Positions 1 to 64,000 of a stretch of DNA of 64,000 bases are shown here, piece after piece. The position numbers and the translations under genes are program-made. Positions within the stretch are counted from its first letter, which is position 1. Each line of letters begins with the position of its first letter. The notes beneath the pieces are model-generated. The model ran no database searches. It was given only the letters and a program-made list of their open reading frames with translations, and was not told where the DNA came from. Origin of the DNA: Lama glama (lineage: Eukaryota); the NCBI GenBank assembly GCA_028534125.1, contig CM052816.1, forward strand, positions 79,734,001 through 79,798,000, in the 5' to 3' direction.

Positions 1-91
1 ATTTCAGTCATGCTGTTGCTGTGAAGTGAGTCAGAAAGAGCATCTCTTGTTTCATCATCATTGAGCTAAACCAAGTCATTTCCTCTTTCAG

Positions 92-153
92 CTACAGAAC
101 TCTTCTGTGCATGGAGATGAACACTAAGGATGCTTTCCACATGAACCTTGAAG
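92..153 (+). other. PRLR: PRLR non-coding exon 2 (5' UTR)
   Basis: Acceptor tcctctttcag at 81-91 and donor AAG|gtaagg at 153/154; 62 nt. The sequence ...gatgctttccacatgaaccttgaag matches my recollection of the human PRLR 5' UTR immediately upstream of the ATG exon. Exon 1 variants lie upstream of the window. Confidence 0.85.
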
Positions 154-392
154 GTAAGGGGAACTTGATGGCGAGCTCCCTTGCTTGTCACACCGCCCGT
201 CTGTCCTGCTATCCGTTTCATCGAGGCACCGGCAAGGACTCAACTCTTTTGACTCATAGAGAGAATAAATCCAAACCAGTCAACATCCACTTTGTTGCAT
301 TGTGCTATTCTCAGAGACCTTTTCTAGCTCCCCCGCCTGTCCTACCTAGAAAACCCTTCTCTGTTTTTCTCAAAGAAAAATACCAAAACTAT

Positions 393-3210
393 CTTTTTTA
401 TTGAAGTATAGTTGATCTACAATGTTGCACTGGTTTCTGGTGTACAGCAAAATGATTCAGTTATACATACATATACATACACATATTCTTTTTCAGATTC
501 TTTTCAATTTAGGTTATTACAAGATAATGAATATAGTTCCATGTGCTATACAGTAGGACCTTGTTGCTGATTTTATATGAAGTAGTGTGTATATGTTAAT
601 CCCAAGCTTCTAATTTATCCCTCCTCCCCTTTCCCCTGATATTGGTAACCATAAATTTGTTTTCTATGTCTGTGTGCCTGTTTCTGTTTTGTAAATACGT
701 TCATTTGTATCATTTTTTTTAGATTTCACATGTAAGTGATATTGTATGATATTTGTCTTTCTCTCTCTGACTTACTTCACTTAGTATGATAAACTCTAGA
801 TCCATCCAAGTTGCTGCAAATGGCATTATTTCATTCTTTTTTTATGGTTGAGTAATAAATAGATGTATCTTCTTTATCCATTCATCTGTCAACAGACACT
901 TAGGTTGCTTCCATGTCTTGGCTGTTATAAATAGTGCTGCTATGAACACTGGGATGCACATATCTTTTCGCTTTAAAGTTTCCGTCTTTTCTGGATATTT
1001 GCCCAGGAGTGGGATTGCTGGATCATACAGTAATTCCATTTTTAGTTCTTTAAGGAACCTCCATACTGTTCTTCATAGTGGCTGTACCAATTTATATTCC
1101 CACCACTAGTATAGGAGGGTTCCCTTTTCTCCACACCCCCTCAAGCATTTATTATTTGTAGACTTTTTGATGATGGCCATTCTGACTGATGTAAGGCTAT
1201 ACCTCATTGTAGTTCTGATTTGCACTTCTCTAGTAATTAGCAGTGTTGAGCATCTTTTCATTTGCCTGTTGGCCATCTGTATGTCTTCTTTGGAGAAATT
1301 TCTATTTAGGTCTTCTGCCCTTTTCTTGATTGGACTCTTTGGTTTTTTTGATGTTGAGCTGTGTAAGCTGTTTGTATACTCTAGAAATCAGTCTCTTGTT
1401 GGTCACATCATTTGCAAATATTTTCTCCCATTCCATAGGTTGTCTTCATTTTGTTTATGGTTTCCTTTACTGTGCAAAACTTGTAAGTTAAGTAGGTTCT
1501 ATTTGTTTATTTTTGCTTTTATTCCCTTTGCCTTGGGAGACTGACCTAAGAAAACATTGCTACATCTTATGTCAGAGAATGTTTTGCCTATGTTCTCTTC
1601 TAGGAGTTTTATGGTGTCCTGGCTTATATTTAAGTCTTTAAGCCATTTTGAGTTTATTTTTGTGTATGTTGTGAAGGAGCGTTCTAACTTCATTGATTTA
1701 CATGTGGCTGTCCAGCTTTCCCAACACTGCTTGCTGAAGAGACCATCTTTTCTCCATTGTATATTCTTGCCTGCTTTGTCAAAGATTAATTGACTGTAAG
1801 TGTGTGGGTTTATTTCTGGGCTCTCTACTCTGTTCCACTGATCCATGTCTGTTTTTGTGACAATACCATGCTGTTTTGATTAATGTAGCTTTGTTGTATT
1901 GTCTGAAGTCTAAGAGGGTTGTGCCTCCAGCTTTGTTGTTTCCTCTGGATTGCTTTGGCAGTTCTGAGTCTTTTAAGTTTCTGTATAAATTTTAGGGTTA
2001 TTTGTTCTAGTTCTTTGAAAAATGTCCTGGGTAATTTGATAGGAATCACATTAAATCTGTAGATTTCTTTGGGTAGTTGGGCCATTTTAACATTAATTCT
2101 TCTACTCCAAGAGCATGAGATATCTTTCCATTTTTTAAATCATCCTCAGTTTCCTTTATCAATGTTTTATATTTCTTAGCATATAAGTCTTTCACTTTCT
2201 TGGTCAAGTTTATTTCTAAGTATTTTATTTTTCTGATGCAATTTTAAAAGAAATTGTTTTTTCACTCTCTCTTTCTGATATTTTATTATTAAAGAAATGC
2301 AACAGATTTCTGTATGTTAATCTTGTATCCTGCTACCTTGCTGAATTTCATTATCAGTTCTAGTAGTTTTTGTGTGGCGTCTTTAGGGTTTTCTATATAT
2401 AGCATCATGTTATCTGCATATAATGACAATTTTTCTTTGTTTCCAATTTGTATACCTTTTGGGTTTTTTTTTCCTTGTCTGATTGCTGTGGCTAGGACTT
2501 CCTATACTATGTTGAATAGAAGTAGTGAGAGTGGGTATCGTTGTCTTCTTCCAGATTTTAATAGGGCTGTTTTCAGCTTCTCATTGTTGAGTATTATGTT
2601 GGCTGTGGGTTTGTTATAAATAGCTTCTATTATGTTGAAATATTTTCCCTCTATACCTACTTTGGTAAGAGCTTTTATCACGAATGGATGTTGAATTTTA
2701 TCAAATGCTTTTTCTGCAACTAGTGAGTGATCATGTGGTTTTCGTCTTTTCTTTTGTTGATGTGGTGTATCGCATTGATTGATTTGCATCTGTTGAACCA
2801 ACCTTGTGACCCTGGGATGAATCTGACGTAATCATGTGTATGATTCTTTTTGTATGTTGTTGGATTCAGTTTGCTAATATTTTGTTGAGGATTTTTGATC
2901 TATATTCATCAAAGATATTGGCCTGTGATTTTCTTTTCTGGTGGTGTCTTTATCTGGTTTTTGTACCAGGGTGTTGGTGCTGCATAGAATGACTTTGAGG
3001 ATGTTCCTTCCTCTTCAGTCTTTTGAAAAAGTTTGAGAAGGACTGATACAAGTTCTTCTTTATATGTTTCATACAGTTCTCCAGTGAAGCCATCTGGTCC
3101 TGGACTTTTGTTTGCATGGAGTTTTTTTTTTTTATTATAGATTCTGTCATACTTCTAGTGATCAGTCTGTTCAAATTATCTATTTCTTCTTGATTCAGTT
3201 TTGACAGTAG
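393..3210 (-). mobile_element. 5'-truncated, decayed LINE-1 (ORF2 RT/C-terminal part plus 3' UTR)
   Basis: Minus-strand ORFs with L1 ORF2 peptides ([46 protein letters not shown]) broken by stops and frameshifts. Target-site duplication caaaactat at 384-392 and 3211-3219. Confidence 0.95.
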
Positions 3211-4073
3211 CAAAACTATTAACAGCTGACATCTTAGTAGTGAAATTATGGGAGATTTCAATTTTCTCCTTTTTTTTGTGCTTGAGAGTTTTTCAATAAT
3301 GACTGTATTTTTTAATCAGAAAAAGAAACATTATGTTTGCTTTTATTTTCTTAAGCAGCTCTGCATAAATTCTTGCCAAAGCTTTCTGGCTGCTTCAGCC
3401 CCCAATATTGTCACTACTACACACCCCCTCCCTCCCAGCCCACTGACAGTCCTTATAGAACGGCTCATATATGGTGGGCTCTGCATCTTCCCCATCTACT
3501 ATCGGCAAGGAAAATCACTTCATGGCCCCATGACCTACTGAGCCCCAGGCACAATCTCCTGGCTTGGCTCTCACACTTTGTTGATTACTTTTCCCCACCT
3601 ACAATATTCTATTACTCTTTGGAGTTAAAGTTGTATGGAAGCACTTAACTCACATATTCCCCCTTTATGCCAACTCAAGTATCACGCCCCAATTTCATCT
3701 TCTTAGGATACTAGGCCCAGCTGATAACTAGGTCATGAAGTATTAAGAGTCAGCTTGACAGATGGAGAAACCAAGCCTCAGGGCTTGCCTCTGTATATAC
3801 TACACTGTAAAATGGGATCTAGACCCTCTGAAACCAACTTGACACATGTAACCCTGAAGGTGAGCTCTTTCTTTCAGAGGAAGTTAAGGACTCATGAAGA
3901 CATGAAACTAACTGGGTCATGGGTGGAAGAGAATTCTGGCCAAAATTACTTGAGGATTTCCTGAGGTCACTCCAGGGTACTTACTAGTCTTTCAACATTG
4001 AAAAGTGATAGTTCTTTGAGGACCATCTGACACTTCAGTGTCAAGAACCAAGCCTGAGCTTTCCCTCTGGGAC

Positions 4074-4371
4074 AGAGTTTCTCAACTTCAGCACTGTTGG
4101 CATTCTAGAACAGATAACTCTTTGTTGTGGGGGCTGTTTTGTGCATTGTAGGAGTCTTAGCAGCACCCCTGGTCTCTACCCACTGAATGCCAGTAGTCCA
4201 CCACCCCGCCCAACTTGTAACAGCCAACAGTGTCTTCAGATGTTGGCTACAGATCCAGGGAGGACAAAATCTCCTCCTACCCCAAGTAGTGACAATAAAA
4301 TTATGTTTTCAGACATTGCCAAATGTCTCCTTGGTTGGGGAAGGCAAAATCACCCCCAAAGAAAATCCCTG
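4074..4371. mobile_element. MER20-like hAT-Charlie DNA transposon with internal duplication
   Basis: gtttctcaac...ataactctttgttgtgggggctg...cagacattgccaaatgtc matches my recollection of the MER20 consensus. Confidence 0.8.
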
Positions 4372-6009
4372 CTCCAAAATTACCTCAACCCAGCAAGAAC
4401 TTTTATTTTTCATGCAAATAGACTGAAATGTATAGTGTCCAGAGTAAACATTAGCAAGGACTGGCAGAAGGGGTGCCATAAATTGTCAAAATGCTTTGGC
4501 ATGGCAGGGCCCTGTGGCTTAAAGCTCAGAAGTATTTGGTAATACTGCCATCAAACCAGACCACCAGCTCCTCTGAGTTTCTTTCTTCTTCCTGGGTTTC
4601 TGCCCTTTCCTGGGTTTCTTCCTGGGCATGCCAAATGCCTCATGAGATTTGCTTGAATGAAAGGCAAATGAGAGAGAACAGGGCAACACTGAACACTCAA
4701 GCAGTCTTTTCCTTCATGAGGTCCAGAAAAGTACAGTGTGGTCGGAACTGCATTGCAAAGCCCCAGAGGGACTTGGCTACTCTTTTTTTAAAATTTATAT
4801 GTGTACTTATTTATAAACTACATTGTTGCATGAAAGATTTGTGACTTAATTGTCTCATTTCCTTCATAAAATTGGATATTGTTTAAACACATATGTGTGG
4901 GTTGTGGGCAGTGGCTTAACTGGAAATCCTTTTTCTATCCCTCAAAGAGTGTATGGTAAGTGAGGTGGTGGTAGCAGCTTTACCTGGGGACCAGTTGGCA
5001 AACCACAGCCCCGAAGGTAAATTCCAGAGCACCAGAATTGATCTTCACTCTTCCTGCTCATCTCCAAGTGTGCCTCTTCTGTCCCCAGCTGATCTTCCCC
5101 TGCATTCACACCTACTATCTTCCTCCCTTTACCCAACTTAGTATTTGGTGTGAAAGTATTTGCTTCTGATGCCAGTATGTATCTGTGAAAATACAGGCAA
5201 GAACTTGAGAGCAGTCTTGTGGTCATCCAAGAGAAGCAGAAACACTGCTCAGTGTCAGGGTAAAAGGAATATTCAGAGAGCAGTGTTCATAAAAGAATTC
5301 AGAGGGAAAATCTCTCCCTTAAAGGGGGGATTAGAATTAAGAATAGAATTGCAGTTCCTATCTGGGACCCTGCAACAGTGCCACAGTCCATGGTGTGGCT
5401 TCCAGTCTGGCTTCTGGTGTCTTTGAACTGTTAACCCTCCTATCCTGTCCCAGTGGTAATGATCTCTCCCTAACAACCACTCCCTGGCACCTCTTCCCCA
5501 GGGCGGAACAGAATGCCAGTCTGAATAGCATGCCAGGTTCTTTTGCAAGAGCTTGATATCCTTTGGGCTCTGCCCATTCCAACCCTCCTACCTCCAGCTC
5601 TTTCCCAGGCTCCCATCTGCATATCTTAGACCTTAACTCTCCCCAGATTGCAAGAAGCTAGGAGGAACTTTGAAGCAGCCCAGGGCACTGGGAAAGATGT
5701 GCCCATCCAGAGAGCATGTTTTGATGTGAATCTAAAGCTCCAAGCCCGTAATCTTTTCACCCACCATGCTGGCCTGTCAGAATCCTTCAGATGCCTATCA
5801 TTTGAGCCTTTGCATTGACTGAACTATGGCATTGTTCAAAATCTGCATTTACCTAAGGGGGGAAGACCTTAATTTACAGATAGGAATTTGTTTATCAGAT
5901 TAGCTTGTTGGTACTTCTCTAAGAAGAGGGCCTTGGAATTGGGGGCACAAGACAAGTTAATTTTGACTGGAGTGGAAAGACTAAAACAAGTGAGATACTG
6001 AGCTTGCTC

Positions 6010-6170
6010 TAGACTTGTGTTGTCCAATACACTGGCTACATGTGGCAATTTTAATGTAAATTCATTGAAATTAAATGATATTAAAAACTCAGTCTCAACC
6101 ACATAAGTGGCTATGGCTGCCATATTGGACAGAGCAGACATAGACCATTTCCATCACTGTAGAAAGTTCT
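6010..6170. mobile_element. MER3-like hAT DNA transposon fragment
   Basis: gttgtccaata...gctacatgtggc...catattggacagagcagacatagaccatttccatcactgtagaaagttct. Confidence 0.7.
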
Positions 6171-9100
6171 TCTGTGTGGCACTCATCTCGATGGAGGTGG
6201 TACTGCCAATGGAGAGTTCTGGGACACAGAGAGAGCCTAAAATCACCAGCTGTGTTGGGAAGGACAGAGAAGAGCAAGAGAGAGAAGAGAATTCCAAAGA
6301 GATAGCGAAAGGGCATCAAAGGCAAACTTCGTGTGCTTTGTCAAGGACCCAACCTTGAGCAAACGTGCATCAACCCCACCGCAAAACTTTTGATGTTGAC
6401 ATCTGCAAACACAGAAGCAACCAGGGTTGGCTTTGGGCTCCACTTCCTCCATTGTATGGCCCCTGGGATCTGTGGGCTCCTTGTGAAGAAGCAGGAGACC
6501 CTGTCCTGAACCCTGAGCTGAAAGAAGGGCAAAGGAGTCACTGGGCGACCAGCCAAAGGGAAATCATCACTCCGGTGGCACATGGCGGCCCCTCAGTATC
6601 CAAGAGTCTCCCCTTGGGAGTTCCTAAATCAAAAGACATTGGAGGGGAAAGGAGCACCTTCTCCATCTGGAATTCGACCTCTGCTCAGAGTCTGGGGGCA
6701 TGGAGGATCTGAGGAGCTTTGCCCCCACTGCTGACTCTTTCTCATTCGCGTAGCACCTACAGTCCCATGGAGCATTTTCACAGTATTAATTCATCTTGCC
6801 CTTACAATAGTTGGCTGAGGAAAGCAGGACAGATGGACCCTCTCAACAGTTTCTAGTAGAAGAAATGCATCTCAGAAAGAGGAAGAGAGGATCCAAAGTC
6901 ATTCTGACTCAGAAATGGCAGAATGGGCTCTAGAAACCACCGTCCGATTCTTTCTGCAGCTTGCATTGCCTCTCAGGTGATGAGGGTTGCTTTGTACCCC
7001 TCCAGATCCCCAAGCATGCCAGCCCCAAAGGGTGTGACCTCCATCCGGATCATGCTGCAACTTCATTTCACATCCAGTCCCAAGCCCTGACTGTCTCCTG
7101 GATGCTTTGTTACCCAATGACCCTTGCAAGTGGCCAAGCAGAGGGCAAAGTGGACTCCTGGCTGGAATGAGAACACCGATGTGACTTTTCCCGGAAGACG
7201 CCGCCCAGAAAAATACTGATGGCACTAATGCACCAGAGCTGCTGAGTCTGTTTTCCAGTGCACAAGACACCAGAAGATACAGTTTTCCTGGCCCCCAAAA
7301 CTCTAAGTCTGCAGTGGGAGACCTCGGAACGTGCCAAGGGCTTTTGTTGGCTAGAAAAGGATCCAGTAAACTGAATTAGATTAGTCCATCTGTAGGACTT
7401 TCAAATAGTTTGTGGCCAAATGTTTATGACTTTTCTCAAATTTAAGAGGATTTCTCACTGTATGAGAACCATTTATATACATGGCTAAACAGCCAATCAG
7501 ATTCCATGTTTCCTTTGACACAACAGGCATATAAATCAACAGATGTGCCGAGTAACCTTTGACTTCCACTCTTAGTGAGCTCTAGCACTAAATCAGAACT
7601 AAAAAGAAAAAATCTACAAGCTAATCAAATAGATAAAGCAATAGTGAGGATAGTGACAAAAACAAGATGGTTACTATGCATGTGCCTAATAAAGCAATCC
7701 CCCTGGCCACTCGCTACTTTGTGCCTTCCTTTTACACCAGCATCTTGATTCTTCTCAGTCAGTGCCCACTTTCTCCATCTCTAAGCCACTAGAGTTGAAA
7801 ACATAACTATTTCATCAGTTAGACCAGGGAGCTGTCCAATCTTTGATGAAATCATCCCCCAAAGCCAGACGCCCGGCTAAAAATGAATTAAACAGTCGGC
7901 GTGTTACACTCACCATCCTGAGAAAACCAGTTCCAGGTTGCTGGCACCAGCTCCCAGTACCAGCAAGAACCCAGACTCTTTCCATTTGAGGAGATGTCTC
8001 CTCCCCACTCTCTCTTTCAACCATGGACAAAAATCTTTCCCAGCAGACCCCAGAAGATTTCTGCCATATTTCAGTGGCCAAACTGGGTGGGATAACCACT
8101 CCCAAACCAATCACAGACAAACCAGAAATGAGATTACCACGGTTACCTTAGACTGATGACTCTTTATCCCCCAGACCAAGTAGCTGATAGCAGACAAAAC
8201 TGTTTTGCTCTGTGCAAAAAAGAAGAGGGTGTGTGTGTAATAGTTGTTGGAAAAGCAACCAGCAGTGTCTACCATACCCAGTTCTACGCAGGGCAGTGAA
8301 TGGAGAAAGAAGAGGGGCTTTGTACTCTTCATCCCTGAGGCAGACCCCCAGGGGAGCCCCGAACCACCCTGAGCAGGTCAGGTCTGCCCACTGTTGACTC
8401 TCCTGGCCCCTGAAGAGCCCCTTTTGGCCACTGCATCAAAATGCTCAAAATCAACATGCTATAAGTCACACCTTTCAGGCGAGATCATGTGCTATCCAGA
8501 CAGCTCTGCCAAATCAGGGTCTCATAAGCTTATGCGTTTTTTACAAGTTTCTCTCTCCTCTACCAGACGAAGTACTAACGGGGTTGCTTTAGAGCAATGC
8601 TAGATTCTCAGGGCCCTGTCCGTGCCTGCTGCTCAGTGGACATTTGTTAAAAGTTGGATGGGTGAATGGATAGGTGTTTCAGCCACCAAACTAGGTCGAC
8701 CCTGAATTTTTCTGAAAATGCATTAAAAGTAGGTAAATCCTAGTTTCTGTTCCTCTTACCATTTTCACTCTGCACTGGGAGTATTTATTGCTTTACTCCC
8801 AGGTCCAGCTTACCTGTGGTCCCTGGCCATTACGTCTTTGATTGGACAGGTTGCTTTTCTGCTAAGAGAGGGCTCCTGAGAGAAGCTGAGTAAAGGAGAA
8901 GGAAGAAAAAAAAAGAGTGAATATAAGCCAGTAAGAGAGACAAGTAATTATCTTGCTGGATAAGTAGCCCAGATGATTTGAATGAAGAAGGAATTTTGAA
9001 AGAACATATTGTAAATGAGTGAGAACAAGTAACTAAATCAGGTAGAGGCAGGCTGTGCTGGTACAAGATGGAGCAAGATGAGGGGAGAGAGAGGGGCTTG

Positions 9101-9924
9101 GCACTGATGTGGGTTCAAGATGGCACAGAGATGGGCAGACCTCCAGGCCATAGGCAAGGGGGTGGGGCTTTCCGCCAGCTGCCCTTCTTCCCCACCACCC
9201 TTTGGACTTTCAGATTTTCCCACTTTATCCACCCTTTTCCCCTCTTTTCCTCGCTTTAAACTTCCAGATCCTCTTGCTTTGTGTTTGAAGGATGAACAGA
9301 AACTGAGGGGCCAGGGCGAAGCAAGTCCCCAGCTTCCATGAGAGAATCCTGCTGAACTTCTTAAACTCTCTTTAAAAAGATGACCCCCACCCTTCTCTGA
9401 GGCTCTGTAAGAGTTTTTCCATGAAATTGGCTTTCATCCACTTGTCAGAAGCTTAATGACAAATAATGGCTCATGGGCCCTGGGTATTTTAAATAACCCT
9501 AAAGTGGACATAGTAATGGAATTCGGAGAAGTGGAGGGAGGTCTTAAAGACATGTGAGCAGGACATCAAAAACTTGAAATCTTTATTGCTCGAGAGATGG
9601 GGCCCACTCTCAGCCACACACAGATGAACATTGGAGGCTGACTGTCAACAGCTGAAAATTTTGCCGTGACCCATATAAGCAATTTCTGTAACCCACCCTA
9701 ATGGGGACTTTTTCCATGTATTTACACCACAAAAGTCCAGGTTTTCATTAAGGGATTGTTTTTATGGTGTTAACATTTTTGTTGAGAATTTTCCCCCTCA
9801 ATTACAAAAGTAATAACTTTTTATTTTATTTAGGTATTTTAGTAATATTTTATTTTATTACAAAAGTAATTTTTTTAATTTTACAATCATCCTCCCAGAG
9901 ATAATTGCTGCTAATACATTGGGG

Positions 9925-9984
9925 TAGGGTGTGTGTGTGTATATATATTCCGGTATATATATATGTCAACATATTTTATAAGTG

Positions 9985-10015
<31 letters not shown>

Positions 10016-10040
10016 TTATTTCCTTCCAGTGTATATATAT
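9925..10040. repeat. (TG)n/(TA)n compound microsatellite at the edge of an old L1 fragment
   Basis: Directly visible dinucleotide runs. Confidence 0.9.
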
Positions 10041-13000
10041 TTCTTCTGTGCACATGTGGAGTTACCTATATTGGAATTGAAGTCAAACACATCCACTTTC
10101 TCTACCCAGTTATCATTTTTCTTTCATGTTTTCATATCTTTAAAATTTTTTATCACATTAGTTTAAAGATTAAATAATATTTTGTTGTAGATTTGTACCG
10201 TGATCTAGTTAAATAAGCCTTTATGATTCGATATTTAGATTTTTTACAATATTCTCTTTTTTTAAAGTAGCACTGGGGGGAATTTTGTGTGTGCACAGGA
10301 TTCTTTTTGCACATCTCTGTTCTTTTGGGATAAATTTCTAGAAGTGTATTTTCTGATTCAAAGTGTGTCTACAGTCTTAAGGCTTTTAGTATGTATTACC
10401 AGGAAGATTGTATCCATTTACACTTAAACAGCAAGGTGCTGTTCCCGCCTCCACCTTCGAACAACAAGACACATTTGCAAACTCAGTGATACCACTGTGA
10501 AATCTCAAAGGGTTGGGAAAAGACTAAAATAAAATATTTTAATAAGAAAATACTTTGAAAATTGGAAATCCTATTAAAACCCACATTGCCCTTACTATCA
10601 GTTCTTAGACTACCCAAGATAGGTAAGATACCATCTGTCTCAACCACATGCACCAATGATTTACAGCCCATTAGAGACTATAATCCTTACCAGCTTTCCC
10701 CTAAATATGGCTGATACCCAACAAATGTCATTTATTTAAAATCATGTATTGAGTACTTTCTATGCATTGAGCTTTCTATTAAGTATGAGGAATATAGAGA
10801 AAAAAATAATCAACACAGATCGTGACATCACTGAGCTACTAGCCTGGGTGGGGTTTGGGAAGAAAGATAAGTAGGGATTCACTATCAGTTCTATGATAGG
10901 GTCAGGTCCTGGGTTCTCTGTAGACAAGCATCCCTCACTTTGGGGAAACCCAGGGAAGTTCCTGCCTGAGGGAAGGAAGCTGAAACTGAGGATAGGAGGC
11001 AGCGGGCTTCGGAGTGGGCGGCCATGTGCCAATCCTCATTGCTTCTGAAACAACATCTTCCCAGCATGTATACGTCTGCGTAGAAAGGGAGCCATTTCTG
11101 TGGGGCAAAGACTTTCACAAGCCACATGGTGGGGAGGACAAGACCCCCGAGGGGCATACTTTGAGAAACACTCGATGGTGTTAATTTCTTTAGCTATCAG
11201 CCTGGCGTTTTTAATCAACGAGACACACAAGCTGAGGCTGAGAGCAGGATGGTGTGGGACTGAAGAGGGGATTTGAGTGCAGGGTGGAAAGGAGATAAAG
11301 GGGCAAGACAAGGCAACTGGCAGGGAGAGGAACTACAGAGGAGAAGACAGAGACTCTTAACAAGGAATTTGGCCAAGTGTCTGCTTTGAAATGTGGTACC
11401 TGTCTACCCGCAAAATCCTTTCTCTTGTTAATACATGAAGTGATGAGGAGTTAAACGTGACCTCCCGATGGGTGAAGAGTGAGAACTAAGACTGCCTGTT
11501 GGAGGCTACACACTTGCTTTCCTCGTCCCTCATTCTGTAAGCATCTAAGTGCTACTGGAGACTTCTCTTAAGCAGGAATCCTCTCTTCTGAACTGCACAG
11601 GATATTAAAGTGAACATTATCTGCTATTCTTTCCATATTGGCTCACTGACCCCACTTGAGCTCTGCGTGCCTGGTACATGCACACCGTTTGAAAGAAAAG
11701 GCAGGATTATAATGGGTCTTTTAAGCAATCAAGGACATTCAGAAATGCAGCTGAGAAATCCAGGTGCGATCAGACCCTCTGCTTAGGTACTCCTAGGAGA
11801 AACAGCCCAAGCCACTTACGTTTTGACCTGTAAACAAGCTGACAATTGGCAGAACTGGAGGAATCAGCAAAGCAGCAAACTTCCCTTCCAAATTATATTG
11901 TTCTTATTGTAAAATTAAAGTTAATTTCTATCTCTGAAGCTGAGTTGAGAAGCATGGGAATGCAACAGTGGGATGTCTGCCACACCAAAAAATGAAAATT
12001 CCTTATGGGTAATATTCCAAGAAGATTGTTTACAAAGATAAGGAGAAATTGACTAAGATTCTAGATATTGACTTCCTAATCTTTTTTTTCCTTTGGTCTC
12101 AGATAGGGTTCTCTGGAAGACACACCATCAACTATATGTTGTGCAAAGAGGTGACATTATTACTGTAAAGCAGTGAGTCAACATGATTTACTGGGTTCTG
12201 CCAGGCCAGTGTTATGGTAGCCAAATATGTAGACATTTGCATAGACCTACTCCATTTGCCGTGTGCAGATAGATTGGCACAGGAGCCTAGCAGCCAGTTG
12301 GGAGCTAGGCCTACTGCTTGCTTATGTACACTAATGGGACGGTGGGCTTATTAAGAAATATGTGGAGGGATTCTTTGGTAATTGACAGTAGCACTTCCCT
12401 TTTGAAATGTTAAGCATAGGGTACCCTATTTTCCTAAGTGCAATTGTCTTGCTTTGGGTTACAGAAATGCTTCATTCTTCAAAGCTCACTTTTCCTGCAA
12501 CCACATCTCAGTGGGCTTTGTCACTCATCTGTCCTCAAGTTCAAATTAATGAACACAAACAGCTTTATTGGAGGAATCCATATAAGGTCTCAAGATATAT
12601 CTTGCATGAATATGGTGGGCCTACTGATTAATGGGAAGAATATGTTGTAGAGTTCAAGGTCAAGTGCTTTTTCAGCAGATCTGTGAATCAAAATAATGTG
12701 TAATATATGGCTTTATTAAAATCTTCAGTTAGCCATCCGACAATTGGTGTTGAACACCTGCAGGCAAGTATAATTGTGACTGTTGTGTCGGGGCTGAAAA
12801 TATAGAGAAAGCAAGGCAGGGGTGACTCCCAGACTTTGGTGATAGTATTCAATTTGGAACAGTAGGCTGGATGTCAGAGGCTTCCTTCTTATTAACAGCT
12901 CTTCTACTTGGTTAAAGATAGTAGTACCATCTAAACTAAGCTACACTGATTGTCCTAGAGTATCTGGATTAGTCGTGTTATATAAAGCTGGTCATTATAA

Positions 13001-13966
13001 CATCCAAACTCTGTCTCAGAAGCTTAACAACCAAAGGTTTGTTTCTCACCCATTACAATCCAGTGGCATCAGCAGGGGATGCAGGATCCTTCCGTCCATG
13101 GGCTGTACTAAGCCTTTAAGACTGACATGCTCAATTTCATCTTCCTCTGGACAATAACGGATCAGAGAGACAGAGAGAATCTGAGAATGTGTGAATGTTT
13201 TAAAAACCAGAACTAGACAAGAAGTGTATCATTTCTGCCTACTTTCAGAGGCCCCAACTCAACACCTGATCCTGTCTAACCACAGGACAGTCAGTGAGGT
13301 AAACTACAGCTCTTGTGCCCAGAAAGAAAAGGAGAAGCAAATTCTGATGGACTCTAGAAGCTTCTGCTATGCCTGTGAACGGTCTCCCAGAGTTGTAGCT
13401 GAGGTGGTCCTGCAGGAAGCAGGAGTTAGAGAGGAAAAACGCTTTTGACACATTCTTGAGAATTTCTTCTTAGACACTGCAGCTTTCTCAGATGTGCACA
13501 CAGCCACCCTCAAAGCTCTAAAGAGCCTCCCATCTGGTACTTGGCCAAAAAGCACCTCATCTCTTGAGGCTCCAGTTGCCCCACATGAAAAAGAGACGGG
13601 TTGGATCAGAATTCTTTCAAGTCTTTTGGCTCTTTTTATATATAAAATGCTATGATTCTAGAACTGTTGCTGTTCATTTCCTCCTGAGACAAATAAACAA
13701 AGAGCCAGGAAGCAATGCCAGTTGGTCAATAATTTTTTTATTTCATTTTTTAACTTTCCAAGCCCACATTTCTAAAATTGAAATATACATAATAGACAAG
13801 ATTGTCACCAATATAATAGTGATTATTTTTATGGCAAAGCTGTTTTGCATTTGGATGAACAGCACATACACACACATATATAACACACACAGAGCTTCCT
13901 CTGTGAAATACAGTCTTGTTTTAACAGTCTTGCAAAACATATGTTCTCCTCCTGCTGCTCTTGCCC

Positions 13967-14900
13967 TGTGTTAGTCAGTTCTGCAGTGGTAACAAATGGT
14001 GCCATCTCAGTGGCTTACAACACATTTCCTTTTTGCGCCCTTTACATAAGGATTATGGATCAGCTGTAGGTTGACCATGGCTTTGCTGGGATTGGCTGGA
14101 CTCAGCTGGTTCCACCTGTTTTCTCATTCTGGAGCCCTGACAGAGGGAATAGCCATTGTCTGGGATATCCCGAGGGCATACGGAGAATAAGAGCAAGAAG
14201 CCTTCAGGCAGTAAATACAGTCCCATGCAATTGTTCTTAAGGCTTCATTTGGACAGAAAAAACAGTCACACCCACTCATATTCCATTAACTAGAATTTTT
14301 CACATGGCAAGTTCAAAGTCACTGAGATGGCATGTAAACTCCTCACACAGGGTCCATGTGGTGACTTAAAGAAAAACACACAGTGTAAGAGTAGTGAGTT
14401 TTAGTTTTATTTGTGGACCCTACTGAGGACTATAGCCCAAAAGACAGGCTCTCAGTAGCTCGGAGGGAACTGTGCTGAAGAGGTAGGGGAGGAGACAGTT
14501 TATATATGATTTTTGGCTGGGGTACACATGCAATGGAGCATACCTCTTGTGAAAGATTACTGCTGGTCACAAAGAATGGCTATCTCAAGTTAATGATTTT
14601 AGTGCTTTCCTATGAATGCGAAGATGCACGAATCCGAGGCTATTAAAATTTTTCATGAGATATGCATCTTATTATCTGAGGGAACTGTTTTTCCAAGGCA
14701 GAGCGTCTCACCCTCTTTTTCATCCTAAATTCCTCTCAGGGTGCACTGTTAGTGAATACAGGCCGACTTAATCCTTGTAGAGTTGGGTGGTGAGCAAGCT
14801 CTTTGTTCTTCTTTGTTTACACATGAGTGTGTCCCATGACAGAAGGTGGTGGTTCGTAATCCTATGACTGGGAGGGAGTAAATCGTTGGGGACTGTCATC
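13967..14900. mobile_element. Old MaLR (MLT1-like) LTR interrupted by a younger LTR
   Basis: tgttagtcag...gtggtaacaaat...atctcagtggcttacaaca is typical of MLT1. A second MLT1-like piece lies at ~12970-13370. Confidence 0.6.
14359..14821 (-). mobile_element. ERV1 solo LTR, MER41-like
   Basis: TG...CA termini with 4 bp TSD catg (14355-14358 and 14822-14825); tttatt (antisense AATAAA) near the left end; tactgaggactatagccc and tctcaagttaatgattttagtgcttt resemble MER41-family LTRs from memory. Confidence 0.8.
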
Positions 14901-15412
14901 CAGTCTACTCACACCTCCATTGCCTCCATTGAAATCCTAATTGCAACATTCCTCACGAGAGGAAGCCACTCTACCTTGGCTCTTAGTCCTTGTGCTGTGG
15001 GAAGTTCTTTGACTAGAGAGAGTTAGGACGGAGACGCAGTGAACAATGGGGGAGTGGAGGGATTTTAGCAAATGTTTATGTAGTCCTCATCGTAGACAGG
15101 GCAGTGTTTTAAGCGCATCACAAATACCAATTCATTAAATTCTCATCATAGCTCTGAGAGGTACACAGAGGCAGCAGGGCAGATGGAGCCTGACCAGGGC
15201 CCCCAGGAGGGCCAGGCTAGGGTAGCACAGGAGAGGGAGACAGATGAGAAGAAAAGGAGGAAGGAGGGGAGCCTGGGTTCACAGGTCCCCTCCCAGGTCT
15301 CTCCCAGTTGAAAAAGGCTCCCTGCAGACCTGCCTTCAGCTGGCCTGGAAGTTTCAATATCCCTCGTCTTCCTCTTACATGTGGGGACACTGAGCCCAGA
15401 GAGATGGAGCTA

Positions 15413-15610
15413 AGGATGTGCTGGTAAATGTTGAACAACTGCTCTCTCCAAAGAGGGGGAAAGGAAAGAAGAAGAAATTCCCGCTTACAGCATTTGCCAG
15501 TTCCCGTGGCATAAATACTCCCGCTATGGCTGATTTCAAGCCACCAACACCAAGCCAGCGGGCTTCCAGCTTCCTGCAAAGGTAACAGTTACTCCCCGTT
15601 GTGAGCCTGC
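15413..15610. mobile_element. MER63-like hAT-Blackjack fragment
   Basis: gatgtgctggtaaatgttgaacaac...taaatactcccgctatggctgatttcaagccaccaac. Confidence 0.65.
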
Positions 15611-15774
15611 ACCCCTGGAGAGAGAGTCCCCTTGACCTCACAGCTCCTGAAGCGCAGAGCCCTCCGCACAAGAAATGCCCAGGTCACGTCGGTCCTTTTA
15701 GGAAAACGCCCTTTCCAGGCCCAGAGGGTGGAGGAGCACCCCAGATTCTTGCATCTTCCCATTCATAGGAAAGC

Positions 15775-16200
15775 TGGGCTTTCAAACGTCAGCTTGCATA
15801 AGAATCACCTGAATGCTTGTTAGAAATGCCCCTTTAGGTACAGGCTTGCAACCAGTAGATAAGTAAGTCTTGGAGAGCTTAATGCACAGCGTAATGATTA
15901 TAGACAACAGTGTATTATAAACATCAAAGTTTCTTAAAGACTAGATCCTAACTGTTCCCATCTCGAAAAAGAAATGATCATTATGTGACTTGATAGAGGT
16001 GTTAGCTAATGTAGTAATGTAGTAATATAATATATAAATATATCAAATCAACATGATGTGCACCTTAATCTTATGTAATTATGTCCCAATAATTGTTTTT
16101 AATTTTCTAATTAAAAGAATGCCTCTTCCTAGGCCCCACTCTCTAAGAATTTTGACCTGTTTTATCTGGGATGGGCAGTAGTGCCCAGAACATGCTCTGG
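15775..16200. mobile_element. MER5-like element split by an L1 3' end fragment (~15835-16113)
   Basis: gcataagaatcacctg...gttagaaatgc on the left resumes as ctaggccccactc on the right; the intervening sequence is L1 3' UTR-like. Confidence 0.55.
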
Positions 16201-16961
16201 AAGCAGTGCCTCAAGATATTCACTGCTGCTGAAGGACCGTCCTGGATTCCCCACAGCACCCTGCCTCAGAGCCACCCTTGGGAAAGGGGAGTGTGCTGAG
16301 AGAGCCCTTGATCAGAAAGACAGATGCCCTAGATGGCTCAGAAACCATGGTCTCAAGGTCCCTTGACGTGTCCACCAAGCCATGGGGTTCTGTATGTTGA
16401 AGCTTCCTGAAGGTAGGAGCCAGCCATGAGAAGTCAAAAGCATGGTGTTTAACGACACTGACAGTGGAGCCCAGCTGCAAAGTTTCTCCCCCTCCAGGCA
16501 CTGCTCGCTAGCTGTGGGACCTCGGACCACTCAGGGAGCCTCTCTGGTTCCCAGTCTCATCTGTAAAATGGACATATTCATGGTACTTACATCTCAGTGC
16601 CTGGCATGTAGTACGTCCTATACAAAGGTTTGCTGGCTTCATCACCAGACAGTTCTGAGCACACAGGAGGCTTTTAAGATAAGGTTGTTGGTTTAAACCA
16701 CCTATCCCTTTGAGCTTCCATTTTCTCACCTTTGAAATGGGCGCAATGGTATAGTACTAGTGACAGTAATAGCTTTCCCGTCCACTGCACATGATTATTA
16801 CAAGAGTCACGTGCGATCTGAAGACTGAGTTCCCATTGCTGCTTTGTTGCCTGTGCTGTGTGATAGTGGACAAAGCCAGTTACCTCTCTGAGCCTCCGTT
16901 TCCTCTCCCACCAAGGGGAGCCCCCCCACAGAGGTGGGATAGCATATGTATCAGGTGACCT

Positions 16962-17123
16962 CAGTGGATTCCAACGCTGGCTTTACACTGGTATCATCCA
17001 GAGAGCTTTTTTAAAATTCTCATGTGCCAGCGAGTCCAATTCTGAACCAATTAATCAGAATCTCTAGGGACTTAAGAGGTTCCCTGTGTGATTCTAATGT
17101 GAATTCTGGATTGAAAACCACTG
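16962..17123. mobile_element. MER5-like hAT element
   Basis: cagtggattccaa...ttgaaaaccactg imperfect terminal inverted repeats with a gtgattctaatgtg core. Confidence 0.65.
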
Positions 17124-20100
17124 ACGTCTGTGGGACAGCTTTGTAAACTGCAAAACACAACGTCCAATTTATGGATGTTTTTTGTTCTTAATTGATAATC
17201 TTACAATGAACTAGTTCTTCTGAAATCAGGCCAAAGGGTACTTTCCACCATCTGTCTGAAGTGTGCATTGACTGGAGAGAATTAAAACTCACTCAGTTCC
17301 CATTCTGGCCTTCAGGCCAAGCAGGCTGAGTGAAAACAAGTGTCCCTCAGATCAAAGATGTTGCTGGCATGCTGTGGCCAGTGAGTGGAGTTGGCGTCAT
17401 TGGCTTTGGAAGCCCTGCCTCCAGCCACAGGGAAGCATTCAGTGTTCTGTTTTATTAAGGTGACTCCAGTGCAAAGGCACACACATCACCGTGTGGTGAT
17501 TTACCCCAGCTAGGTTAGGGGCCAGGAGATCTTTCTACTTAAGTCCCCACGTGGAATACCAACCCTGATTCAGCTCCAGTTTGGGCAAATGCAATCTCTG
17601 CTAACTGTCTACCTCTTAGAACACACAGCCTTCATCATGCACAGCACACTCCCTCCCCTTGGACACATCGTCACATAGCAGAGTCTTCAAGAAGTTCTTC
17701 CCTCTGTGAAATATCTGGGATTCACAAGAGAGAGGGAAGGGGCGTCCTGAATCAGAGGTAGATGTTTTCTATCAGGCTCTCTACTCTAATAACATCCACA
17801 CAGCCATGGTGTTCTGATTAAACTGCTGGCCTCTAAGGCGATGGTCGTTTTACATAGAAGTGATTCCCTTGTGGAAGGTGCCAGATGTTTCCCACTGAAG
17901 GATATCTCAAAACAAGGAATGAGGTGGAAACCTGTTTGAGAAGCAATAATATGTAAACTTGATCATTGCAATGGTTAAAAAAAATAGCAACAATGGATGA
18001 CATATGAGCAAGTGTCCTGCTGTGAAATTCTGGACTATGCCTATGGACAGATAAAGATTTCGTGTCAGGTAAATATGTCTGCATGCAACACAGGAAGAGC
18101 TAGAACCTTCACTCCCCACCCTCGGGCCAGGGTTCTCCTCGCCCTGGGTCCCCAGCAGTCAAGGTCTACATTCAAGAGCAGCTGCCATGTCACTCATTCT
18201 TTCTGCAAACAGTCATCGACCATTGACCTTGGGCAGAGCTTGTACAGCAGTGAATGAAACAGCTCGTTCCCGCCGCTGCTCTGCCCACCCTGAGCAGATT
18301 AAGCCCTCTGTTTTCCAGACTAAATGTTGGCACTCTGTGTTGGAAAGACAAGCCAGATTCTTGGAAATCCAAGGGAACCTGTGGGGTTCTCTCCCTGTTG
18401 TTTTAGCCTCAGGCCATCTAACAGGTGGAGGAACAGGTAAGGAGACCCAGGCGACAGAGGACCCAACCCAGTAGACCCCAAAAGAAGCAGCCGACACAGG
18501 TCCTAACATTGAAAACAATGGGTGAATGTATTTAAAATCTGTTTGCAAGAAATGAGATTGTTCGCATTTTTAGGATGAGAAAGGCATTAGAAGTTTAATT
18601 TGCATTTACAGTCAGGAGCTATGGCAGGCAGTGTCCTAATCATTTATGGTAGAAATTGGGCAGAGGCATCAAGTGGGTGTGAGGCGTGCAGGGCTCTCCT
18701 GCCACCTGAGACTCGATCAGTCTTGGCCAAATCCAAGGTTTACCAAAACCTGGAAAACATAAATGTTCATCAAGGGGGTTGACTAGGTAAATAAATTATG
18801 ATCTTTCATTCAATGTAGTATAAATGAAGATGAATGAGGTGACATGAAAAGGAATTCTGTAAAGGGACGTGTAGCAACAAGGATAAATCATCCAGCAACG
18901 TGAAGTGAAAGAAGCCAGGCACGCACACTCAGATGCCCGTTGTGTGATTCTATTTCTGTCAAGTCCAAAAGTAAACAAAACTAATCTGCTTAAGTGTTAG
19001 AGGTCAGAAGATGGCTTCTATTGGGAAGAGGTGGGCAGAGCCTGGGGGCAGATCCCCGGGGCCTTTCTGGGATGCCATTAGTGTTCTGCTTCTTGACCTG
19101 GTTGAAATGTAGACATATTCACTTTGTGATAATTCATTGATCAGAATACTTAGGATTTGTGCTTTTCACCCAGGTGACAATCTTTAAAGAAATCCAAGTC
19201 TTGGATGGGGTCCTGCTTGTCCATGGAAATTGGGTTTGCGAAAGCTAGGTAGGGTCCTGCCCAGCATGCTAGGTCCATTTCTAGACTCTGGGGAACTGAG
19301 TAAAAAAAATCTGAGCCGAGCATTGGGGCAGTCATAGCAGATGAGGCTACACCAGGTGAGGACTGCATTCGCTTCAGGACCACCTGATCCCAGGTCTTGG
19401 GAGCAAGTCCCACAAAATCATCGCACTGAGATTTCTGGCGTTTGAGATTGGCTCAGGAGTGGGTGAGCCTGAATGTGCAGATGGAGTCTACCAGAGGAAG
19501 CTCAGATCTGTTCTTTTTAATTGTCAAGAGACCGCACTGCCCCCTCTCCTATGACGCGCCATCCCTACTAGGGACAGTGGGATCAGCCTAGGCTCTGGGA
19601 CTGTGGCCCTGCTTTGGCATCCAGAGAGAGTGGCTCTTGTTTCTCAGAAGAGCAAGCTACTAGGACAAAACTTGCTAGAGTTCCTTCTCAACTGTTGGCC
19701 TGTGTAGAAGAGACTTGGTTTTAATAGAAGGGAATGATGAAGGGAAGTTTTTGGAGAGAATCTGAACAGAAACTACACTGATGAAAGGAGGAAGAAGGGG
19801 GCTTTGTGGGGTCACACCACAGTGGGACACAGCTCCGTGGGAAGGCATATTTGAATAGGATAATGGGAGGCGCACAAAGATGGGAGAGTCCCTGAGGGTG
19901 CAGAAGCAAAGAAGCCAAGACAGCTGGTCCTGGGCCAGGTGCGGGGGCTGCTGGCTTGCTAGAGACCTGCTCTTTAGTTTTAAGTCTTGCATTTTTAAAC
20001 CACAGTCACACTCAGAGAGCTATTGAGGAATGAAGCCAAGATCATTGTCCTTCGATGGGGGTGTGGGGCTGACGTTTTCCTAATTGGTCTCCAAACATTT

Positions 20101-21336
20101 GGAGCCATTTACCACTATAAGCATCACTAAAAGCAGTCTGTGGATGCTCTTTGAAACCAGCCCCAGGTGGAGCAAGTACTCTTGATTAAGATCCTGCTTA
20201 GGAGTGGACTCAGAGAGACAGAAACCAAATTTATCCCCAGCTTAGTGTCCACTAGCCATAAAAAATGATCAGTGGACAGCAGGAAGGGTGCCTAGTGCTG
20301 GGAGAAACCACGGCAGATGACCAGGTTAGCATGCAGTGTAGCATCCTTAGGCGTGGGCAGCTGGGATTACCTTCCTCTCTGAAAGTTTACTTGCCCCACT
20401 GTGTTTGTCCTACTGGAGGGTAAGACGTAGTGTGAGGTGGGAATCATTATCAAAACACAGCAGTGAGACCACTATGAGTGTGTCCGGTGCTCTGACACAG
20501 GAGTTTCAAGGCATCAGAAAGTGCACATGGCTAGTTACCAGATTCTGGGATATCTCAGGACATCCAAGAGGAACTTATTTCTTTTTAGTTTATAAAATGC
20601 TTCCTGACAGCATTTTTATTGGAAAACTTAATGTAGGAGAGTTTCTTTGAGCCTGGACCAGGGTACCGGGAAGCATAAGTGATGACAAAATCTGCTCCTG
20701 TCTGCCCCACCCTGCTCCCCATCCGGGTGTTTCTTTTGCAAAACACGCGGAACCCTTACTTGGCAGAGCTGTCTGGATAGCACATGACCTCACCCGGAAG
20801 GTATGACTTATAACATAAGGATCTCGAGCATTTCAGTCCAATGCCCAAAAGAGCAGGGACATCTCAGTAAAGGATATTACAGAACTTCAGCCAGTGGGTA
20901 AAATTCTCTTCCCCAAGCCAGGCTGAGATCACCAGATCTCCAGGACGAAGAACTCTTTCAGGCTTATATGGACCTAGTGAAGCGGGGTTAGAACAGCGGA
21001 GCTGAGTTCCTCGGGCACAAGTCTGGCGGGTGATCTCGCTGAGCCCCAGCTCTGCCTCCTTCACACCTGCTCAAGGCTGGGCGTGCTGCTCACCCCGGCT
21101 CCGCTGCTGCTGTCTCCCCCACGTCCCCCACAGAAGGGGGAGTAATCGCACATTCATCACACAGTCCACATAGCAGGATGATTTATCAGACGCTCGCAGA
21201 TTTGCCAGATTTCTCTCCCCGAGTGTCACGCGGCTAATAATTTTCTAAACCTCTCTGCACTTTAATTTCCCTGTCTGTAAAAGGAGTTGGTAATAATCCA
21301 TGCTACTCACCGGGCTATTGTGAGGGCTCAATGCAA

Positions 21337-21570
21337 CTTTTTGGTATTGAAGTGTAGTCAGTTTACAATGTTGTGTCAGTCTCTGGTGTACAGCACGATG
21401 TTTCAGTTATACATGTACAGACATGCATTCCTTTTCATATTCTTTTTCACTATAGGTTACTACAAAATATTGAATATAGTTCCCTGTGCTATACAGTAGA
21501 AACTTGTTACCTATTTTATACATCGTAGTTAGTATCTGCACATTTCCAGCTCCTAATTTATCCCTTAACC
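21337..21570 (-). mobile_element. Short L1 3' end fragment. Related copies lie at ~29563-29765 (+), 49180-49335 (-), 55040-55300 (+), 58365-58590 (-) and 59375-59690 (-)
   Basis: Shared ttgaagtatagttgatttacaatgttg...ggtgtacagca...ataggttattacaag...gttccctgtgctatacag motif, also seen at the 3' end of the L1 at 393. Confidence 0.8.
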
Positions 21571-22164
21571 ACCCGCTAGGTGGTTAAGACACTCAGCACA
21601 GGGCCTGGCCTCTAGTAAGTGTTCCATACGTAGTAGAAGTGACTCGAAACCCAGTATGAGCCCTTAACCACTTGATTTAAGTTAGATTACCCTGAGCTTA
21701 GTATGTGCCACCTGGAAGGGCTTATGGAAGGAATCCGGGAAAAGCAACTGTAAGGTTCCCAAAGGACAACATCCTGGCTGCCACCCAGGAGCCCCAGTAT
21801 AAGGGAGTCACTTGATGGTACCTTATACCCCAAATCTCTACTGCCACTAAGATTTTTATTTCCAAGAGGGAGTAGTAGCAGGTGGAGAAGCTTCAAGAAG
21901 TTCTCTGTTAGGTGGTGTCCGGCTGTCAGATGGAGACCTGCCCTCCGGCTGGTCTTTTCAGGGCTCATCAAACAACACTCAGTCATTTCAGAAGTCCCAA
22001 GATGGGCAGCCGTGCCACTGAATGCCCTTCCCCTGATTTAAAAAAACCATAACATTTAGAGGGAAAATGTAAGCCATGTGTTTCCTAGAATTTATCACAT
22101 CTTTTGTTTTCAGAGAGGTGTTTGGAGTCCAACTAGACTAATGAACCTTTTTCAAGTGTCTTGA

Positions 22165-22282
22165 GGGGGAGGGCATAACTCAGTGGTACAGTGCATGCCT
22201 AGCATGCATGAGGTCCTGGGTTCAATTCCCAGTACCTCTACTAAATAAATAAACCCAATTACCTCCCTCCATTAAAAAAAAA
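22165..22282 (+). mobile_element. tRNA-derived SINE (camelid Vic-1-like)
   Basis: A-box taactcagtggta, B-box gggttcaattccc, A-rich tail; TSD gtgtcttga at 22156-22164 and 22284-22292. Confidence 0.85.
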
Positions 22283-23095
22283 TGTGTCTTGAAAAATCCT
22301 TTTTTCTTAGAAAGACATTTAGAGGCTTTGAAAGTTGCTCCAAGGGCAAAAAATAATCATATTAATAATAAATTGCTCAAAATGCTCAACCCCTGCAGGT
22401 TCAGAATTTGCTTAATACTCCAAACCCAAAGGACTTGAATTATTACCAGGATTTGTCATTTCTTGCTTATGGGGTTTTTCCAAAGAGGAGAAAAAAACTA
22501 CATGGAGGTTCACTAGAGTTGACTGTGTGGTTCACGGCCGTGCCCATCGCCCAGAAGACTTCCAGCATCTTCTCAGCCTGAACCTTCAGGGGAAGCGCCC
22601 CCTTACTTGTGGCATCCGTGAGACCAGGCTGGAGTTAAACTGAACGCACTGACTTTTCAGCCTGGTTTATTTTTGGCTGGTGGATCATAGCTGCCCCAGA
22701 ACAGTTCTCTTGTAGGGCGTACAATCTGCGTCACATAAAACGGGTGATATATTGTTAGGTGACTGAGATGTAGAGAGAGCAATTTTCCCTTGGGATGTGT
22801 GCAAAGAAGCCAGCAGCGGCCAGCTGCCCTTGAACGTGGTCATCTGGTGACCTCTAGTGGTGGAATTTTTCCCAGCATGTGTGCAGCTATGCTTCTGAGC
22901 CAAGCCATCCTTGTTACATTTTCCTGCATTCCTTTCCTCCTGTTTTGTTATTCACGTTCAGCAAGGAGCAAGAATCAGTTGCAAACACCCAGAATAAAGG
23001 GATGCATGTGCCTAATCAGACTTTCATTTCAAAAAAGTGCCTTCTCTTTCAGTGAATCTCTGATACGGTTCCTGTGGAAAGAGAAGGGAGCCAAC

Positions 23096-37490
<14,395 letters not shown>

Positions 37491-39459
37491 TAGCTTGATT
37501 CACGAAAGGATGGGTTAGAATGTGATTTCTCTTCAGGTAACACTACAGAGTCCGTGAAATGCACTCTACCAGAGAATGCTCCAGCATGGGGTTAGAAGGA
37601 CACTACCAAAACTCAGAGTTCACTCCTTTTCACGCTCCATTTTCAACCGGTTGCCTTTCTCCAACAGCTGATTCCAGAACAAATCATTTTCGTTTCCTGT
37701 GATTTGTAGATTTACTTTTTGCTCTTAGTAACAAAATTATGTGTTCAGTGAAATACAAGCACATTGTCTAGTACTGTTTAGAGACAGTACCAATAGGTAT
37801 AGCCTCTGAAACAGGCTTTCATGGTTCAGTACGTTGCAGAAGGAAATGAAATCGTCAAAATTGTTTACCACAGGAAGATGGTAGATACGAGGAAAACGCC
37901 ATGAAAACTGCTTTTGAAAACCAGTTGCTCAACCTTTGCACTCCTCCTTCATTTTATTACAGTTAACTAAATACGATCCATTTAAAGGAAGAGTGCATTC
38001 CAGAACACCTGACAAATTGTTTAATCAGTTCCTATTATCGCAATGATGCATTGCCAATTTGTAAGTAAAAAGGATGCCTCCAATTTTTTCTTAAAATAGT
38101 TTGAATTTGTTGAGCATGGATTTCCCCCCTAAATTACATTCCATTCTAGAGCTTCTAGAGATTATAGTTTTAGAAAGTGAAATATCCTTACACAAGAGGC
38201 AAATGAGTTTCATGTGAAAAATCTTTCCGAAATATTTTCTTGCTTCATTTTAGCATGATAGATAATTTATTATACCCCCCTAGTCTTCTGTTAGTAAAAA
38301 AAAAAAAAATCCCAAAAGACTAACCTTAATTTAAAGAAGAATCACAGCAGGATCCTGATGGAAGTACTGCCTTACTGTATATACAAACTGCGCTTTAATA
38401 TAAACCCGTAAGTTTAACAGTGTATTTTTGAAGACTATTTTTCTATCACTTAGGTAAAATAAAAGACTATTTTCTATCTTCCCAGTACAGCTGTTTACGT
38501 TTTCAGCGGGGGCAGGATTTTCTGCTACAAGGTGATAATGAGTATTTCCAGGACACAGTAGTATATGCAGTCCCTGTTTGTGGAATAAGATGCCATATCA
38601 ACCCAAAGGCCACTGAGGAATAGGAAGTGGGTGACAATATTTAATTTCCTGCACAGTGCAGTTAGCTTATCTGAGTCTTACTCTTCAGGATACTTTAAGC
38701 AACAATCACCGACCCAGAGTTTCAGGGCTCTCCACAGACCACAAAATTACTTCTCCTGTGATTTGGGGCTTCTTGGGGCTTCTGCTCTTCTCTAGGTAGA
38801 TACACATAAAGCTCCCATGAAAAGGGGGAGTGGTGACATCTAACATACTGTTTTAGAGAGAGGGATTTTGTTTTGTTTTTCTGAGCAATCTGGAGCAACA
38901 AAGACATTTTAAGTAAAGCCAGGAGTTTGTATCTCTTGGGAGCAGATCCATTTGCAGAATTTTGGCAGAAGCAGAGACAGCACTCATGTCAGAAGTGTCC
39001 AAATACAAGTGCCAAGAAACCAGGCATTTGTGGAACAGTGAGAACAGCTGCAAAGACCAGGGTCTGGTAGTTAGAACCTCCAAGTCAATTCCAAGGGCAG
39101 GCTCTCCAAGAGCAATCAAAAGCCTGGATCTCCATTTTAAAGAGAACATCCATGACTCATCCAGCTGTCCGCCTGTCTTTGATTTCACCTGATGTCAAGT
39201 CCATTTCGATGTCCACTCACTAGCTGGGACGTAGAGAATTTGAACTCTCTCTGTGAGTTAAATATTCCACCCCAATAAGTCCATGTTGATACAAGCTGGA
39301 CTCAGAGGTAGCCTGATGTTTGGAAGTGAACACATTGCCAGTGCTTCCAGAGTTGCAGAAGTAGTAACTCTGAGCTCTAGTCTCCCAATATACAAACAAC
39401 ATGTGAAGAGTGACAGGAATATTTGTGAAAGTTGTCCAAGTTTATTCAATCCCCAAGAC

Positions 39460-39626
39460 CCTTGCTACTCAAAATACAGTCCAAGGGCCAGCTTTGTCAC
39501 ATCACCTGGATGCTGCTTGGAAATGCAGAATCTCGGTCCCGTTGCCCCAAACCTACAGAATCAGGATCAGAATTTTCCTAAGATCCCCAGATGATTCATG
39601 TGCACAATGAAGTTTGAGAAGCATTG
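39460..39626. mobile_element. MER5A-like element within the putative 3' UTR
   Basis: tgctactcaaa...gaaatgcagaatctc...aagatccccagatgattcatgtgcaca...tttgagaagcattg. Confidence 0.8.
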
Positions 39627-42600
39627 CCTAAATGATCAGTTCCACTACAGGTTTTTTAGTGTGTGGAGCAATCCTCTCCCAGAAAGTACAGGTCGAGTCT
39701 ACATGATTTGCATTGAACAATACTGTGTGTTAGGAGAAGGCATGATTTTTTAAAAAATCTATTGGTGGTTTAGGATTCACATAATAGTAGAGAGTGATCC
39801 ACAAAAGTACACATAACTTCAAAGAGGGGTGGGAAATATATTCCACCTTGAGAAGCATTGACCAAAGATTCTGCCCTTCAAAGCCAGGACAGCCTAAACC
39901 TTTCCCAGAATAGTCCAATCTCCTCCAAGATGTAAATCAATGACTCTGATAGTACAAACATTCAAAAATAATCTTCTCTTCACATATAATTTGGTATATA
40001 TGGGGAAAAAATGTTATGGCTAAAAATTCACCTTGAACTGAATCCTTAAAAAAATGCCAATTAGCAAGTAAATTACTACCACTCATTCAGTAAAGCCAAG
40101 ACCATAATTCTACGGTCAATTAGCACTCTTTATTAAATTATGATCTATTTTCGATTAAGGAGTCCTGTAGTCAGATGGAAGGATGCAGAGACCCAGATTC
40201 TAGTCCTAACTGTGTTGCCTCAGAGCAACTCCTTTCTCTGGGCCTCAGTTTCCTCTGAGGAAATGTTAGACCAAATAATCTCCAATGTCTTTTTAAACTC
40301 TGACTCTTTGATTCCACGACGCACTGAATAGTTTCCAACAGCGGTTATTAACCGATGCTTTGTATCTTAATTCAGCTAACAAATTATCTCCCTTTGTTAA
40401 AGAAATACAAGTCCTCTTCAGTGATGTGCTCATTTTATTTCACTTTTAAATCATCAGTTCCAATTGTTCCTAACATACTGCACATGCATTTGATCAATAT
40501 TTTAGGTACAGACTCAAAGTCCGTTAGTAAATCCAGGCTATGTTGAAGATTTGGTCGTGGAGGTCTTAAGTAGAAACTTAGAAAGACAAAAAAGATTGCT
40601 TATGAGCTTATGATCTAACCAGAAGTTCTGTGTATAGTAATGGTCTGGACTTACGCTCAGCACATATATCATATGCAAATCAAATAGGAGTTGTCTCCCT
40701 AGCTTTGAGTCTTTCAGGAAGGTGAATTTTGGTCTGAGACCATTATGGCATCTATTTCAATGAAAGGAAAAGACAGAACGAAAGAAAAGATGTTTGCAGA
40801 GGTTTGAGCATCTCAGGAGTCCACAAAATGCTGAGAGTAGCCTGTTACCCCCAAATCTGATTGGAAGTAGTGACTCTAATCTGCTCGGTGTTTGAGTTTA
40901 TGGCTAAGAGGTGTCCATAACTCACAGTGCCGTGTGCCCACCACCATTTGTCCACATCGATTCCTTTGACATATGCTCTGATCTCATGTCAGGAAGCACT
41001 TTGATGTGTAAAGTGGAAAAGCATACACTGTTCATGTGGTTGTGGTCAATGAAGAGAAAGACTTCTAGATAAGCAGAGTCTGTTAGTTAACTTTTTACCT
41101 GCTGCTGATTAAAAAGAAAAAATAACTCTATACACTTCAGTTACTGAAATAGTACTATGAAAAATAACCTTTAATGGTGATGGTCAAATTATACTTCACT
41201 TCCAAATACAGTCTTGAGTTTTTCCACGCAAATTTCACAAATCTTGAGCGGGGAGAATCTTGCCGTTAGGTTATTTGAAATTGAAAAACTATAGGGCCGG
41301 GATGCTCCTGAAGAAGAATTTGTTTTATAAAAATTTCTGATAAAATGATTTTGAAGTTTGAAAAGTAACTACCTCCCCATCTCATCTTAATGTCCTTCCT
41401 TCAAAGCTGCTGACCATTTAGAAATGAAAGACGTCACGTCTCACACTTTGACTATTTTCTGTGACAGAGTTTTGGTGTATTTGCCATGTAACGTTTAAAG
41501 TAACTGCTCTAGAATTTTACATTGTCTTGCTTTCTGTGGTTCAAAAACTATACGACACATTGAAATATCTAATCCTCGTATTGTGATACCCACCAAGTAA
41601 TACAAAGGAAAATAATTGTTTAATGACTTAGAATCTATCAATGTGTATTTCATTGTGTCTGTGTCTGGAAAACAAAACTGACAAAAATATGTAATCATAT
41701 ATTTCTATTGAAATAGTGAATGTACTCATTTTTTTCACAATTTCTGTCTAGAGGTCAGTGTAATTTACCATCGTACAGCTGATCTGGGGGTAAATGTTTA
41801 AAGTACGATCCAACAATTGTTTATATCCAGCAACCCCTCAGCTTTGCTTCATGTGACCTGTGATACTTCTTGGGTATTATTTGCACCATGAGGCTCGTTT
41901 AGGGGCTTCATCAGTCATTTCAGATAACTTCAGAATCTCACGTGGAAACCAAAGCAATCTAGAACCAGCCTGTTAGGAGAGCTGTGTCTTCGGTAAAGCC
42001 ATATGGAAGTGAAGGCCATGGAATAGCAAGTTTCCATATTTTCAAAGCTATCACTACCTCTGCTTTTTTTCTCTCCCTAGAAAATGCCAAGCAAAACTCT
42101 TTAACATTATATGAGAGATTAGAAGTGAGTGTTACAGTAATTTGCGGGGGTTTGGTTTTGTTTTGTATTTACATGAGAAGACATCTTCTAATTCACCAGT
42201 TTGTAGGTTTACGCTAGATTTTCTCAGTAGCCATTTTTACATTTTCTAAAAACTGACTGACAAATAAGGGTCAGAAAATACATAGGAAGTCACCAGATGA
42301 AAAACCAGTAAAACCATAGATGCAGATTTTTTCCTAACCATGAGTCACCGCAAGGTGGTCATCCAAAGCCATGAAAATGGTATTTCTCACAATTTGATTT
42401 CCCTAAAGGCCCTAGAAATCAATCTTTTCCTCATTTGATTTTAATCATCAAATATATTATGAGGTGGGAAAAGTCGGCCCTACATGAGAAATAACCTTGT
42501 CTTGATTTTAAAAACTCATTTCTACATGAACTTACTGTATTTTTTTTTTTAGCCTTAAATAATCATAGACGACAATGGTCATCTGATTTATCTTGCATCT

Positions 42601-44540
42601 TTAATTCTGTAAATCTTTGGTTATTGCACATTATGCTTTCTGGTTTTCATGGATTTATTCATTTGTCTCCTCCGATTTTGATGGGACAACGTGGACACTT
42701 AAATCCTTACCAGCAGTATGGGAAATAATGCTAATTGCTATTACCACACATCTTCGTTTTTACTGCACGCCAAAAACAATGCTTGCCAAACAAAATCATC
42801 CCAATATAATATGATCATTATATTTCTCTTCATGTTATTGAAAATAACCAAGCTCAGTGCCTGGCTCAATAAACGTTTATTCCCCTCGCCTTCCCTTCCT
42901 CCATTTATTTTTATTTGATATGTAAATAAGCAGAATAACACATATGTGTGGCCGGAAACAATTTTCTTGATGGCTTTTTGCTGCTAAAGGATCTATAAAT
43001 CTAGAAATTGTTGTATAAATTGGACCAGAACAGTTTTCCTCCTTTATCTTCACCCCTCCATATGATGGCAAAACAGAATTTCCCTCCTTCATCCCACCCC
43101 TCACACAAGAAGCTGCTAAAAATTAAATGAGAGGGAACCAGGAACACAGGGATCAGATCAGAGAAGCTCATTTAAATGTGAAATAAAGGAAAAGCCAAGC
43201 CATCAAAAATGCGGAATGCTTTTGAACAGTATGATTCATCCATATGACTAACAGCATTTTTTTGGACAAAATTCATCGGATTAAATGTAAAAGGATAACC
43301 CTTTACTTTTAATGGCTCTAGATCTAGAAATCTTTACCTACTGTTGATGCTTGTGTGACAGAATTATGAGGTGGTGTGGGGTTGGCTTTACAAATTCTTC
43401 TCTGCCTCCTAAATTCTCTACATGCCATGTCTTACAGGGGAATGAGAAATGTCTTATGTGAGCATAACGCCCTAAAACTTGGCTTCTGTCAAAGAAGCAA
43501 TAACTCCTCCATGATTATGTTGGTGCCATCTGCCTTTAATTATTGGACACACTCTTTTGCTTTTAAACTGGAAAAATTGGACTGTCATTCACCAGACACA
43601 GCATTCATGTAATTCATGATGAGCTGGAAAAGTCAGATGTAGCTAATTTTCCAAATGGCTGCATGTACTTTCCTAAAAGAAAACCGAAATTTTACATTGC
43701 CATATCGTGCCAGAACTGTATCTGAAAACTTCAGCCCACCCAACTTTCTACAACTTACTAACCAAGTTTTACACATTCTAAACTCCCCGATTTTAAGGGA
43801 CTGGGAAATATAATATCCATTTAGTAGAAATCTTAAAACCTTGGGGATGGGGGTAAGGTGGGACTATAGGAAATGGGGTTATTGCGAAGCACCTAATAGG
43901 ACCTTACCAGCCAGGGAAGCAGATTCTTGCCAGATTTTCCTGTGAAAATCCTTCCAAATGACACAGGTGAGACTATAGCCATTCTTGATATTGTGAAGCA
44001 TATTCTGCTTTGGAGGTCTTGACACCTAGATTGGAATTCTTTTGTCTACAACCTCGCCTACTCACCCCACCCTGCAGCTTCTGCTGCCCATACAAGTGTT
44101 AAGTATTTTTCTCTTGTTACGATCAGGTTCACAGTAAAACATATGCTTACAAATGGACTTGAAGCACAGATATTTTTATGAATGTGATAAAATATTTTTT
44201 TAAGTAAAGGCTAGAGGATGTCGGTCAAATAAAACACCTGGATGTCAGTTGGGGAACACTGGTATAAGAAAAAGGAGCTCAGGAATTTTTATTACTGTAT
44301 TTATAAATGTGTTTGAAAGAATTTGTAAATGTCACAGGCACATTTTTAAGGTGACACACATTCGCTCCATAAATTATTAAAAATTACAAGATGAGCTTAA
44401 ATGACATTTTCCAGTCGTTTTACTTCACATAATCAATATTGATATTGTTACTGAACTGTGTAAATTCATGATGTATTTTTCAATCCTTTTTCAGACCAAC
44501 TGCTTTTGCAATGGTAGCAATGCTTAATTTAATTTGAATC

Positions 44541-44546
44541 AATAAA
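44541..44546 (+). terminator. Candidate distal polyadenylation signal of long-form PRLR
   Basis: AATAAA with a downstream U-rich element. Other AATAAA hexamers occur at 38458, 42868, 43182 and 44228. Confidence 0.45.
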
Positions 44547-45189
44547 TTACTTCCTAAGCAATGATTTTTGGTCTTTATATATATATATACATGAAACACA
44601 TTATTTTATGAATAATGTAAGTTTGGGAAGTTTTTATTTGTTTTGATGAAATTTATTAGGACATATTTTTTGAAAGAAGAAAAGAACGGCATTCTAAGTT
44701 TCTCTGGAAATAAAACACGCAGACACATGCTAAAATATTTGGCTTAGAACACTCATCCCAGGCATTTTTTTTTTCCAGGAACCCATTTTTATGCTCCCCT
44801 TTCAATGTATTCTCTGATTTTATTTTCCTACTAATTCTAAATCAAAACTGACATCTTGCTTCCAACCCAGCTAAACTCTACATCTTCTCTTTCCACTGCC
44901 CTCAAGTTCTCCCAGGTTTTAGCCATTTACCAGATCCAAGCCTTAAAAATGCTAACGTGCTTGGAAGGCACACAGATGTTCCCTGAGCCTTCTGGGAATA
45001 ACCAAGATCAATCACAATGAGAGTTTCCAAATCTGATACACAACCAGCTTTCCCAGATGACGCTTAAGCCACAAATCTCAGCACCGAGGATGCACAATTT
45101 TTTTTTTGTTTGCTTCTTCCTACCTAGAATTATCCTATGACTTCACCTAAAATTCCAGCTGTAATTTAATCTTCCATTTATGATCTTTT

Positions 45190-47580
45190 ATTTGTTACAT
45201 AAAATATTTCGACACACTTGAAAATTATTATAGAGGATGGTAACAACAAAGATCCACTTACCAACACCAAAACTTCACAAATACTGACTTTTTACCATAC
45301 CTGTTCTGTAATGAAACACGACAAACGCAGTAATTTGCATTCCTTAATAACCAATTCTCTAGCTCCCTCTCCAGTGGTAACCACAACCCTACAGCTGTTG
45401 AATAGCCTTCCTGGCCATTTAAAAAATGCATTTACTTCATATATATGTATCTATAAACAATATATAATTATTCTGGTATTTATGAATTTTACATAGATAA
45501 TAGCATATATCATTAAGCATCTTGATATTTTCTTCAACCAGCTTTGGGCTTTTTAGACCCAAACAGCTCCAGGTTATTGGTTTTATCTGCTGTATGCAAT
45601 TGTGCACATATATGCAATCTATTTGTTAACCCCTGTGTTAATCAATCTCCATTTCCACTATTATAAATGACTCTGTAATGAACATTTTTAAGCAAGTCTC
45701 ACATTTTAAGTATTTGCAACACTTTCTCCAGGATACACATCTAGAGGGGAAATTATTGGATCATAGGGAACACATATCTCAACATCTTCTTGATACTGAT
45801 AACTTGTTTTCCAAAGTGGTTGCACCAATGCATACCCCAGTCAGCAGTGTAATAGTTTTCATTCCCTTCTTAATCATTGCCAAGTGTTGTCAGATATTTA
45901 ATTTTTGACAATTTGATGGACATAAAAGACTTCATCGCTGTTATTTCCATTTTCATTGTCCTAATGAATCTGCTCTGTATCTGAACAACTCACCCTTGAC
46001 TTGCATATCTTTGATGCCATCTTTGTCATCTTCTGAGTTTCTACATAAGCCTTGAGACCACATCTGAGCTTCTGTTCCAGTCCAGTGGTCAGTTTGTCTG
46101 TCCCTGCTCTGATGTTTCTGTGTTTTATTACCCTAGTTTTATGCAGTCTTACTATCTAGTAAATTAATTCTTACACCCCCACAACTTCTTCAAATTTATT
46201 CTGACAATTCTGGGCCATTTATTCATTAGATGAATTTTGAGATAAGCCTATCAACTTTCCCAAAAACTTGTGCTGGTAATTAAATTGTTGTTAATAGAAC
46301 TTATGTGTTAATTCTGGGAGAAGTTACATTTTTATGAGTGTGTCTTCCTAATCATGAACGTGGTATCACTTCATTTACTTTTGTCTTTAATAAAGCTTTA
46401 TGCTATTCTTCATAAATGTTTACATGTGTTTTATTAGATTCATCCCTAGGCACCAAAAAAATCTCATTGCTACTGTAAATGGTATCTTTTTAAAAATTAT
46501 CTTATTCTACTAAGCAGTTGTCTCTTATATATAGAAATCACTGATTTTTTTAATATTGATCCCATATCCTGGAACCTTATTGAAATCTAATTATTAGTAC
46601 TTATAATCTGTAGGTTTTCTCAGATTTTCCATTTTTACAACTGTATCATCAGAATGTAACAACTTTGTTTCTTCTTTTCTGGTCCTTAGACCTCATTTCT
46701 TTTTTCTGATCTATTTCTTGGGGTTGGATTTCCAGTACAAGGTTGAATAGAAGCAGAATAGTGGACATTCTTTTTGTTCCTGACTTTAAAGAAAATACTA
46801 CTAAAATGTCACCATTAAGTAAGTCTCCTGTAGGTTTTTACAGATACCCTTGGTTGTGTTAAGAAAACTTCTTTCCATTCCTTGTCTGTTAATAATTTTT
46901 TTATCTTGAATTGGTGTTAAAGGCTCTCAAAATTTTTTTCTACATCTATTGATATGTTAATGTGGCTCTTCTCCGTTATTCAGTTAATACACAAATTATT
47001 ACAGAGAATTTATTGAGAGAAAATACTTCAATGTTAAGTTACCCTCGCATTCTTAGGGTGAATTCTACTTGGTCATGATGTGTTTTTGCAAACATTGCTG
47101 CATTCAATTTGCTAACATTTTATTTAAGAATTTTACATTTATGAGATTCATCTTTTGTGCTGCTTAAGATAGAGCTTTCTGAGGTGATTTGTAAACAAGG
47201 TAAACTCTTCTAAGATTATGGAAATTCCTCTTTCTCCTTGAAATTCTACCCATTTTTGCTTTATATATTTTGTGACTGTATTATTAGATATATATACATT
47301 TAAATATTCAGTCTTCCTAACAAACTACTCCTTTCATCATTGAATACAATCCCCTTTACCCTTAATGATTCTCTTTGTCTTAAAACATTTTTTTTTCCTG
47401 GTGCCAATATTGCTACACTAGCTTGCTTTCAGGTGGTAGTTCTCTGATGAATCTCTTTTCATTCTTTTGCTTCAGTTGTTTTAAGTTATTGTTTTAAGTG
47501 TTTCTTTTATGAACAGGGTATAGCTAGATTTTGTTTTCTCATACGAATGGAGAATTTTTTTCTGTTAGGTGATAAATCAG
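45190..47580 (-). mobile_element. Highly decayed ancient L1M
   Basis: T-rich sequence with residual L1 ORF2/3' motifs (gttgaatagaagcagaatagtggacattc, ttggtcatgatgtg, ttccaaagtggttgcacc). Confidence 0.75.
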
Positions 47581-49496
47581 TTCCCTTTTCCTCATTGGGA
47601 GCACCTTTTCTTCATTCTTTTGCAATCTGAATCTATTTGCAATTTAAATCAACCAACTCTGTGATAATCACTGTAGGAACAGGATATAATTAGAGGTCCT
47701 AGTCAGAGAATTCACTGTATCTGAGGGCCCGAGCTTAGGGGCAGCTCTTCTCCCATCCCTGTTTCAACCCTGGCCATAGGGAGCCAGATTCTAATGACTC
47801 TCCTCCTGATGCAACTGGAAGAGACAGTGAGCTTAGGTTGTGAAGTTCAAGGGAATGAACAACTGGAGAAATCCAACTGCTGAAGACCCTATACACAGAA
47901 CTATTTCTGCCATACATTCTACCAAAAAGAAATTAATTTGGATGTTCAAGGCCTTCCTTTTAACTCTTCCTCAATTAAGTGATCTGTCAGTCACTCGACC
48001 ACGCGCATTACTGAACAACACTTGACGAACACTGTGTTCCAGGCTCGGTGCTAGGATTCAGGAAGAATTAGGTACATGCTTTTTGTTCCCTTGGGAACTA
48101 CAGTCTAGTGGGAAGGCTGAGATAGCCATTGTGTCTGGTCTCACTAGACCGACTTTTTATTTAAAAACTATTGTCTAATAATTTCAGGTGAGACTTGACC
48201 AAAGAGTTCACCATAATACACAAAGAACTTTGACTCTACACCATTTTTCAAGAAAATCAGTACTGCCCCAAAGTCTAAGAGTGTCTGAGCCACATCTCCT
48301 TGCAGATCTTCTCCCCAACACAACTGCCATTTCTGCACCTCAGTCCGAGCAGCCGCACACGCTCCCCTTCCGAATCCACTCACTGTGAAATAGAACACCT
48401 GTACAAGGCAGGCTCACATAAGCTGGGTTTTATCTGGAATCCTTACAAACTGTTTTCCTTTCCTTCAATCCATCACTCCTAAATGAGTTAGAAGAGGGGA
48501 AGAGTCACTTTGGAAAAGCTTTTATTTATCCTTAGTAACTCTTACAGACCCTGCTCTGTTATTGGCAGAAGGTTTGGGTCAAAGAGTAAAGTTCACTCAG
48601 GATTTAACAGATAAATCATTAGTGAAACTGTGTGCAAATAAAACCTCCCTATAATTATTAACATGATGACAGAATTTCCATCTCTCCTCGTTTGCCAATT
48701 ATCTTTTTCAAGGAGAAATACCAATACTTTCCTGGCTAGTGAAATATATCTGTATCTTCAAAGTCATTCATTATCTGGGAAATAGAGAAAGCAAGTCTCT
48801 TAACTGACATCCTGTCCCTCCTATTTACCAGTCATCGGGTAGTGCTAGATAAAATGAAGAACATTACATCTGGCCTGCTTAAAGGAGAGAGAACAAAAAG
48901 AACCAGATGTTTCTTAAAGTCCCTGTAACTCAGAGATAATTTCTGTTTAATAGTAATTTTACCTGTGACCCTAGAGGAAGATCTTGGATTGCTATTTCAA
49001 ATGACTCCTAGACCTGGGGGATCTATGTTTCCTCTTCATCCTAGTTTTCAGATTCAGTGGATATCACCGTAATTCTAAAAAGATCAAAAGACCCAACATC
49101 TTGAAAAAAAATTGTGTGCCATGTTAGTTGAATTATGAATTGATGCCATCTTATTAGAGTGCATTTAAAATACACATACTTTTTTATTGAAGTATAGCTG
49201 ATTTATGTTGTGTTAGTTTTAATATACAGCATAGTGATACAGTTATATGTATACATTTATTCTTTTTCATATTCTTTTTCATTATAGGTTATTACAAACT
49301 ATTGAATATAGTTCCTTATGTTAAACAGTAGATAAAATGTACATACATTTTGACTTAGAAATCCCTCTTCAAGGACTTGTCCAAGGAAAAGATCCAGTGC
49401 ACAAAATTCTGTGTTCTAAGATGTTGGAGAAAATATTACTGTCCATCAATGAGGACTTACTAAATAAAATATATGGGCTTGTTAAATAAAATATAT

Positions 49497-51715
49497 GGAG
49501 ACTTCTGGCTTCTTCAATATGTAAAGAGCTTGGAAGATGTCACTCCCATTGAGGAAGATGGACAAACTGAAAACAAATGACTTTTCTTGAACCCAGCAAA
49601 GAAGTGAGGTTGCAGAGTGAAACATCACTCTGAAATCTAGAAATACAGGCAAATATTAAAATTCCCAGCCAAGATTTTCTTAACCTGGAGCCATAACTGG
49701 TAGAAATACTTAAATAGGAACTTTTGATAAACTGCTAGAGGCTGAGTGTAGACTAGCATGAGAAAGAGAAGCTCCCTGGTTGCCAGAATTTTAGGAGGTC
49801 CCTAAACTTTTATGGCATTACCTACAGGAACATCACCAGGTTGTCATGGTGATGATCCCTTTATTGCTCTGGCTGGGGAAGGGGGAGGGGAATCATCATG
49901 AAACAAACAGACTTCGCTTGAACAAAGATCTGTTCTCCAGGGAGACGACTCTGCCAGAGCCCTGTATCAGCTGTGTTTCATTCACACACCAGCCACCTAT
50001 ATGATTCCCACCTCACCTAAGGGAGAAAAAAGAACATACTCAAAAGGCATAACGGCTTCAAAGAAACAGACTGGCAAACTGAAGCCAGGGGAGGGAATAG
50101 AAGCAGAAATTTTTTCAGTTTGTACTCATAGAGAATCACAGCCCAGTCCAGAGACATAGGCCCAATTAGACACTGAGATCTAATCATAAGATTTCAGGGC
50201 TCCACTCCTACACTGTGGGTGGAATGTAATTTGGAACAGCCTCTATGGAAAACAATATGAAGATTCCTTTAAAAAATAAAAATAGAATACCATATGATCC
50301 AGTAATCCCACTCCTGGGTGTGTACCTGGGAGAAACCCTAATTTGAAAAGATACATGCACCCCTATGTTCACAGCAGCACTATATACAATAGCCGAGACA
50401 TGGAAGCAACCTAAATGTCCATCGACAGATGACTGGATAAATTAAGATGTGGTGTATATATATATATATATAATGGAATACTACTCAGCCATAACAATGA
50501 ATAAAATAATGTCATTTGCAGCAACATGAATGGACCTAGATATTATCATACTAAGTGAAGTAAGTCAAAGAAAGACAAACATCATATGATATCACTTATA
50601 TATGGAATCTTAAAAAAATGATATAAATGAATTTATTTACAAAATAGAAACAGACTCATAGACACAGAAAACATAGTTACCAAAGGGGAAAGTGGAGGGG
50701 AGGGATAAGTTAGGAGTTTGGGGTTAGCAGATACACACTACTATGTATAAAATAGATAAACAACAAGGACCTATTGAATAGCACAGGAAACTATATTCAA
50801 TATCTTGAAATAACCTATAATGGAAAAGAATATATGTACACATATAAAACGGAATCACTATGCTGTACACCAGAAACTAACACAACATTGTAAATCAAGT
50901 GTACTTCAACTTTTAAAAAAGGATTTTAGGGCTCCAGTATAATAATAGTGGGTTGCAGATCAAAGTGCTGCTCTGGCTCTATTTAAAGAGAAATTCTTAG
51001 GGAAGCCCTAAGATAACAGGAAACAAAAATAAGAACACTAGGGGAATTTGAATCCTCTGGCACCTACAACTACAGAAAACATTAAACACAACCCAGCTTC
51101 TAACCAGATTAACGTAAGACCTCACGCTTATTTACCTCAGGTCTTATTACCCAATATATCACGTGCAGCTTTCATCAAAAAGTTGCCAGAGATGCTAAAA
51201 TGATAGGGAAAAAATCACAGTCTGAAGAGACAAAGTAAGCACCAGAATCAGACTCAAATACAGCACAAATATTGGAATTATCAGACAATTTAAAACAACT
51301 ATGATCAATACATTAAGGGCCCTAATGGAAAAGGCAGGCATTATATAGTATCAAATGAGTCATGTAAAGAGAGAGATAAGAGACTCTCAGAAAGAACTGA
51401 AAGGAAATGCTAGAAATCAAAAACACATAATAACAACAAAACATAAGAGAAATGAAAAATGTCTTTGATGGGCTCATGAGTAGACCGAATAAGGCTAAGG
51501 AAATAATTGGTGAACTCCAAAGACAGGTAATAGAAATTTCCCAGATTAAAATGCAGTGAGAAAATAAAGTGGAGGGAAAAAAACATACAGAATCTCCAAG
51601 AACTGTGGAACAGTTTCAACAGGTGTAATAAATGTGTAATTGAAATACAAGAGGAGGAGAAAGAACCGGGAAGATATAATCGCCAAGAATTTTCTAAAAT
51701 TAAACATATCATGGA
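49497..51715 (+). mobile_element. Old L1 5' UTR/ORF1 region, interrupted by a younger L1 3' end
   Basis: ORF1-like remnants at ~51200-51700 (ttggaattatcagaca, aaatgctagaaatcaaaaacac, ctccaagaactgtgg). Confidence 0.7.
50205..50919 (+). mobile_element. Younger 5'-truncated L1 3' end nested in the older L1
   Basis: ccatatgatccagtaatcccactcctggg...catggaagcaacctaaatgtccatcgacagatg; near-perfect 17 bp TSD aagatttcagggctcca (50188-50204) / aggattttagggctcca (50920-50936). Confidence 0.9.
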
Positions 51716-52050
51716 ATACTATGAAAGAATTAAGAATGATAACTCAGATCTCTATATTTTGAATGAAAAGCTACATTATTGACTATAAGTAGTTTAGGAA
51801 ACAGCCTGTATATATGCAGGCATACACAAGTATAAAAATTTTTCTGAAAAAATCTTTACAAAAATATAGGTTAGATTTGCTCTGATTTTTATTTTCTTCC
51901 TTATGTTTTTCTAAGCTTGAGTTTGTTATTTACACAAAAAGCATCTATTGTATTGTGGTAATCAAAATAAATGTTTTTCCTTTGAAATAAAGAAGGTACA
52001 ACTTCTCGCTTTGAAGGTATTCAGATGCTGTGTTTGCTCCCTGACCCTAG

Positions 52051-52180
52051 TCAGCCCCTGATGCTGTGGGCTGCCTCTCACCATAACAATCTTTAAGCTT
52101 TCAGGCCAAGAAAAATCTCACATCAAAGGAGTTTATAACCTACAGTGTTCACAGAGACAAAATGGAGCCCAGTCCATTGG
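52051..52180 (+). other. PRLR: Homologue of human PRLR alternative terminal exon 11 (short isoforms S1a/S1b)
   Basis: The frame from 52055 reads PLMLWAASHHNNL*AFRPRKISHQRS, resembling the recalled human S1a tail DPLMLGASHYKNLKSYRPRKISSQGR. It is preceded by tttgctccctgaccctag, and its position just upstream of AGXT2 fits. Confidence 0.75.
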
Positions 52181-52239
52181 AGTTGAAGAAGGTATGCTAG
52201 ACTCTAGGAACTCAACATTTTCTCACCCCAGTCCAACAG

Positions 52240-52971
52240 TGTGACAAACTGGCCACCCCCGGGGGGGGGGGGCCGTGTCACCACTGGCCTCATTGATGTC
52301 AGTCACTCCCACAGTGGTTGACCAGCCATATCACAGACCCCAAGACATAAGGGGCTGGGAGCTGGAAGCCCATGCCAAAGGGGACAATTTACATTGAATT
52401 TAAAATACTTTTTGCACTTATCTGATGCCCTCACTACTTGTGGGAAGGTGGGGTAGAAGGTGGTTTCCCTGATGTTGATGGAGGATGTGGCCAAGCCAAC
52501 TGTCCTCCCTGAAGGGTGATATAAGATGTCCACTTTGTACAGTGCTCACCCAAGCCCACGCTTGTTGGAGGAGATCATTGAAAGGATGTGACCCCTGGTT
52601 GACCCATGAGCTGCATCCAGACACTCAGAGGCTCCTCACCTCCTTTTCTGTCCTTGGAATATATGTTCTGCCCATCATTCCCACAATGGGAGCTGTTCCA
52701 AGGATTCAGCCTTGAGCAAGTAATGTGGACATTACTGGATGGTGTAGATGACTGAACCCAGCTCATCAGGGTTCAGTGTACATGGCTGACCCAGTTAAGC
52801 CCTCTATATAAAATTTTAAGAGTCCAGTGGGCAGGTGCAGACATCTACTTGCCCAATGCTCATATGTAAATTTCCATTTGTTAAATCTGCCCCCTACTCA
52901 TCTGGAGTGGCCTGCCTCTTTCTTCTGTCTCTCCTCGCCCTCCATGTATGGGAGCCAGCTCTCAAACCAAC
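52240..52971 (+). mobile_element. Probable solo LTR (family uncertain) between PRLR exon 11 homologue and AGXT2
   Basis: TG...CA ends, TATA-like ctatataaaa at ~52804 and an LTR-like U5 (ctggagtggcctgcctctttctt). No convincing TSD found. Confidence 0.45.
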
Positions 52972-53865
52972 ATCCCCCAGTCTCCTAGCTCCAACTGTCT
53001 TTGTCACTGTCCCCTCTTAGGCACTGCCATGCGAGGGCACATGGACGCCCACTCCGGAGCAGTGGGAAACCCAGCAGAGATATAATCACAGCAACCTGGA
53101 TGGATTTTAAAAACATGGCTCTGAGTTGGGAAAAAAAAAAAAGTACATATATTTACATAAAACAAGAATGCATTGGCCACAAACAATACACATACCAACA
53201 AAAAGTTACATATTCAACACACAAAATAGTTCCTGTGGAGATGAGGGATATCAGGGAGGCAGGAGTGACAAACGGTAATTTAAGAAATTAAAATGTAATA
53301 AAAATAAAGCACCCGAACTCCTCAACTCTCAATGTCTTGCCCTGTTTGGACACCTAAGGGGATGCATAGCTTCCAGAGCAATCCCTAGCTGTTTGGTGCC
53401 CCTTCTCCTTCCCCAAGGACTACCTCCTTTGTCTGTCCCACTTCTTTTCCTCCAGGACCCCCAATGTCAATACCAATGCCTTTATCCGTTCACTCCACGC
53501 ATATCCTCCTTCTCACTCTTACTCACACCTCTGGTTTCTCAGTCTCTGACTCCTTCAGTGGGATCTTGACCCCACACACACACACACACACACCTCCATC
53601 ACCATCCTGATGAGACCCTGATAGGACAGAAAATTAACAATATAGCCCAAAGACTCCTTTGCCTGCTCGCCTGCCTTCTCTTTTTTTGTCTCCTCCCCTG
53701 CCTTGTCTTTTTTTGTCTACCACTCTCCTTCCCTCTCCCGGAGTCCTTTCCTCTTTCTCTCCCTTTAAGGCACTGTTGCCAGCCCTGGAAGCTCTGGGGC
53801 CTGCCGGAAGTGGAGGCAGTAACCACTCCAGGACGCCCCCCGGGAGCTCCTCCCCTTCCGTCCTA

Positions 53866-53878
53866 ATCTCAAAGTCCA
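53866..53878 (+). promoter_or_regulatory. HNF4A-type site in AGXT2 proximal promoter
   Basis: CAAAGTCCA at 53870-53878, the HNF4-specific motif, about 75 bp upstream of the AGXT2 ATG. AGXT2 is a liver/kidney gene reported to be HNF4A-regulated. Confidence 0.7.
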
Positions 53879-53948
53879 GCTGGTCAGTGAGCAGTGGAGC
53901 CCTTCCTCCGAACGGCTTCCGCAGGGATTTGCCTCCTGCCTGGGAGAC

Positions 53949-54036
53949 ATGACTCTAGCCTGGAGACATGTGCTCAGAGCTTTGCACCTGGAGACCTCAT
54001 CGTCCAAGACCCCCAAGACGTGCCCTTCTCTGAGCC
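53949..54036 (+). CDS. AGXT2: AGXT2 exon 1 coding part, mitochondrial presequence (MTLAWRHVLRALHLETSSSKTPKTCPSLS)
   Basis: gacATG at 53949; donor C|gtgagt at 54036/54037; 88 nt; resembles the recalled human MTLIWRHLLRPLCL. PRLR-AGXT2 synteny is established. Confidence 0.92.
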
Positions 54037-56389
54037 GTGAGTGGAAACCAGGGGGACATGGGTCAGCAAAGAGACAGTGGGAGGGCAAGGGCTGAGCTCT
54101 GGAGCCCAGAGCTCTGGAATGTTAGACCTGGATGGGGTCGTAGAGACAGGTCATCTAAGACCTGTGGGCTAGACCTCACCCTGTCAGACCCAGTGCCCCC
54201 TTCTCACGTCCAGTGTTTTGTAATGCTTTCTTTTGTCCTAAAATGAAATTTATGGGTAATAAAATCCAACTATACACAATTTCAAAGCAAAAACAGTCAC
54301 TGTAATATAAAAAAGAAATAAAAGGAAAGCAATTCAAAATAAAGAATTAGCTGTAGTACGTGGATGCTTGAGGATAACTACTTTAAAAGCCATGAAGCAT
54401 CCTCACAAATTTCCACCATGCCCTCAGGGGGTGGCACCACCCCCTTGATTACTGACAAGGAGACGGAGCCCCACAGAAGTACGGTCATTTGCCCAAAGTC
54501 ACCCAAGTCAGGACTAGACCCCGAGCCCTCTTCTCCCACTCAGACTCTTCCTTTTTCTCCAGCCGGAACAGAAAATATGAGGAGACCTCTGTAGCCAGTC
54601 ATTGGTGACTTCATATATTATTCATATATATATGTATACATGCATCCTACATGCTCGAGGTTTTCACATGTATCTGGTTTCACTAGCAGCCCCCGCCTCC
54701 TCACCAGCTACCCTGGTGCAGACACGAGCATCAGCATCTCCACACTGATGTGCTGTCATGGGACCCTGTGCCCCACAGGCCCTAAACACACAGAGAGGAC
54801 CCTTTTCCGTTCCTCAGCGTGATCAATTCTATCTTGATTTTTCTCCTCATCTTTCCTTTTCCTCTCTCCTTCCTTCCTCTTCCTTTTTTTTTTTCTTAAC
54901 ATTTGCAATTCTTTGGAACCAAATACATATCTGATGCTTTCAATGCATTATCTCCTTTCATCTTCAACCAAACTTCTCAGGGAGTACTACTGTCTCATTT
55001 CACAGATGAGGAGACAGAAGAATAAAGGATAATTAAGAAATCTGCAGACTCATAGACATAGAATACAAACTTGTGGTTGCCAGGGGGATGGGGGGTGGGA
55101 AAGACTGGGATTTCAAAATGTAGAATAGATAAGCAAGATTGTACTGTATAGCACAGGGAAGTATATACAGGATCTTGTGGTGGCTCACAGCGAAAGAGAA
55201 TGTGACAATTAATGTATGTATGTTCATGTATAACTGAAAAATTGGAATTTGGAATTTGACACAACATTGGAAAATGACTATAACTCAATTAAAAAAAATG
55301 TTTATATAATCTGGTCAAAGGCAGAAACAGAAGTGACAACTTGGAATTCAAAGCCAGTCTGTCTGACTCCGAAGTCAGCATGATTCCGCCAGGCCCTTTC
55401 TTACCTGCTCTTCTTCCAGTTCTGTTTGGACTTTTTTTTCCCCTCGGTCATGGGTCTTTTGCCAGAACATCATTAATTCTAACATTTTCTGAGAAGGAGC
55501 TAGAATTATACCCAGAGTCTTGTGCTCAGTAAGGAGGATGCTGCACTGAAAGTAACAGCTGTTGACAAAGCAAGATGAATATCCTCTCTGCTGGCCCTTT
55601 CCCCTTCCTACCCCAGCCCCAGGGGTTGTGGAGCTGGGCTGATGGTGGGAGTAGGTGTCTTAGAAATCTTAGAAATGGCACATGAGGTGCTTAGAGATCT
55701 TGATCGACTCACTGGGGCCCAGGCAGTTGTGGTGTGTGCATAAACACACCGTTTTGCTCTCATTTGCCTTCTCCCCTACAAGGGCTGCAGAGGCAGGCAG
55801 ATTGATAGCAAATCCTGCCCATTTCCAGCTGAGAAACTTTCCAAGCCTCCTGCAAAGTCTCTTCTAAGAAAAACATTCAAATTAGCCCTAAAGGCAGGTG
55901 TTCCTTCTGTACCGCCAGGCCATCCTTGCTGATCTAAGCCCAGGGGGCCAGGAGGGGCTCAGGGAAGGCCTGCTCCCAAAAGTGCCAAAAGGAAGGATGG
56001 AGCCACCAGCCTTGGAATCAGGCAGAGCTCTTGCTTGTGAACAATGGCAACTGGCCCTGGGTTACTTAAGCAAAAGGACAGTCCTTGGAAGGAGATGTAG
56101 GGAGGGAGAGGGGGGGCTGTGAGAATCAGCAGGAAGGGGAAGGGGTGGGCAGGACTGGACGTGGAAATACACCCGGGAAGACCCTGCAGGAGTAGCAGGA
56201 ACTCCAGGCAGGAACAGCCTCAGAAGGTCCTCATGGCTCTGATCAGAGCCTCCAGCTAGTCCCCTGATCCGGGACCTCTGCTCAAGACTGCAGATTCAAA
56301 GAGAGGACATCTGATTCACCCTTCAGAGGTCTCATGTCCATCTCTTGGCTTCCCTGGCGGGAGACAGGCACCTAGTATTATTATCCTAT

Positions 56390-57015
56390 TGATGCAGGAA
56401 AAATGGATGTGGGGCGAGAGGAGGGCCATGTCCCAGGCTTCAGTTGAGCCCCCGGGACGTGCCCCGCCAAGTGTGGGTCCTTGGCTTCGTGCAGGAAAGA
56501 ATTCAAGAGCGAGCCACAGTTGAATAAAGGTAGATTTATTTAGAAAGATACATCGAAAGGCAAGAGAAAGGCCACGAGATGTGGGGGTTGGGTGCTCAGA
56601 TTAGAGTAAAAGTAAGTGCACACTCCATAGACAGAGAGTGGGCTGTCTCTGAAGGGGTAAGAGAGAAAGAGAGCTTGGCAGCCAGGAGGCGCCAGTTTTT
56701 GTGCTCAGTGGCTTCATATGCTAATAAGTGGAACGGCCAGTCTAACTAGCCTGGGGAAGGGGCTGAGATTCCTAGGAAGTCAGCCACTTCCCACTCTTTG
56801 ACCTTTTCTGACTAGCCTTGGGACTGTGGTGGTGCCTGTGGGCATGTTATTCACCGTGCTAACAGGTTACAGTGAGCATACAAAGGAGCTCAAGGAAGTC
56901 AAATCTCCCACCATCTTGAGCCTCAAGGCCTACTGGGGGTTGAATCTTTTGCCATTCTGGTGTTAATTGTTGTGTTGTTCCTTGAATGGCTGTGCCCTGC
57001 CCTCTTCCTGTCTCA
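56390..57015 (-). mobile_element. ERV1 solo LTR in AGXT2 intron 1
   Basis: TG...CA termini, perfect 4 bp TSD ctat (56386-56389 and 57016-57019), gcaggaaagaattcaagagcgagcc motif and antisense AATAAA. Confidence 0.85.
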
Positions 57016-57613
57016 CTATCACTCAGAGCACACAGTTCAATCAAGAACTAGCTTCCTCTGTGACTCCCTGCAGACTGTGGGACAGTTGATGAAGGGACAA
57101 AGGAGGTGGCTCTCAACCCTATTGGGGGGAGGGCGTTGAGGGGTGCTTGAAACTGCGAACTCCTCCCATTTAACCACAGCCTCGGCTCTAAGGTGAATGA
57201 TAAAATTGTCATAAAAGGAAACCTTTCTTTCCTAATTCACTGGCTATCCTAGGTATCAAATGAGATACCCAAAGTGACAGGTTTTTTTTAAGTTACCTAA
57301 TACGCTGTGCAGAAATAAGGCATAATTAGCATTTTAATAAATCACCTTAATGTTCTACCTAGTATGTCCATTGTGTATTTTCAACTATTTTATAACTTTT
57401 TTTTTAATTTGAAAGAGTAAGCAAGCTCTTGATAAATACCCAGTCTCTGTTGAAAGCTGGTTGTGGATATTAGAAAAATCTTTATCGTTACAGAGACAAT
57501 TTCCCCTAAAATTTTCAAATGCCCACAATAGTGGATTTCTTTCACTTACTTTGCCCAACAGGTTTTCACTTTTCGATACTATGGTTTTGAGGGAAAGAAA
57601 ACAAAGTTAAGGT

Positions 57614-58272
57614 TGTTGCCGGTGGATACAACTGGTGTTCCAGGTTCTTGTCCCATCCCAGAAAGAATGCAGAGACAAGATGTAGTGGTTTACAAAAGTA
57701 GAGTGAGGATTTATTAAAGGATGGATAGTACACTCTCAGGGGAGAGTGGTCAGGCTCAGGTGAGCAGCTGCCCTGTGTTTCTTTGGCAAGTTAGTTACAT
57801 AGGGTATAAAAATGAATGGGCAGAATATTCACTGGGGAGGTAAGGGCTTGGGGTCGTATTCCCTGATTATCATTCCAACTCCACCTTCCCAAAGTGGGGA
57901 GGGATTTTTGTCCTTATTTAGTCTGGATCAGCAGTGTCATGGCATCGGTGCATGATAGGTCCTTCTGATCTGCAAGGCTAATTTTATTGAAATGAGGACA
58001 AAATGAGCAAAAGATTACATTTGGTCAGTAGAAACTCCTGCCTTTTCTCACCTTTCTTTATTGCTCTCCAGGCCACTTATCACCCCAAAAGGTGTGGCCC
58101 CTTATCAGCCCAAAGGTTCCTGCTTTTCTTTATCTGCCCAGGGACCCCTGCTGCTTACATGATGTGTGGTTTTCCTGCATTTGGTTTGTGCCCCTCCTTT
58201 CTGCCCAATTCCTGCCATTTGATCTGTGTCCCCTTTTCTCTGCTCCTATCTACGTATCTGCCTGCTCTAACA
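57614..58272 (-). mobile_element. Second ERV1 solo LTR in AGXT2 intron 1
   Basis: tgttg...taaca termini, TSD aggt/agga (3 of 4 match), ccaggttcttg...aaagaat...atttatt layout typical of antisense ERV1 LTRs. Confidence 0.75.
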
Positions 58273-58756
58273 AGGAGACTTGTCTGTTGGTGAGCATTAG
58301 GCAGCTGTTAAATCTAGTTAGCCACTTGGCAAGAGTGGTGGTGGTCTCCAAATTGAATGCCATCTTTTTTTTTTTTTGAAGAATAGTAGGCTTACAATAT
58401 TGTCTTAGCTTCAAATGTACAGCAAAGAGATTCAGTTATACATATTTTTTCAGATTCTTTTCCATTATAGGTTATTGCAAGATATTGAATATATTTCCTG
58501 TGCTATGTATAGGTCTTTGTTGTGTATCTATTTCATATCTAGTTGTGTATCTGTTAATCCCATATTCCTAATTTATCCCTCCCCCGATGCCTTCTTTAAA
58601 TGTCTTGAGTTGTTTACATGAATTGAGTGGAAATTGTTAAATTTAATGAATTTAATGAAAATTATTAGCTGTCATCCATGTTTAGCATCAGGCTTAAAAA
58701 GGGAACATCAGACCAGCTAAAATGATAAAAGAAGAAATTTAAAAATGCCTATACAG

Positions 58757-58966
58757 GGGGAAGGGTATAGCTCAAGTGGTAGAGTGCATGCTTAGCATAC
58801 ACAAGGTCCTGGGTTCAATCCCCAGTACCTCCCCTAAGAATAAATAAATAAATTAACCTAATTGCCTCCTCCCCACAAAAAAACCCAAAACAAACAAACA
58901 AAAAAAACCTAAATAAATAAATGTTCACTGTTCAAAAAATTTTTAAATAAATAATAAATGTTTTTT
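58757..58966 (+). mobile_element. tRNA-derived SINE (Vic-1-like)
   Basis: tagctcaagtggtagag A-box, gggttcaatcccc B-box, A-rich tail; TSD aaatgcctatacag (58743-58756) / aaatacctatacag (58967-58980). Confidence 0.88.
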
Positions 58967-60805
58967 AAATACCTATACAGAAATAGACTTCGGATTCAGT
59001 TTTATTAATCCAGATCTCAGTTTTCCCTTCCCCAACCCCTCTTGGATATGTCTTCCCCCATACACACACACAGCCCCCACGCACACACAAACAGGCTTGT
59101 GCACGCATGCACACACACTATTTCCAGGAGCCCAAGAGAAGCTTTATGGACCCTCAACTTTTATGTCATCCTCAAAATGCAGACTATTTTGAATAAAGAA
59201 TGCAAGCAACTATGTACATCTTTAGATTTTGATTTTTTTTTCCTAAGCAAATCATGGAAACCAAAGCATTTTTGTTTCTTTTTATCCATCACTTATTGTT
59301 TTTACTGTTATTTTTGAGTTTGGGTTGTTTAGTGAGAGGATTTTCTAGATGTTTTGAGATGTAATCTGGACTTTTGTTTCTTTTTTTCTTATAGTTGATT
59401 TACAAAACTATATTAGTTTCAGGTGAACAACATAGTGATTCAGTATTTTTATAGATCATACTCCATTTAAAGTTATTATAAAATAATGCTACATGCCCTG
59501 TGCTGTACAATATATCCCTGTGTCTTATTTATTGTATACATAGCAGTTTGTACCTCTTAAACCCCTACCCTATCTTCTTGCCCCTCCTCCATTCCTCTCC
59601 CCACTGATAACCATGAGATTGTTCTGTGAGTCTGTTTCTGTTTTGTTATTTTTATTCATTTGTTTTATTTTTTAGATTCTCTATATAAGGATGAGATGTT
59701 ATCTAGATTTATTTCACTTATTAAATAATTATATTTCCTACTTACTCACCAATCTTCCTTCCTCCCTTCCTTCCTTCCTTTGAGCAGAATTTTATGTATT
59801 TCATTTTGAGCCCTCCTTTCACTACCATATTCCCATCTGTTTGATGAATAAACGAATGAAAAAATGAATATACCTAACTTAACTATTTAAAATCCAGACT
59901 CTTCCTTTATCGAATCTTTCCAACTTTCTTTCTTACCCCTCCAACCTACTTTCATAATTCCTATAATTTTGGAGTCAAGAAGCTTTTCAGCCTCTTCAAT
60001 GGGTAAGTCTAATTTTGCAGATAGGAAAGTGAGACTGAATGAGTAAAGAGAATTTGAATTCTCAGAAAAACTAGGAGATTTTTTCCCCATCTCAGAAGAG
60101 TAACTAATGTAAAGAGACACAATGAAAAGCTTTTCAAAGGGTGAAATTCTCAGAAAACTTAAGCTATCATTTTTTTGTCATTTCTATGCATGGATAGCCA
60201 AAAGCCACTTACTTTTAAAGTAAGAGCAAATTAATGACATTCGTGATTATTTAGAGCAGAAAAGTAAATGAGATCTCTCTGAAAGAAAACATACTCAGAG
60301 CTGTCACTTTCCAGCTTCATTTAAAAACACAATCGTTCATTGTGTTTCTCAGGACGGTGACTTCATAGTCACACAAAACACCAACATTAAGTCCGTGGAT
60401 TCAAACCTTCATGCTCAACAAGAGACATCATTTCCTCAGCTCTCTCCACCTGTAAAAATTGTTTCAACACTGACCTTGAATCTTCAAAATTAGCAGCATT
60501 CTTTTCCAAGAGTACTTGTATAAGGTTTTTAGACACTCTTCCAGTTCTGTTGTTCTCTGTTTCCATTAGTCATCCCAGTGCTACAGAGGAGTCAAAATCT
60601 GTGCTGGAAAGGGGGTTGGGTGGAGGTGGCCAGTGAAGGAGCAAAAGGGTACCAGGCTGGGAACCAGAAATTCAGAGTTTCCCTCTTGTTCTGCCGCTAA
60701 CTGGCTTGGTGACCCCGAACAAATTAATTTACCGCTTTAGGCTGGTTTCCTCATCTATAAAATGAGCATTTTGACAAAAAAAAAAAATGTTTCCTTCTAG
60801 TTTCA

Positions 60806-60916
60806 ATTTTTTTTTTCTAAACTTTGCTTTATGGGGTACTGGGGATTGAACCCAGGACCTTGTGCAAGCTAAGCTAAGCTAAGCTAAAGGCTGTACCACT
60901 GAGTTATACCCACCCC
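60806..60916 (-). mobile_element. tRNA-derived SINE (Vic-1-like), antisense, with an internal (AAGCT)n expansion
   Basis: gtactggggattgaacccaggacc...taccactgagttataccc is the reverse complement of the SINE head. Confidence 0.8.
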
Positions 60917-61617
60917 ACATCTCCAAATATTTAATGATTCCTCCGGCTCAGCTTGTCTTGGCTTTGTTGTGGTCTTGTGCTGTCCTGGAGTTTGCATTGT
61001 GTTCTGCAGGAAGCTTTGTCTTCCAGATCTGTTTGCATATATTGATTATTACCTTGCGTTATCTAGCACCCATCTCTCCTCGTTCCCTATGAAAATAGTC
61101 AACAGCCATTCATACCTTTTTCACTGGAGCCAACCCAGTACTGGGAACCAGGATAGGTGCTGGGATTCAGGCACTAGACAGCTCACAGCTTAGAGAGCAT
61201 CTCTATTAACACAGAGGATATAAGCCAGCAACACCTTGCGCTAGCAGAGTTTGGTCAACTGAACAGAGAATTGTAGTCGACATGTGGTGGAGAGGGGTGG
61301 GAGTGGGGGTTGGGGGGCGTGTTGAAGGAGGAGCTTCCCAAGATTGTGAGGGACCAAAAGGGGAGAATCCATAACTTCTCCCAACGTCCTCCATACCTTT
61401 CCTGACTAGATTCAAGATTCTCTCTTTCCTCCAGAAAATTCATTATTGCAGTATCTCAGTTTTTAAATCCAAGCTAAAGGCTGGTTTAAATGAATTTCTC
61501 AAAACTAAGAAATAAAGAAGATTGCCTGAGGACCTTGATTCAGGTTAACTGTAAGTTATTTTTACCAACGGGCCTGTGTGATGTTTAGTTGAGGATCCTA
61601 ACCCACTTCACTCTTAG

Positions 61618-61706
61618 CAGGTGCTTTCTGGACGTCTGTAACCAAGCTCGGTCTTCATACAAAACCCAGCATGCCTCCGTGTGACTTCACACCTGAAAGA
61701 TACCAG
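61618..61706 (+). CDS. AGXT2: AGXT2 exon 2 ([30 protein letters not shown])
   Basis: Acceptor ctcttag (alternative CAG 3 nt downstream), donor gtaaga; 89 nt keeps frame with exon 1. Confidence 0.93.
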
Positions 61707-62734
61707 GTAAGAGTCAAAGGTTTAGGAAAAACCCAGGGAAGTGGTTCTTCCTGAGAAGGCTAAAGTAATTGTTTCCCCAAGAAAGACCCACAACAAATGG
61801 TCCTGCCTTCCACAGAGCCATCCACCTCAGATACCCTGTCCTTTAAATCACTGGGAGCATCTGAACTCTCTGACTCCATTCAGTGCTGTTGTGAGAGACG
61901 GTGTGTGAGAGAGATGGAGACAGAGGCAGAGATGGAGAGACACAACAGAGGGAGATGGAGAGTTCAAGGAACAGACTCTCCATGAAAATACATGTATCAT
62001 AGGGACATAGGTATAGACACACACACGCAAATACACATATCACAAATTTGACGGCACACGTTTGCTTTAAAATGTTGTTTTTACTCTACCTCATATAACA
62101 ATGCATGAGCTGACCTTCCTGAGTGCTCCACCAGAAAATATAAAGTTATCATTTTGTTCGCAGGCTAATAAATACTGAAATTGTTCCCCCCGCCAACTAT
62201 GTCTCTCTCTCCAACCCCTTTATTCTATGAGATACTCGTAATTTAGAAATTGTAGAATCAGTAGAGTCAAGAGGGATCCATGACGAAGAGAGCTATAGGG
62301 CAGAGCTTAATAATTAAAGACACAAACACCACCAGTACTTTTTTTTAATTCTCAGAAAAGGCTACAGAGGAGAAAAAAAAAACATTACTTCAGGTATTGA
62401 CTTTCAAAGTCTTTTTTTTTCCACAGCTAAAATCAGCTCAAAGCCAAGACTTTCCACGGAGAGGTGGAAAATTCCAGCCCCCTTCTTCATGTTTGATCTA
62501 GAAAGCGACTGAAGGGCCACATTAGTAACTCCCCCACTTGACAGGAAGGCCTCGGTGTCTGTCCTGCTAGAAGGTCACCGGGCAAATAGCCACCCCAGTG
62601 AGCGAGGGCAGCAGCCCTGGGCTGGGTCGGTGGAAAGGCCAGGCCCTGCCTTGTAGACCTGCTGTGGATTTTGTATGAAATGGTAGGATAAGGAAAAGGA
62701 AGACTTTAAATCCTTCAATCTTGCCTACCAACAG

Positions 62735-62919
62735 TCCCTTGCCTACAGCCGAGTCCTGGAGATCCACAAGCAACATCTTTCTCCTGTGCCGACAGCATAT
62801 TTCCCAACACCTCTGTTGCTCTCCCAGGGTCACATGGAGTGGCTCTTTGACTATGAGGGAAACAGATACCTGGATTTCTTTTCTGGGATCGTCACTGTCA
62901 GTGTTGGTCACTGCCACCC
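62735..62919 (+). CDS. AGXT2: AGXT2 exon 3 ([62 protein letters not shown]); gene continues beyond window
   Basis: Acceptor ccaacag, donor gtgagt; 185 nt; class III aminotransferase motif G-x-x-YLDF-x-x-G...GH-x-HP. Confidence 0.96.
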
Positions 62920-64000
62920 GTGAGTATCCTTAAAATTCTGAGATTTTGCACTCCAGAAGAATCTATGGAAAACAGGCTAATGACCACGTTAGTGATTCTA
63001 AATTTCTATTAAAAACTGTCTCTCCTTAGGCACATCCCAGTTTATGGTTGACACGCTCCCTGCTATTTTCCTGGGTGACAAAAAACAAAAATCCTTGACA
63101 TTATCCTTTTCCTTCTCTTGACAATGCAAGATTTCATCATTCTCATTGCACATGCAGTGGGGTGTGTACCATGTGACGGGAGTGTTGGCTCTGTGTGTTC
63201 TTCTCAGTAGTAACAGCTTCCAAAGAGGAAACGCACTGAGGGACAGGCAGAGAGGAAGGGAAAGGCTAGCGGTTCTCAGAGAGCACAGGGCGGGTGTGTG
63301 GGGTGGGGGGCAATGAGAGATGAGAAATCACTTCTAGACTGAGGGTCTTCTTCATCGACTCAGTGATGGAGAGGATAGAAAGGATGATAGCAGATGTAAC
63401 TCCAGCTGGAAATTTACAATCGGAAATGGATGACTCCGTTAGTCTTGAGATTTCCTGCAACCTTGATCATCAATCCACAGATGCCCTGGGCAGATGCTTC
63501 TGGGGTCCTTTCTGTTTTGGTGCAGCCACCTCATTTTAACATCTATTCTCACTTGCCTTCAGCAGTCTGGCCAGGAAAGCTCACATTAAGTGGGACAAAA
63601 ATAAAGCAACAAGTCTAAATAAATGGAGTAGGTTCGGGCTCTTCTGTCAAAGCAGGTGCAAAGGGTCTTCTCTGCAAGCAGCTGTCAGGTGGTGAGGAGG
63701 GAGTTGTACCCGGGTCCAGCCCTCGCCTGTTCCTCCCATAGCCTTCTCCTTCCCATTTACATCTTCAGGAGGCACTAGTCCCATATGAAGTCGTGAGGAG
63801 CATGCAATGTAAATTTTAAATGCAATTTAAAGCATACGACAAACATGCATGAAAGAAGTAAAGAAAAATGAAGGACAGAAATTTTTTTAAATATTCACAA
63901 TGATTCCTCCCAATAACATACCACTCTCACGACTTTGGTGCTTCTCCTGATCTCCCTTTGACCTTCCAGTCTGTCCCTCTGACCCTCTAACTCTGGGAGC

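Follow-up and report, generated by a model that had tools for sequence, protein, structure and literature searches.

A conserved upstream open reading frame split between exons 2 and 3 of therian PRLR may damp translation of the prolactin receptor

In human PRLR, exon 2 is common to six first exons; the available passages of PMC9520000 call it noncoding and place initiation in exon 3. Does this shared exon influence how much receptor is made? An initial annotation of the camelid locus proposed that it does, by way of a spliced upstream open reading frame (uORF). We addressed the question in a 64,000-nt stretch of Lama glama DNA (the window), in which exon 2 of camelid PRLR is that same exon. 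The receptor assembled in silico from the window is 625 aa long and matches Vicugna pacos PRLR at 619/625 residues. All features described here lie on the plus strand. Exon 2 (62 nt, 92..153), which fits the gene structure in the available passages of PMC9520000, follows a pyrimidine tract and AG acceptor (79..91) that give its predicted 5′ boundary, and it ends at the donor AAG/GTAAGG (153/154). Intron 2 (22,899 nt, GT-AG, 154..23052) ends at the exon-3 acceptor. Exon 3 contributes the PRLR start codon (A at −3) and the signal-peptide coding part (23096..23165), which ends in phase 1. Exon 4 (25914..26046) and exons 5 to 10 (27460-27629, 31109-31278, 32646-32787, 34054-34153, 34626-34695, and 36468-37490) follow. 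In the in silico join of exons 2 and 3, the receptor ORF begins at mRNA position 106; with the predicted exon-2 boundary, giving 62 + 43 nt, the main ATG takes the position at which the CDS of human ENST00000514088.5 starts. The exon 2/3 junction is a prediction from splice consensus, from gene models of homologs, and from the published gene structure, and the human CDS start at nt 106, together with the structure in the available passages of PMC9520000, fits a uORF and main ORF carried on one mRNA. RNA contigs or reads matching positions 1 to 400 numbered zero in 4/4 runs, with a method that can miss genuine reads. No CpG-rich 500-nt window passed in the 160 kb upstream, and the first exons were not located thereby. 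A search of positions 1 to 22900 against Rfam returned a sole match, which was tRNA-like (22169..22240).

The uORF consists of 111..153 plus 23053..23063, making 17 codons (54 nt with the stop) split by the 22.9-kb intron. Its first part starts at an ATG with U at −3 and G at +4 and runs for 14 codons plus 1 nt, leaving exon 2 in phase 1. The second part, in exon 3, ends with the TGA at 23061-23063, and a 32-nt spacer (23064..23095) separates this stop from the PRLR ATG at 23096. Start and in-frame stop both lie 5′ of the main AUG, as in a nonoverlapping AUG uORF. Two more ATGs are in frame, one at 117..119 (G at −3) and one at 141..143 (C at −3, weak), and a nested out-of-frame uORF of four codons (130..144, A at −3) ends at 144. 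Re-reading the sequence bore out the initially annotated uORF coordinates, in-frame and nested ATGs, codon count, and 32-nt gap. The camelid leader carries four upstream AUGs, two with a purine at −3, in a tally that covers the 105 nt from exons 2 and 3. At the ATG density of intron 2, 1.77 ATGs per 105 nt are expected by chance (P = 0.83 for at least one and 0.10 for at least four). The presence of upstream ATGs is therefore not beyond chance, and the case for the uORF rests on conservation. No stable RNA fold was found in exon 2 (z, 0.17). We also considered whether exon 2 arose by duplication and decay of the exon for the signal peptide, and rejected this, since 334 and 149 of 2,000 shuffles scored equally well.

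Gene models that join exon 2 directly to exon 4 gave us a view of the uORF in other species. The exon-2 ORF, so joined, opens at least 6 of 489 proteins (three canid rows, rabbit, Tasmanian devil, and opossum) among the cluster members listed, which number at most 15 for each of 29 clusters, barely sample the primates (167 members), and include no ruminant. The canid, rabbit, devil, and opossum models begin at the same ATG as the camelid uORF, and all keep the 14 codons and phase 1. With tblastn over 186 kb, the N-termini of dog, rabbit, devil, and opossum map to 111..153 (E = 2.8e-08, 0.001, 0.092, and 0.023, respectively), and none of 1,150 other ATG-started 14-mers in the window reaches its score against the dog, rabbit, or devil sequence. 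Seven of 14 columns (1, 2, 4, 5, 6, 8, and 12) show no change across the five therian lineages compared, giving the motif M-E-x-N-T-K-x-A-x-x-x-N. Conservation thus reaches deeper than initially claimed. Start, length, and frame of the exon-2 part are kept over distant taxa, as in a CPuORF, in a sample that species enter only with ATG and frame kept, so that losses are invisible. In neutral simulations that used rough branch lengths, at least 6 of 13 invariant columns arose in 0/3,000 runs at the full rate and in 4.5% of runs when the rate was halved; what we observe agrees with evolution at roughly a quarter to a third of the neutral rate. Among placentals, uORF identity is 10/14, not above that of the intron-2 flank (75% against a human read-through model). 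Two region searches with the dog N-terminus (134 and 8 proteins) returned no cluster representative that carries it.

The exon-3 side of the uORF is also kept. Its TGA is forced in the porpoise model (P0168) and compatible in 6/6 other models, human included, and the 43-nt leader length of exon 3 is matched in human, bonobo, dolphin, panda, pangolin, and Dromiciops models. A uORF of the same length, frame, and stop had initially been proposed for human; the human model agrees in leader length and has a compatible stop. In the pangolin models an in-frame Met lies two codons 5′ of exon 3, which hints at an altered exon-2 end. The additional ATGs, initially grouped with the first uORF ATG as a conserved module, did not hold up as such. 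Among the five lineages, Met3 (the ATG at 117) is found in camelids only, and Met11 (the ATG at 141) is Met in three placentals and Val or Ala in two marsupials. By back-translation, the nested start is impossible in dog and possible in rabbit, devil, and opossum, and its stop is impossible in opossum.

Slow change in the exon raises the question of what is being kept. One candidate is a nascent peptide that acts in ribosome stalling or as a sensor; in its favor, the 7/14 invariant columns cluster in the first eight residues. However, stalling peptides are usually conserved near the C-terminal end, which is where the uORF varies most, and the sequence context needed by the nested ATG would account just as well for the constancy of Lys6 and Ala8. 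Camelid-devil identity (7/14) is below that of the receptor tail (226/340) and ectodomain (174/211). It is also below that of a closed-frame control, for which we translated the leader part of exon 3 in the main frame (closed in the camelid by a stop in exon 2): this control is 10/14 identical to a marsupial and 9/14 to human, versus 7 and 9 of 14 for the uORF and the two marsupials. Most residue changes in the uORF, radical ones included, are between single-base neighbors. Because a closed frame is equally conserved and most changes are single-base ones, the uORF peptide itself looks unselected, and we consider a conserved-peptide function very unlikely. The same closed-frame result would suit an exon 2 constrained as RNA, through splice enhancers, exon definition, or protein binding, with the ATG and frame surviving by slow evolution and having little translational effect. 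An upstream ATG is expected by chance in any case, and with the rate set to one-quarter of neutral, 38% of simulations retain it in all five lineages. The Ribo-seq ORF tables of PMC10032668 have no entry for PRLR, a weak test in which the control recovered only 1/5 genes, and the listed rows of PMC10908861, likewise a weak test, include the PRLR main ORF and not the uORF. On the other hand, neither RNA structure nor an Rfam family accounts for the constraint, and the position of the stop and the length of the spacer are also conserved. When a scanned leader holds an AUG with G at +4, some ribosomes are usually drawn off. We regard constraint on RNA alone as rather unlikely.

The start codon might instead be kept for another product. 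The initial annotation missed that exon-3 skipping brings the uORF ATG into frame with exon 4. In the camelid the exon 2-to-4 join is open and would encode a 616-aa PRLR, the length of canid RefSeq isoform X3; it would be read from an upstream AUG and lack the signal peptide, as in an alternative N-terminal proteoform. Gene models in four lineages, placental and marsupial, annotate this form, and all 4/4 such models lack an N-terminal hydrophobic core (best 8-residue hydropathy, −0.66 to 0.35, versus 3.64 to 3.69 for canonical N-termini). If exon-3 skipping were regulated, AUG111 could be retained for a functional cytosolic, nuclear, or inverted receptor with its ligand-binding and signaling domains, and nuclear GHR is reported in the available part of PMC10409943. 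Against this, the prior for an in-frame join is 1 in 3, and the join was inherited once. Annotation pipelines attach unrelated N-termini to exon 4 as well (for instance in P0026, P0190, P0357, P0394, and P0478), so the models may be noise. No exon-3-skip model was present among six camelid cluster members. Moreover, the transmembrane helix stays, and its flanking charges favor the normal orientation, which requires a signal peptide; degradation of the skipped form is therefore likely. We judge selection for such a receptor quite unlikely. The same low probability attaches to the wider proposal that exon 2 serves throughout therians as a dual-use coding exon, in which one splice choice would yield a repressive uORF with exon 3 included and intracellular PRLR with exon 3 skipped.

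The reading we favor, with modest confidence, is that the shared 105-nt leader carries an old therian uORF that damps receptor translation by leaky scanning, independently of its peptide. A fraction of the scanning ribosomes would initiate on reaching AUG111, whose context is middling. A short distance from a uORF stop to the next AUG disfavors efficient reinitiation. Ribosomes that translate the uORF would terminate with 32 nt left to the main AUG, probably too close to reinitiate efficiently, so receptor would come mainly from ribosomes that leak past. With four upstream AUGs, two of them with a purine at −3, the camelid leader is predicted to be damped more strongly than that of dog. AUG111 itself has no purine at −3, and constraint on exon 2 could serve splicing; both points count against a repressive uORF. 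Transcripts without exon 2 would be free of this damping. Bypass of the exon, initially predicted to remove the uORF, is present in dolphin gene models. The N-terminus of one (P0169), from an exon spliced to exon 3, matches 11451..11545 (tblastn, E = 5e-06), a candidate bypass exon whose reading frame is broken in the camelid. In transcripts that skip exon 3, ribosomes starting at AUG111 would read into exon 4, and the resulting receptor, without a signal peptide, would probably be degraded.

The closest paralogue of PRLR is GHR, and both genes have multiple first exons. Like PRLR, GHR encodes a class I cytokine receptor and carries an AUG uORF in its leader; in the rows listed in PMC10908861 it spans nt 65-188 of ENST00000230882.9 (123 nt) and is called from Ribo-seq by several tools, whereas the PRLR uORF is 54 nt, is split by an intron, and is not called in those rows. 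The EPO uORF is likewise short and on a hormone-axis mRNA. Its repression, relieved by ribosome bypass and linked to hypoxia, is experimental in the available part of PMC3988562, whereas repression in PRLR is a prediction. Animal conserved-peptide uORFs collected by ESUCA (PMC7530721, as far as available) resemble the PRLR uORF in keeping start, length, and frame over a wide taxonomic range; in PRLR, the closed-frame control is as conserved as the peptide. PMC9520000 contains no occurrence of “translation,” “upstream,” or “signal peptide,” and its available passages describe no exon-3-skipped form. Neither a PRLR uORF nor exon-3-skipped PRLR appeared in titles or abstracts of the literature searched, which lies outside the subscription journals that hold most older work on PRLR gene structure. 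We conclude that the PRLR uORF is a further case of a common uORF class, none for this gene being found in print in that literature.

Sensitivity to prolactin, in lactation and fertility as well as in breast cancer, is set by the PRLR level. Control of PRLR is treated as promoter choice alone in the available passages of PMC9520000, and a conserved uORF would add a translational layer. If the uORF is real, exon-2 variants would become interpretable in people and livestock, and the uORF would be a simple point at which to intervene to increase receptor output. A real protein from the exon-3-skipped form would be a PRLR isoform undescribed in the literature searched, and dual use of exon 2, if true, would give nuclear or cytosolic receptor an origin that can be tested.

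By sequence, the gene in the window is camelid PRLR: exon 10 shares 98% identity with Vicugna pacos PRLR, against at most 78% with every other match listed, and the assembled coding sequence shares 619 of 625 residues with alpaca and 608 to 610 with camels. The window spans 79734001-79798000 of its contig, and exon 2 (read as 92-153, + strand) has a single match in the whole genome. Both it and exon 3 (23053-23165, + strand) have consensus splice sites, and joining them in silico yields a 17-codon open reading frame that runs from an ATG at position 111 (ATG111) to a stop at 23061-23063, 32 nt upstream of the PRLR ATG and in a different frame from the receptor. On the same strand, the join contains two further in-frame ATGs, at 117 (Met3) and 141 (Met11), and a nested 4-codon ORF at 130-144. 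The initial annotation had described these starts, the stop, the spacer, and the nested ORF exactly. The −3/+4 contexts are U/G for ATG111, G/A for ATG117, A/C for ATG130, C/A for ATG141, and A/A for the main PRLR start. In all four RNA runs examined, no contig or read matched positions 1-400, a weak negative for the join. A supplementary row of PMC10908861 places the CDS start of human ENST00000514088.5 at nt 106, just where the camelid join has it. With intron 2 unspliced, the ATG111 frame continues for 97 codons (111-404). The 17-codon ORF satisfies the sequence definition of an upstream ORF (uORF), and its presence alone is unremarkable, since at least one ATG is expected by chance in 105 nt with P = 0.83 and uORFs are present in almost half of human mRNAs (PMC3738444).

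Conservation was judged from the N termini of 489 PRLR proteins, i.e., protein models. Six of these start with the exon-2 part of the uORF fused directly to exon 4: canid RefSeq isoform X3 (P0182, P0186, and P0195), rabbit A0A5F9D1W5 (P0371), Tasmanian devil G3W3I2/KAM9095856 (P0382), and opossum A0A5F8HE38 (P0440). In all six, this part has 14 codons and ends in phase 1; it agrees with the camelid part at 10/14 positions in canids and rabbit, 7/14 in devil, and 9/14 in opossum, and seven columns are invariant. The six N termini match 111-152 (tblastn, 186 kb; both marsupial matches are weak), and no other ATG-started 14-mer of the window, of 1150 compared, scores as high against dog, rabbit, or devil. 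In a neutral simulation using rough branch lengths, at least six invariant non-start columns arose at the full rate in 0 of 3000 runs. The data fit about one-quarter to one-third of the neutral rate, so exon 2 is constrained; the sample is biased, since species become visible only where they retain the ATG and frame. The proposal of a conserved uORF holds for the start, the 14-codon exon-2 part, and the phase in dog, rabbit, devil, and opossum, but not for the additional ATGs: Met3 is found in the camelid alone among the five lineages, Met11 is absent in both marsupials, and dog cannot have the nested ATG, which the other three lineages could have. Several pangolin models share a Met two codons upstream of exon 3, a hint that exon 2 has changed in pangolins. 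An in-frame Met just 5′ of exon 3 in pangolin models P0018, P0196, P0198, and P0201 and Dromiciops model P0389 would lengthen the N terminus by 16 to 20 residues; these models possibly reflect a remodelled exon 2 that converts the uORF to an N-terminal extension.

On the stop side, the exon-3 leader read in the main frame spans the same 14 codons plus 1 nt in human, bonobo, dolphin, panda, pangolin, and Dromiciops models. All six have Leu-Ile at the uORF stop site, where 12 of 18 codon pairs allow a stop; in porpoise, Met-Ile forces TGA. The geometry of the human model thus fits, on the exon-3 side, the human uORF that the initial annotation had given the same length, frame, and stop as the camelid one. 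Murid PRLR (Mus pahari P0348 and P0060-P0069) starts at a downstream Met, with Leu at the ancestral start in P0348, so in mice and rats a longer stretch would separate the uORF from the start.

The uORF peptide itself seems not to be under selection. When translated in the frame closed by a camelid stop, the exon-3 leader is 10/14 identical to that of a marsupial; changes in the uORF are mostly single-base steps, radical ones included, and its conservation is below that of the receptor tail. Given this, we did not class it as a conserved-peptide uORF. Among placentals, similarity extends even into the end of intron 2 (22906-23037), whose translation shares 75% identity with read-through models from human and bonobo (P0216 and P0214), and panda and Myotis models likewise read through it, possibly representing retained-intron or internal-promoter transcripts. 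Read back into unspliced intron 2, the main frame stays open for 111 codons 5′ of the start (22763-23215). A tRNA-like Rfam match (22169-22240, 49.2 bits) has similar copies at 58757-58848 and 60835-60916, which suggests a tRNA-derived SINE. Dispersed repeat fragments, 65 to 83% alike, lie at 393-1222 and near 21337, 29555, 49176, 50205, 55114, and 58367; from their look, we take them to be L1-like.

How might such a uORF act? We lean, by a modest margin over even chances, toward a peptide-independent damper acting by leaky scanning. The first AUG is in a middling context, and a 32-nt spacer leaves little room for reinitiation, so receptor output would come mainly from ribosomes leaking past every upstream AUG. 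With one extra AUG in good context, camelid PRLR is predicted to be more damped than that of dog. In dolphin isoform models, exon 3 is preceded by other exons, one of which maps to 11451-11545 in intron 2; isoforms bypassing exon 2 could be escape routes from damping. The segment at 11451-11545 matches the N-terminal exon of dolphin P0169 (E, 5e-06), and 15526-15543, with a TATA-like word just upstream, weakly matches that of dolphin P0008 (E, 0.52); both are candidate internal first exons bypassing exon 2. The PRLR uORF is predicted to work like those of GHR and EPO. In the Ribo-seq tables of PMC10032668, as far as covered, PRLR was absent, a weak negative given that the control recovered one of five genes. 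The portion of PMC10908861 searched contained the PRLR main ORF and no PRLR uORF, likewise a weak negative, the GHR main ORF row also being missing.

The fused models raise a different reading, exon-3 skipping. Because exons 2 and 3 share a phase-1 end, the AUG111 frame would run on into exon 4 (25914-26046) if exon 3 were skipped, and the camelid exon 2-4 join is open for 616 amino acids, the length of the canid model. The model is present in four lineages, but the frame was inherited once; annotation pipelines have also joined unrelated N termini to exon 4, and none of the six camelid entries among the matches listed has this form. Exon 2-4 forms retain the transmembrane helix and have no hydrophobic N-terminal core. 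A functional intracellular receptor is improbable; degradation is the likeliest fate of the product, and skipping would therefore be an off switch. A literature search, mostly of titles and abstract starts, found no report of a PRLR uORF or of exon-3-skipped PRLR. Exon skipping is a candidate reading, and a checkable one. An intronic ATG 43 nt 5′ of the exon-4 acceptor (25871-25913) shares the frame of exon 4; models from elephant (P0026) and Hipposideros (P0357) begin there (73 to 80% identity), and splicing may alternatively use an AG 20 nt 5′ of the acceptor. In intron 3, 25067-25155 and 25419-25510 match the N termini of dog P0183 and pig P0138 models, which are joined to exon 4 without a signal peptide.

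We conclude that the PRLR uORF is real and old and of a very common kind, in a gene that is medically and agriculturally important.
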